A DNA stretch of 64,000 nt from Leucoraja erinacea (taxonomy: Eukaryota), in assembly GCF_028641065.1 (NCBI RefSeq), contig NC_073394.1, forward strand, positions 16,492,001-16,556,000, written 5' to 3'. Shown piece after piece: positions 1 through 64,000 of this stretch (the first letter of the stretch is position 1; the number at the start of each line of letters is the position of its first letter). The notes under the pieces are model-generated. The model did no database searches. It saw only the letters and a list, made by a program, of their open reading frames with translations, and had not been told where the DNA came from. The translations under genes and the position numbers were made by a program.

Positions 1-632
1 GCAATTCCATAATGTATATTGGAGTATTTGCAGTGTTAGGAGTGATTTTCACACAGATCACACAATTAACACTAATGTTACATTACTTGATTCCCTTTTG
101 TCTAAGCTCATGTAATCGTTCTATTAAACGGTGCGACATGACAATCTGCAAAGACATTTCTCCCTTGACCAATGTTCATAAATCAACAGTTGAAAATTCT
201 CATAGGATTTTCCCTTCAAATTACCAATTATATTCAAAGACAAAACAGACAGCTTTTGGTCTACTCGGAAGTCCAGGATTGTGGGGAATAGATTGGAAAG
301 CAGACCTGAGGGCACGATCAGATCAGTCTCAATCTTATTCATTGTTGGGGCCGTGTTGAGGGTTGCAGAGATTATGCTGTTCCTATTTCTTATTTCATTC
401 CACTCGAAACAAATGCCAAACAGTAGAAAATAATACTTAAGTGTGGTGATGCATTTTATGAAGTCAAATCAGGCCAGAGCCTTCACAGTGAACGCTACGG
501 CCCTGGGGAATGTTGTAGAACAGGGGGGTATTGTATTACAAGAACATAGTTCCCTAAAAGTGACATCACAAGGTAAGATGGTGAAGAAGGTTTATGGCTT
601 GTTGGCCTTCATGAGGTAGGGAATTGAGAATT

Positions 633-1448
633 CCAGAAGTGGCGGCGTGCCCAAGCAGCTGCGGCTCGCCTGCAGTCCGCTTGTCTTTTCTTTTTTTGTT
701 TTCTTTTGTCCCGTTGTCACAGTTTATTTCAGTTTATTTTAGTTGTGCATGTGTGGGGGGGTGGGAGAAACTTGTTTTAGTCTCTTCCTTCGGGGGGGTT
801 GCAACCTTTTCTTGTCGCATCCCCCATCTCCGTCTCCGTCTGCGGAGAGGCCTAATGGCGGAGCTGGCGGCCTCCAACTGGGAATTACCTCGAGGCTCCA
901 GAGGCAGAGCCAGCCAGGACTTACCAACGCGAGGCCGGCGGACTTCGGGGCTGTGGCGGCGTTGCGGCGGCGACCCGAATTCGGAGCCCCGGAGGCTCGG
1001 CCGCGGGCCCAGTGGACGACAACGTCGGGAGCTCGCAGGTCACAGGTTGGTGACCTGTTCTCCGGAGCTCCCGCAACAACAGCTTCATCCGCTGGACTGG
1101 AGGGTGGCAGCTTCGGCAGCTTCGATCGCCCTGGGCCACGGAGATTGAACCAGCCCGCTCGCGGAGCTCGGATTCAGCCGCGGGATTTACTTACGATCAC
1201 CCGACGGGGTCACAACATCGGAAGCCTGGATCGCCTCAATGCAGAGGGAGAACAAGGAGGAAAGAGACAAGGACTTTAAGACGTTTGCCTTCCATCACAG
1301 TGAGGAGGGCCTGGTGGACTCACTGTGGTGGATGTTAAATTTATGTTTATTGTATGTTTTGTTATTAAATTCTATGTTATGACTGCAAGGCACAAAATTT
1401 TGTTCAGACTGAAAAGTCTGAATAACAATAAAGGATACTTGATACTTG
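633..1448 (+). mobile_element. GC-rich non-coding retroelement with a LINE-type 3' tail, inserted in a CR1 fragment
   Basis: CpG-rich body with no RT motif; ends in CAATAAAG(GATACTT)n. Related segments at 48020-48680, 19262-19495 (-) and 28140-28207 (-). CR1 sequence on both flanks. Confidence 0.6.
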
Positions 1449-1975
1449 ATTGATATGTATGAAGTTATGCTACAATTGTACAAGTACTGGTGAAACTGTA
1501 CTTGGAGTATTGTGTTCAGTTTGGGTCACGCTGGAAATATGTTGTTCAGCTGGAAAGAGTGCACAGACAATTTACGAGGTTGTTACCATGACTCAAGGGC
1601 CTAAGCTTTAGGGAAAGGTTTCACAGGCTGGGACTTTATTCTTTTGAGTGCAGGAGGCTGAAGGATGATCTTATAGAGGTATATAAATCATGCAGGGAAT
1701 AGATAGGGTAAATGCCTGGAGCCTTTTCCATAGAGTAAGGGAATCAAGGGAACTAAAGTGTATTGATTTGAGTATATGGAATGAGCTGCAAGAGGAATTA
1801 GTTGAGCCAGGTACTATAACAACATTTAAAATACAATTGGACAGGTACATGAATAGGAAAAGTTTAGAGGAATGTGGGCAAATTGCAGATAAAATGGGAC
1901 TATTTTAGATGGGACTTCCTGGTCGGCATGGACGAGTTAGCCCTAAGGGGTCGTTTCCATGCTGTATGACTCTGT
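1449..1975 (+). mobile_element. Degenerate CR1/HER1 LINE 3' fragment (continues from ~420-630)
   Basis: LEYCVQF.. and DLIEVYKIM.GIDRV-like coding remnants and a CR1 3' end TTTCCATGCTGTATGACTCT. Confidence 0.75.
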
Positions 1976-3219
1976 CACGCTAATTGCCGTGACTGGATTT
2001 CACCCATTTTAGGTGCTAAACATGTTTAGTGTGAACACAAAGGTATAATTGGAAATGCACCAAAATTTACGAATTTGGTAATTAGAACTGGAACTCAGTT
2101 TATACACAGATTCATGCACAAAAACAGGGCCAGTGCAGTTCCCATCAGGAACTGTATGAAAAGCTTCCCATCCCAATGTGTTCTCATTGTGTTGAACACT
2201 GGGAAGGGCATCAGATCTTAAAGAACGTCTCCCTATGACACCTAACATCAACTACGTAAACTACTCTCATGCAGAAGAAGGAAAATAGTAGGGAAGGTAA
2301 ACATGGCAATTTCTATGTGTCTGGACTACCTCTCACACAAGCATCAGCTGCGATCAAATCTCATGCTGAGAGTCTCATGCTCCATACCATTGTGAGATAG
2401 AGGATGATGAATAGAACCAGACATTCCAACATGTAGTTCTAACTTGAATTGTATAGAAGACTGAGAACAGTGATGGAGCAACGGCAATGAGATTTCCATT
2501 GTCCCCAGGATTGAAAAATGAGACCGGGAAATGTGTGCGAGATATTAATCTCATTAATATCTCATTGCTGATCTCAACACAAAGCGTTGCCAGTTAATTT
2601 GTGAGTGTTCAGCAGAGGTCATAAGTTGCGCCCAACAGCTCTATTGAATGCCAGTGCTTGACGTGAGATCATTAGAGGTGTGACCGACACCATGTAAACA
2701 CATGCTCGGAGGAGTTGTGCGTGGCATTGCCTGGGCCAGTTTCCTCTTGGCTATAATTTTTACCAGGAAGTGATCATTGGCAGCACCAAAACCAGCCCAA
2801 ATATGCCATCAAAAATGAGCATAAATTGATCCAATTTCTAAGCAACAATTTTCTCCTCTAAAAGCCAATCAGTCTAAAATGTTAACTTGATTTTTCACTC
2901 TCTGTATAAGCTACCTGATTTGCTGAGTATATCCAGCATTTATTAATTAAGCATATTTAATCAGTGTCTAATCCAACACCTGTAACTCAAATTTAAAATA
3001 ATTTTAAAAGACCACATCTTTTACCGAATCAATTGATATTTTTCTGAGTAAATTAAAAGCAAAAGTAAGTACTTTCATGAGGTACCTGTTAGTGTCTCTG
3101 AGCCTACAAACTAAAAGGAATCCTCTACAAATGCTTACAAGCAGGTGCACATAACAGAAAGAATCAAAAATAATTAATCTAAGGATGTGGTGTGTTTCGT
3201 GAGCAAGATAGGCTTCATA

Positions 3220-3475
3220 CTTTTAGTTTAGTTTAGAGATGCAGCATGGAAACAGGCCCTTCGGCCCACAGTACCAACCAGCGATCCCCCACACTAACAC
3301 TATCCTACACACACTAGGAACAATTTACAATTTTACCAAAGTCAATTAACATACAAACCTGTAAGGGAGCACCCAGAGTAAATCCTTGCCGATCACGAGG
3401 AAAACGTACAAACTCCATACAGGCAGCACCAGTGGTCAGGATCGAACCTGGTTCTCTACCGCTACACCACCATGC
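3220..3475 (-). mobile_element. HE1-like tRNA-derived SINE
   Basis: tRNA-like B box (GGTTCGATCC) on minus, GGGCCGAAGGGCCTGTTTCC 3' region and (CTAAA)n tail. Confidence 0.8.
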
Positions 3476-5555
3476 CTTCCCTCTGGCACATTGTATTTTG
3501 AAATTAGACCTGAAGCTTACAGAAATCTGGCTGTTGTTTGGCACTGGTTGTGCCTGAAATGTCTTGATATTTGTATTGGTTGGGCTGAGTTCAGGTGCAT
3601 TACGCTAATCAAAGATGCACAACAGAAAGTCCAGGCAAAAGAGTTTGCTCTTGCCATAAAGATTTATGCAGCCACATGTACCATTTATTGGACTCTTCAT
3701 CTCCTGGGTCATTTGATCTGTATTTGTGTCATCATCAATCCACCTGTGGTCTGGGAAAGGCAACGGTAAACCAGGGGCCTAATTGATGGCACAGCCAACA
3801 TCTTAACTTGCGCACAACTTGCACTTGTATCTATAGTTCAGATCAATGCTTCAGTCAGATTGAAGTAGACAATTGGAAAATTAGTGACCTGCAATTTACA
3901 AAGTTAATCTTAGGGAATAAAAGCAATTGAAAAAAAATTGTAGTGTCAGAGCAACCCTATGAAAACCAATTCCCAGGTATGCAGTGTTTACTTGGAGAAT
4001 CCTCAGTCGGGCATCACAGATAATTAGCACATTTAGAACTGGTAACATTTCCTGTTAATTGTAGTAACATTTTCTTTAGGTGGAATAATTACAGCTGCAG
4101 CTGGGTTATCAGGAATCGCAGGCATACTTAGCTACAAATCGAAACAAATTCTGATAGCTTTGTAAAGTTCATTTTAAGACCAATTTTGAATTAGTGTGTA
4201 CTGATTTGAACACGGCGAGGAGCTTCTTCCTTCAGGAGCATTTTATAAATTACTGTCAAGAATGATTTCTGGTATTAAGGCTTAGAGTTAGGTAGGAATT
4301 TTCTCTCAGTCACTTGTGCTAAACACATAATATAGAGGCAATTACATGCATTGCTCCATTTCTGAAATTCAATTTTATTACTTTAGTGGAATTGGATTTC
4401 AGAAGCAGAGTACAATGCACAGTCACTAATGTATATGCGCGTTTGGTGCAATCAACTGAAGACAAACTTCTACCTCAAAGACTGCAAAATATGAGATCAT
4501 TGGGTACAATTGAATCATTTACAGGACAGATTTTCCATCAACGTACTTGCATTGAGGCGTTTGTTATCGGAATGAAGCAGCTGAGGATGTGGGTGATTCA
4601 TCAAATGTTAGTGTTTTAACATGCCACAGGTTAAGGTATTGTATTGGAAATAAGGATCAATAGGACTTTAAATGATCAACTTTTAAATAAGATTTGATTA
4701 GACATTTTCTCCATTGACAATAGATTAAAATAATGACAAAAAGAAAATGCCTTTGGCTGGCTCAAAAGTTTTTTATTTTTACACAAATATCCAAACATTG
4801 ATGATAGACAAAATGCTGGCGTAACTCAAGGGGACAGGCAGCATCTCTGGAGAGAAGGAATAGGTGACGTTTCGGGTCAAGAACCTTCTTGATTATTGGT
4901 TCAATTATGTCACTTAAAGGACCACATCAATAATTCTGCTTTATCAATTAGATTAGACAGCTAAAATAATTAGTGGGAAAAAAGGTTCAAGGGTCTTTTC
5001 TCATCCTTGTACCATTCTTTGCAGTTATTTCCCTATCTACCCTCTACACATCTGAAAGACGTCACCCATTTTGGCACTCCATATTCACATAGTCACTAGA
5101 AATAAACTTTTTGCCAAAGCATAACTCAAATTTATCTCAAACCCCTATTTATAATTGAGCACATAGAACAATACAGCACCCTTCGGCCCACAAAGTCTGT
5201 GCCGAACATGATGCCATTAAACTAACGTCCTCTGTCTGCTCATGATCTATATCCATCAGTTTCCTGCATATCCATGTGCCTTTCTGAAAATGCCCCTTTC
5301 GTATCTGCCTCCACCACCACCCCAGATCCATGGGTAGCTGAACCATGTGGTTTAAACCAAAGCCAAATCAAATATTCTACCAAACCTCAATGTGATTTTA
5401 AAGAACAGCTTTTGGAAATATTTGAAAAAACCCTCAAAATACAACAGTGCTTTAGCCTTGCAATATTTTCTGTTTTCTTTTGAAAAAAATATAGCAGCAT
5501 CTAGTAATATATGCAAGAATAGGGATAGACATAAAGGCTCTCACTAGCCTCAGTG

Positions 5556-5762
5556 AGCCAGTGACACAGTGGCAGGTCCAAGGTCGTCAGGCCAGTGACA
5601 CAGTGGTAGGGTTAGTGTCACCAGACCAGTGACACAGTGGCAGGGACAGGATCACCGAGCGAGTGATACAATGGCAGGACCAGTGACCTGGGTCGGGGTC
5701 AACGTTACACAGGACAGTGACACAGCTTCAATGCCACTTGGCCAGTGACACAGTGGTAGGGT
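5556..5762 (+). repeat. Degenerate ~34-bp minisatellite with conserved core CCAGTGACACAGTGG
   Basis: Cores at 5558, 5592, 5626, ~5660 (diverged), ~5714 and 5742. Confidence 0.85.
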
Positions 5763-6344
5763 TGGGACTAGGGTAAAAACCAGATAAATTGAAAAAAAAT
5801 CACAACTATATATTAATCTTGAATAATATATTATTCAGTTTGCCGTGATACAATCCTTTTCAAGTGTCGGTTTATACTTATTTCTATCCTAATTTTCTTT
5901 GATTTTCTTCAAGAAGACATTTGCTGTAACGTGCCTTTCTTTCATTCACTCTGACAAGTACACCAGATCGAAATACATTTTCATTGATGCTACAGCCGGT
6001 CTACAAGCACTCAATTGGAGCTGCAATTGTACAATTGCTTAACCTTCATTTGATTAGTGGTTCTGTCATAGCAAGACACTTAATCTTCCAAGCCAGTCAA
6101 TGAGATTAAATTACAGAAAGCTGTGGGACTCAACCCTTTCCGCCTCTGGCCTGGAAACTATTCTCCTAGATGATTAATATTAAATTCCAGGAATGTTAAA
6201 TTTTCCCGAAACTACTGCAGCACACAATTTTTCTTTTTAATGGCCACATTGCCACTAAAACAATCATTCCAAGTATATTTGTGCTGTGCTAAAAATGTTA
6301 GAAGCCCAGCATTCTCTAAATAACAATGCATGATTATCCGAAAC

Positions 6345-6900
6345 ATCGCAGGTAACAGACTACTGATCGACATCTACTACAAACCCACTGACTCCCCATG
6401 GCTATCTGGACTACACTTCTTCCCACCCTGCTTCCTATAAGGACTTTATCCCATATTCCCAATTCCTCCTTCAGCGTCGCATCTGCACCCAGGATGAGGT
6501 GTTCCAAACCAGGGCATCGGAGATGTCCTCATTCTTTAGGGAACAGAGGTTCCCCTCTTCGACTAGAGATGAGGCTCTCACCAGGGTCTCTTCTATATCC
6601 CATAGCTCTGCTCCCACTCCCCATCCCACTTGTAACAAGGACAAAGTCCCTCTTGTCCTCACCTTTCACCCTACCAGCCATCACATACAACAGATAATTC
6701 TCCAACATTTTCGCCACCTCCAATGGGATCCCACCACTGGCCACACCTTCCCATCTCCTCCCCTTTAGGCTTTCCACAGAGACCGCTCCCTCCGTAACAC
6801 CCTGGTCAATTCGTCCCTTCCCACCCAAACCACCCCCTCCCCTGGTACTTTCCCTTGCAACCGCAGGAAATGCTACACTTGTCGCTTTACCTCCCTCCTC
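6345..6900 (+). mobile_element. Penelope-like element RT C-terminal fragment
   Basis: Encodes IYYKPTDSHGYLDYTSSHP..IPYSQFL..RICT..DKVPLVLTFHP..PGTFPCNRRKCYTC, typical of Penelope-like elements. Confidence 0.85.
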
Positions 6901-8875
6901 GAGGGTGGGGGGGATTCTGCCAAGTTTGGTAAAGGAAAAGGTTCAAGTAGAATATAACATTAGGTCTGTTTTGGTATTCAGAAGCAGAACTTCCAGCCAA
7001 CACTTGCAAGTTATGCTTTTCCCATCAATGTGAAGTTCACCTGAACATTAACCTTCTTTGGCTCTTTAAATATCATTCAAAAAAACAGCAATTTACCTGG
7101 CATCATCCTATTCATCTCATATCACAGATTCACCACTTAGGTCACGATCTTAATATGTTTCTGGATCAGGACAATAGAAGAACAGGATATGCATCAGCCA
7201 GAAGGTTATCTGCATCTGGTGAGTTAATCAATTTCACACCGTGAACACAATGGCCACAATTTGCTGCCAGGAGTAAACCATCCACACTTGCTGCTGACAA
7301 GTGTGCCAATTATAGAACCATATTTTCCAAATCTACTGATGTTGACTGAGTCCTGCATCCAGCCCAATCTAAACAATGAAGCCTTAAATAGTGGCAATAC
7401 CTCATTTGGCACAGTACTGTCAGATAGATGACGATGAAAGTCAGTACACATACGATTCAAAAGCAAAACGCAGATGAAAATTCATTGTTGTGAAACGTTA
7501 ACTCTGCTCTTTTTTGCACAGGTGATGCCCGGCTTGCTGAATATCTCCAGCACTTTCTGGGCTTTAAGTAAAAATATAAGTATCTACATACTAGAATTCA
7601 GCAGCAGGTGGGTGGTTGATTTCAGCAAAAAAAAAAGCACATTGCTTAAATCTTGAAAAATATATATTTATTTGTTATTGTGATTTTGTACTTTTCCTTC
7701 TGTGTGATTTTTAATATGCTGCCTTTTTAGCAACCACTTGATTGTCTTTATACTCATCAACCAAAACCACAGATAAATGTAATGTTAAATGTTAGGAAAT
7801 CAGAGTCTTTGTGATAAATGTTTTAACTGATGTTTCTACATTGGAATGAATCGGTGAAATTGGGGAGAGCTGAACAAAGGTCCAAGTAGGATTGAGACAT
7901 AGATTTGGATCAGTGACAGAAATTGAAGATTGTGAAGAGCTTTGTAATTATTATAGAGGAGGTGGTGTGAAACTTGGGATAAAGAAGGTACTTAAAAAAT
8001 AGATCAGTTGAGAGATTGAAGAACGGAGGTTTGTGCACTTCAGCTCTTTTCAAATGAATTCACACCAACAAAATTGAGAACAATTATAACTGGTGAAAAA
8101 CTGACACACAGACAAAGAAAGAGCAAGAAAAGCATAGTCATTTTGGTTCAGACGTCTATTGCATTATTCAATTAGATGTATTGTGATCTTATTATCTTTG
8201 ACAAATGCCTTACTAGGTATGGTTATCAAATTTGGTGAATCTTAGTTTACAATAAACATTTGGTTTTGCGTCAATTGCAGAAGGAAGTCCCAAATTTCTA
8301 CAATTTTCATGTACCGATTTTTTTCAAAACTTTACTTCCTAAACCCCTGACTCTAATTTGTACATGTCTCCGACATTTTCCCAATTTCAAAAGAGTTTGT
8401 CTCTGTCCATCCCATCAGTTCTCCTCAATAGCTTGGAAAACTTTGATCAAAGCAACCATTTAATTTCTAAATTTCAGACAATGTTATTCTAATCGGTATA
8501 TTTTGTGCCATTGGAATGCATAACCTCTATTTATATTCTTTATTTTGTACCTTGCAACATGTTTCTGAGCAACTTCTAAAGGTCCACGTAAATATATCCA
8601 TTTACATTCCCTTGTCTAATACCTCACTCACCTCTTAAATAAACAAACTACATTAATCAGGCATACCTCACCCTACCCCGTTTTCATCCACACCATATTT
8701 AACTATAAACTCCAGAAAAATAATTTCTACACATTATGCTAATTGGCCTATAATTCCCAAAGTTAACTCTTTGACGTTTCTTGAACAATACAATAGTCCG
8801 CAAATCATAAAAGATTATATTTGGGCTGAAGTATTTAGACCTACTTCAATTTAAGTCCAATGACGTAAACTATCT

Positions 8876-9745
8876 TCAGATTCAGATTCAAATTCAACTT
8901 TAATTGTCATTGTCAGTGTGCAATACAGAGACAACAAAATGCAGTTAGCATCTCCCTGGGAGAGCGACATAGAATATGATTTCAATAAGTAAATCTATTT
9001 ACATGTACACAGACATAGCGTATTTTCCTGTGGGAGGTGTGTCGGGGGGGGGGGGGGGTGGTGTGATTGGCAATCACAGAGGTACATTGTTGAGTAGTGT
9101 GACAGCCGCAGTGAAGAAGCTGTTCCTGGACCTGCTGGTCTGGCAACGGAGAGACCTGTAGCGCCTCCCGGATGGTAGGAGGGTAAACAGTCCATCGTTG
9201 GGGTGAGAGCAGTCCTTGGCGATGCTGAGCGCCCTCCGCAGACAACGCTTGCTTTGGACAGACTCAATGGAGGGGAGCGAGGAACTGGTGATGCGTTGGG
9301 CAATTTTCACCACCCTCTGCAGTGCTTTCCGGTCGGAGACAGAGCAGTTGCCATACCATACTGTGATACAGTTGGTAAGAATGCTCTCGATGGTGCAGCG
9401 GTAGAAGTTCACCAGGATCTGAGGAGACAGGTGCACCTTCTTCAGTCTCCTCAGGAAGAAGAGACGCTGGTGAGCCTTCTTGACCAGAGTTGAGGTATTG
9501 TGGGTCCAAGAGAGGTCATCGGAGATGTTGACCCCCAGGAACCTGAAGCTGGAAACACGTTCCACCTCCGTCCCGTTAATATGGATGAGGGTGTGCGTGC
9601 CGCCCCTAGACTTCCTGAAGTCTACAATGAGCTCCTTGGTCTTCTTGGAGTTAAGGGCCTGGTTGTTGTCAGCGCACCATGCTGCTAGGAGCTGGACCTC
9701 CTCCCTATAGGCCGACTCATCGTTGTTTGCTGATGAGGCCAATCT
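8876..9745 (-). mobile_element. Rex1/Babar-type LINE, 5'-truncated, RT C-terminal ORF (9074-9760 in track)
   Basis: LNSKKTKELIVDFRK..VERVSSFRFLGV..KKAHQRLFFLRRLKK..FYRCTIESIL..LLPSGRRYRS; (TCTGAA)n tail at ~8876-8895. Confidence 0.9.
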
Positions 9746-10270
9746 TCTCCAGGGATTCATTGTTCCTCATTTTCTAAATCACTGCACTTTTGTTAATTTT
9801 GTTCCGACCTTTTCCTAATTCATGCACCAGCTTCCTTAGAATGTCAAGTGAATAATCCTTTTTCTTTAATGTATATTATTTACCATTTGCTTATTTTCAA
9901 TTACAATATTATTGATCACAGTCTTTAAGAAGCTCACATTAGTTCTGGCTAACCACTTTCTCTTGGTTCACACTCTTTCAAATGTGCTTCCAAACATGCC
10001 CATTCCATTTCCAACATTTCTCCTCTTTTTCATTTTCTTTCCATTAAAACAATGATAATGTTCACCTAAACCTTAGGTTTAATTCCATAAGATTTCATAA
10101 TCAATGGATCCCATACAAGATACATCTTCCCCTCAGCTTTCAACATTCCAAAGTGACTACTATCTCTGAGATACTATGGTTTCTCTTCCAACTCCACCTT
10201 CTTAACAGCAATACCTCAAAAACTGCTGGAAATTAAACTGATCATGCTCAGTTTTCCCCAACCTTCCTAA

Positions 10271-11624
10271 TCTAATCTAGTGTGTGTATATGTGTGTGTG
10301 TATGTGGTCGTCTTTACATCTTCGCAAAAACACTACGCGGTAACGATTACATTTTTACTTATTCCGATTGACATTTTTCCCGTCGAGGATGGAAACACCT
10401 TATATGAATATTTTATGCTTTATTTCTCGACATTGTTCTCATTACTGATTAAAAGTCTAAAAAAGTCAAAATAAATTAAAACCACCTGATGACGTCACAA
10501 TTCAGATTCAGATTCACAATAGCTCAGCTAGCAGAGATCAGCCTCAATGAAGATTTCATCCTATATTTGATACATTATTCGTGATTAAAGCTTGAAAAAT
10601 GCCAACTTTCACAAGATTTTCACATGTTATCATTCACATTTTTCCTCTCGGCAGAGATCACTTTCACTTTATGCTTTATTTCTTGACTTATTACTGATTA
10701 AAGTTTAAAAAAAATCAAAATACCATGAATTTCAAACCAACCAGCTGCAACTGATGATGTCACTATGGATAGACTAGCACGGGGAGGGAGAATTGCTATT
10801 GCAACATGCAGAGCAAATGCAATTGGAATTTTTTTAAAGTGCGCTGCTGAGGGAGGCAATGGGAGTGCTGGAATCTTACTTTCGGGAATGGCTTGAGTTG
10901 AAGGACCACGCCTCCCATGGGAGCTAGGGGTAGGGAATGGTCTGCACTTGGTCTAGTATACTTATTAAAAGTCTGATCTTGTACGTGTGTATATGTGTGT
11001 GTGTGTATATATGGTTGTATTTACATCTTCGCAAAAACATTACGTGGTAACGATTACATTTTTACATATTCTGATTGACATTTTTCCCCGCTCAGCTAGC
11101 AGTGATCAGCTTCACTGAAGATTTCATCCTACATTTCATGTTATTCGTGATTAAAGCTTTAAAAATGCCAACTCTAACATTTTTACATATTCTGATTCAC
11201 ATTTTTCTCCTCAAGGCAGAGACCATCTTGTCTGAACATGTTATGCTGTATTTCTCGACTTATTACTGATTAAAGTTTAAAAGAATCAAAAGACTTTGAA
11301 TTTAAAAGAAATAGCTTCAACTCATGAAGTCACAATGGCTCGGCTAGCAGTGATCAGCTTCACTGAAGATTTCATCCTATATTTCACATTATTTGCAATT
11401 AAAGCTTTAAAGATGCCAACTTTCACAAGATTTTTACTGTTAAAATCATTCATGCCAGCTTCGAACACACTTCGATCCAATGTTGCGACAAAGGAACACT
11501 GAGCTTTTCACTTCACAGGAGGGGGAGGGCGAATTGCTATTGCAACACGCAGGGTAAGTGCAATTGGGGGCTACGGGTAGGGAACGGGTGTGTTGGAGGA
11601 GCAACGGGTCTGCACTTGGTCTAG
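10271..11624 (+). mobile_element. Two head-to-tail non-autonomous Helitron-like units (10271-10956; 10957-11624)
   Basis: Both units end GGTCTGCACTTGGTCTAG followed by T and share internal repeats. The second unit has the 5' motif AAAAGTCTGATCTT, also seen in the Helitron at 41592. Confidence 0.7.
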
Positions 11625-12077
11625 TGCAAATTAAAATCAAAATCCTCTGTAAAAATCTAATTTTGTTCTGGGCTGATCTTTTGTTGTATTTAAGAAAGAA
11701 TTGCAAATGCTGGAAAAGTCAAAGGTAGACAAAAATGCAGGAGAAACTCAACGGATGAGACACCATCTATGGAGCGAAGGAATAGGTGACGTTTCGGGTC
11801 GAGATTGTTGTATTTACATATTTTATCATTCATAAGCTGAGAATTGATCATAGAGTTATAGTATCATAGAGCACTGAAACAGACCCGTCGGCCCATCTAA
11901 ACTAGGCCCATTTACCTACATTAGATCCATATCCCTCCTCTCCTTTCCTCTCCATGTACCTGTCCTATTGCCTTTTAAATGTTGTTATTGTACCTGCCTG
12001 AAATGCCTGCTTTGGCAACTCATTCATGAGTGAAAAAGTTGCCCCACAGGTTTTTATTAAACCTTTCCCCTCTCACC

Positions 12078-12330
12078 GTAGGGTTGCTGCCTTGCAAAGC
12101 TTGCAGTGCCGGAGACCCGGGTTCAATCCTGACTGTGGGTGCTGTCTGTACAGAGTTTGTACGTGCTCCCCATGAAGTAAAGATTTGTAGGTTAATTTGC
12201 TTGGTAAATGTTAAAAATCATTGTTCCTACTGTGTGTAGGATAGTTTTAATGTGCGGGGATTGCTGGTTGGCGCGGACCCGGTGGGCCAAAGTGCCTGTT
12301 TCCACGCTGTATCTCTAAACTAAACTAAAA
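12078..12330 (+). mobile_element. HE1-like SINE
   Basis: GACCCGGGTTCAATCC B box and CTCTAAACTAAACTAAA tail. Confidence 0.8.
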
Positions 12331-15300
12331 GTCATGAAGAAAGAATGCATCAGCATAGCAATCAACTTTCATTATAATAACATCCCGCTGACAGCCCTAT
12401 GATCTGAAACATTGATTTACTTTTCCATAGATACTGCATGGCCTGCTGAGTATTTCGAGCATTTTATGTTTCATTTCAGATTTCCAATATCTGCATTGTT
12501 CCTACTTTTCAACATAATGCAAGAGTGCCACCGTGTGGTCTCTCCTAACATCAGCTGCACTTTTCAGGCAAGAACAGACACAGAAACCAAGGTGATCCTT
12601 TACTCATCCTCCTCCCATCCCAGAATTTATCAGGCATTTTAGCAGTGCCTTTTGGCATTATCAGAAGTTTTACTTCCAAATGTGAAATGCATGGCTATAA
12701 AAACAGTGGATCTTTATTCTGCAGATCTCAACCAATTATGGAGAATAACTGAATGGAAGATTGAAATTAGATTCAAAATTAGATAATGTATTTCAGTCAA
12801 ACCTAAGTCATTATATAACAAAGCCTTAGGGCTGCAGATTACATTAGACACTATTGAAGGAATTGATCTTAAGGCTGGTTTCTGGGAAGGCAAGGAAGGC
12901 CTATCATTTATGTTCTATTGTAATAGGATGTGTCACACTTAAGGCATTGTATAAGTTGAGTTTATGCCTTACTATCAATCAAATCTTTCTTGCTCTCTGC
13001 TAGACAAGCATTTGCATTTCATACTTTCATTGTGATAAAGTACTTACAAGGAACAAAGAACAGTGGCACATAACAACATTAATAAACACTTGAACCCGAT
13101 CAGACTCACACCTAAAAACATAAGGCCACATAACAAACTGAAAATTGAGTAACAGCATGTCGATAAGTACCAGTGATTTGACCCAAATGTCTTCATTGCA
13201 CACACTGACAAAGCTTTACATTTATATCAGTCTGCAAATAGTAGAAAATATTACAGATTTATAATCAGTCCAAAACCTAAAAACCTGCAAGTGAAACAAA
13301 TGGACTTTAACATTATACGAAGGAGATAAATCGTTGGTTATGCTTATGATATTTGATAAGAATGGGCCATTGTACCATTTCGTAGCAATGATTTAGACTG
13401 AAATAGTTCAACCTTTGAGACCACATGTTGATATTCAATATAGATATATTCTGAGATCAACGAAACGCCAATAACGTGTAGTTTTACAAATCATTTCATT
13501 GTAAATTGAAAGTTTGTTAACTTGAATCGGAAGACATCTTTGGAGACAAGCAGACTTACTATTCCTTACATTTATTTATGTATCAGTAAGATGCAGCACC
13601 CAGCTTCTGTGATATGCAGCTGAAGGTCTAAAGATCCCCAGTTCAATCACAGGTTTTGGTAGCTTTGTGATTACCCAATAAAAACTTCAAGAGGTATTCC
13701 TATTGGTGTGTCAGAATGACACAGCAGGTAGCGCTGCTGCCTCACACCTCACGTGACCTGTCTTCAATCCTGTCCTCCAGCACTTAATCTCCCTGTGACT
13801 CGAGTTTCCAGAGTGTTTTGTTTGGTTTACTCACAAATCCCAAATGTATGTAAGATAGACTGAAAATGCTGGATTCACTCAGCAGGACATGCAGTATCTA
13901 TGGAGAAAAGGAATAGGTGGCATTTTGGGTCGAGATCGTTCTTCACTATCCCAAATATATGTGGTTGGTAAGTTAATAGGCTGCTGTAAATTACCCCCAC
14001 TGTAGGAGAAGCATGGGCACATGAGAGACATTGTAACGAGGAAATAAGTGAAGGGACTGGATTGACAGAATTTGTGTGTGCTAAGGCCATCGGTAAGAGA
14101 GGTGGGGTGGATTTTTTTAAATTGGAGAATTCAGTGTTCATATTGTTGGGTTGTAAGTTCCAAGCAGAAAAAGAGGTGCCATCCCTCCAGTTTGCATTCA
14201 GCATCACTCTGGCAATGGGGAAAACCAAGAAGAGCGATTGTGGATGAGGAAACTCAGATTTGGGTCAAGTAGTGAATTGACGTTTGGAAAGAAGCCAATA
14301 AAAGACAAATTTTATTAAGATTATTTTTTAGTACCTCACAAAATCAATTAGGTTGTAGTGAAGTGCTGTAACAGCCTTGAGGTTCAGGGTTAAATGTGAT
14401 CAACACATACAAGCAAGCTGATTCTATGCTGCTTCATGATATCACAAAAAGGAAACCAGATAACTGGTGAAATAATTGGAAACTGCAAAAAGAAAATAGA
14501 GGCAACAATACAACATGTGCAGCAGTAGATGTGACGAAGGAAATCACAATGATTAAGTGTTATGACCAATATTAATGACAAGCAACATGTCTAAAGATAT
14601 TCAGGGTTAAAAAAAAGCTGAATATATCATCATTGACTAGTCTTTATACTGGATATTTTAAATGAGCTAAAGCAGAGAATCAGAAGCCCAGAAAATATAC
14701 AATAATAACTAAGAATCTCAATGCAACATCGCTTTAATTTATGGAAGTTGAAATCTATGTTTTGTCAGTTCTCCTTTAAGCCACTAGATGGAGAGATCAC
14801 ACTCCTAACTGAGATGAGTCAGTTCATTGTGCTCAATTTGTGAATTCTGTCAATAACTGTTGATAGAGACCAATTCATTAAGCTATTCCCAACCCAATTG
14901 TAGGAGAAATTGCATGGCAGTAAACAGTCTATACTGTAAGAAAAGTAGAAGGCTTTGGTGAGGTGGACAGACAGGTTCAGGATAAAATACACATTAAACA
15001 AATTCAGTACCACTTCACTTCAATTTTAACAAACTGATCATAATGAACAGATAGTATAATAAACAGCCAAAATAATATCTTGAAAATGTAACATAGTCAT
15101 GTAGAAATCAACAGCAAATTTAACTTGGATTTCCCAAACTAAACTCATATGAACAATGGAAAATCAGTGCTGTGACTTGTAATAATAAACCCCTTCGGAT
15201 ACTTCCCAATCAATTTTGCATCTGCAGTGACAAATCTTGACTTTACTGTGTAAAAAATGGTGAAAACATCATTGTACACATTGCAGTGATTGCAAGAACA

Positions 15301-15707
15301 GCTTGTTTGGACTAGGTTGAGCAACATGTCCACAAAATAGATTAGACATCAATCTTTAAAATTCATTGTATTTCTGATCTCCTGCAGTTCTATTCCAGTA
15401 CTTTCCCGTCCTGTTCACTCAATAAATCAAACATAGGACCCTTCTTTCTAATCTCTTGTCATAGCCCCTCAAGTGTCTGTTTCTGGTCTAACTGCACATG
15501 GTGTCCTTGCTATGTGAGAGAGCTTTATTCCAAAATATACTACTCCCCCATTCTCAAAATCAACTCATAGATAGCAGGTAACATAGTTTTTTCTAACATT
15601 TTCTCAATATTTTGATGATGCCTGCTTTGATTGATTATGAAATCCGGTTTAAATAAACAAATCATAATAAATGCTAAACCATCCCAAATTTCCAATGATA
15701 AACTGGC

Positions 15708-15996
15708 AGTTTAGAGATACAGTGTGGAAACATGCCCTTCGGCCTTCCGAGTCCGCACGGACCAGTGATTCCCGCACATTAACACTATCCCACACACAAT
15801 AGGGACAATTTACAATTTTACCAAACCAATTAACCTACAACCTGTATGTCTTTGGAATGTAGGAGGAAATCGGAGCTTCCGGAGAAAACCCCGCAGGTCA
15901 TGGGGAGAATGTACAAACTCAGTACAGATAGTCAGGATCGAACCCAGGTCACTGGCGCTGTAAGGCAGCAACTCTAACGCTGCACCGCCGTGCCGC
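15708..15996 (-). mobile_element. HE1-like SINE, near full length
   Basis: 5' GGCGGCACGGCGGTGCAGCG, B box, conserved central domain and CR1-like tail. Confidence 0.85.
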
Positions 15997-16114
15997 CTCA
16001 AGGAATTGTCTTTTAGAAAATAACTTTCAGAGATATAGACTACTGCACAATTCAAGAAAGTATTAAAACCTGGTTCTGTCTCTCTCGATTACACATTGAA
16101 TATTGTTTGGGACC

Positions 16115-16308
16115 TAATTGCAATCTTCACATTGTGTTTTTAATTTTTTGTCTTTGGAGCGATTTCTGTCTTTAATTTGTGTATTGGTGATGTCCTTATT
16201 ATTTATTTTACTCCGACTATATGTTTTTTCTCTCTTGTTAATCTCTGTAAGGTGTCCTTGAGACTTTGAAAGGCGCCCGCAAATAAAATTTATTATTATT
16301 ATTATTAA
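16115..16308 (+). mobile_element. L2-type LINE 3' end
   Basis: TGTAAGGTGTCCTTGAG...AATAAAATT(TAT)n; matches the tail of the L2 copy at 42472-43430. Confidence 0.7.
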
Positions 16309-18246
16309 TCGTACAGCACTTTCCATTTCCATATGGTTTCTCATGTCTTAATTTAATCAGATTATCTTCAGGAAGATAATACACAGAACTAATGAGGGCA
16401 TTCTGATCAAATGAAGGGATTCATAGGATTTCATAAATGATGAGAATATTGGATCATTTTTGGCAATGACAGATTCTGGACTGTATTATGCACCATGATG
16501 CCAATCCCATTAACATCAGCATCACTGCAATTTTGGTTGGAAAGTAATTTAAAGTGATTATCAATTAAGTCAATTAAGGGAATTCTGAATAATACATAAA
16601 ATAAATTTCAGTAAAGAGATTCAATGATACTTTACGCAACTTATTTAGCTTGCAGGGTACATAGTTGTAAACTAAAATATGCAACTAATTAAAAAAATCA
16701 GCCAAGCTTTGAGCAGATCCACATTCATGAGTGCTAAGTTGCAAATAGTCTCAAAGACCATTCCCAAACTCTTCTTTTCCTTCCCAATCACTTCTCTTTC
16801 CTCCTACCTCATCCTTTTCCCCTCCCAAAACAGACCTTCATTGACGCTCCTGGGACCTAGCAAGACCCACAACCAGGAAATAATACGCCACCACTGGATA
16901 CCTAACACAAACAGCGTCTAAGAATCTCTATCCAGGAGCCACTCAGGTATTGTTTATCTCATGTATATTATGTTATCGCGTCTAGCACTTGTGAAATTAT
17001 TTTACAACCTTTGTCACCTGGTTGTGATTCCATGAACATTACTGTTCTCTGGGCTTCAAACTTGGTTCATATTGCCCAAAACAAGCTTTTCTTGGGATCA
17101 GTACATTAAGACCTGTGATACTTGCATCCCATTTGTAACCTAACCTAATAATACTGGCACTGGAGATATATGGAAATTAATTGTTGTTGTAATGCAGATT
17201 TGTGGCACATCTGTAACTGCAAGATTCCAAGGCTGAACTTACCAATATAATTTTAACAGACGGCCTTTTGTCCCGATTTCATTTTGGAAATTTTGAGAAC
17301 GCCATCATATCTCTGAAATTACACCGACAAATTCCTATAAAAGACACTAAATCTGACAAACATATGGATGCTACATTGGGCCTACAAAACACTAGAAAAT
17401 TAAAAAAATTGGAACGGACCTATGTTAGTATTTTACATAAATGTGTTTAACTCAACAAATACCTTTGCAAAAAACTGAAACATTGAAAAAGACAATGGTG
17501 AGTTTTAACATGTATAACAGTGAGCACCTGACAATGATGGATGCAGTTCTTTCAAATGGCCTAGAAATGATCCAATCGCATTAGAGCAACCTCAACTTGA
17601 GGTAATTCTTACCACATGTGCTATACCTTCGCCCACCTGTGGCAACTGCCATTTTAACCCACTTCTAAGCTGCTTGGAGTGGGAAAGCCCATAATCACAT
17701 ATACATCTTTGCGGTACACTTAACTGAAATTCATGTGGTCTTCTCTTTGGTTTTAGGCTTCTTAGTTTCAAATACAGGATTGAACCATCTGTAATTATCT
17801 TACATCTCTGCATACAGTTTAAAGAAAAACTGCAAAGTTTAGTTATACCAACTATCAGTGGTACAAAACCCTAGCCACAATGATTTTAACTGCAAACTCC
17901 TTTCTATCTGGTACTCTGCTTGCAGTCAATATAAAATTGTGTTTTGTAATCAAAAATATATGCTGTTGATTATGCAATGTAGCATCTGCTCATGAAAGTG
18001 AGCTGTGGTAATTAAAAATGAAAGATGAAAAAAAAGGCATTTGTAAATCTGGTCACCAAAGCTGAAATGTCAATACAATACAAGGGTACTGTGCTTACAA
18101 AGTAGGAAATGCAAAATATATTTTAAAATGTAATTTTATTACACCGTTCATGGCAGAGATGGTCAAGCATTGTTGTCAAGATCACTCTGAAATGTTCCAA
18201 TTTTATGTTGCATAAGCATCCCTACAATGTGCATGCAAATCATTGA

Positions 18247-18340
18247 AGTCTGAAGAAGGGTCTCGACCCGAAACGTCGCCTATTTCTTTCACTCCATAGA
18301 TGATGGAACTCACCCGCTGAGTTTCTCCAGCATTTTTGGC
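18247..18340 (+). mobile_element. Short Penelope-terminus-derived repeat with a hammerhead-like core
   Basis: CTGAAGA-AGGGTCTCGACCC-GAAAC-GTC followed by GCTGAGTTTCTCCAGCATTTT; many related copies in the window. Confidence 0.7.
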
Positions 18341-18739
18341 CACCTGCAGGAATATCATGGTGTTTGGTGTCGTAGCTCTTTTCATTTTCAGTTCTTTTAT
18401 TGTCAGTGTAAATGCTGGCTACCAGGCTATTCAATTGAATTTGCATGATGGCAACAATGCTGCAGAACTGTCAATGTGTTCTCTTAATGTCAAATTCACC
18501 AATCACTCATGCTCCCTTATTAACATTAGTTCCTTGTTAAGCAACACTTTGATCGTTAGAGATTTATCCATGCTTTCAAATCATTCCATTGCCTTGTGTA
18601 GCATATAATCTATGTGCTGTTTACATCTAGTTTGAAGGAAACTGCATTTGAATCATCAATGTAAAGATGGCTAAAGAACAAACACAGGTAAATCAGAGCA
18701 TCCTAGATAAGAATAATGGTCGTTAAGGACAGGGTGAGC

Positions 18740-20335
18740 CTTCTTCTTTCGTGTCCATCATCTATGTTTCAATTGTTCGGGCAGGCTCTTGCACAGTGGA
18801 CAGCCTTCTCGCTAGATCTTCCAGGCAGCATTGTTCACCAAGAAGTGGGCATCTTAGTAGGAGTGGCATGGATTGTACGGATGTTCCACATTCACATTCT
18901 GTGTCTGCCGCATCTGCATAGCCCCATTTGCTCATATTGGTCTTGCATCGGCCCATTCGTGTACGAAGCTTATTGTGGGACTTCCAGGTCTTCCAGTCAC
19001 TCCTGTGACCAGGTGGTAACTGTTCCTTGGTTAGGATTGGCATCTTTACGTGGTGGTGATTTTCACTGCGTTTCTTTTCCCACAAGGCAAGTCTGGTTGC
19101 TTGAGGAGACTGTGACAGTGGTTGGATTGTGTGAAGGAAGCCCTTCCTCGACTTCAGCCATTTTTGGGCTGGGTGATTGGAGTGACAGAAATGGCGGGTG
19201 TCCCCAACTTGCCTACTACATTCAGTTCTTCCGGCAACTGATCTGGTGGAGCAATACGTTTAAGTTCACATTTATTGTCACACGCACCAATTAAGGTACA
19301 GTGATATTTGAGTTACCATACAACCATACGAGTAAAAATAACCCAAACACGATAGAGTTTAACATAAACATCCATCACAGTGGTATCAGCATTCCTCATT
19401 ATGATGGAAGGCGATAAAGTTCAGTCAATCATCCTCCTTTGTTCACCCGTGATCAGGGCCTTGAACCCTCCACAGTCGCTACCACGGACGGCCAACACAT
19501 GCAAGCTATCCATACCCGTTGGTTTTAGGCAGCCAGTGATGCATCTGCAGCTATCATTAAGGGCGGCATCAACTTTCTTCGAATGAGATGATATCTCCTA
19601 AACAGGATAAGCATAATCTGCAGCAGAGTAGCACAGAGCAAGAGCTGTTGGCCGCAGTGTGGATGCATTGGTACCCCATGACAAGTTTGCCAGCTTGCGT
19701 GGGAGGCTGTTCCTCGTCCTCACTTTGCCCTTCACCCTTTCGATGTGTTGCTTGACGGAGAGGGTTCTGTCCAGAGTGACTCCAAGGTAGACAGGATAGT
19801 CACAGTGTCTCAAAGGGACACTATTCTATGTTAAGGACAGCTTTCTCCTAGCTTCGCGATTACGAAAGTGGAACATGCTAACTTGGGTCTTAGCAGGGTT
19901 TGCCTTCAGTTGGTTGTCCTTGTAGTAGTTTGTCAAGTTGTCTAAGGATAATGAGAGGGTAGCTTCTACCTCATCTATGCAAGTGCTCTGGGCTGCTATT
20001 CCAAGGTCGTCAGCGTAAATGAAGCTTCTCGTCCCTGGGAACACTGGCTGATCATTAGTGTATACATTGAACTGCACCGGAGCAAGGACACTGCCCTGAG
20101 GTAGGCCATTATTTTGTTTCCGCCATCTGCTGCGTTTATCATTTAGCTCAACATAGAAGCGTCTGTTTTCCAGTAACTGTTGAATCAGTTTGGTCAAGTC
20201 ATGGAGTGTGTTGAGGAGCAGTCGGTGGATCACAGTGTCGTAGCCAGCTGTTAGATCAACAAAGACGACGCCAGTTGGTTCATTCCTCTCAAAGTCGTCG
20301 TCAATGTGCTGAGTTAGATTGAGCACTTGGGTCTG
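18740..20335 (-). mobile_element. Vingi/Ingi-clade LINE, decayed RT region, interrupted at ~19262-19495
   Basis: VFVDLTAGYDTV..NGLPQGSVLAP..YADD..LKANPAKTQ..YLGVTLDRTL..TALALCYS; C-terminal zinc-knuckle-like CECG; 3' end GACACGAAAGAAGAAG. Confidence 0.8.
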
Positions 20336-22502
20336 CTTGTACTGTATAACTCTATGATTGCATGCATATTCAGCAATAAATGACAAAAACTTAGTCTGAA
20401 ACATTGCCTATTTCCTTCTCTTCATAGATGCTGCTTCACCCGCTGAGTTTCTCCAGCATTTTTGTCTACCGTAAAACCTAACTGATGTACTTCATAAAAT
20501 TTCCATAGGTCAACTCACTTTAATATATACATTGTGCAATATCAAAACAAAGAACATTTACAATTTCATAGTGTAATCAAATTCCACCTAATCAAATTCA
20601 GATTCATATTTGTTTATTGTCAATACACCAAAGGGCATTGAAAATCCATATTCAGATCAAGCTCAGAGTAAACAATAAACATATAGTAAAGGCAAATATA
20701 ACAATAAATAAAACAAAGAGTGTAAAACAGCAGAATAGTGCAAGTTTATAGTCCAATGCAAATTGTAGTGCAACCCGAAGTATTGCAAAATATATAAAGT
20801 GCATTAATGGAATAACCGAATGAGGTGGAGTTAAGAGAAAGAGTAGCACATCAGAGAAGGTGATGTGAAAGATGAATGTTTCAGGAATCTGATAGATGTG
20901 GGCAAGAGAGTTTTCTTAATGTCTGGACATCCAAATTTTAAAGCTACTGTATCTTCTCAGAATATAGAAGTAAAGGGTGAGATTTATATTACGAAGTCAG
21001 AGGTGTGTTTGCTGCTGGGATTCTTGCGCAAAAGCTGTTAGCGGTTTAGTTTAGTTCGGAGGAGGCATGGTAGAAGGAATATCTTTCGACCATAGGTCAG
21101 ACTTTCCAACATGAGGAGTTTTCTAACATTTAAAAGCGACATGCTGGAGTTTGATGAAGATTACAGTGTATGAGTCAAAGAAGAAGGCTGGGTGAATATC
21201 TTACTGTTTTTCTTCAACAATAAAGAAACTATTAGTCAAAAGACTGTGTTATGAAGATTTATCTTTCGAGAAACTTTGAATTTCGCGTGGAGAGCTCACA
21301 TGCGTAAAACGACACTCTCCTAACTCCGTTTTCTCCTAAGTGGCTAGAGGGAGCGATCTCTTGAACGATATAATAATCTGCCACTATATTAGTCTCCTGT
21401 TTAAATTTGGCATCATTATAAGCCATCCTCCACAATATCAATAAATGCTCAAGTGCATTAGATATAAAACGTCCTATGATCTCTAACATTCCAGCCGCAG
21501 GATTTTAAAATTTATGTTACAGAAAGGGGTACAATCTTATCCAGTGAAATTGGAAAAGTGAAAATGTCTCCAGGTATGTTATGTCTGGGAAAATTCAGCC
21601 CAATCAATCTACTCTCAATCAGTGGCAAAGGTATAGAAACTTTTATCAAAAGTACTGCCAAGTAACCAATAAATCATTTTGATTTGATTTAGTTTAGTTC
21701 GGAGGAGGCATGGTAGAAGGAATATCTTAGAAGCAAACCTCAAACCAGGTTTCGTGCAGACTAAAGAACAGACCTCCAAAAGTGAAATTAAGGACACTGC
21801 CCTTCACATTGCTGTGAAATCTTAGTGACAATGAAATCTCTCCATTGGGTAGATTAGCTCATCATTTAGTTTATAGGAAGATGGTTATAGTTGACGGACC
21901 AATCATCTCAGCCCCCAGGACAATGCTGTTTACAACAATATTTTAGCAAAACAATTTTCAGCTGTTTCATGAATGACTCCTTTTCCATTATATCAGAAAT
22001 ACATATGTTCACAGTTCCACTTCCAAGAGCACTGATGCTGAAATTGTTTGTGTTCTATGCACCACTACTGAGACAAACAAATTCAGGACACACAGAGCAT
22101 GATCACTTCCAGTATGAAGGTATCTAAGCATTTCCCTGACACTCAATAGCACGACCATCATGATTCCACCATCATCAACACTGCCGAGATTACTACTGAC
22201 CAGATTATTAAAGTATCAAAGTACCAAGACTACAAAATTGTTCCTAAATCCAGCAATTCTATATTTGGACCTGTGCTATGGGAATTCAAGGCACAAGCTC
22301 TGCTCGTTCTGTACATGAATCCAAAAAAATGACTACGTGAAAATGGGCAGGTATTTATTACATTCCATAAAAAGCAATAGGATGAAATGTTTTATAATCC
22401 AGTTAGAAAAAACAAACGAATCAGACATCTATATCTTTGTCTACTTTAATGATACAAAATAAGAACAAATGTAATCAAAAATAATATGACATTTTTAATG
22501 AT

Positions 22503-22508
22503 TTTATT
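22503..22508 (-). terminator. Candidate IFTAP polyadenylation signal
   Basis: AATAAA on the minus strand about 130 nt after the stop; a second one at 22354-22359. Confidence 0.45.
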
Positions 22509-22634
22509 CCATGATTTCAATTTCTGGGATTTATAAATTCTCATCCCCAGATTCTGTTTTAGATATAAGAATTGTTATCTTTTAGACAGAATGTCAAGCT
22601 ACCAGGTTGACTGCACCAGAAAATGACAACTGTA

Positions 22635-22808
22635 TCACAAGTCAGAATCTTTCAACTTTGTTGTGTTACATTCTCCACTTTCTGTTTGGTGTTGTGACAA
22701 GGCAGAAATAGCAGCAAGTTCAACCTCAGTGTATTTGGGCTTGAGGTAGACACAGTTATAGTCAAACTCTTCATCCAACTTGAAAGGCTGAACTTCATCT
22801 GTCAATAC
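22635..22808 (-). CDS. IFTAP: IFTAP last coding exon: VLTDEVQPFKLDEEFDYNCVYLKPKYTEVELAAISALSQHQTESGECNTTKLKDSDL*
   Basis: Carries the NWC/C11orf74 C-terminal signature DEVQxFxLDEEFDY..LxxK. Acceptor tttttcatcag; 58 codons ending in TGA at 22637-22635. Confidence 0.93.
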   Translation of the reverse strand, partial: VLTDEVQPFKLDEEFDYNCVYLKPKYTEVELAAISALSQHQTESGECNTTKLKDSDL

Positions 22809-23214
22809 CTGATGAAAAATAAAGTAATTTCATGTTGGCAAACTACAATTGAAGTGGAAAATATAGATGCATGAACTAACATCAGCAGTGCTCTGTATCA
22901 ACACAAAATAGTGCTGCTTAGTACTTACAGCAAAGATAAAATACATATATGAAATCGCAAGCTGCTTAAAAGTCCTCCATGTTTTTTACATTAAAGATTG
23001 AAACTTACCTGGAATCACACGAATGTGAAATGTCACCATATTTTTGCTAACTAGATCACATATTATAATAGATAAGAGTGCAAACAAAATCAAAGACTGT
23101 TTCATTCTCTTATTTTTTCTCTTACATTACTAATTAGAAGAAACCATCTGTTTTGAAAACTAAACTGTCAATGTGTAGCCAAGAAGTAAAATATTTGGAA
23201 GATCTTGGGAATAA

Positions 23215-23810
23215 AGGATAACCGTTGGTCTACAAGAAAGCACACCAACACCTCTACTTCCTGAGAAGGCTTAGAAAGTTCAGCATGTCCCCAACAAACA
23301 ACTTCTATAGATGCACGGTAGAAAGCATTTTATCAGGATGCATCACAGCATGGTTTGGGAACAGCTCCATCCAAAATTGCAAGGAGTTGGGGACGTAGCC
23401 TAGACCATCACACAAACCAACCTCCTTTCCATTGGCTCAATCTACATTTCACGCTGACTTGGCAAAGCCACCAACATAATCATGGACCAGTCTCATCCTG
23501 TTCACTCCCTCTTCTCCCCTCTCCCATCAGGCAAGAGGTACACAAGTTTAAAAACACACCCCTCCAGATTCAGGGACAGTTTCTTACCAGCTGTTATCAG
23601 GCAACTGAACTGTCATCTCACCAGAGCAGTCCTGACCTCCCATCTACCTCATTGGAGACCTTTGTATTATCTTTAATCAGACTTTATCTTGCACTAAACA
23701 CCATACCCTTTACCCTGTATCTGCACACCATGGGCAGCTTGACAAAAGCTGCAACAAAAAGCTTTTCACTGTACCTTGGTACCAATGACAATAACCAAAC
23801 TAAACTAAAC
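23215..23810 (+). mobile_element. Rex1/Babar LINE 3' fragment
   Basis: LYFLRRLRKF..FYRCTVESILSGCITAWFG..PLPSGKRY remnants and a microsatellite tail. Confidence 0.8.
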
Positions 23811-24002
23811 GGAGTATTTGGAACTTTGTGTACTCAGCCAAGTAGAAGTAAATGCATTTTGGATTTGAACAATATCCAAATATAACATAATAATAATCAA
23901 CAATCACAAAAAAAACATTATCTACAGGCAACAGCAATATAGTTACTTTGCAGCAGCATAAAGTTTCAAAAATAATTCAAATATCTTAAACAATCAGCAT
24001 AC

Positions 24003-24136
24003 CTGGTCATGTGCTTGGCTATTAAACTCTTCAACACCTGCATACACTTTGAAGTCAAGGGTTGTGTGCTTGTATTCACAATAAGAATAATTTGCAGGAA
24101 TCTCCTCTTCTATTTTACCTGGGAGTATTTCTCCTC
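24003..24136 (-). CDS. IFTAP: IFTAP coding exon 4: (G)GEILPGKIEEEIPANYSYCEYKHTTLDFKVYAGVEEFNSQAHDQ
   Basis: Contains an LPGEVE-like conserved motif (LPGKIE). Acceptor atctag, donor CAG|gtatgc, 134 nt, phase 1 to 0. Confidence 0.88.
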
Positions 24137-24769
24137 CTAGATTAAATGGACAATGACAGTAAATAACATGCTGATTATATTTATAAATATATAACCAACC
24201 AAATTTTGGCTAAACTGATATTAAGATGGAAGTGAAAATATCCATCCACATACAATTAAACGGTGTGCATTACTGGAATACAATTTTCACCTTATTTTGT
24301 AAATACCTTCTATGAAAGACAATTTCTTCATAAATAACTGCTTTGACGAAAACCTTTGAACACACAGTGATCACTATTTTGTGAGCATACCATCAGAGGT
24401 TCAAATAAAATGCCCATTATCAAGTTTGCATAATTAATGTGAAATGACTAGCAATACCCATAAACCAAATATAGTCCCTTCCAATTATGAAAGTAAATAG
24501 CATTTTGGTTTTAGTTTTATTTTTGAACCACCTAATATTCTTTCAATACTGCATTATGTCAATGATGCTCCCAATATTACATGATCATTTTAAGTCACAG
24601 AATTTTGTTAAATGAGTTTTACTGTCAAGATATGCACGCCACAGAATGCTGCCAATGTCAATCATATTTGCACCATTGCATTTCTCGTCAATATTGGTCT
24701 CAGTTATTGCTGTTTTAATAGTCTAAATGGCCTGTACCTTAAGGTGCATCACTGTACCTTAATTTGTGC

Positions 24770-25290
24770 ATGTGTCGCACTTAGGCAACTTTTTAGGCGA
24801 GTGCAGGAGACTCTGCACTCGCCTCATGAACGCCACATGGTGCCACATGTTCGCTGGTGGTCTCTGGTGTGTCTCCTTCATGGTCGCGAGGAGTTCCCGC
24901 ATTCTGGGAACTAGTCGCGGCCTCAGAATGGTTGCAGCAAATTTTTCGGCGAAGCGATCGCCAGGCTTGGAATCCGATCAAATCTATGTTCCCACCATTT
25001 CATCAAAATCTCAATATTCAGACTGTTTAAACATATTGTTATAACTTTGTAACTTTATAACTGGGTACATTCATTATGTAAAATTTAAGGAATGGCCAGC
25101 ATCAGTCACAGAAAGCGACTTTAAGTGAAGCGATGTCTGCAACAGCTGATGAGAGACCTTAGTGGCAAGATGAAAATAAAGAGAGAAGTACTTGGGTATT
25201 AGGTTGCAAGGAAACAATAACAGCTACCAACAAGTGAATTTTCAACATGTTGAAAAATTTGCTGCGACCATTCTGAGGCCGCGACTAAAA
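24770..25290. mobile_element. Degenerate Harbinger-like MITE fragments
   Basis: Inverted segments TAGTCGCGGCCTCAGAATGGTTGCAGCAAATTTTT (~24912) and AAAAATTTGCTGCGACCATTCTGAGGCCGCGACTA (~25253); similar to the MITE family at 38100-38459 and 59378-60155. Confidence 0.5.
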
Positions 25291-26945
25291 AAAACGCTTT
25301 TTATCATAATGCTCCAACTATAATATTGCCTCAATTCCTGTACCTGTAAGCATATTCATTATTGCTCTCTGCTGTTTTGTTACTTATCTGCCCAGCTGCA
25401 GTTTAATGAGCAGCACTGGTGCAGAACAGCTTAGTCTGAGGCAACTGTGGCGCAGCAGGGACTGTCCCTGGATAGCAGTTGCTAGAATCATCATTACGCT
25501 AATCATGGATAACTTACATTTATATACAAAGGTCACTAAATAGTTCACACAGTTAAAAAGTAAAAACATAACCATATTTAGTTCAGTAAATAAAAGCAGT
25601 TAATATTGTTTTAAAATATATGAACTTGCTCACTGAATTGCAAATGGAAGTTCACAACAGGACCTAACTTAAAGGGAAGAATTTGCAAGCAAATACATTA
25701 AAATTATTAATTATCAATTGAAGTATTTTGCACTGGTGCCAGATTGGATTAGGTCTAATATAGATATGAAGAACAATATTAAACCATATTCATTTCATAT
25801 TGTGGTGCTGATCTGGCCATGATAAATAAATAGAGTTTTGCAATTATTCCTGGTTAATTGAAAGACACTAACCAGAAACAAAGGATAATACATAACATTA
25901 CATCACAATTATCATTAAGTGGCAGAATAGGCTTGAGGGCCTAAATGCTCTACTCCTGCTCTTATGTTTCTTCTTAACCTCAGAACGCTTTTTAAAACAG
26001 AAAAAGCACAACATGGCCACTTAGCCAATTGAGACATTTGTCCAGGACATAATTACTTGATATTTTGTAAAGCATAGACTCAGAAATGAAAGTCGATTTT
26101 TGGGTTTGGCAACATAGCTCATCAACATGCATGCTTTTCAGAATTTTTTTTTGTTTAATTTCCCTGAATTTAAGTACAGTGGACATCATTTTAAAGTTAA
26201 AAAAACATTACAAAAAGAAGTGCCCTAGGAACTCAGCCAGGCAAGTGGTATCTGTGAAAAGAGAAACCAGTTTCAGGACATCAACCTTTTCTCGGAACTA
26301 GAGGAAGAGCTTAAGGGTTACAGTTTTCAGGGATAACAAAGGGTTGGAATGTGGTGTAAGAAATGTAGATAGATTAAGGTGGAATAATTCTCCATATTTT
26401 CACAATCTGTTAGCAAATCCAAATTCAGCAATGTAGTATGCAATGAGGAGATAGTAACAAATTGATAACATTGTCAAGACATGTAGAAGATTTACTTAAA
26501 AAAGAAATATCATATTCAGAGGCCTACAAAGGAGAAGCAAGAGACGGGAATTAATTCTATAGCTGCTTCAAAGAACTGGTGTATGCAATATAGCCCAAAT
26601 GACTTCCTTCTTAGCTACGTGATTCAATAATTCTAACTACTATAGTTAATTGTGTTTATGTATGTTGAATGTTCTCATTATTTAAATTCTTAATAACAAA
26701 TAATAAATTACAAGTCGATTAAAAAATATTGGAAAGTTGAACTGCCACATACTGGATTTGAAATTATTCTGGACAAATTGTCCCACAGTGACTGAAAACT
26801 ATTTCTGCAAATATGAAAATTTGAAATCTATAAGCGCATGCTAAAATAAATAGCAAGAGAATTGATTATTAAGCACCAGAAAATAGTCTTTATTCTAATC
26901 TTATTCTGCCCATTTATCCAGTTTAAATGATTACAGCATACCTAC

Positions 26946-27012
26946 CAGCACCACGTTGTTGCTCACTTTCTTTGTCGCTGTCCATGTCCTCAATGTTAAT
27001 GTCATTGTCCTC
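26946..27012 (-). CDS. IFTAP: IFTAP coding exon 3: EDNDINIEDMDSDKESEQQRGA(G), 67 nt
   Basis: Resembles the VDNFLDLEDLDMDEE segment of C11orf74. Acceptor tttaag, donor G|gtaggt, phase 0 to 1. Confidence 0.85.
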
Positions 27013-30000
27013 CTTAAATGTATTAAAGACAACCAAAAGTTAACAAACAATCTTTAAATGCAAACCATAACCTTGCTAAATTAATATGTAGTCAATTATT
27101 AAACTATCTTCCATTTGTACAATACCATAAATTAAACCTTTATAGTATAAAATTTGAAAAACAGATGTTTGATAAGAAAGCATTGATGCATCATATGAAA
27201 GGGTAAACAGTGCTTACTCTACAATGCTCCAAGAAATATATATTCCCAAGAAGACCAGGAACGGGTGATGGAAAGCAAGGGGCAAAGAGACAAAACATTT
27301 CAAATTTCTGCAAATCTCAAAGGTTATTTAAACAATGTTAAAAATATAATTATTCCCTGAAGATTTATTTCCTGTATTTTACTGGGAGATGAGAAAATCA
27401 TACGACTGAGAAACCATAATCTATTTCAGGCAAATTTTAATGGCAGCACATCATAAAAGTATTTTTCATTCTTGGCAACTGCATAGGTCGGCAAAGTGGC
27501 CAATAGTCTGACCGTAAAGCATATGTGAAAGACTACATTGGGTGGTACCCACAATGGGTGTTGAGGGGGCAGTGACCTTGATGCAGAGACATAAGGAGTA
27601 GAGAAGGACATTGCAGAATGTCAAGAAGTTGCAGAGAAAATCGCAAGAATGTAGAGAAATTACAATAGGTTCATATGAGGAGAAAGGAAACAGTTCCATC
27701 CACCTGTCCTGCCCCATAAACAACACTCAAATAGCAGGATCTGGCAGCTCCAATCTCACTTTAGTTGCTGCCATTCACAGATCCTGAGAATTAAGTTCAG
27801 ATGGATCCCAAAATCCAAGGGAAAGAACCTGGTTTAAACATTATAACCTCTTATTCTCCTCTCTGGTGGAACCTTTCATGAATAAACTGGAAATAATTCA
27901 AGTAGATTGATTTTCACATTTTGTAACATTTGTTCATTTGCCATATGTGGGAGATAACCAAATGGAAAGGATGGAAGAAAGCTTCTAAACTGAGAAGTCA
28001 TATCTAAAACCATCACCTACCCCTCTCTGCCACAAGCTCAGATATCCATCCACCACTCCCACCACCAGCTGATCAAGTCCTAATTTGATTGGGACTTCTC
28101 TCTCTCCCAGCCCCAGGAATCATCCCACTTCCCTGCATTGCATTGTATTGTATTGTATTGTATTCCTTTATTGTCATTCAGACTTTTCAGTCTGAACGAA
28201 ATTTCGATACCTTTAGTATCTTTGCTTTGTACATTTCATAAAGGAAGGAAACTATGCCACAGACAATTAGTAGCACCTTACAGCATGGTGAATGAATATA
28301 TAGGCCTTTTAATTCAAACGTTTCAAAGGTCGGTTTATTGTCACGTGTACCAATTAAGGTATGTTGATTCAACCAGAAAGTCGGGTTGAAGAGGCATTCA
28401 TGTGTTATTTTCAAAAATCAAAATTCAAAATTCTAGGTTATTAATGAATCAGTCTCAAATCAATTTCACTCACTTTATTCTCATACTCAGAATTATGTGC
28501 CACATGATGTTTTGGTCAGGAACGGCCCTGGCCCGAAACTTCACCTATCCACATTCTCCAGGGGTGTTGCCTGACCTGCTGAATTACTCCAGCACTTTGT
28601 GTCTTCTTTTGTAAACCAGCATCTACAGTTGCTAGTTTCTCTATTCTTTAGGTTTTTTAGTTAATTTCAAAATAATCGTAGTAATATTTTGTGGATTCTG
28701 ATGAATTATGGAGAAAAATCTTAACTTAGTAATTATTTTGCAAATGCTTTTTCAGCACATTGTAACTTTTATGACATCAAACTCACCACTGTAAAATGCT
28801 CACTAATCTTGACATTGCACGATTTAGTCAAATTAGGACACAAATTGTTCAGAGTGAATGCATTGCTTAACTTACCAAAGCAACCTACTTTGGGCTACAC
28901 ACTAGTTTCAGATCTGACTGTAGGGGGCATAACCGTACTAGCATAGGTGATTTTTCACCACTAACCCTGAAAAGTAGCCCTGGTGGTCTGTTCGCCCTTG
29001 GGTCATGGATGAATAAACTGAAAGATTAAAAAGTACAAAGGAAACACCTCGCTTGACAATTGTGACATTGTGAAACTCACTATCTTTGGTGGTGTATTTG
29101 ATTGTTTCAGGATTAAAATATTGAGCACACCATGATAAACAGTCACAAGGTGGGCAGAAGCATTACTTCATTTTTTTCTCTCTTAAGCCGACTTAATTTG
29201 AATGTTATTTATCATTCCAAATGTAAATAAAATTCACAGTACAGAATATATTTTGTTCCAAACACCATGTTCTGTTCAGTCTACCATTAACAAAATAACA
29301 ACTGTTCTATATGGTTAACAAAAAACAGGAAACATAAAAACACAAGCCAGAATGTAACATGTCACACGAGGAAAGCCTGAACTAATGTGATCTCAGTTAT
29401 TTAGTTGGCACTGAAATTATTAAAATTAATTCAGAAATGTGTAGTATTTATAGTCATCTACAATCCTTCACATCTTTGGAGAATATATATCATACTTTTA
29501 ACAGCCAGGCTTTACCTAATTGCAATTAACACAGAGCGTGTATTGCGAAGTATCACATAAAAATTATGTTGAGGAAGGAGGCAACACATTGTAGATTACA
29601 ACTTTTCAAATACTTAAAGAATATGGTGAGGGTTACACTGCTACCCAATCCGAGCAACATGTTTTCACCATCTGGTTGAGAATATATTTGACAGCAACAG
29701 TTAACATATTTTGATAATACATCAATGTCTTCAGGAAATTACAAATATTTGGTCATTCACATTGATGCCACATTACCAAACTGAATTTGAAAAATATTTA
29801 ACATGAATATTAAAATTGTTTGAAAAATATTATCTTATTGCTGTCTTTTCTCTGCAGTAAATATAAGAAAATAAGACATTTTTATCCATATAAAATTAAT
29901 TGTGAGCAAAATTATTGATATATGTTCATTTGAAATTTCGTATTCCAGGCATTAAGTAAGGCACAGATGCATTATTTAGTTTAAATTGGAATTTGATCCC

Positions 30001-30149
30001 ATTGCAACAGGTCTATACAGCAAGCACAGAATGAACTGGAAAGGGTGGGGCTGTTTTCATTAGTACAAATGATGGGAGATTTGATTGATTTAAAAATCAC
30101 AAAATGTAACAATGTATACAAAAAAGGACCCATATTCTTTAATAGAAAG

Positions 30150-30920
30150 TCTGTATCTGGACTTTCAAAAAGCCTTTGACAAGGTCCCACACAAGAGATT
30201 AGTGAGCACATGGTATTGGGGGCAGGGTATTGACATGGATAGAGAACTGGTTGGCAGACAGGAAGCAAAGTGTAGGAATTAACGGGTCCTTTTCAGAATG
30301 GCAGGCAGTGACTTGTGGGGTGCTGCAAGGTTTGGTGCTGGGACCACAGTTGTTTTACAATCTATATAAACGTTTTAGACGAAGGAATTAAATGTAACAT
30401 CTCTACATTTGCGGAAGACACAAAGCTGGGTGGCAGTGTGAAACAGTGTTTCCACTTTGAAAGAAATTACCCGACATTCGGGAAATTCTGATTGTCTTCG
30501 GGTAATTTTAGGGAAATTAGATAATTTCGGGAAATTTCACAGCCTTCCCCAACTGCACACGTGCGTGGAGACGCGAAGGGATATGAGGATTTTTTTTTTT
30601 TTCCGACCATTCGCGCGTGCGCAGTTGGGGGAGTTGAAAATGGTGCCAGTGACAGGGTAGGGACGCAAAACGATGCCGTCTCCTTGCGCGTGCGCAGTGG
30701 GCCCAGTATCCGCGCGTGCGCAGTTGGGGCAGCAGTCGCACATGCGCAGTTGGGCAAGGCTTAAATTTCAAGAAATACCATCAAATTCTAGGAAATCTGG
30801 GAGTCTATTTCCAAAAATGTTTTTTTGAGGTGTGGAAGCACTGTGGAAGCACTGGTGTGAGCTGTGAGGCGAATGCTATGAGGCTGCAGGGTGACTTGGA
30901 TAGGTTGGGAGGATGGGCAG
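30150..30920 (+). mobile_element. CR1 LINE RT fragment split by a nested hAT-like MITE
   Basis: YLDFQKAFDKVPH..FAEDTKLGGSV|..LQGDLDRLG coding remnants on either side of 30444-30854. Confidence 0.8.
30444..30854. mobile_element. hAT-like MITE
   Basis: TIRs CAGTGTTTCCAC...GTGGAAGCACTG (right end tandemly duplicated); imperfect 8-bp TSD GTGTGAAA/GTGTGAGC derived from CR1 sequence. Confidence 0.75.
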
Positions 30921-31199
30921 GAGAGAAACAAAGTTTAACATTTTAAATTGATGATTGATGAAAAGTCATTAACCTTGTTGTACAGGTATATTTGAGGTAG
31001 AGTGACAACGAGAAGAGAACATTTTGTATATTTTATTCATCCAAAGAATCTAGACTTTGTCAGCATTTAATTGTACCAAGAGGTTCCTAGTGAGCTGCCC
31101 TCTTGAACTGCCACAGTCCTTGAAGAGTAGTGATAACCCCAATATTGTTAAGGAGGGAATTCCAGTATTCTGACCCAGCAATAGCAAAGGACTGGTGAT

Positions 31200-31495
31200 T
31201 GATTGATTAAAAGATACAGCACAAAACAGGCCCTTCGACCCGCTGAGTCCATGCGGACCATTGACACCAGTTCACACAAAAGTTCTATGGTATCCCACTT
31301 TCGCAACAATTCCCTACACACTAGGGGTAATTTACAAAGGCCAATTAAACTGCAAACCTGCATGTCCTTGGATGTGGGAGAAGAAATCCATGCAGTCACA
31401 GGGAGAACATGCAGATTCCACACAGACAGCACCTGAGGTCAGAATTGTACATAGGTCTTTGGTGCTGTGAGGCTGCAGCTCTACTAGCAGCATCA
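31200..31495 (-). mobile_element. HE1-like SINE
   Basis: Same central and 3' domains as the other HE1-like copies. Confidence 0.75.
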
Positions 31496-32415
31496 TCATG
31501 TATGATGATATATTTTCAAGTCAGGATGACATGTGACTTGGAGGGCATCTACCTGGTGGTGGTGTTCCAATACATTTGTTGCCCTCATCCTTCTAGTTAG
31601 TAGAAGTTGTGTGTTTGGAAGGTGGTGTCTAATGATTCTCGGTGAGCTGCCACAGTGCATCCTGCAGATGGTACCAACTGGTGCTGCTACTATGCATTGG
31701 TAGTGGAGTGAGTGAATATTTGTGTATGGGGAGCCTATCAAGCAGGATGCTTAGCTTGAAAGTGACATAATTGGCTCCAGGAATAGAGTTTTAAATTTTA
31801 ACAAAGAAAAATATGCACATTTGAGGGGAGAGTTGACTTTGAATGACTAAAAATACATTGAAATATTTGACAGGCAATGACTGGCACTTACGGGAATCAT
31901 GCATAAACTGTAAGAAAATGATTACTTCATACACAAAAAAACAAAGGAAATAAGTGATTCGTGCGTGACTAAGGAAAATTAAAGATAGCATTATATCAAA
32001 GTACAAGATTTATCAAATTGCCAGAAATAGTAGTAGCCTGACAATTGGGACTGTTTTAAAACACTGTTCAGTAGACCAAAGAAATTAGCTAAAGAGAAGA
32101 TAAAATATGCAAGTAGACTAGTGAGAAACAAAAACAGACTGTAAGATCCTCTATGAGTATGTCAAAAAGGAAAAGGGCAAATGACAGTCCCTTGGAAATG
32201 GGAGAATTTACAACAGGGAATAAGGAAATGGCAGAGAAGTCAAAGTCTTAGCAGAAGACAAAAAATCTTGCCAAAAATATTGGATAACCAAAAGTGTAGC
32301 AAGAATGAGGAATCGAAGGAAATAAATACGTCAAAAAGTTGAAGGAAATGAGTACGAGTCAAGATGTAATGTAATATGTTAACATAACTCCTATGTATCT
32401 CCAGCTCAAACATGC

Positions 32416-32552
32416 CTCATCATCATCCTTAAGTGGTTGTTCTCCCTTCTCATGAAAGCGCATCAATACTTGCTTCACATCTTGGTCTTTTCCAGCATCT
32501 TCTGCTATCCCTGCAGTGGTAGGAGATGCTATCTTTTGTTTCTTCATGTCAT
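32416..32552 (-). CDS. IFTAP: IFTAP coding exon 2: (D)DMKKQKIASPTTAGIAEDAGKDQDVKQVLMRFHEKGEQPLKDDDE, phase 1 to 0
   Basis: Acceptor tttccag. The 137-nt open frame links the phase-1 upstream exon to the phase-0 downstream exon. Donor GAG|gcatgt. This part of the protein is poorly conserved, so the call rests on phase compatibility. Confidence 0.7.
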
Positions 32553-34155
32553 CTGGAAACAAGGACACCATATTTAGATAGAAACTTTAAAACTACTTTT
32601 GTTCACAAGTCATGAAGCTTGGCATTATGTTGCATCTAGAACGGCACAATGCATTTTTTATTCGATAATCTATATGAAGAAGAAACATACAGAATCTATA
32701 CTCTGAATCATATAAAGTTCTACGTCAGGATTTTTGTGTGGATTTCTTAATGCAATATCAGTAGTCAGCATTTTGCTGCATCATTAATCAAGAAAATCTC
32801 CACACTCATATTGCCTGCTGCCACTTATGAAAAGGAAACCAAATTCAAAGTATTTGATACTAACCCTCAAGAGGGACTGTAGAACACACTCAAGTTCAGC
32901 TATGCACAGAAATTCAATTCAATTCTTATTTTAGCTTTATAACAATATGGAGGCTGTGGTACCCATCAATTGGTCTACATTTGAACTAATCTCAGGATGG
33001 CCTGCATTGTTCCCCCAACACTTTTCTCAATCTTTTCTCAACATTGCACCTCACCTTCAATAAAGTTAGAATGGAGCTAATCTTCGGAACTATTAGAAAA
33101 CTATTCACAATCTAAAGATCACTCCAACACCTGGAGTCATCGTACGATGTACAGAAAATGCATATGTTTTCGCACACCGGTGGTTGCAAACCATCATAGA
33201 CTCATGAACTTAAGCACATGAGAGGATTAGCTGTACCCACACATTCACAAGGCAAAAGGTCCTCAACCAACCTATCCCCACTGCATAACAATAGCCTCCA
33301 ACAATAAAAAATCATCATGAGGCCCTGGAAAAGATGGACTGCTTCCTGTATCTCAGATGCCAACTCTCTGGGAAAGCAGGCATCAGTGATGAAATTCACC
33401 ACCAGTTCATTTTGGTCAAATGAGGGAAAGATATTTGAAAATTACAACCTCAACATGCCACAAAACTCATGGTCTGAAGAAGAGATCATGCCCATTCTTC
33501 TGGGTGGTCAACAGTTGACATCTCAAAGCACTGGATGAAATATCACAAACACCGCCTCTGATAAATCTTCCAAATTAATTGGAAGGATAATCAAACCAAC
33601 ATCACTGTTCCCCGCTGAGGCCAACATCCCCCAGCATCTAGGCTGTTACATTCAGACCGCTACATTGGGCAAACCATGTCATTTGTGCACCCAACAACAG
33701 ACCCCATTACTGTTACATCTGGTCTATTTTAGATTCCAGTCCACAGCCTTAATAAGTAGGTTTGTTCAAAAAATGTTAAGTATGGATGATAGTGGCTCTA
33801 AAAGAGAGCGGAGTCAGGGGATATGGGGTGAAGGCAGGAACGGGGTACTGATTGGGGATGATCAGCCATGATCACATTGAATGACGTTGCTGGCTCGAAG
33901 GGCCGAATGGCCTACTCCTGCACCTATTGTCTGTTGTCTATTGTCTGTAGTGACGCTTAAGTGGCTTTTAGATAGGCACATGGATATGCCAAGGATGGAG
34001 AGATATGGATCATGTGCAGGCGGTTGAGATTAATTTATCTTGGCATCATGTGGTGTACTGTTCATTGTTCTATATTCTATGGACAGCGATGCTAACATCT
34101 TGTGAATGAATAAAAATAGATTTTTGTTTTTATCCAATCTGATGGAGTGGCTTGC

Positions 34156-34285
34156 CTTTTTTAAGATGTATAAATGATTCTAGAAATTCCTCATATGTTT
34201 GTTCATGGCTCCTGCAGAACCTTTCTAAAACATCACAGGTTATTTCTTCCTTCTCCATTGTTTGTGATCCTGACAACAATGGCAT
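34156..34285 (-). CDS. IFTAP: IFTAP/NWC coding exon 1: MPLLSGSQTMEKEEITCDVLERFCRSHEQTYEEFLESFIHLKK, ends in phase 1
   Basis: Resembles the C11orf74 N-terminal motif DVLxKF..HEQTYxEEFLxTFTHL. Acceptor tttcag puts the exon start at 34300. Donor AAG|gcaagc (GC type). Sits beside RAG2 as expected from synteny. Confidence 0.9.
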
Positions 34286-34521
34286 GTCTGATGCATTATC
34301 CTGAAATGGAAAAAAGTATAATTAGAGATATAGCATTCAATAATTTCAAACAAAAAAACAAATTAATTTTAAGTCAGTGTAAGGTGATGTGATGGGGTGA
34401 ATCCATTCTCATCCTATTATTTCTAAACATTGATAATTCAGGAATTATGGAGAAACATATTTATACCGAAGTATAGAAATTAAATAAAACTAGTGGTAAA
34501 TAAAAAAAAGTATGAACAATT

Positions 34522-35148
34522 AGAAACATAGAAACATAGAAATTAGGTGCAGGAGTAAGCCATTCGGCCCTTCGAGCCTGCACCGCCATTCAATCTGATC
34601 ATGGCTGATCATCCAACTCAGTATCCCGTACCCGCCTTCTCTCCATACCCCCTGATCCCCTTAGCCACAAGGGCCACATCTAACTCCCTCTTAAATATAG
34701 CCAATGAACTGGACTCAACTACCCTCTGTGGCAGAGAATTCCAGAGATTCACCACTCTCTGCGTGAAAAAAGTTCCTCTCATCTCGGTTTTAAAGGATTT
34801 TCCCCTTTATCCTTAAGCTGAGACCCCTTGTCCTGGACTTCCCTAACATCGGGTAAACAATCTTCCTGCATCTAGCCTGTCCAACCCCTTAAGAATTTTG
34901 TAAGTTTCTATAAGATCCCCTCTCAATCTTCTAAATTCTAGAGAGTATAAACCAAGTCTATCCAGTCTTTCTTCATAAGACAGTCCTGACATCCCAGGAA
35001 TCAGTCTGGTGAACCTTCTCTGCACTCCCTCTATGGCAATAATGTCCTTCCTCAGATTTGGAGACCAAAACTGTACGCAATACTCCAGGTGTGGTCTCAC
35101 CAAGACCCTGTACAACTGCAGTAGAACCTCTCTGCTCCTATACTCAAA
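34522..35148 (-). mobile_element. CR1/HER1 LINE 3' fragment
   Basis: [45 protein letters not shown]; (TTCTATGT)n tail. Confidence 0.92.
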
Positions 35149-35930
35149 TTGATATGCCCTTATCTTTAGAGAGCATGAATGAAAGGGGAAATAATTTATG
35201 TGACCTGTTGTCTGAAAGTATAGATAGAATCAGATTTAGAGTATCCAGTTAAGTTTGAGACACTGTTTCTCAGGATATATTGAGCTATATTGGTCTTTGG
35301 TGAGTTAAAGGGGAGAGGAAACACAATGGTGGTGCATACAGATTTACCAGAATTATGTAGGGATGAAAGCAGGTGGCACCACTGAAGCTTATCTTCATTG
35401 ACTAAAGATTAGAAGTGATCTAATTGATGTGCCTGAGATAAGTAAAGATGTGCTGTGTTTTCTCCTATGGGGAAAGTCCATAACTTTACAAATAAAGATG
35501 TGACATTCAAAAACTATGGCTGGAAAATGTCAATAAAAGAAGAGGGCCATACACTTTCATAGACCTGCTTTTTCAATCGATAAGACCATGGTCGAACATT
35601 TACCTCAACTTCACTTTCGCACCTTGCCACCAAGATGCTACTAACTCTAGCTAAATTGGAATTTCAAAGTTGAGAAAATTAGATTTAGATGTTAAATAAG
35701 GTATTACAGGTAACAGATTGATGCCACTGAAATAAACATATAGTTCAGCCATGATCAAGCTGAATGCAGCAGCAAGCTCCACGGTTTCTATGAGGCAGAG
35801 TTTCATCTATGAAATAATACTTCCAATAATATAGTAGTCTCTAAATAGCACTTCCACACTTGAGTCACGTTAAACCATAGTTCCCTTGTTTAAAGACTTA
35901 AATGTACCACCAACTAAACAAAGCAAACAT

Positions 35931-36595
35931 CAAGTCAAGTCAAGTCAGGTTTATTTGTCACATACACATACAAGATGTGCAGTGAAATGAAAGTGCCAAT
36001 GCCTGCGGATTGTGCAAAAAACTACAGAACAGAATCAGTAATTACATATTAGAAAAAAACCCAGCAATTTTTAAGAAGACACAACATGGGTTTCGGCCTG
36101 AAACGTCGCCTATTTTCTTTGCTCCATAGATGCTGCTGCACCTGCTGAGTTTCTCCAGCAATTTTGTGTACCTTCGATCTTCCAGCATCTGCAGTTCCTT
36201 CTTGAACAACATAATAGTAAATTGGTACAGTAAATTAGTCCCTGGTGAGATTAGATACAGTTCTAATGGCCTGCAGAAAGAAATTCCGTTTCATCCTCTC
36301 TGTTTTCACAGCATGACAGCGGAGGTGTTTGTCTGACCATAGCAGCTGGAACAGACCGTTGCTGGGGTGGTAGGGGTCCCCCATAATGTTGCTGGCTCTG
36401 GATCTGCACCTCTGATGTATAGGTCCTGCAGGGGGTCGAGTGTAGTTCCCATAGTGCGTTCAGCCGAATGCAAAGCCTTCTTGTCCTGTGCAGAGCAGTT
36501 CCCAAAAAAGATAGTGATGTTGCCGGATGCTTTCTACAGCCGCTGAGTAGAAGCACTGAAGGATCCTCAGAGAGACTCTGAATTTTGCACTGTTC
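35931..36595 (-). mobile_element. Rex1/Babar LINE 3' fragment with a nested Penelope-terminus repeat (~36088-36207)
   Basis: FYSAAVESI.. coding remnant and (CTTGA)n tail at 35931-35947. Confidence 0.7.
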
Positions 36596-37440
36596 CGATC
36601 TCTGGGGTTGATACAGATTCGTATTTCGTCTTTGTTTTTCTTGGCGGCCACTACTATGGTTGAGACCCAATCCGACGGGTCGTTGACTGCAGCGATGATG
36701 CCTTGGGATTCCATTCTTTGAAGTTTGTTTTGTTCACCCATGGTCGGGCCTATTGAGGCCACCGCAGTCGTCGCAACGGCAGTCTGATGTTGCAGGCCCT
36801 CTCGCCGGATGATGGAGTTCCGGTCAGGAGAACACTCTCAGCGGCTTGGAATGCCTGTAACGGCAGCTTCCTCACAGAATGGGTTGGCAACACTCACATG
36901 GTACGATGACTGCGGACCCAGCCCTGCGAGGCGGATATGAGAGTCAGTAGCTTCAGCAACGCGGCAGACATTCTCTGCTCCGATGAGTTAAATCAGCATC
37001 CCGTAGTAGTTTACTTTTCACTTTATCATTCAAGATGCCACTCACCAGGCTATCGTGGACAACCTCGTCACACAGGTCTCCAAAACAACACCGGCTTGCA
37101 ATGTGTTTTATGGTACTGATGTAAGCCTCGACAGGCTCGCCAGGGAGCTAGTTTCCTTGATAGAATTTGTTGCGTTCCATAACCATATTGGTCTGAAGTT
37201 CACACAGGTGACTGAACTTGGTCATTAGACAGAATGGGTCGTTTATAGACTCTTGAGGGGTGGTCTCCTCATTTTTGTCACTCATTACAGTCGGGGCATA
37301 GAGGAACCGCTCATCTCATTGAATGGCTTCAGATCCGGCGACTGATCCGTACAGCAGTTATCTGGTCTGGAGGCGCTCTGCGATGGGCAGCTCGAATGTC
37401 GACATTGAAATCCCTTTCAAAAATCTGCCAATGTTAACTG
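36596..37440 (-). mobile_element. Gypsy LTR retrotransposon internal remnant (gag and RT pieces)
   Basis: LQRMESQGIIAAVNDPSDWVSTIVVAAKKNKDEIRICINPRD (Gypsy RT start), plus gag-like WQIFER and MERNKF segments. Confidence 0.75.
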
Positions 37441-37471
37441 AGGTCGGCATCGAAAACTAGGTCGGCATCGA

Positions 37472-37600
37472 CTGAAGAAGGGTTTCGGCCCGAAACGTTG
37501 CCTATTTCCTTCGCTCCATAGATGCTACAGCACCCACTGAGTTTCTCCAGCACTTTTGTCTACCTTCGATTTTCCAGCATCTGCAGTTCCTTCTTGAACA
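37472..37600 (+). mobile_element. Short Penelope-terminus-derived repeat with a hammerhead-like core
   Basis: CTGAAGA-AGGGTTTCGGCCC-GAAAC-GTT...CCAGCATCTGCAGTTCCTTCTTGAAC. Confidence 0.7.
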
Positions 37601-37947
37601 TTACATCCACTGGTTCTCTTTTGCACACAATTCTTATTGTCAAAGAACTCCAGTGAATTTGTCAAACACAATTTCCCTTTCATAAAACTATGAAGGCTCA
37701 TTGATGGTCTTATGATTTTCTGCATGTCTACTTTTCTACCGCCTTGATAATGGATTCCCAACACTTTCTCAATGACAGATGATAGTAAACTATAAACTAA
37801 CTAGCTTTCCTGCTCTCTGCTACCCTTCTTCCCTGAATATTGGCATCACATTTGCAATTTCCCAATCCTCTGGCACCTCTCCAGAATGCAGGGTATTTTG
37901 TTTTATTAAACCAATACTTCATCTTTCTCGGCAACCACTTCATTTAG

Positions 37948-38459
37948 GAGGGGGTGGAGAGAACTGGAGAGAGGGGGAGAGAAGGGGGGAGAAGGGGGGA
38001 GAAGGGGGGGGGAGAAGGATGGGAGAAGGGGGGGAGAAGGGGAGAGAAGGAGTGGAGACACTTTTAAGAAGCCAGACAACTTTTAATAAAGTTTAGCGGG
38101 CATTTAACATTACCAGTCGTTTTACTTACCTTGTTTTTTCTCAACGAGCTATTACCTCCGATTACCTTTGATTACCTACGATAGCATAACGACCTACTAC
38201 AACCTACCTCAACTAAACCTACGAGTAAAAAAATATTGATTTTTTCCATGGCAACCTTTTTTTACTCACGGGCAATTTTCAGCTTGCAGAAAAAAACGCC
38301 ACAAACTAACTGAGGCCTCGAGTACGCGGGAACAACTCTCGAGCATGAAGGAGAGTTACAAAGACCTCTTAGGACCTCATGTTGAATATGCTGCAAGTAT
38401 GAGTCGAGGGCAAACTCTTCTAAACTCGCGAATTAGGTCTCCGCAGTGGGACAGGCCCT
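37948..38459. mobile_element. Truncated Harbinger-like non-autonomous element with a GA-rich repeat
   Basis: Right TIR GCAGTGGGACAGGCCCT followed by TAA; related to 59378-60155. Confidence 0.7.
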
Positions 38460-39399
38460 TAATCTGGAGAGAAAGAATGGGTGACATTTTTGGTCGAGAC
38501 CTTTCTCCAGACTCAAGCACACTGATTATCTATAGTTATTGGGATGATTTTAGTGTTCTATCATGAAGACTAGTCCAAAATGATCATTCAGAACCTCTGC
38601 AAATTTCCCAATTTCCTTTGTTAATTCCCATTCTCATCTTCTAAGGGACCAACATTTATCAAAATCTCGCAAAAAAGATGGGCACAAATCTTGCTGAAAA
38701 TAACTGAGAGAATTTTTATTGAAAATATTTTTATTGCCTAGTTTTGTAATTATTGTTTCCTATAAGAGATAAAATCAAATAAATTGTTAAAAAAATAAAT
38801 TTCTAGTGTTTTAACTGGAAAAACTCAAAGCAAATGATGAATCCGAATATAGCTGATGTTTCCAAAATTAATTGATTTTTAACCTGGAAACCGAGATGCT
38901 ACATCATAAGTCATCTTAAAACACAACAGTTGAAATCTGCAATAGGAACACTTATCTAACTTCTGCAAATGTGTTCTCTGGGGAATCGTGAATGAACCAG
39001 TACAAACTGTTTACACAAGGCAATCTCCATGATTTATGCAAAACTTGGTGGTTTTGAAGCAGGAAATCTTCTTATCTATTGTTCTGACTTCTACCATTGA
39101 TAAGTTGGTATACATACAAACTGCTGCAGTAATTTTAAAACTTGTCTGAAAAAGTTGTAGGTTATACCTTTGATTAATTATACAATTTATTTGTTGATGT
39201 AATAACTGACATCCGGAATTGAAAATGATCCCCTGGAGAACATATGTGTTATCAAGTAAGTGATCAAGTTATTTATTTGCACTGTGACTATATTATACAA
39301 ATTGTGTGGGAATACAAACTGAGCTAAATCAGAATGTTTGTTAATCTTTCATTGCACTGTTTGTTTTTTCACAAGAGCAATCTTCCTAGAAAGAAATAA

Positions 39400-40200
39400 A
39401 GAACTGTAATTATATTGTGCTTTTCATCCTCTACAAAGCCTTAAAATGTGTCTCTGTTAGTGCAGATTTCACGTACAGCAATTGAGATGCAGTAACCTGC
39501 TTCTGTTTTGCAAGGTGGAAAAATAGTGGCAAGGAAACTGGAAGAATTCATCACTCCTCTGCAGGAAGTGCCACGATAACCTTCAGGTCCATGGAGTCAG
39601 TCATATGGCTAACAGGTTGTCCAACAACTTTAAGCTGTGCACGCCATACGCAAGAAGAATAAGTCATATGGCTCACTGAGTTCACATCAAGCATTCAAGT
39701 GCCCATATAATTTAATCCCACTCAAATCCCTTTTTTAACCACCTCCTCATCCCCATCTCCACCAGTTTCCCCGAGACTACCATGCACCATACACTAGGAC
39801 AAATTAGCCTACCAACCTGCACATCTTTAGAATGTGTGAAACATAAGCAAACCTAAGCAGAGGCTGGACCTTGTTGGTCTTCAACTTCCCAACCAACAAT
39901 CATTACAATTTAGAAAATGTCAGTATATTTTTCTGCTCATCAAGGCCTCGTAGTGATGTATATACCCCACCATGCTTTGCAGTGTTTGTACCACTCCTAC
40001 GCACAGGATAACAATCTCATTTGCCAGATTCCATGAATAGCAACAGGTAAACACTTTTAATTGTGATGGGCAAAGGACAAATGACCTCAGGACAACTTAT
40101 TCGCCATCAGATACTGGCATGAAATCTTTAAGGTCAACCTGAAAGGGCATAAAAAACTTTGGTTAAATGTCTCCCCCAAGAAGCACCCTCACATATGGAC
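39400..40200 (-). mobile_element. Old Deu-domain SINE remnants (SacSINE/AmnSINE-like), fragmented
   Basis: GAAATCTTTAAGGTCAACCTGAAAGGGCA...TTGGTTAAATGTCTC at ~40120-40175 and a similar segment at 39530-39590 resemble the Deu domain. Confidence 0.45.
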
Positions 40201-40341
40201 CTTCCAACTCAAAAGCAACTAGTGAACCAATATTAACATTAGTTTTGTATGATACTCGTGAAAATAGTGTAACTGCACTTTGCACCAAATGCAGTTGATC
40301 GACATCCTTATCTTGCCTCCTTTACAAATCTGTATCCATAA

Positions 40342-40684
40342 AGGGCCTGTCCCACTTTCCCGAGTTATTCACAAATTCTCCTAAGTTATTCACGAATTCT
40401 CCCGAGTTTTCAAACTCGCAGATTGTTCGTAACGAGTCTGTAGGAGGCCGTAGATATATCGTAGCGGCTCGTTATGCCAGCCGTAGATACTTGGGGCTTT
40501 TTTTTACTCGTGGACATTAATTCATCAGGCTGGAAGAAATGTCCCGACTTACCTACGGCTGGCATAACGAGCCGCCACGATATATCCACGGACTCCTACG
40601 GCATCCTACGGACTTGTTATGAACATTCTGCAAGTGAAAACTAGGGAGAATTCGTGAATAACTCGGGAAAGTGGGACAGGCCCT
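40342..40684. mobile_element. Harbinger/PIF-like foldback MITE
   Basis: TIR AGGGCCTGTCCCACTTTCCCGAGTTATTCAC; arms complementary for about 150 bp; flanked by TAA and TAC. Confidence 0.85.
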
Positions 40685-41976
40685 TACAGCTCACTTACAC
40701 TTAAGGTTTTCAAAATTATGCTACAGGCCCACCACTGATTTTCCAGCAACTGGCTGTCCGCATCCCCCCCTCTAATCCAGACAAATTGCACCCCTGAAAA
40801 TCTGGCGCCTAGGTCGGGTGAGGCTGCTGATCTCAACTTCATCCGGACTTCCGTGACATCTTGGAGTCAAATCTGCCCCCTGCGACCGGGGCTCTGGAAC
40901 CCCAGCCCGGCCAGAATCGGCAGATCTGTTCTCATGATAATCTCTTCCATACACAGCTTTGTGGCTCGGTATCTGCTACCCCGTCCCCCCATCCCTCACA
41001 TGACCTATGTTGGTCTGGCAACACGGATAATCCAGAAAGGCTCAGGAACCAAGGGTAAATACTTCATCATCTTATCAATGATCGTAACTTCTTCAAAAGT
41101 CTTTCTTCAAAATATTTGTGCTGCCACGTTTTGAGGGCAACATTTAGCTAATATCTGTCTTCACACAGCTGCTGTGAATATTCAACTCACCAACCTGTGC
41201 AGTACCCCGAAATAATTGCTGCAAACAGTGAGCATCTTTCCTTTAAGAGGTGCAAGCAATTAATATGTTACTTTCAGTTGGTGGTTAGAACTCCCATAAC
41301 CAATCCCCTTTAATGTAAAAAAGAATGGCATGAATAACACTTCAGAAGGTACAAACAGCATCAAGTCAAACCAGCATGGATCCCAGCACATAGTCATTTC
41401 AACATGTGATTTTCAGCATGAGCATATTTCTAGCCCTTGTGTGTCCCTTAGCCTACGTTAATCCATTAGGTCATTTTGGGACCAGATATATCTTACAATG
41501 TGATGACTCACATTGCAATTTATACTGATAACAATCTTGTTATCTTTAATACAGAAGGATTTCATTGTATAATAGAGGGATTCATATTAAATCTATGTTG
41601 CTAAAAGTCTGATCTTGACCAATTCCTGTTGTTCTGTGTATTGATTTTAGAAAAAACGCTGCCACTTACGGCTGTGATTTTTGGCCATCTTACTCAGTCC
41701 CCCTCCGCTGCGCAGGAAAAGAGGATTTTTCCCATCGATGAAAAATAAAAGAGTTATTAGTGGTTAAAAAATGTTGAGATTCTCTCTCCTGTAGGCCACG
41801 CCCCTTCCGGAGGGACTATAAAACCCGGACGTGTTGAGTGCCTCAGTCAGTCTCTGGAAGATGGAGGAGCGAGAGGGTCACGTATCTCAGTCTGAGCTAT
41901 GAATAACACTGAACACATGTCTACTAAACTTTGAGTGGTTTTACTGTCAGTGCCCTTAATGTGGTTTGAAAATATA

Positions 41977-42100
41977 GTTTGGAAATGCAAACGCTGTGTT
42001 GCCTTTGGTTTGGAAATGCTAAAGCTGTGTTGCCTTTGGTTTGGAAATGCAAAAGCTGTGTTGCCTTTGGTTTGGAAATGCTAAAGCTGTGTTGCCTTGC
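41977..42100 (+). repeat. ~31-bp minisatellite (TTTGGAAATGCTAAAGCTGTGTTGCCTTTGG), about 4 copies
   Basis: Tandem copies directly visible. Confidence 0.9.
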
Positions 42101-42471
42101 CTAATTAAAGTTGCCTTGCCTCATTGAAGTTGCGTTGCCTTCTAAATAATTAAAAGTCTAATCTTGACCACTTCCTGTTTGCGCTTTATATTGATTTTAG
42201 AAAAAATGCTACCATGTACTGCTGTGAATTTTGGCCATCTTACTCAGAGTCCCCCTCCACTCATCAGGTGCCGAGGATTTTTCCCATCAATGAAAAATAA
42301 AAGTTATTAGTGTTTTAAAACATTTGAGATTCTCTCCTGGCAATCATGCCATGAAGACCACGCCCCTTCTGGTGGGAGGGGGAGGGGCTATAAAACCCAG
42401 AAGTGTGGGCGTGGCTCAGTCTCTGCAAGATGGAGGAGGGAGGGGTCACGACTCGCTGTCTTTAGTGGCCT

Positions 42472-43430
42472 TAATAATAATAATAATACATTTTATTTAT
42501 GGGCGCCTTTTAAGAGTCTCAAGGACACCTTACAAAAATTTAGCAAGTAGAGGAAAAACATGTAAGCGGAATTAAATAAATAGTAGAGACATGACTAGTA
42601 CACAAATTAAAGACAGAATTCAATTCAAAACACAATATGAGGCAATTCAAGCACAGATGAAAAGAGAGGGGGACGTGGGGCTAAGGATAGGCAAAGGTGA
42701 AGAGATGGGTCTTGAGGCGGGACTGGAAGATGGTGAGGGACACGGAATTGCGGATCAGTTGGGGGAGGGAATTCCAGAGCCTGGGAGCTGCCCTGGAGAA
42801 GGCTCTGTCCCCAAAACTGCGGAGGTTGGACTTGTAGATGGAGAGGAGACCGGTTGATGTGGATCTGAGGGACCGTGAGGGTTGGTAGGGGGAGAGGTCA
42901 GTGAGATATGGGGGGGGCAGATGGTGGAGGGCTTTGTAGGTGTGGACCAGGATTTTGTAGGTGATCCGGTGGGAGATGGGAAGCCAGTGAAGTTGTTTGA
43001 GGACTGGAGTGATGTGATGCCAGGATTTGGTGTGGGTGATGAGTCGGGCGGCTGCGTTCTGGACCAGTTGGAGTTGGTTGATGTAGGTGGAGCTGATGCC
43101 AAGGAGAAGTGAGTTGCAGTAGTCCAGTCGGGAGGAGATGAAGGCATGGATGAGTCTTTCAGCAGCGGGAGGTGTGTGAGAGAGGGTCTGATTTTAGCGA
43201 TGTTGCGGAGGTGAAAGAAGGAGGTTTTAATGACATAGCGGATGTGAGGCTCAAGGGAGAGGGTGGAATCAAAGATCACGCCAAGGTTGTGGGCCTGGGG
43301 AGACAGTGGTGCCGTTGATGGTGAGAGTGGGGTTATTGATTTTGCTGAGTGTAGATTTGGAGCCTATGAAGAGGAATTCTGTTTTATCGCTGTTGAGTTT
43401 GAGGAAGTTATGTTGCATCCAGGTTTTTAT
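42472..43430 (-). mobile_element. L2-type LINE 3' fragment nested in the Helitron
   Basis: WMQHNFLKLNSDKTEF..IFDSTLSLEPHI..FFHLRNIAKIRP; (TTA)n tail. Confidence 0.85.
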
Positions 43431-44614
43431 AGCCTTGCACCCTGCTTGAAATGGAATTTCAAGAAATAGCTGTGAGTTAACTGCCAGCCCACCAGCCGTG
43501 AGTGAGTGAGCTGCCAGCACAACAGGCTTGAGTGACTGAGCCGCCAGCCCAATAATCCATTCGGCCCACAATGTCCATACTAGCCCTCAGGAAACCAGTC
43601 CCTTCAGCCCACAACACCCATACTAGCGCTCCAGAACCCCCCCCCCCCCCCCCCCCATTGCCCACCAATATTGGAATTGGTGGAGAGGTGGAATATTGCG
43701 TTGGGGGACCAGCCCTCCCATGTGATGCTGGGTTGGTCCCACTTAGTCTAGTACGTTATAAAAATGTAGTTATAAACTACGAACAAATTTAATAAAATCT
43801 CTGGCGAAGTGCTCAGTGAGAGATGAATTACAGGAAGCATAGAGCTTCTCTTCATTCTGTGGTTTGAACTGATGAATCCATGGGCATCTGTCAACTTATT
43901 TTCTAGGAAGAACACTTATACAGTGACAACCACAAAAAAATTTTATGTTTGGCAACATACAATATGCATAATGTGAGGTGATCAAAGAAAGTCAGTGTGT
44001 GCTCTTTTCAGTCATATCATTACAGAATAGTAAACATTCTATTCCACAACCTAATTTTGAAAATGTTTAATTCACAGAATATTGTGCAGTACAAACCAGA
44101 TTTAGAACGTTGATCAGTATGAGAGGAGTATATAGTTCTGAAGATACCTTAAGCAAACACAGACTGGATTAGGAACTCTATTTTATGAGGACAGTATATC
44201 AGCCACCAAACCATACCACTATTGCTTAGGCAAGAAACAAGACGCGTTCATTTTCAGATGAACTGGAGAAGCAATACTTGAATCCTTGCAAGACATCTTA
44301 AAGAAAAAAGGTAAGCAATTTAATGTGTCTTAACTTTTGTCTCTTTTTTAAAATCTTTGAATCTTAAATAGAAAACTTTTAGACAACTGTCCGTGGTAGC
44401 CCACTGCCCTACTTTCTCTTTCTGCAATTCATTGTTCCACATTCTTCTAAATGTTTTGATCAACTTCTCTGTAAACCATAAAATAGCCAGTGTCACAGAT
44501 GCTTCTCATCCTAAAAAAAAATGCCTGTTCCCGCAACCTTTTCCATGAAACAACTCCCTCCAACTTTATGTGTAAGGAACTGCATACTGGTTTAAACTGA
44601 AGACAGACACAAAT

Positions 44615-45895
44615 AGAGTCAAGAGTGTTTTATTGTCATATGTCCCAGATAGAACAATGAAATTCTTACTTGCTGCAGCACAACAGAATATATACACATT
44701 GTACACTGTAAACAATATGATAAACAAGAGAAGAAACCATTTCAGTGTNNNNNNNNNNNNNNNNNNNNNNNNNNNNNNNNNNNNNNNNNNNNNNNNNNNN
44801 NNNNNNNNNNNNNNNNNNNNNNNNNNNNNNNNNNNNNNNNNNNNNNNNNNNNNNNNNNNNNNNNNNNNNNNNNNNNNNNNNNNNNNNNNNNNNNNNNNNN
44901 NNNNNNNNNNNNNNNNNNNNNNNNNNNNNNNNNNNNNNNNNNNNNNNNNNNNNNNNNNNNNNNNNNNNNNNNNNNNNNNNNNNNNNNNNNNTGGTAGTGC
45001 AATAATAATAATAGTCTATTATAGTTCAGAGCTTATTTGAAGTTGTAGTGTAATAGCTTGATGCCTGTAGAAACATAGAAACATAGAAAATAGGTGCAGG
45101 AGTAGGCCTTCAAGCCTGCACCGCCATTCAATATGATCATGGCTGATCATCCAACTCAGTATCCTGTTCCTGCCTTCTCTCCATACCCCCTGATCCCTTT
45201 AGCCACAAGGGCCACATCTAACTCCCTCTTAAATATAGCCAATGAACTGGCCTCAACTACCTTCTGCGGCAGAGAATTCCAGAGATTCACCACTCTCTGT
45301 GTGAAAAAGGTTTTCCTCATCTCGGTCCTAAAAGATTTCCCCCTTATCCTTAAACTATGACCCCTTGTTCTGGACTTCCCCAACATCGGGAACAATCTTC
45401 CTGCATCAAGCCTGTCCAACCCCTTAAGAATTTTGTAAGTTTGTAAGTAAGAAGCTGTTCCTGAACCTGGATGTTACCGTTTTCAGGCGTATGTACCTTC
45501 TTCCCGATGGCAGGGGTGAAATGAGTGTGTGTTAAGGATGGTGTGGGTCTCTGATGATCCTGGCTGCCTTTTTGAAGCAGCGACTCCGATAAATCCCTTC
45601 GATGGTGGGGAGGTTAGATCCGGTGATGGACTGAGCAGTGTTCACAACTTTTTGCAGTCTTTTCCGCTCTTGGGCGTTCAAATTGCCGAACCAGGCCATG
45701 ATGCAACCAATCAATATGCTCTCTGCTGTACATCTGTAGAAGTTCAAGAGAATCCTCTCTGACATATCAAATCTCCGTAATCTTCTCAAGAAGTAGAGGC
45801 AGTGATGTGCTTTATTTATAATTGCATCAGTGTGCTAGGTCCAGGAAAGATCTTCGGAAATATGCACGCGCAGGAATTTGAAGTTTTTGACTTCC
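44615..45895 (-). mobile_element. Rex1/Babar LINE fragment spanning the gap, with a nested CR1 3' end at ~45068-45440
   Basis: RRLRRFDMSERILLNFYRCTAESILIGCI (45532-45789). The CR1 piece encodes SRTRGHSLRIRG..FFTQRVVNLWNSLP and has a (TTCTATGT)n tail. Confidence 0.8.
44749..44991. other. Assembly gap (243 N)
   Basis: Run of N. Confidence 1.
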
Positions 45896-46749
45896 CCCCA
45901 CCCCCCCCTCTCCACATTACAGTCTATACCTCATGTTTACCTTATCCCTAACCACTTAAAAAGGGACTCGACACAAAACGTCACCCATTCCTTCCCTCCA
46001 GAGATGCTGCCTGTCCCGCTGAGTTACTCCAGCTTTTTGTGTCTATCTTCCCTCCAACTTTATCCTCAGTGCCTCCAAACAATTAAAAATTAATTACTCC
46101 CCTTACTGACTTGTCAGTCTGTGGGCCTACAGCCCAACTGTGCTTTGTAATAACACAATAGGGTCAATACATCTGACAGCACACCCAGGATGTAACATCA
46201 CTGCCCTCTTTGCACAAGCCTAATCTAGGGTCGAATCCTATAGCTGAAAATCCAATACTAAACATTTGATTAGAGCGTTAAAGAAAAATCAATCTTGCTT
46301 CAACGCCTTTGGACTGCCCTAGATAATCCATTGAATCTCATAAAATCTCCAGTGATGAGGAGCCCTTCTGCTGGCTTCTGCAAACATCTCTCCTCTATGT
46401 GGAAATGATTGCAGTGAAAGGAAATTGCACACGTAGTACTGCCTCCCACCTCACTGATTATGGTTGTAGCCTCACAGGGTTGTTGCAGTGGATGACTTTC
46501 ACTTCCCCAATATTGACTGGGACTTACTCAGGGCAAGAGGATTAGATGGGGCAGAATTTGTCAGGTGTACTCAAGAAGGTTGACTTAAACATTCCGACTC
46601 AAGGAGGGTTCATACTGGACCCTGGTATTGAGAACTGAGCCTGGTCAGGTGACTGGCGCTGCAGTGGAAGAAGAATTGGAAGATAGTAATCACAACTCCA
46701 AGTTTTAAGATTGTTTTGAATAGGGACGTCTGGATGTTGGAGACAATTA

Positions 46750-47860
46750 TTCGAGAAAGGATTTACTCCCCTTTGGAAGAGAATGGGCTAATTAGAGATA
46801 GCCAGCACGCTTTGCACATGGCAAGTGGTGTCTCACTAACTTGATTGAGTTTTTTTGAGATGTCGAAGGAGTTTGGTGAAAGTAGGACGATGCATGTTGT
46901 ATACATGGATTTTAGCATGGTTTTTGATAATCCCTCATGGTAGGCTGATCCAGAATTAAGATTTGGAGGATTCATGATGACTTAGTCATATGGATTCAGA
47001 AATAACTTATTCATAGAAGACAGAGGGTTGCGGTGGAAGGTAGATATTCTGGCTAGAGGTCTTGACCAGTGGAGTTCCACAGTGCTGTTTGTCATTAATG
47101 ACCCAGACATAAATGTAGATTAGTTGGTGAATAAGATTGCTGATGACACCAAAATTGGAGGAGTTGCACACATTGAGGAATTCTGTCAGAATATTCAGCA
47201 GGATATAGATGAGCTGCAGAAATGGGCGTATAAATGGCAGATGGAGTTTACATCGAGCAAATGTGAGGTGTTGTACTTTGGGAGGTTGAATGTAAAGAGA
47301 GAGTGTGCAATTAATGGCAAAACCTTTAACATTGATGCACAGTGGGATCTTGGGAGCAAGTTCATAGCTCACTAAAGGTGGCAGCACATGTGGATGGGGT
47401 GGTAGAAATGGTGTAAGCTATGCTTGCCTTCATTGCTAAGGGCATTTAATATGAGTCAGGAAGTCATGAGTCTGGAACGTTGGAGGTTGAGGGAAGATTT
47501 GATGGAAGTAAAATTATGAGAGGGATAGATAGGGGAGAGTCAGAAAGGTTTTCCCGAAGATGGAAATGGCCAATGTTAGAGGGCATAGGTATAAGGTGAG
47601 AGGGGGAAAGTTCGATGGTAATTTTTTTTCTTTTTTTTTTACACAGAGAGTAGTGAGGGCTTAGAATGCTTTGCCAGAGATGGTTGTGGAAGCAGATATG
47701 ATAGTAGCGTTTAAGAGGCGTTTAGATAGGCAGATGGAAGTGCAGGGAATAGAAGGAAATGGCAGGTAATGTAGAGGCAGTTGACATCAGTTTAACCAGC
47801 ATCATATTCGGCACGAATATTGTGGGCCAAAGTGCCCGTTCCTGTGCTGAATTGTTTTAT
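46750..47860 (+). mobile_element. Old CR1 LINE RT/3' fragment
   Basis: LTNLIEFF..YMDFS..IADDTKIGG..WQMEF..KCEVLYFG remnants. Confidence 0.8.
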
Positions 47861-48019
47861 GTGACATTTGGCCGGCTTCTCCTCTGTCATGCTAGTTTAC
47901 TGTTTTTATTAACATACAGGATTCTCAGAAAAACATGACAAGATGCAACGTAGGGTGAAGATCTTACAGGTATGCTGTCCTATTTTCCATCACTAAACAG
48001 AAAACAACTAATCCACCAG

Positions 48020-48678
48020 GGGGGACCGCACGATGGCAGCCTCACCAACTGTCTAGTCTGTCTGTCTTTTTGTCTTTTTTTTTGTAATTTTAGTGTGTTT
48101 TTAAAGTTTGGCTTCATGTTCTCTGGTTTGTTTTATGTGGAGAGTGGGGGAGGGGATCGGGGGAAACTTTTTTTTCAATCTCTTAATTGGTCCGACTATC
48201 GGAGCCGACCCCGTGCCTGGGATCGACGCTCCAACCGCGGCATGTGGATTTCACCATCGACGAGCTCGCAGTCTCGGGTAGAGACGGATGTTGGGAAGCT
48301 TCATATGACGCAGAAGGTTCGACCAGCCCCGACCCAGGGTCAGATCGCCCGGCGCGGCGGTGCTGACATCCCACCCGATGCGGGAGCTTGATCGCCCCGA
48401 ACTAGGAGGGCCTGAACACCGTTGGCTACGGGAGCCAAGATCGTCCCGTCAATGGAAGGCTTGAGGCTCCTGACCACGGGAGAACAAAGAAGGGAAGAGA
48501 TTGAACTTTTTTTCACCTTCCATCACAGTAAGGAATGTGGAGGAGTCACTGTGGTGGATGTTTATGTTAAAATGTATTTTGTGTGTTTTGTTGCTTTTAA
48601 TGGTATGACAGTATGGCAAATCACATTCCTCGTATGTTGCAAAACATACTTGGCTAATAAAGTATGATTATGATTATT
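48020..48678 (+). mobile_element. GC-rich non-coding retroelement, relative of 633-1448
   Basis: Shared CCTTCCATCACAGT...TCACTGTGGTGGATGT hairpin segment; AATAAAG(TATGAT)n tail. Confidence 0.6.
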
Positions 48679-51600
48679 TTTACCTTTTCCTTATAATAGA
48701 ATTATAGGAATCCAGGAGGCGGGGTGGTAGAGATGGATGACAGGGTGAATAGTCGATTTCCCTACAGAGGGAATCTAGAGTTAGAGAGTTCGGCTCACAA
48801 TTCTCAGGATAATGGGAAACCTGTTTAGGATTAAAATGAGACAGAATTTCAACAACTTAAAGTCTTTGCAATTCTTTAGCTCAGAGAACTGTGAACACTG
48901 AGTTATTAAGTACATTCACAGTTTGAAATGGATGTATTATTAACCACATGGGATATGAAACAGGAAGGTGGAGTTGTGGCTGATAAGCAGATAAGCCATA
49001 ATCTTATGGAATGGCAGAGAATGAGGGCTCATGCTGCTCATGGCTCATGCAGCCTTCTCCATAGCTATTTATATTTTCTAATCCAAATGTTTGATAATTT
49101 TATAAGAATCCACATTAGATCTCATGCAAATACTAATTTAGGATTGGTCGAGAAAGAATTCTATATTTTAAGTATTCCATTATAATTAACCACAGTGCAC
49201 CTATTAACTGATACTCACAATACTACAAAAGCTTTGAACAATGGTGGGTTGCAGAACAATAATCCAAATGGTAAAAACGGAGCAAGGCCTCAGTAAAAGT
49301 GTTTTACAAAGTCAATCACACATCATTCCTTCTTCAAAATTTCACCTGTTCCTACCTGAACAAATTAAAACTGGGTGCCCTTATAGGTCTATAATACTAA
49401 TCAAGAGGAAAAGATTTATGCTAAGCATAGTAAAAATGATTACTGCACATTTATGTCATTTAAAACATGACCTCAATGTTAAGGATTATGACAGCAAAAT
49501 CATCAGTATTTGACATCATTATTTTGCTTAACTGAGAGGAATGTCAGGACTGACACAAATCATGTGAAAAAGTGGAAATCCAAAGGTGCCATCAACAATT
49601 TGCTTCTGGACCATTGGTTGTGTTCCATTATGATTCATCATGAAGTTCAATATAACAAACTGTGTTAAAGACATTCAAGATGTTTTTAAAAGATCAAAGC
49701 CCTGGCTAAGGTTGGGGGTGAGACATAAGCTGGTTTTGTTTAATGAATTACTCAGGCAGAACTTGCTTAGGACAGCCCAAGTGATGTTTATGACACATAA
49801 AACTCTTCAACAATTAGGTCTTGAATGTAGACTATCCCCCCAATAATTTCTTCGGTTCAATTCTGGGAGAATCACCCACAATAAATTTGTTGGAATACTG
49901 AAATCAGTAGCATACTAGCAGTGTTTGCTGTAAACATAATTGGAAATATTTTGCAAAAATCATTTTAAATTGGCATATTCATCTGTGCCATAATCAAAAA
50001 ACTGGTCCCGAATTTATTCCCAACTTCATCTGCCTTCCAATTCAAATAATTCTTAATTAAATTGCATAATCAGAAATCCCAGCACAAGTATGCAGCTTTT
50101 TTTTTCTCCAGAAAATGTATTCCCTGATCTTTTCAGCAGTGGTAGCATGGAGCAGAATTCTGCTCAAATCTGCTTTATTACCAAATATAAGCATTATTTA
50201 ATAAGGCATTCCTCTAAAAGTAAAATAAGCTTTAAAATATGTTTTCTCTTGATATAGACTGATAAACCAGAACAATCCTTGAAGGGGTCAAGACTATTGT
50301 TGTGGGTGATACCTAAAGTGGGCAGATTTAAGCTTAAACCAGTATAATCATTTATGGTTGTTATTCCTATTTAAAGTTCATCAATTGTTCCATGCTGATT
50401 TAACAAATTGTTTAGATTGTGCTGATGTTATGGGTCCAAACATATAGAACATCAAAGCCCATTGTTTAATTCAGAATGAGATTTAACATTAAGAGAGTTA
50501 AAAAGGGAATTTACTTTGCAGAATAAACATGCAGGAGATAACATGTTATTATTTATATACTTATTATATACAAGATATTAGTCATATAGTAATGTACACC
50601 TAAACATTTATTATCTTGCATATTTGAAACACACCACATCATTGATGCATCTGCTGTGCACCGGCATTTGATCTCATCAAGGAAGTGCTTGGTATCATCT
50701 GCACCAGCTGTAAACGCTCTCAGAAATATCCTACATTGCCTGCATACTACATATTTACCAAGTGTTCTGCGACTTCAGCAAGCATTTCCAGTCTCTTCAA
50801 CTTCTTGCACTTTACAGGTAATTTTGTTTTGGTATTATGCTCAAATTATAGGCAGTAGAACAATTATTGTGACAACAACTATTGTCACAGTAGTTGATCT
50901 ACCTAACAGCTGTCTTGTATGGACAATACAACCACTTAAAGTTTAGAAAAGGTGTCAAGTGATACCCAGCGTAATAAAAAAGAGCCAAACTTGTAGTCAA
51001 CTTACTACAATTGTTTTAACAAGTGTTAATTAAGTTTATCCAGTGGTTATAAGGTTAATTGGCAGTGCTAACATTATATTACATCTGCTAAGCAATAAAC
51101 TGCAAAGAAAATTAGACCATTCTAATAATTATCATAATAATTGTGGTGAAAATGTAACTTCCTTCTGTAGGCAATGGTAGCTGAGAATTCTAATATAACT
51201 ATGTCTAAGGGCAATGGAAGTCTATATGCTAAAACACAACAGATTATACTGTAATAACCAATTCAGTTAATGGACCAATTGTAGTTTCATTGAAAGAAAG
51301 TGCAAAATTGGAAAAGTAAAATGAAATTCTGTAATTCCTAATTATCGTGTTATTGATAAAAAGCAAAGTTATCTTGAAATACATCTGGTAAAGAAGAAAC
51401 CGAGAAAAGATGAAAAGAATAAATTGCATTTGTGCAAGGCTTTTCACATTCCTGTTATGAAGTCCAGAAGTTACTTACACCTAGTGATCTGGAGTACCCC
51501 TTGGACAATATAGTAATTGTTCATTGAAACACCTAAATTAACAGATCAACTCAATGTGTGCAGGCCAGCCAAAAAAGAGATAATTAATTTAATCTAATTT

Positions 51601-53949
51601 TCCAATTTAATCTGTAATCTTGCAAATTGAGGCGCTTTGTGTGCTCCACCAGATAATGTTTTAAAATGTGTTTTAAGTTTTTGTCACAATTCTTTGAATG
51701 GAAAATCTTTCCTTAGTTCATTTCTAATCCTTTGACAAATTCCCTGACCAGTCCACTAACAAAAATTAACTTTCCTTCTCACCCTGGCCCCTTGTCATCT
51801 TGTCCATCTCAAATATACAAAGAATTGTCAAATATGAAGGGTACAAAGGACTAATGGACAACCTGTTCATTAATTCAAATCTACATGAAAGCAAAATGGG
51901 GCAAGAATTGGTAGATAGTTCCCAAAACTAACATGGCTTGTATCACTACAGTTAACAAAGACTAAATAGTAGTTGGTTTTCTGTAAAATAAAACAAATAT
52001 GCTGATTTTTTTTTTTGAAAAGTAACCAAATTCTTTGTAAGTAGAAGCCAAATTAATTACTGTATTAATTTAAGTATTGTCTATGCTAAGCATAAATAAT
52101 GTTAAGATTAAATGTCAAATTATATTTTAACATCAAAGTAAGAACGAAATTTTAAATGGATAAAATTGATAATAAATTTGCCTCATTTATCATTAACCAT
52201 AAAAATGACAAAATCAATTTCAATATTTCTGATTATGTGGATTCACGTTTTGATGTTAAACAAGATAGACACAATTAAGACCGAAACCCCCATCCAAAGC
52301 CACAGGACAAAATGCCAAAGATTGAAATTTAAATTAAAACATCTTCACATCATTATAGCTGCAATGATTTTAGCTTCTATCCCTCTAAATCTTTTCTATC
52401 CAGATACCCATCGAAATTATTTTAATCTTTGTAATTGCATCTGCATCAAAAGCTTGCCCTGGCAGCTCATACCGTATACCTGTACTTACTGTCCTCTGTG
52501 TGGAGAAAGTTGCCCTCATGTCCTTTTAAAATATTTTCTTTCTCTCTTTATCACTGCCCTCTAACTTTAGACTCCCCTACCATCCACCTTATCTATGCCC
52601 CTCATGATTTTATAAACCTCAATAAAGTAATTCCCTCAGCCTCCTAGGCTCCATGTCAGTAACATCCTTGTGAATATATTTTGCACCCTTTCCAGCTTAA
52701 TTACATTGTTCCTGTAGTAGCCATTTATAGTTTGACGAACAGAACTGTGCCTAATACGCCAAGTGCAGTCTCACCAATGGCTTCTATAGTTGCAACTCCT
52801 GTACTCTCTCAAAGGCAAATGTGCCAAATACTTTCTTCACCATCCTGTCTACCTGAGGCACCACTTTCAGGGATTATGTACCAGTACTTCTAGGTCTCAT
52901 GCTTCTCCAATGCCCTCCCATTTACTGCGCAAAGAATTTAGATTCATACTGCAGGAAATCACTTTTTCAGACATATTGCCTTCTACATCATGCTTACAAA
53001 TTGAAGCTGTAATATAAAGATTTAGTGCACGTTGTTGGCACGTTTCCTGAGAAAAATATCATGTTTTAATCACCGTCCAAATGCCAGGAGCATCCCTGAC
53101 ATACATTTTCATAAGGACATGGATTAACAAATTAAATAATATCGACATTCTCTCTAAGATTATGGTGTAATTTCTTTACTGGCAGTGAAGCAAGGAAATA
53201 ATCCTAAACCTCAAAGGGCAAAGATATCTGACAACTGCAAGATAATGATGTGAAAAAATAAATATATTAATAATGCAAATACAGTGTTACAGATTTCAAA
53301 AGCCTATTGGGTGATAAGTTTAGCTTAGTTTTGTTTATCGTTTTCTATGTACCGAGGTACAGTGAAAAATGTTTGTTTGCATGCAATACAGTCAAGGAAA
53401 AGTCTATACATGATTACAGTCAAGCTATCCAGTGTACAGATCAATGATGATGGGTACAAGATAAGGATTGTAGGGAAATATGGATGTATAAATATACATA
53501 TTTGGGCTAAAAGAGTACAGGGAAATAACATGGGATATAAGTCAAATAGATAATTAGTTCAAAACAATGAAAACATAATCTGGCAGATCGGTTTCATTGA
53601 ACCATTGAGTGGCCAGTTGAAGCCCATAGAAACCCCATAGTTTCTGCGAACCAAGATGTAAGATGTCGTGCGTTTTGTTGTAATCCCATCCCCCCGGGCA
53701 GAGTGTGCATGCTATCGCTACAGGCCACTGGTACTTTCGGTGGGTCAGTGTGTGTGTGTTTGTGGGTCTGGAGTGGACGAGGAGAGGTAAATGAGCGGCG
53801 AGATGATGAAGAGCATCATTATCATAGGCCACGGTTCACTCACTAAACCCCTGGTAGATTTAACACTGCAAGAGGCTGGGCTGCGCCAGAAAATCAACCA
53901 CTGCGTTTATTGGGGTGGGGGAGATCAAACGGTCAGTTTAAGCATTACA

Positions 53950-54170
53950 AAAGAGGCGATGGCCAACTTTAGAGCCGCCACTTCACTTCAGCCAGGTCTT
54001 TACTCACTCGCCCGACAATCTCGGCGTCGCTCTCCCATCCCGTGGCCCTGGCAACGCCGCGCCGTGACGCGGTGCCCGCCGGGAGATGGAGTCCATTGCG
54101 CCCCAAATTAAACTACAATTCCCATCAGGTACCGCGGCGCCCACGTACATTTGAATTGGGTCCGCCTGGG
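53950..54170. promoter_or_regulatory. CpG-rich, probably bidirectional IFTAP/NWC promoter with two inverted ZNF143 (SBS) sites and an RFX X-box
   Basis: AAACTACAATTCCCATCAGGTACCGCG (+, 54110-54136) and GGACTCCATCTCCCGGCGGGCACCGCG (-, 54068-54094). X-box GTGGCC-CT-GGCAAC at 54042-54055. Local CpG enrichment in an AT-rich context. Confidence 0.85.
54008..54066 (-). other. IFTAP: Probable non-coding first exon of IFTAP (5' end approximate)
   Basis: Strong minus-strand donor CGA|gtgagta at 54008/54007, directly downstream of the CpG-rich ZNF143 promoter. Confidence 0.65.
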
Positions 54171-55189
54171 AAAATAAACCTTCAACTTAGTTCCTGAAAC
54201 AAATGTAAGGAAGAGCGGGAAAAACATAGATCATTTTTTTAAATCCCAATATTTGTATTTGCATTCAAACCAATTTAAATAAAATAATAAGAATAGAAAC
54301 CGCTGGAAGTCGACTTTGAACGTTCACCAGAAGTGCCATCTGGCTGATGGAGTATTTCTTGCATATTGCCTCCTGTTTCCATTATGTATCTCTAAACTAA
54401 ACTAAATATAAATATTCAGCTCCAATTGGCTCCAGGTTAAGACAAAGTGATAACTGTAGATTAAGGCCAGACGCCACGTAACCTTTTCTCCTGATTAGTT
54501 TATCCAGCCTTCACAAATATTTATTTTACAAACCATCCCACAATCAATTCGTTCCTTTGATCATTACTCATTACTCCCCTCCGAGGACCTATCTGAGGGC
54601 TGCTTTTTATAATTCAGGAACATATTTGGGAATGCCTAGCAATGATCTTCACCTACCTATTCCAGCCTTCACTGCTACCATAATTTTGAGGTCATAATCT
54701 CCATCTGATGCACATGCAACCAATACTGCTCTCGAAAGATTGAAAATTATTTTGCATCTTTTCCCATCAATGTTACAAATAAAGAACAAATACTGAAAAA
54801 CAGAAAAAAGTATTCTGAACTAGAATTCCAAAAACGTACAGTTGACTGAATGAAGATTTATTGACACTGAATTACTGTATCAATGTGAGATGCAATAATA
54901 ATTTGCCGGTTAATTTTTCTTTAAGTTAATGAATATAATGCTTTCATCAATAAACCATGAGGAAAGCATGAACCCCAAATAATTCAGTTTAAAAATATGT
55001 TTTCTTAATCATTGGCTTATCATTAAAATAATGCTAAATGGCAGCAACTATGCAAATTGCCTTGTAGAATGGTCAGTTTTACATCATCATAGTCTGTAAT
55101 AAAATATATGTCTTGATTTTCTTTTCATTTCTAACATAATGTTACATTCAGTTTCCTTTCAAAGGTCCAGCCTGCTATTGACTGCAATA

Positions 55190-56749
55190 ATGTCCCTGCA
55201 AATGGTTTCAGTGAACAGCAGTACCAACCTAATACAGCCAGGATTCTCCTTACTCAATTTTCATGGTGAAGTCTTTCTTTTTGGGCAAAAAGGGTGGCCT
55301 AAACGATCCTGCAGCACAGGCATTTTTCTTCTTCATCTCAAGGACCATCTACTGAAACTTAAACCCGTTTCATTTTCATCGGAATCATGCTACCTTCCAC
55401 CGCTGCGCCGGCCTGCAATAACTCATTACTCGGATCCCTCAGAAACAGGAAGCCTTTATTATATCATTCACGGTGGGAGAACTCCGAATAGTGAAGTGCC
55501 TAATTCACTTTACGTCATGAGGGTTTATGACAATACTGCCAAAAAGAGAACATCTCTTTGTTGCAGTGAAAAAAATCTGAAAGGAGATGTCCCCACAGGA
55601 AGATATGGCCACACCATCAATGTGATTCAGAGCAAGGGACAAACTATATGTGTCTTGTTTGGGGGTAGATCCTACCAGCCTCCTGGGCAAAGAACCACAG
55701 AAAACTGGAACAGCTTAGTCGATTGTTTGCCTGAGGTTTTTCTGATTGATATGAACACCGGCCATTGCACATCCCACATGCTACCAGAAATAGAAGAAGG
55801 ATTTTCATTCCATGTTGCTGTTTCAAAAATTGACACCATCTATATATTAGGTGGCCACTCCATCAAAGACAATCATCGCCCTGAAAGATTGCTTAGTCTA
55901 AAAGTAGATCTTTCAGGCATCCATCCCAGTGTTAAATGTACAGTACTGAATGGGGGTATCTCTGTATCAAGTGCAATAGTGACCCAAGCTGGCAAAGATG
56001 AATTCATCATTGTTGGCGGCTATGAATCTGAGAGCAAGAAGCGAATCATTTGTAACACCATCGTTTTGGAGGATGATAGCATTCAGATATTGGATAAAGA
56101 TCCCCCAATATGGACTAGTGATATAAACACAAGCAAAACCTGGTTTGGCAGCGATATGGGAAGTGGTGCAGTGTTAATAGGAATTCCTGGAAATACAAAA
56201 CAGGATACATCAGAAGCAAACTACTTCTATATAGCAAATTTTGGACAGCCAAAAGAGGAGAGCCAAATGTCTGCCAGCCAGGAATCCTTTACTGATCCTG
56301 AGGAATGCAGTGCATTTGAAGATTCAGAAGAATTTCACTTTGTAGTTGAACCAGATCCCTCTGAATATGTGGAAAACTTGAATGAAGGTGATGAAGAAGG
56401 ATATTGGATAAAATGCAGTGCCAACTGCAATATGAATATCAAGATCTGGGTGCCCTATTATTCCACAGAACTCAATAAACCAGCAATGATCTTCTGTTCA
56501 AATGCAGGTGATGATGGACACTGGGTACATGCTCAGTGCATGAATCTCACAGAATCACAGCTAATCCAGTTTTCTCAGGAGAACATAACGTACTTTTGCA
56601 ATGAACACTTTATTGATAGAAGCATTAAAACTCCACCAAAGATAAAGCAGATAAAGCGAACACCAATAAAAACCCCACGTAAGAAGTCACCAGCAACACT
56701 GAAAAGGACACCAATGAAGAAAAGCTTCCTGAAGAGACTGTTTGATTGA
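55190..56749 (+). CDS. RAG2: V(D)J recombination-activating protein 2 (kelch beta-propeller core, acidic hinge, PHD finger, basic C-terminal tail), single coding exon, 519 aa
   Basis: Translation MSLQMVSVN...QPGFSLL..FGQKGWPKRSC..YLPPLR..GRYGHT..QRTTENWNS..FEDSEEF..GYWIKC..HWVHAQCM..YFCNEH..KKSFLKRLFD matches vertebrate RAG2 throughout. Start placed at ATG 55190 (homologous MSLQM), downstream of a splice acceptor TTTCCTTTCAAAG ending at 55164, not at the ORF-track ATG 55139. Confidence 0.98.
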   Translation: MSLQMVSVNSSTNLIQPGFSLLNFHGEVFLFGQKGWPKRSCSTGIFLLHLKDHLLKLKPVSFSSESCYLPPLRRPAITHYSDPSETGSLYYIIHGGRTPNSEVPNSLYVMRVYDNTAKKRTSLCCSEKNLKGDVPTGRYGHTINVIQSKGQTICVLFGGRSYQPPGQRTTENWNSLVDCLPEVFLIDMNTGHCTSHMLPEIEEGFSFHVAVSKIDTIYILGGHSIKDNHRPERLLSLKVDLSGIHPSVKCTVLNGGISVSSAIVTQAGKDEFIIVGGYESESKKRIICNTIVLEDDSIQILDKDPPIWTSDINTSKTWFGSDMGSGAVLIGIPGNTKQDTSEANYFYIANFGQPKEESQMSASQESFTDPEECSAFEDSEEFHFVVEPDPSEYVENLNEGDEEGYWIKCSANCNMNIKIWVPYYSTELNKPAMIFCSNAGDDGHWVHAQCMNLTESQLIQFSQENITYFCNEHFIDRSIKTPPKIKQIKRTPIKTPRKKSPATLKRTPMKKSFLKRLFD

Positions 56750-56969
56750 AATTGTAAAACTTATAACAAAAATACTGCATGCAGATAATTATAAACAGTA
56801 CAGGGTTCTGACTTTTAGCATATTCCAGACCTATTACTGCATTAAGATATCAGTCGTTATTTTGTGGAATATAAATGCAGCAACCAGGCAGCTAAAGGCC
56901 ATCTCTGGATTAGTTAATGTCATTTACTGATAACAAGGTGGAAATTATTTCTTATTGAACAAAAGTTTA

Positions 56970-57081
56970 AATAAACTGATTTAACAAAAGATGCCGTTTG
57001 GTCAAATGTGACTATTATTATATTGTAAATTGCACAAATTTCTCAGAATACAATAAAACACAACACATTGAAAAGCAATAA
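56970..57081 (+). terminator. Candidate RAG2 polyadenylation signals
   Basis: AATAAA at 56970, 57052 and 57076 downstream of the stop codon. Confidence 0.5.
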
Positions 57082-57097
57082 ACTCTGTTGTGTAATG

Positions 57098-57757
57098 GGT
57101 CATAAGGAATAGGAGTAGAATTAGGCCATTTGGCCCATCAAGTCTATTCTGTCATTCAATCATGGCTGATCTATCTCTCCCTCCCAACCCCATTCTCCTG
57201 CCTTCTCCCCATAACCTCTGACACCTGTACTAATCAAGAATCTATTTGTCTCTGCCTTACAAATATCCACAGACTTGACATCCACAGCCTTCTGTGACAA
57301 AGAATTCCACAGATTCACCACCCTCTGACTAAATACATTTCTCATCTCCTTCCTAAAAGAGCGCCCTTTAATTCTGAGGCTATGACCTCTAGTCCTAGAC
57401 TCTCCCACTCATGGAAACATCCTCTCCACATCCACTCTATCCAGCCCTTTCACTATTCTGTATGTTCCAATTAGGTCCCCCCTCATTCTTCTAAACTCCA
57501 GCGAGTCCAGTCCCAGTGCCGACAAACGCTCATCGTAGGTTAACCTACTCATTCCTGGGATCATTCGTGTAAACCTCCTCTGAACCCTCTCAAGAGTCAG
57601 CACGTCCTTCCTCAGATATGGTGCCCAAAATTGCTCACAAAATACCAAATGCAGCCTTACCAGCGCCTTATAGAGCCTCAACATTACATCCCTGTTTTTG
57701 TATACAAGCCCTCTTGAAATAAATGCAAGCATTGAGTTTGCTTTCTTTATTACCAAT
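57098..57757 (-). mobile_element. CR1/HER1 LINE 3' fragment
   Basis: KKANSMLAFISRG..LYKALVR..VQRRFTRMIPG..RGDLI..RTRGHSLRIKG. Confidence 0.9.
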
Positions 57758-58244
57758 GGGAACCTATGTTTAAATTATATTTAAATATTATTTGATCTTG
57801 AACAATTTCATAAGGTTACCTTCACTATTTCTTTGCGTTAGTGCCTTGAATGCTGCATTCCAAGGGATATGGGGAGGAGAATGGGGTTGAGAGGGATAGA
57901 TCAGCTATGATTGAATGGTAGAGTAGACTCGTTGGGTTGAATGGTCTAATTCTGCACCCATGACTTTTGAACCTATGAACATATTTGATGCTCAGATGAA
58001 TTACTAAAGAAACAGATAGCAAAATAAATTCTGGTACTCTGCTTGTAAAACAACAATTATTAACTCAATGGTGCTGGTAAAGAAAAAAATATGATAATCA
58101 TGCTTGAACTGCGACTTTTGAAATCTACACAATAAATTTAATTAATCACGAGCACTAATATGTAGAATTCTATGAAAAGTATAAGGTAACAAAAAGTCCA
58201 AAAGTGAAGTGATCATCAAAATATAAGTTAATAAATTATTTATT

Positions 58245-58372
58245 TAAGAAGGAACTGCAGATGCTGGAAAATCGAAGGTACACAAAAATGCTGGAGAAAC
58301 TCAGCGGGGGCAGCAGCATCTATGGAGCGAAGGAGATAGGCAACATTTCGTGCCGAAACCCTTCTTCAGACT
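58245..58372 (-). mobile_element. Short Penelope-terminus-derived repeat with a hammerhead-like core
   Basis: Minus strand reads GTCTGAAGAAGGGTTTCGGCACGAAATGTTG...; same family as 37472-37600. Another copy at ~59030-59160. Confidence 0.65.
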
Positions 58373-59377
58373 TGCATATTCCTGCAAGTTAATAAATGAT
58401 ATCTCAACATAAGTTAATAAATGAATCTCAACATTTGTGTTCATTCCGATGCCTTGGAGATATGTCCTGAAGATTATTTTGTAATGGTCTCCAGCTCTAG
58501 TTGTTGTTTTAGTTTTCTAACTTTGCTCAAAGTATTTTCATGTGTTTAGTAATGCAAGTCATAGTACGGGCATGTAGGTTTTACATTCTCTGTAAACCAA
58601 AATCATTCAGGCATAGTAACAAATTCTGCTGCCAAATCCTAATTTGGGTAAACTCACATTTAGCAATCACACATGACCTATCCAGCTCATATATATATAT
58701 ATACACATATATCCTATATATGTGATTCCTGATCCAGCGATGTCTCAATTTTAAATTTTTGATCCCATCTTCCAAATCCCTTCTTGGCTGCACATTCCAT
58801 ATTCCTGCAACCCCTCCAGTAAAACAATATCCCAAAGTGACCTAAAAGCTTGTGCATGCTTAAAACTCCAGCATCGCTGATTTTAATTCTTTCGTCATTC
58901 ACGGCTTGCTTTTAAGATCTGGAATCCCCTCGTGAACACATCTGCCAAGCTTTGGACACCCAAGATAATGGCTTGTGTTAGTAGAAGCTTTTCTATAAAG
59001 GAGTTTGGAATAGTTAATTTAATTAAAGTTGTGTAGGAAGGAGCTGCAGATGCTAGTTTAGACCAAAGATAGACACAAAAAGCTGGAGTAACTCAGCGGG
59101 ACATGTAGCATCTCTGCAGAGAAGGAATGGGTGATGTTTCGGTCGAGACCCTTCATCGGACAATTAAATTTGTCCTGTTGCACTGTACCATTTCTACTTC
59201 TACATTAATAACAATAATTTGAAATATTACAACACCATTGACATACCAGTTCTATTCCAAAAATATTGATGCTGTGCCACAGAAAGAAATGTTAAGGAAG
59301 ATGACTAAAGGCTTGATCGAAAAGGTTGGTCTTATCATGCAGCTTGAAGAAACAGAGATCAAAACATAGAAAAATAA

Positions 59378-60155
59378 TGGGGCTGCCCCACTGCAGCGAC
59401 CTAATCCACGAGTTAAGAAGAGTGTCTTCGACCTTCAAGCTCGAGGGCACTCGCCTGGAAAACCGCGAGCTGGATCGACCGACCGCACACACACACACAC
59501 AAACACAAACACATCGCAAAGTCGGGGGCCAGGGAAAGCGGGAGAGCGCTGTCTGAAATTCACACCTGCGAAGAAGAGGATGATAAAAGACGGCTGCACA
59601 GTGTACAGTCCTTTAGAGAGCGCGGGGGGGGGGGGGAGGGGGGAGGGGAGAGAGAGGGAGAGAAGGCGAGAGAAGGCGAGAGAAGGCGAGAGAAGGCGAG
59701 AGAAGGGGAGAGAAGGGGAGAGAAGGGGAGAGAAGGGGGGAGAAGGGGGAGAGAAGGAGTGGAGACACTTTTAAGAAGTATAATAAAGCTTAGCGGGCAT
59801 TTAACCTACCGGTCGGTTTTCTTTGGTCCTGAAAACTCCAATGAGCCAATCAAAATGCCTGGTCAGCGAAGGAGATTGCCTACGGCTGCCCTTGACTGCC
59901 TGTAATTAAATAGCAACCCCACTCCATTGCACTACTAGTTAAAAAGAACCATGCCGATTAAATTTCAACATGCTGAAATATTTTCCGCGACCTAGCGGAG
60001 ACTGTAAGTTTGCAGGAACTTTCCTCGAACATGAAGGAGAGTTCCAATGACCTCAGAGGACCTCCTAGGACCACATATCGGCCATGTTGCGAGTTTGATT
60101 CGAGGGCAAACTCTTCTAAACTCGCAGATTAGGTCGCCGCAGTGGGACAGCCTCT
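59378..60155. mobile_element. Full-length Harbinger-like non-autonomous DNA transposon
   Basis: ~45-bp imperfect TIRs (GGGGCTGCCCCACTGCAGCGACCTAATC / GATTAGGTCGCCGCAGTGGGACAGCCTC), TAA on both flanks, internal (GAGAAGGSGA)n repeat. Confidence 0.8.
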
Positions 60156-60221
60156 TAAGAGGAGGAGTTGGATATTTGGTTCATCCAGCCTTCTGTAGCA
60201 ATCAGTACAAGCACAAGTGAT

Positions 60222-61350
60222 TAGAAACATAGAAACAGAAATATAGAAATATAGGTGCAGGAGTAGGCCATTCGGCCCTTTGAGCCAACTACATTACTAC
60301 ATTACTACAGTACTCCATTCAATATGATCATGGCTGATCATCTAAAATCAGTACCCCGTTCCTGCTTTTTCCACATATCTCTTGATTCCTTTCGCCATAA
60401 GAGCTAAATATAACTCTCCCTTGAAAATTAACCATCATAAAGATGACACCATCATGGAGATGTACAGCACAGAAATGGGCCTTTCAACCCACCACATCCA
60501 CACTCACCTTTTTGCCCATCTACATTAATCCTGTGTACCCAACTCTGTATTTTAGTACCATATTCCTGTATCTTGATCAGTCTTGTGTCTATAAATCTAT
60601 ATTCTTACATATATTTAGTATATCATGATATATCAATGCCTTCTGTAGATGAAAATACCACCGCAGTGAAGAACTTTCTCATCGCATTCCTGAATCATTT
60701 ACCTCATATTTTGAGTCTGTGACCCCTGGTCTCCCACTGACCCATTGGAAACAGCCACACTGAATCCCATCTGTCAAGCCCAATTAATTTCTATAAGATC
60801 TTCTCTCATTCTACTGAATGCCAGCAAATGTAAGCCTAATTAGACCAATCCTTCTTGATATCACGGGAATAGGTTTAGTGAACCTCTGTTACACTGCCTT
60901 TATGGTGAGAATATTGTTTCTGAAGAGTGGAGTGCACTCCAAAGACGTACAGCTATGTAGGTAAATTGGCTTTGTATAAATGTAAATTGTCCCTAATGTG
61001 TGTAGCATCATGTTAATAGTGCGGAGTGGACTCGATGGGCCGAAGGGCCTGTTTCTGCTCGGTTTCTCTAAAACTAAACCGAAAAACCAGAACTGTATGC
61101 AGTACTCCAGGTGTGTGCTCAGCAAGGTTCTACATAATAGTAGCTAGACTCCTTGTTCCTGTACACAAAACCTCAAAGCCAACTCACCATTTGTCTTAAC
61201 TGCTTGCTACACCTGCTTATTTGCTTTCATCGGCAGGTGTACAAGATCACCCAGATTCCTTTGCGCATCAACACTTATATAGTACTCTATATACATAGTG
61301 CCTCTATGTTTTTTCCTACCAAAGGGAATAACTTCACATTTTCCACAATG
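60222..61350 (-). mobile_element. Cluster of CR1 fragments with a nested HE1-like SINE piece (~60937-61080)
   Basis: CR1 tail at 60222-60425; HLEYCIQFW remnant near 61090-61120. Confidence 0.6.
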
Positions 61351-62734
61351 CCGTTGTGTTACGATTGTGATAAATTTTAATTCAATTTCAATTTTATTTT
61401 TAATATGTTTTATTATTTATTTATTATTTATTTTTATTATTTCTTGTGATTTTTTTTAATGATACTGCCTGTAAGGAAAATTCATTTCGTTGTCCCAAAT
61501 TGGAACAATGACAATAAATTGAATACAATACAATACAATGCAATTACATTTGTTGCATTCCTATTTGTTTGAGCAATTTCAAAATCTGTAGAATTTTGGA
61601 AGGTGATAAGTAGACAACAAGAAGAGGTGGTGATGTTTAGGGATGGAATTCCAGAGCCAAGAGATTTTGATGCAGAGGCATTACTGCAAATTAGGATGAG
61701 ATTCATATTTGGGATGTGCAAGAGCCGGGAATTGTAGGAACCAGATATCTTAAAGCATTGTAGGTCTGGAAGGTTTGAATGCAAGGATGATTTTTTTTTA
61801 ATCGAGACATTCAATGAACACAGAACTGATGCATTAAGATGATTTGGTACATTTCAGGACAAAAGCAGCAAGTTTTCAAATTTACAACATATCAAAAATG
61901 CTAAGCTGGCCAAATGGATTGGATCAGGTCATGAGAGACGTATGAATAAGGGTTTCAATGGTAGGCTAACTGAGATTAGGAACCAGGCATGTGGGCAGAA
62001 ATTCCAGGAGAAAGATAAGGTCAATGGCCAGAGGTTAGAGCATATTGTAAAGACCAAACTTCAAACAACACGATATTTAGTGAGATGACATTTCCGCATA
62101 TATACATTATGTTGGACAGGCTTGGGTCCAGAGGTCCAACATAAATCTTGCAAGCCAGTGAACAGGAGGTTCATGGAAAAGCATTGAAGGTCACTAGCTG
62201 ATGCCATGGCATGTCTAGACCATCCTTGACCTAACAACCATTCCCCAATGGAGCGAAGAACAGAGGAGAGCACAAGGACAGTGCAGTCATCTAATCCTGG
62301 AAGAACATTGAAGACTTCACAGCCTTTGATGTGAATGTCCTTCTCTTCATTCTACAGAATGTTATTTATTACAATCTCAATGTTATTGTTAACCCAACCA
62401 GAGGTTGACAAGTTGAAAAATAACAAACTCTTTCAAACAGATGAAAGCCCTGCTGTGATAAAGTATCGCCAACCTGAAACATCAGCTCTGTTTCTCTTTC
62501 CATGGATGTCTCCTGGTTATTAAGTGTTTCCAGCATTTTCTGTTGTAATATCAAGGTCATAACAAATTCAGTAATTTGGCTGAACTACAAACTATTCTCG
62601 GAAGCATACTAAATAAAGATTCGAAAGTCAAGGTATTACTGTACACACCACACAGCAGCATCCCCAAAAGTTAGAATCAATAAAGAGATAATGTTGGAAC
62701 ACTGATAAAAAAATTCAAACCATATCTTAAGATG

Positions 62735-63440
62735 AGTGATATTCAACAAATTCACCAAATCATTGATTTGGGACCTGAATAGAAGTGGCCCTAGCACCAA
62801 CTCCTGCGGAACACTAGTTACTGGCAGCCAAGCAGAAAAAACCCCCTTTATTGCCATTCTTTGCCTTCTGCCACCCAGCCAACCTGTTACCCATCATCTT
62901 CCCTCTGATACCATGGGCTCTCATCTTCTTTAGCAGGCTCACATGCAGCACCTTATCAAAGGACTTCTGAAAATCCAAGCAAATAACACCCACTGACTCT
63001 CCTTTGTCTATCCTGCTATTTACCTCCTCAAAAAATTCCAACAAATTCATCCCCTTCACAAAACCATGCTGACTTTGTCCTATGTTATTATGAGCTTCTA
63101 CGTACTCAGGGCAGTCACAGTGGCGCAGCGGTAAAGTTGCTGCCTGATCCCTATTGTGTGTAGGGTAGTGTTTCTGTGCGGGGATCGCTGGTCGGCACGG
63201 ACCTGGTGGGCCAAAGGGCCTGTTTCCGCGCTGTATCTCTAAACAAAACTAAACTAAACCTCATCCTTTATAATGGACTCTAAAAGCTTACCAACCACTG
63301 AATTCAGGCTCACTGGCCTATAGTTTCCAGTCTTCAGCTTCACTTCATTCTTGAACAGCAGAGTAATAGTTGCAATTTTCTAATCATCTGGAACCACTCG
63401 TGATTCTTGAAAGATCACAACAAATGCCTCCACAATCGCT
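62735..63440 (-). mobile_element. CR1 RT fragment with a nested, internally deleted HE1-like SINE (63109-63258, +)
   Basis: NLLEFFEEV..LDFQKSFDKV..SVPQELVLGPLLF; SINE head GGGCAGTCACAGTGGCGCAGCGG fused to a SINE tail. Confidence 0.75.
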
Positions 63441-63499
63441 GACATCTACTCAATAATGTAACAATTGCCAAGATATATTTTCATTCACAGAAGCAGGAC

Positions 63500-64000
63500 A
63501 ATTCCAACCCAGCTAATTGCCACCCAAATAGTCTATGCTCAATCATCAGTGAGGTGATGGAAGCTATCATCACGAGCATTCTCAAATTCCGCTTATTCAT
63601 GAACAACCTATTAGAAGATGCCCAGTTTGGGTTCTTCCAAGATCACTTGGCTTCAGACCTCATTACAACCTTGGTCCAAACATGGATTAAACAGCTAAAT
63701 TTCAGAGGTGAGATAAGAGTGACTTCCCTTGCTGTCAAGGTAAAGTTTTACAGTGTAGCATGAAGAAGGCTTGGTAAAACTAAAGTCAATGGTCACTAGG
63801 GGTAAAACACTCAAGTGGTTGGAGACATACCTTAATAAAGAAAAATAGTTGTGATTGTAGGCTATCTTAACCCAGGATATCACTGTGGGAGTTCCTACAT
63901 TCAAACATCTTTGTAAGTTTCATCAGTGACTTTGTTTTCAGTATAAGGTCAGAAATGGGGATGTTCCTGATGATTTCACTGGTTACAACAACGCATGTTG
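63500..64000 (+). mobile_element. Decayed non-LTR RT fragment (CR1/L2 group)
   Basis: NCHPNSLCSIISEVME..NNLLEDAQFGF..DLITTLVQTW..WLETYL remnants. Confidence 0.6.

What the first reader, a model, noticed from the sequence alone, without database searches (positions are those of the whole stretch)
54040..54210. Inverted pair of 27-bp ZNF143 sites forming a probable bidirectional IFTAP/RAG2 promoter in a chondrichthyan
Seen: two divergent, near-complete SBS motifs 15 bp apart (54068-54094 on -, 54110-54136 on +) in a CpG patch. A minus-strand donor lies at 54008 (IFTAP exon 1) and a possible plus-strand donor AAT|gtaagg at 54204, which could splice to the RAG2 acceptor at 55164. Known: the mammalian NWC promoter lies in a RAG2 intron, depends on ZNF143 and is bidirectional, and has been proposed to have helped domesticate the RAG transposon. 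Inference: the same architecture is present in this early-diverging jawed-vertebrate lineage and may drive non-lymphoid or germline RAG2 transcripts.
Basis: partly seen in the sequence, partly recalled or inferred. Interest (0 to 1): 0.72.

Follow-up and report, generated by a model that had tools for sequence, protein, structure and literature searches.

The report
Compacted ZNF143 promoter inside skate RAG2
In the little skate, two back-to-back DNA sites matching the ZNF143 motif sit in the last intron of the antibody-recombination gene RAG2, where mice keep the two-way promoter of the neighbouring gene IFTAP; they likely form the same, already known promoter with an unusually short spacer, and whether it makes RAG2 message in germ cells is untested.

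Summary
Both 27-bp sites match the ZNF143 consensus with one mismatch each. They are the only such sites in 64 kb (shuffles: 0.03) and lie in a 231-bp CpG patch. The window is little skate. Annotated isoforms place the pair in the last RAG2 intron, as in mouse. A sawfish IFTAP gene model reads through the orthologous stretch, is compatible with both sites and ends exactly at the 54008 donor. So this is very likely the orthologue of the published mouse NWC/IFTAP promoter. New here: the core gap is 19 bp, against 41 inferred in sawfish and about 40 in mouse. Other divergent pairs in this genome peak at 39-41 and 49-53, and no other pair matched my pattern at this short spacing. That suggests a skate-lineage loss of about 22 bp, roughly two helical turns. 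Against strong constraint: three close relatives carry 4 changes in the 54 site bases, no fewer than in the flanks. Nothing shows a RAG2 transcript from here. The 54204 donor has a 20% chance background, and the unspliced route carries 22 ATGs. Verdict: variant of a known promoter; the germline-RAG idea is testable but untested.

The parts
54068..54094 (-). IFTAP-side ZNF143 site; the 3' (SBS1) half fits, one change in the ACTACA half, no TGGGAA core
   Evidence: 33.5 bits; sawfish peptide compatible with 0 mismatches, 9 of 17 specified bases forced by the codons and 8 ambiguous
54110..54136 (+). RAG2-side ZNF143 site (SBS2 type, with the TTCCCA core shared by THAP11, RBPJ and Ikaros)
   Evidence: 29.5 bits; 24 of 27 bases equal the published SBS2 gel-shift probe (compared by eye); sawfish peptide compatible with 2 mismatches, both in the tail
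54095..54109 (.). 15-bp spacer (19 between the two ACTACA cores); about 22 bp shorter than inferred for sawfish
   Evidence: length unchanged in 3 of 3 relatives; the only genome match of the relaxed pattern at spacer 11-19
53940..54170 (.). CpG patch holding the pair
   Evidence: GC 0.60, o/e 1.10
54008..54058 (-). predicted non-coding IFTAP exon 1; the 3' end at 54008 is supported, the start near 54058 is only projected from the mouse offset
   Evidence: sawfish model matches 54103-54008 (75%, E 1e-10 against the window) and stops at the donor; donor unchanged in 3 of 3 relatives; mouse offsets
54202..54210 (+). candidate splice donor after 54204 for a RAG2-sense transcript; use not shown
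   Evidence: 6 of 9 match to the U1 consensus; unchanged in 3 of 3 relatives; chance of such a word within 150 nt about 0.20
54372..54407 (.). tail of an interspersed repeat between the promoter and the RAG2 coding exon
   Evidence: hundreds of repeat reads end here with loose ends on both sides
47943..47969 (+). annotated upstream RAG2 exon (coding part in isoform X1)
   Evidence: P0121 maps letter for letter
50682..50817 (+). annotated RAG2 exon with a strong donor; E-box, RUNX and ETS words lie at 50633-50705
55190..56749 (+). RAG2 coding sequence, 519 aa; acceptors resume at 55152 or 55165
34157..34300 (-). IFTAP first coding exon (ATG at 34285); further exons at 32553-32416, 27012-26944, 24137-24000 and 22811-22638
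48217..48243 (-). extra IFTAP exon of annotated isoform X1, inside a high-copy repeat

Best explanation
The site pair is likely the little-skate orthologue of the mouse NWC/IFTAP promoter: ZNF143 is predicted to bind both sites and start IFTAP transcription leftwards through a short first exon ending at 54008, with weaker rightward firing towards RAG2 as a likely by-product. Shown: the motifs, the CpG patch, the position in the last RAG2 intron, the gene layout, and a sawfish gene model that uses the same donor. Inferred: binding, start sites and two-way activity (from mouse and human experiments), and a loss of about 22 bp between the sites in the skate lineage that roughly keeps their helical phase. 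A rightward RNA would yield RAG2 protein only if spliced from 54204; left unspliced it meets 22 ATGs and 6 poly(A) words before the RAG2 start.
For: The motif match is far beyond chance. The motif behaves like a real promoter element in this genome: 346 exact matches against 0 for the reversed control, and CpG o/e is 0.56-1.16 around the 27 sites examined. The layout is IFTAP(-) / RAG2(+) / RAG1(-), with annotated RAG2 exons upstream of the pair, as described for mouse (PMC3439442). The sawfish IFTAP model P0147 aligns in three collinear pieces over 54221-54008, ends at the donor, and gives a core gap of 41. In a background of 14,222 offsets in coding proteins, 0 are compatible with the motif at up to 1 mismatch and 1 at 2 mismatches. 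In mouse, both sites are needed for NWC activity and NWC is 9-fold above RAG2 in testis. One SBS is enough for two-way reporter activity (PMC3082894).
Against: No RNA read or contig maps to the predicted first exon in the four RNA runs laid (the raw-read run is 3'-biased and of unknown tissue). In three close relatives, 4 of 54 site bases differ against 10 of 236 outside (Fisher p 0.30). Three of these hit specified positions; a five-fold constraint on those positions would give that with p 0.003. The spacing lies outside both genome-wide modes and is unique for the pattern tried, so cooperative action of the two sites may be lost. The only upstream IFTAP exon that I could map in the skate annotation lies in a repeat at 48.2 kb; non-coding exons are invisible to that test. 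The sawfish evidence is a back-translated gene model, not DNA or RNA.
Confidence: 0.58

Rival explanations
1. A productive two-way promoter: rightward transcripts start near 54150-54180, splice from 54204 to the RAG2 coding exon and give translatable RAG2 mRNA in gonad or other non-lymphoid cells.
For: The donor has a perfect +1 to +5 core, lies about 70 nt beyond the right site, and is unchanged in 3 of 3 relatives. The sawfish peptide forces GT and the +5 G at the same place (read by hand). The splice to 55165 would keep the RAG2 frame and add a nine-codon in-frame leader. Mouse testis RAG2 RNA is only 5-10-fold below thymus. Several shark and ray RAG2 proteins are each listed under 3-4 RefSeq accessions, which fits several 5' ends.
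Against: No read or contig shows the joint. 7 of 27 other ZNF143 sites have such a word within 150 nt, and the background is 0.20. The +4 base differs in sawfish. No RAG2 protein was detected in mouse testis. No annotated RAG2 extension mapped significantly to the patch; the best was horn shark X1 at E 0.033.
Confidence: 0.26
2. The pair is decaying after the deletion: one site does the work, the promoter is effectively one-way, and part of IFTAP transcription may have moved to a repeat-derived exon at 48.2 kb.
For: The spacing is unique in the genome. Each relative has a change at a specified position of one site: 54068, 54092 and 54121, the last at contig depth 5.7. The left site lacks an intact ACTACA. 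Isoform X1 has a repeat exon.
Against: The ACTACA part is not needed for ZNF143 binding (Kd 1.36 against 1.58 nM, PMC3627581), so the change at 54092 and the left-site mismatch may be tolerated. Both sites still score within the range of intact genome sites. The spacer length is fixed in the window and in all three relatives.
Confidence: 0.14
3. A chance pair of motif-like words in a GC-rich patch, with no promoter role.
For: None beyond the lack of RNA evidence.
Against: Shuffle control, score gap, orthologous position and the sawfish match.
Confidence: 0.02

Closest known systems
Mouse NWC (C11orf74/IFTAP) bidirectional promoter; Laszkiewicz 2012 PMC3439442 and 2014 PMC4157847
   Same: [quoted passage not shown] The site pair is also reported for human, dog, Xenopus and coelacanth.
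   Different: 15 bp between the sites against 36 (mouse sites at -10/-37 and -74/-100). About 1.1 kb and a repeat remnant to the RAG2 coding exon against 313 nt. A RAG2-sense message would need splicing, while the mouse one is intronless. Only one site has the Ikaros TGGGAA word, while both mouse sites do. Activity is not tested here.
Sniezewski et al. 2018, Dev Comp Immunol 81:105 (conservation of NWC promoter bidirectionality in jawed vertebrates)
   Same: The title states the same claim for jawed vertebrates in general (reference line only).
   Different: Paper not held. From recall it tests human, Xenopus and zebrafish; I could not check whether it shows a cartilaginous fish.
ZNF143 SBS1/SBS2 sites at bidirectional promoters; Anno 2011 PMC3082894, Ngondo-Mbongo 2013 PMC3627581
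   Same: Same motif; the right site is SBS2-type and the left site is closer to SBS1.
   Different: The passages read give no preferred spacing for inverted pairs. In this genome such pairs are mostly divergent with core gaps near 40 or 51, and this locus departs from both.

Membership tests
NWC/IFTAP-type bidirectional ZNF143 promoter | lies in the intron before the RAG2 coding exon | tested here: met
   RAG2 isoform X1 exons at 47943-47969 and 50682-50817, coding exon from 55152
NWC/IFTAP-type bidirectional ZNF143 promoter | adjoins the first exon of IFTAP on the opposite strand | tested here: met
   by orthology: the sawfish model ends at the 54008 donor; IFTAP exons are on the minus strand; no skate RNA read seen
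NWC/IFTAP-type bidirectional ZNF143 promoter | CpG-island association | tested here: met
   231 bp, GC 0.60, o/e 1.10; methylation state not testable
NWC/IFTAP-type bidirectional ZNF143 promoter | two inverted ZNF143 consensus sites | tested here: met
   the orientation of the mouse pair (divergent or convergent) is in a figure I could not see
NWC/IFTAP-type bidirectional ZNF143 promoter | sites about 40-50 bp apart (36 between whole sites in mouse) | tested here: not met
   15 between whole sites, core gap 19; met in sawfish with an inferred core gap of 41
NWC/IFTAP-type bidirectional ZNF143 promoter | Ikaros TGGGAA word in both sites | tested here: not met
   present in the right site only (sequence; mouse state)
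NWC/IFTAP-type bidirectional ZNF143 promoter | sites conserved above their flanks | tested here: inconclusive
   close relatives 4/54 against 10/236; sawfish peptide 8/9 identical over the left site against 14/20 downstream
NWC/IFTAP-type bidirectional ZNF143 promoter | ZNF143 binding and two-way activity | not testable with these tools
   needs gel shift, ChIP, reporter or CAGE
NWC/IFTAP-type bidirectional ZNF143 promoter | RAG2 transcripts from this promoter in non-lymphoid tissue | tested here: inconclusive
   the one raw RNA run covers only the 3' half of RAG2, tissue unknown
NWC/IFTAP-type bidirectional ZNF143 promoter | methylated and silenced in lymphocytes | not testable with these tools
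   needs bisulfite or long-read methylation data

The most novel reading that the evidence does not exclude
The ancestral IFTAP promoter gives cartilaginous fish a spliced, translatable RAG2 mRNA in germ cells. This would supply half of the recombinase that made their germline-joined immunoglobulin genes, and the skate-specific two-turn compaction of the ZNF143 pair would tune how much is made.
Probability: 0.1. Interest if true: 0.78.

Novelty: new variant of a known kind. Interest (0 to 1): 0.42.

Why it matters
If confirmed, it extends the IFTAP promoter with paired ZNF143 sites to cartilaginous fish, which dates the arrangement to the common ancestor of jawed vertebrates. The RAG-domestication hypothesis (PMC3439442) needs that, but it was expected. 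The more useful gain is a precise test of an old question. Sharks and skates carry immunoglobulin genes joined in the germline by RAG-like activity, and the source of RAG in germ cells was left open (PMC2193156). This locus names the start region and the splice joint (54204 to 55152 or 55165) to look for in purified germ cells. The skate/sawfish contrast in spacing is also a natural experiment on a spacing rule for divergent ZNF143 pairs (about 40 or 51 bp) seen across this genome.

Tried and rejected
RNA: no RNA holder was listed for 53700-56800. The lay of X8, X1, X9 and X10 gave sense reads on the 3' half of RAG2 only (depth 2-9) and nothing on 53722-54279 or on the upstream exons. The run is 3'-biased, 6% of it was read and the tissue is unknown, so this says nothing on start sites. 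A metagenome scan with RAG2 returned one contig (48% identical protein) with only 465 bp upstream and no site at up to 3 mismatches. A search for other gene models that read through the promoter found only the sawfish one (4 hits of 43 candidates). A representative-library search with the exon-1 frame gave one unrelated repetitive protein at E 8.5e-4. The horn shark RAG2 X1 extension is rich in G/A/R/P (0.38 against 0.16 for the skate X1 extension), but it is neither compatible with the motif (best 4 mismatches) nor a significant match to the patch; rejected as evidence. A third site at the usual 40 or 51 spacing was not found (next best score 9.3). Convergent pairs as the usual form were rejected: 7 at gaps 40-70 against 71 divergent at 36-66. 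A repeat artefact behind the spacing modes (warned of in PMC11687419) is unlikely: among 12 paired loci, only one pair of loci aligned over more than 100 bp (118 bp at 74%), though some pairs listed are copies of each other. The scan's earlier notes held nothing relevant. The 2018 conservation paper is not held. Its figures, and those of PMC3439442, could bear on novelty; I read no supplements.

Full report
Observation. I used the consensus printed in PMC3439442 with one N added, which makes it fit the 27-base SBS2 probe printed in PMC3627581. Each site has one mismatch. They are the only two matches at up to two mismatches in 64 kb, and 0 of 100 shuffles reached two. The pair sits in a 231-bp patch with GC 0.60 and CpG o/e 1.10. 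The donors after 54008 (-) and 54204 (+) and the acceptor at 55164 are present.

The motif is real in this genome. The strict pattern has 346 matches in G000 against 0 for the reversed control. I fetched the first 30 loci and dropped 3 that belong to one cluster. Around the remaining 27, CpG o/e is 0.56-1.16. A matrix built from them scores our sites 33.5 and 29.5 bits, inside the leave-one-out range (26.3-38.9) and far above the next best place in the window (9.3). I did not look for the skate ZNF143 gene itself; that it exists is assumed.

The locus. The reading frame at 55190-56749 is RAG2, 519/519 identical to a Leucoraja erinacea record. RAG1 lies on the minus strand about 14 kb beyond the RAG2 stop. 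IFTAP coding exons run on the minus strand from 34300 down to 22638. The annotated RAG2 isoform X1 maps to exons at 47943-47969 and 50682-50817 and re-enters at 55152. The site pair therefore lies in the last RAG2 intron. [quoted passage not shown]

Evidence from a distant relative. A sawfish (Pristis pectinata) IFTAP gene model, P0147, has a 105-residue extension that reads through the orthologous promoter. It aligns to the window in three collinear pieces over 54221-54008. The best piece is 75% identical over 32 residues (E 1e-10 against the window) and ends exactly at the 54008 donor. Back-translation is compatible with the left site at 0 mismatches (9 of 17 specified bases forced, 8 ambiguous) and with the right site at 2 mismatches in the tail (9 forced, 6 ambiguous). 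Among 14,222 control offsets in coding proteins, none reached 1 mismatch and one reached 2. This supports both the donor and the age of the pair. It rests on a predicted protein, not on DNA or reads, and assumes no intron within that stretch.

What differs: spacing. Counting from core to core, the skate gap is 19. The sawfish gap is 41. The mouse sites at -10/-37 and -74/-100 leave 36 bases between whole sites, or a core gap of 40 if they are divergent like ours; I could not see the figure. Genome-wide, strict divergent core pairs number 4 at gaps 5-35 and 71 at gaps 36-66. Of the 50 listed among the 71, 19 fall at 39-41 and 24 at 49-53. Convergent pairs at 40-70 number 7. A relaxed pattern that admits our left site finds only this locus at spacer 11-19, and 29 places at 32-40 (53 strand matches, some of them copies). 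The simplest reading is a loss of about 22 bp in the skate lineage, close to two helical turns. All three relatives laid keep the 15-bp spacer.

Results against strong constraint. In contigs of three related organisms (B, C and D; two of the four runs are one sample), 4 of the 54 site bases differ, against 10 of 236 outside, plus four small indels outside (Fisher p 0.30). Three of the four hit specified positions: the last base of the left site in B, the first core A of the left site in C, and a C of the right TCCC core in D (single contig, depth 5.7). The sites are thus not visibly more conserved than their flanks at this short distance. Part of this may be tolerated, since the ACTACA part is not needed for ZNF143 binding. 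Both donors are unchanged in all three.

The RAG2 direction. In mouse, the RAG2-sense start is at -143, the coding exon begins 313 nt from the NWC start, the RNA is intronless and 9-fold below NWC in testis, and no protein was detected. In skate, about 1 kb with a repeat remnant separates the pair from the coding exon; it holds 22 ATGs and 6 poly(A) words. A useful message would need the 54204 donor. A splice from it to 55165 would keep the frame and add nine codons. The donor is a modest clue: the window background for such a word within 150 nt is 0.20, and 7 of 27 other sites have one. The sawfish peptide forces GT and the +5 G there but changes +4 (read by hand). The only raw RNA run, of unknown tissue, covered the 3' half of RAG2 and nothing upstream, so no transcript from this promoter is shown in either direction. 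The skate IFTAP isoform X1 also has an exon at 48243-48217 inside a repeat with at least 40 matches in the genome; it may be an internal exon or a second start.

Mechanism. The most likely model is that ZNF143 binds both sites, keeps the patch open and stimulates initiation beyond each site. The leftward RNA is stabilised by the donor at 54008 and becomes IFTAP mRNA; rightward RNA is weaker and productive only if spliced. ZNF143 stimulating initiation from upstream positions, its same-strand bias and the sufficiency of one site for two-way activity come from passages of 10.1101/2024.05.13.594008, PMC13655173 and PMC3082894. Silencing in lymphocytes by Ikaros and RAG2 read-through, as in mouse, is possible but untested; only the right site has the TGGGAA word.

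What is known. The paired-site promoter is published for mouse, human, dog, Xenopus and coelacanth, and a 2018 paper claims conservation in jawed vertebrates (reference line only; not held). Searches listed no paper that, by title or abstract start, describes it in a cartilaginous fish. Searches listed none on a spacing rule for divergent ZNF143 pairs. Most subscription papers are not in this library. What I read: parts 1-3 of 5 of PMC3439442; passages of PMC4157847, PMC2193156, PMC3627581, PMC3082894, PMC13655173, PMC11687419, PMC13734088 and 10.1101/2024.05.13.594008; one reference line of PMC7786948; no figures or supplements.

Verdict. A real feature and very likely the orthologue of a known promoter, filed as a variant because spacing and the second Ikaros word fail the membership test. 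Its link to germline-joined immunoglobulin genes (PMC2193156) is a hypothesis; it also needs RAG1, which this promoter does not face. Interest 0.42.

Noticed in passing
genome-wide in G000: Divergent ZNF143 core pairs show two sharp spacing modes about 11 bp apart (core gap 39-41 and 49-53; 43 of 50 listed) and outnumber convergent pairs about tenfold. I found no paper on this; it may be a general rule worth testing in human.
   Followed up: partly
G000:C6:51862095-51862790 and G000:C7:6691927-6692313: Tandem arrays of full ZNF143 motifs, with periods of 35 bp (18 matches listed) and 60 bp (7 matches listed).
   Followed up: no
window 48243-48217 (-): The annotated IFTAP isoform X1 takes an ATG-bearing exon from a CpG-rich high-copy repeat and would splice from a GC donor. 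It recalls the secondary NWC promoter described in mouse, or it may be an annotation artefact.
   Followed up: partly
window 34157 (-): The first coding exon of IFTAP appears to end at a GC rather than a GT donor.
   Followed up: no
window 55152 and 55165 (+): RAG2 has two acceptors 13 bases apart. Use of the upstream one gives the annotated 67-residue N-terminal extension (P0121); a ray isoform (P0130) has a similar junction peptide.
   Followed up: partly
window 50633-50705 (+): A cluster of RUNX, three E-box and ETS words at the start of the annotated RAG2 exon 50682-50817 may mark a lymphoid promoter or enhancer (motif names recalled).
   Followed up: no
window 54029-54038 (-), predicted IFTAP exon 1: An upstream ATG would open an 11-codon uORF that ends at the start of exon 2.
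   Followed up: no
L007:1878-2828 (-): A Tc1/mariner-type transposase frame of 316 codons lies just left of the window.
   Followed up: no
P0135 (horn shark RAG2 X1): Its 52-residue extension holds a duplicated 14-residue stretch rich in residues with GC-rich codons, as if from a CpG-rich first exon; no significant match to the skate patch.
   Followed up: partly
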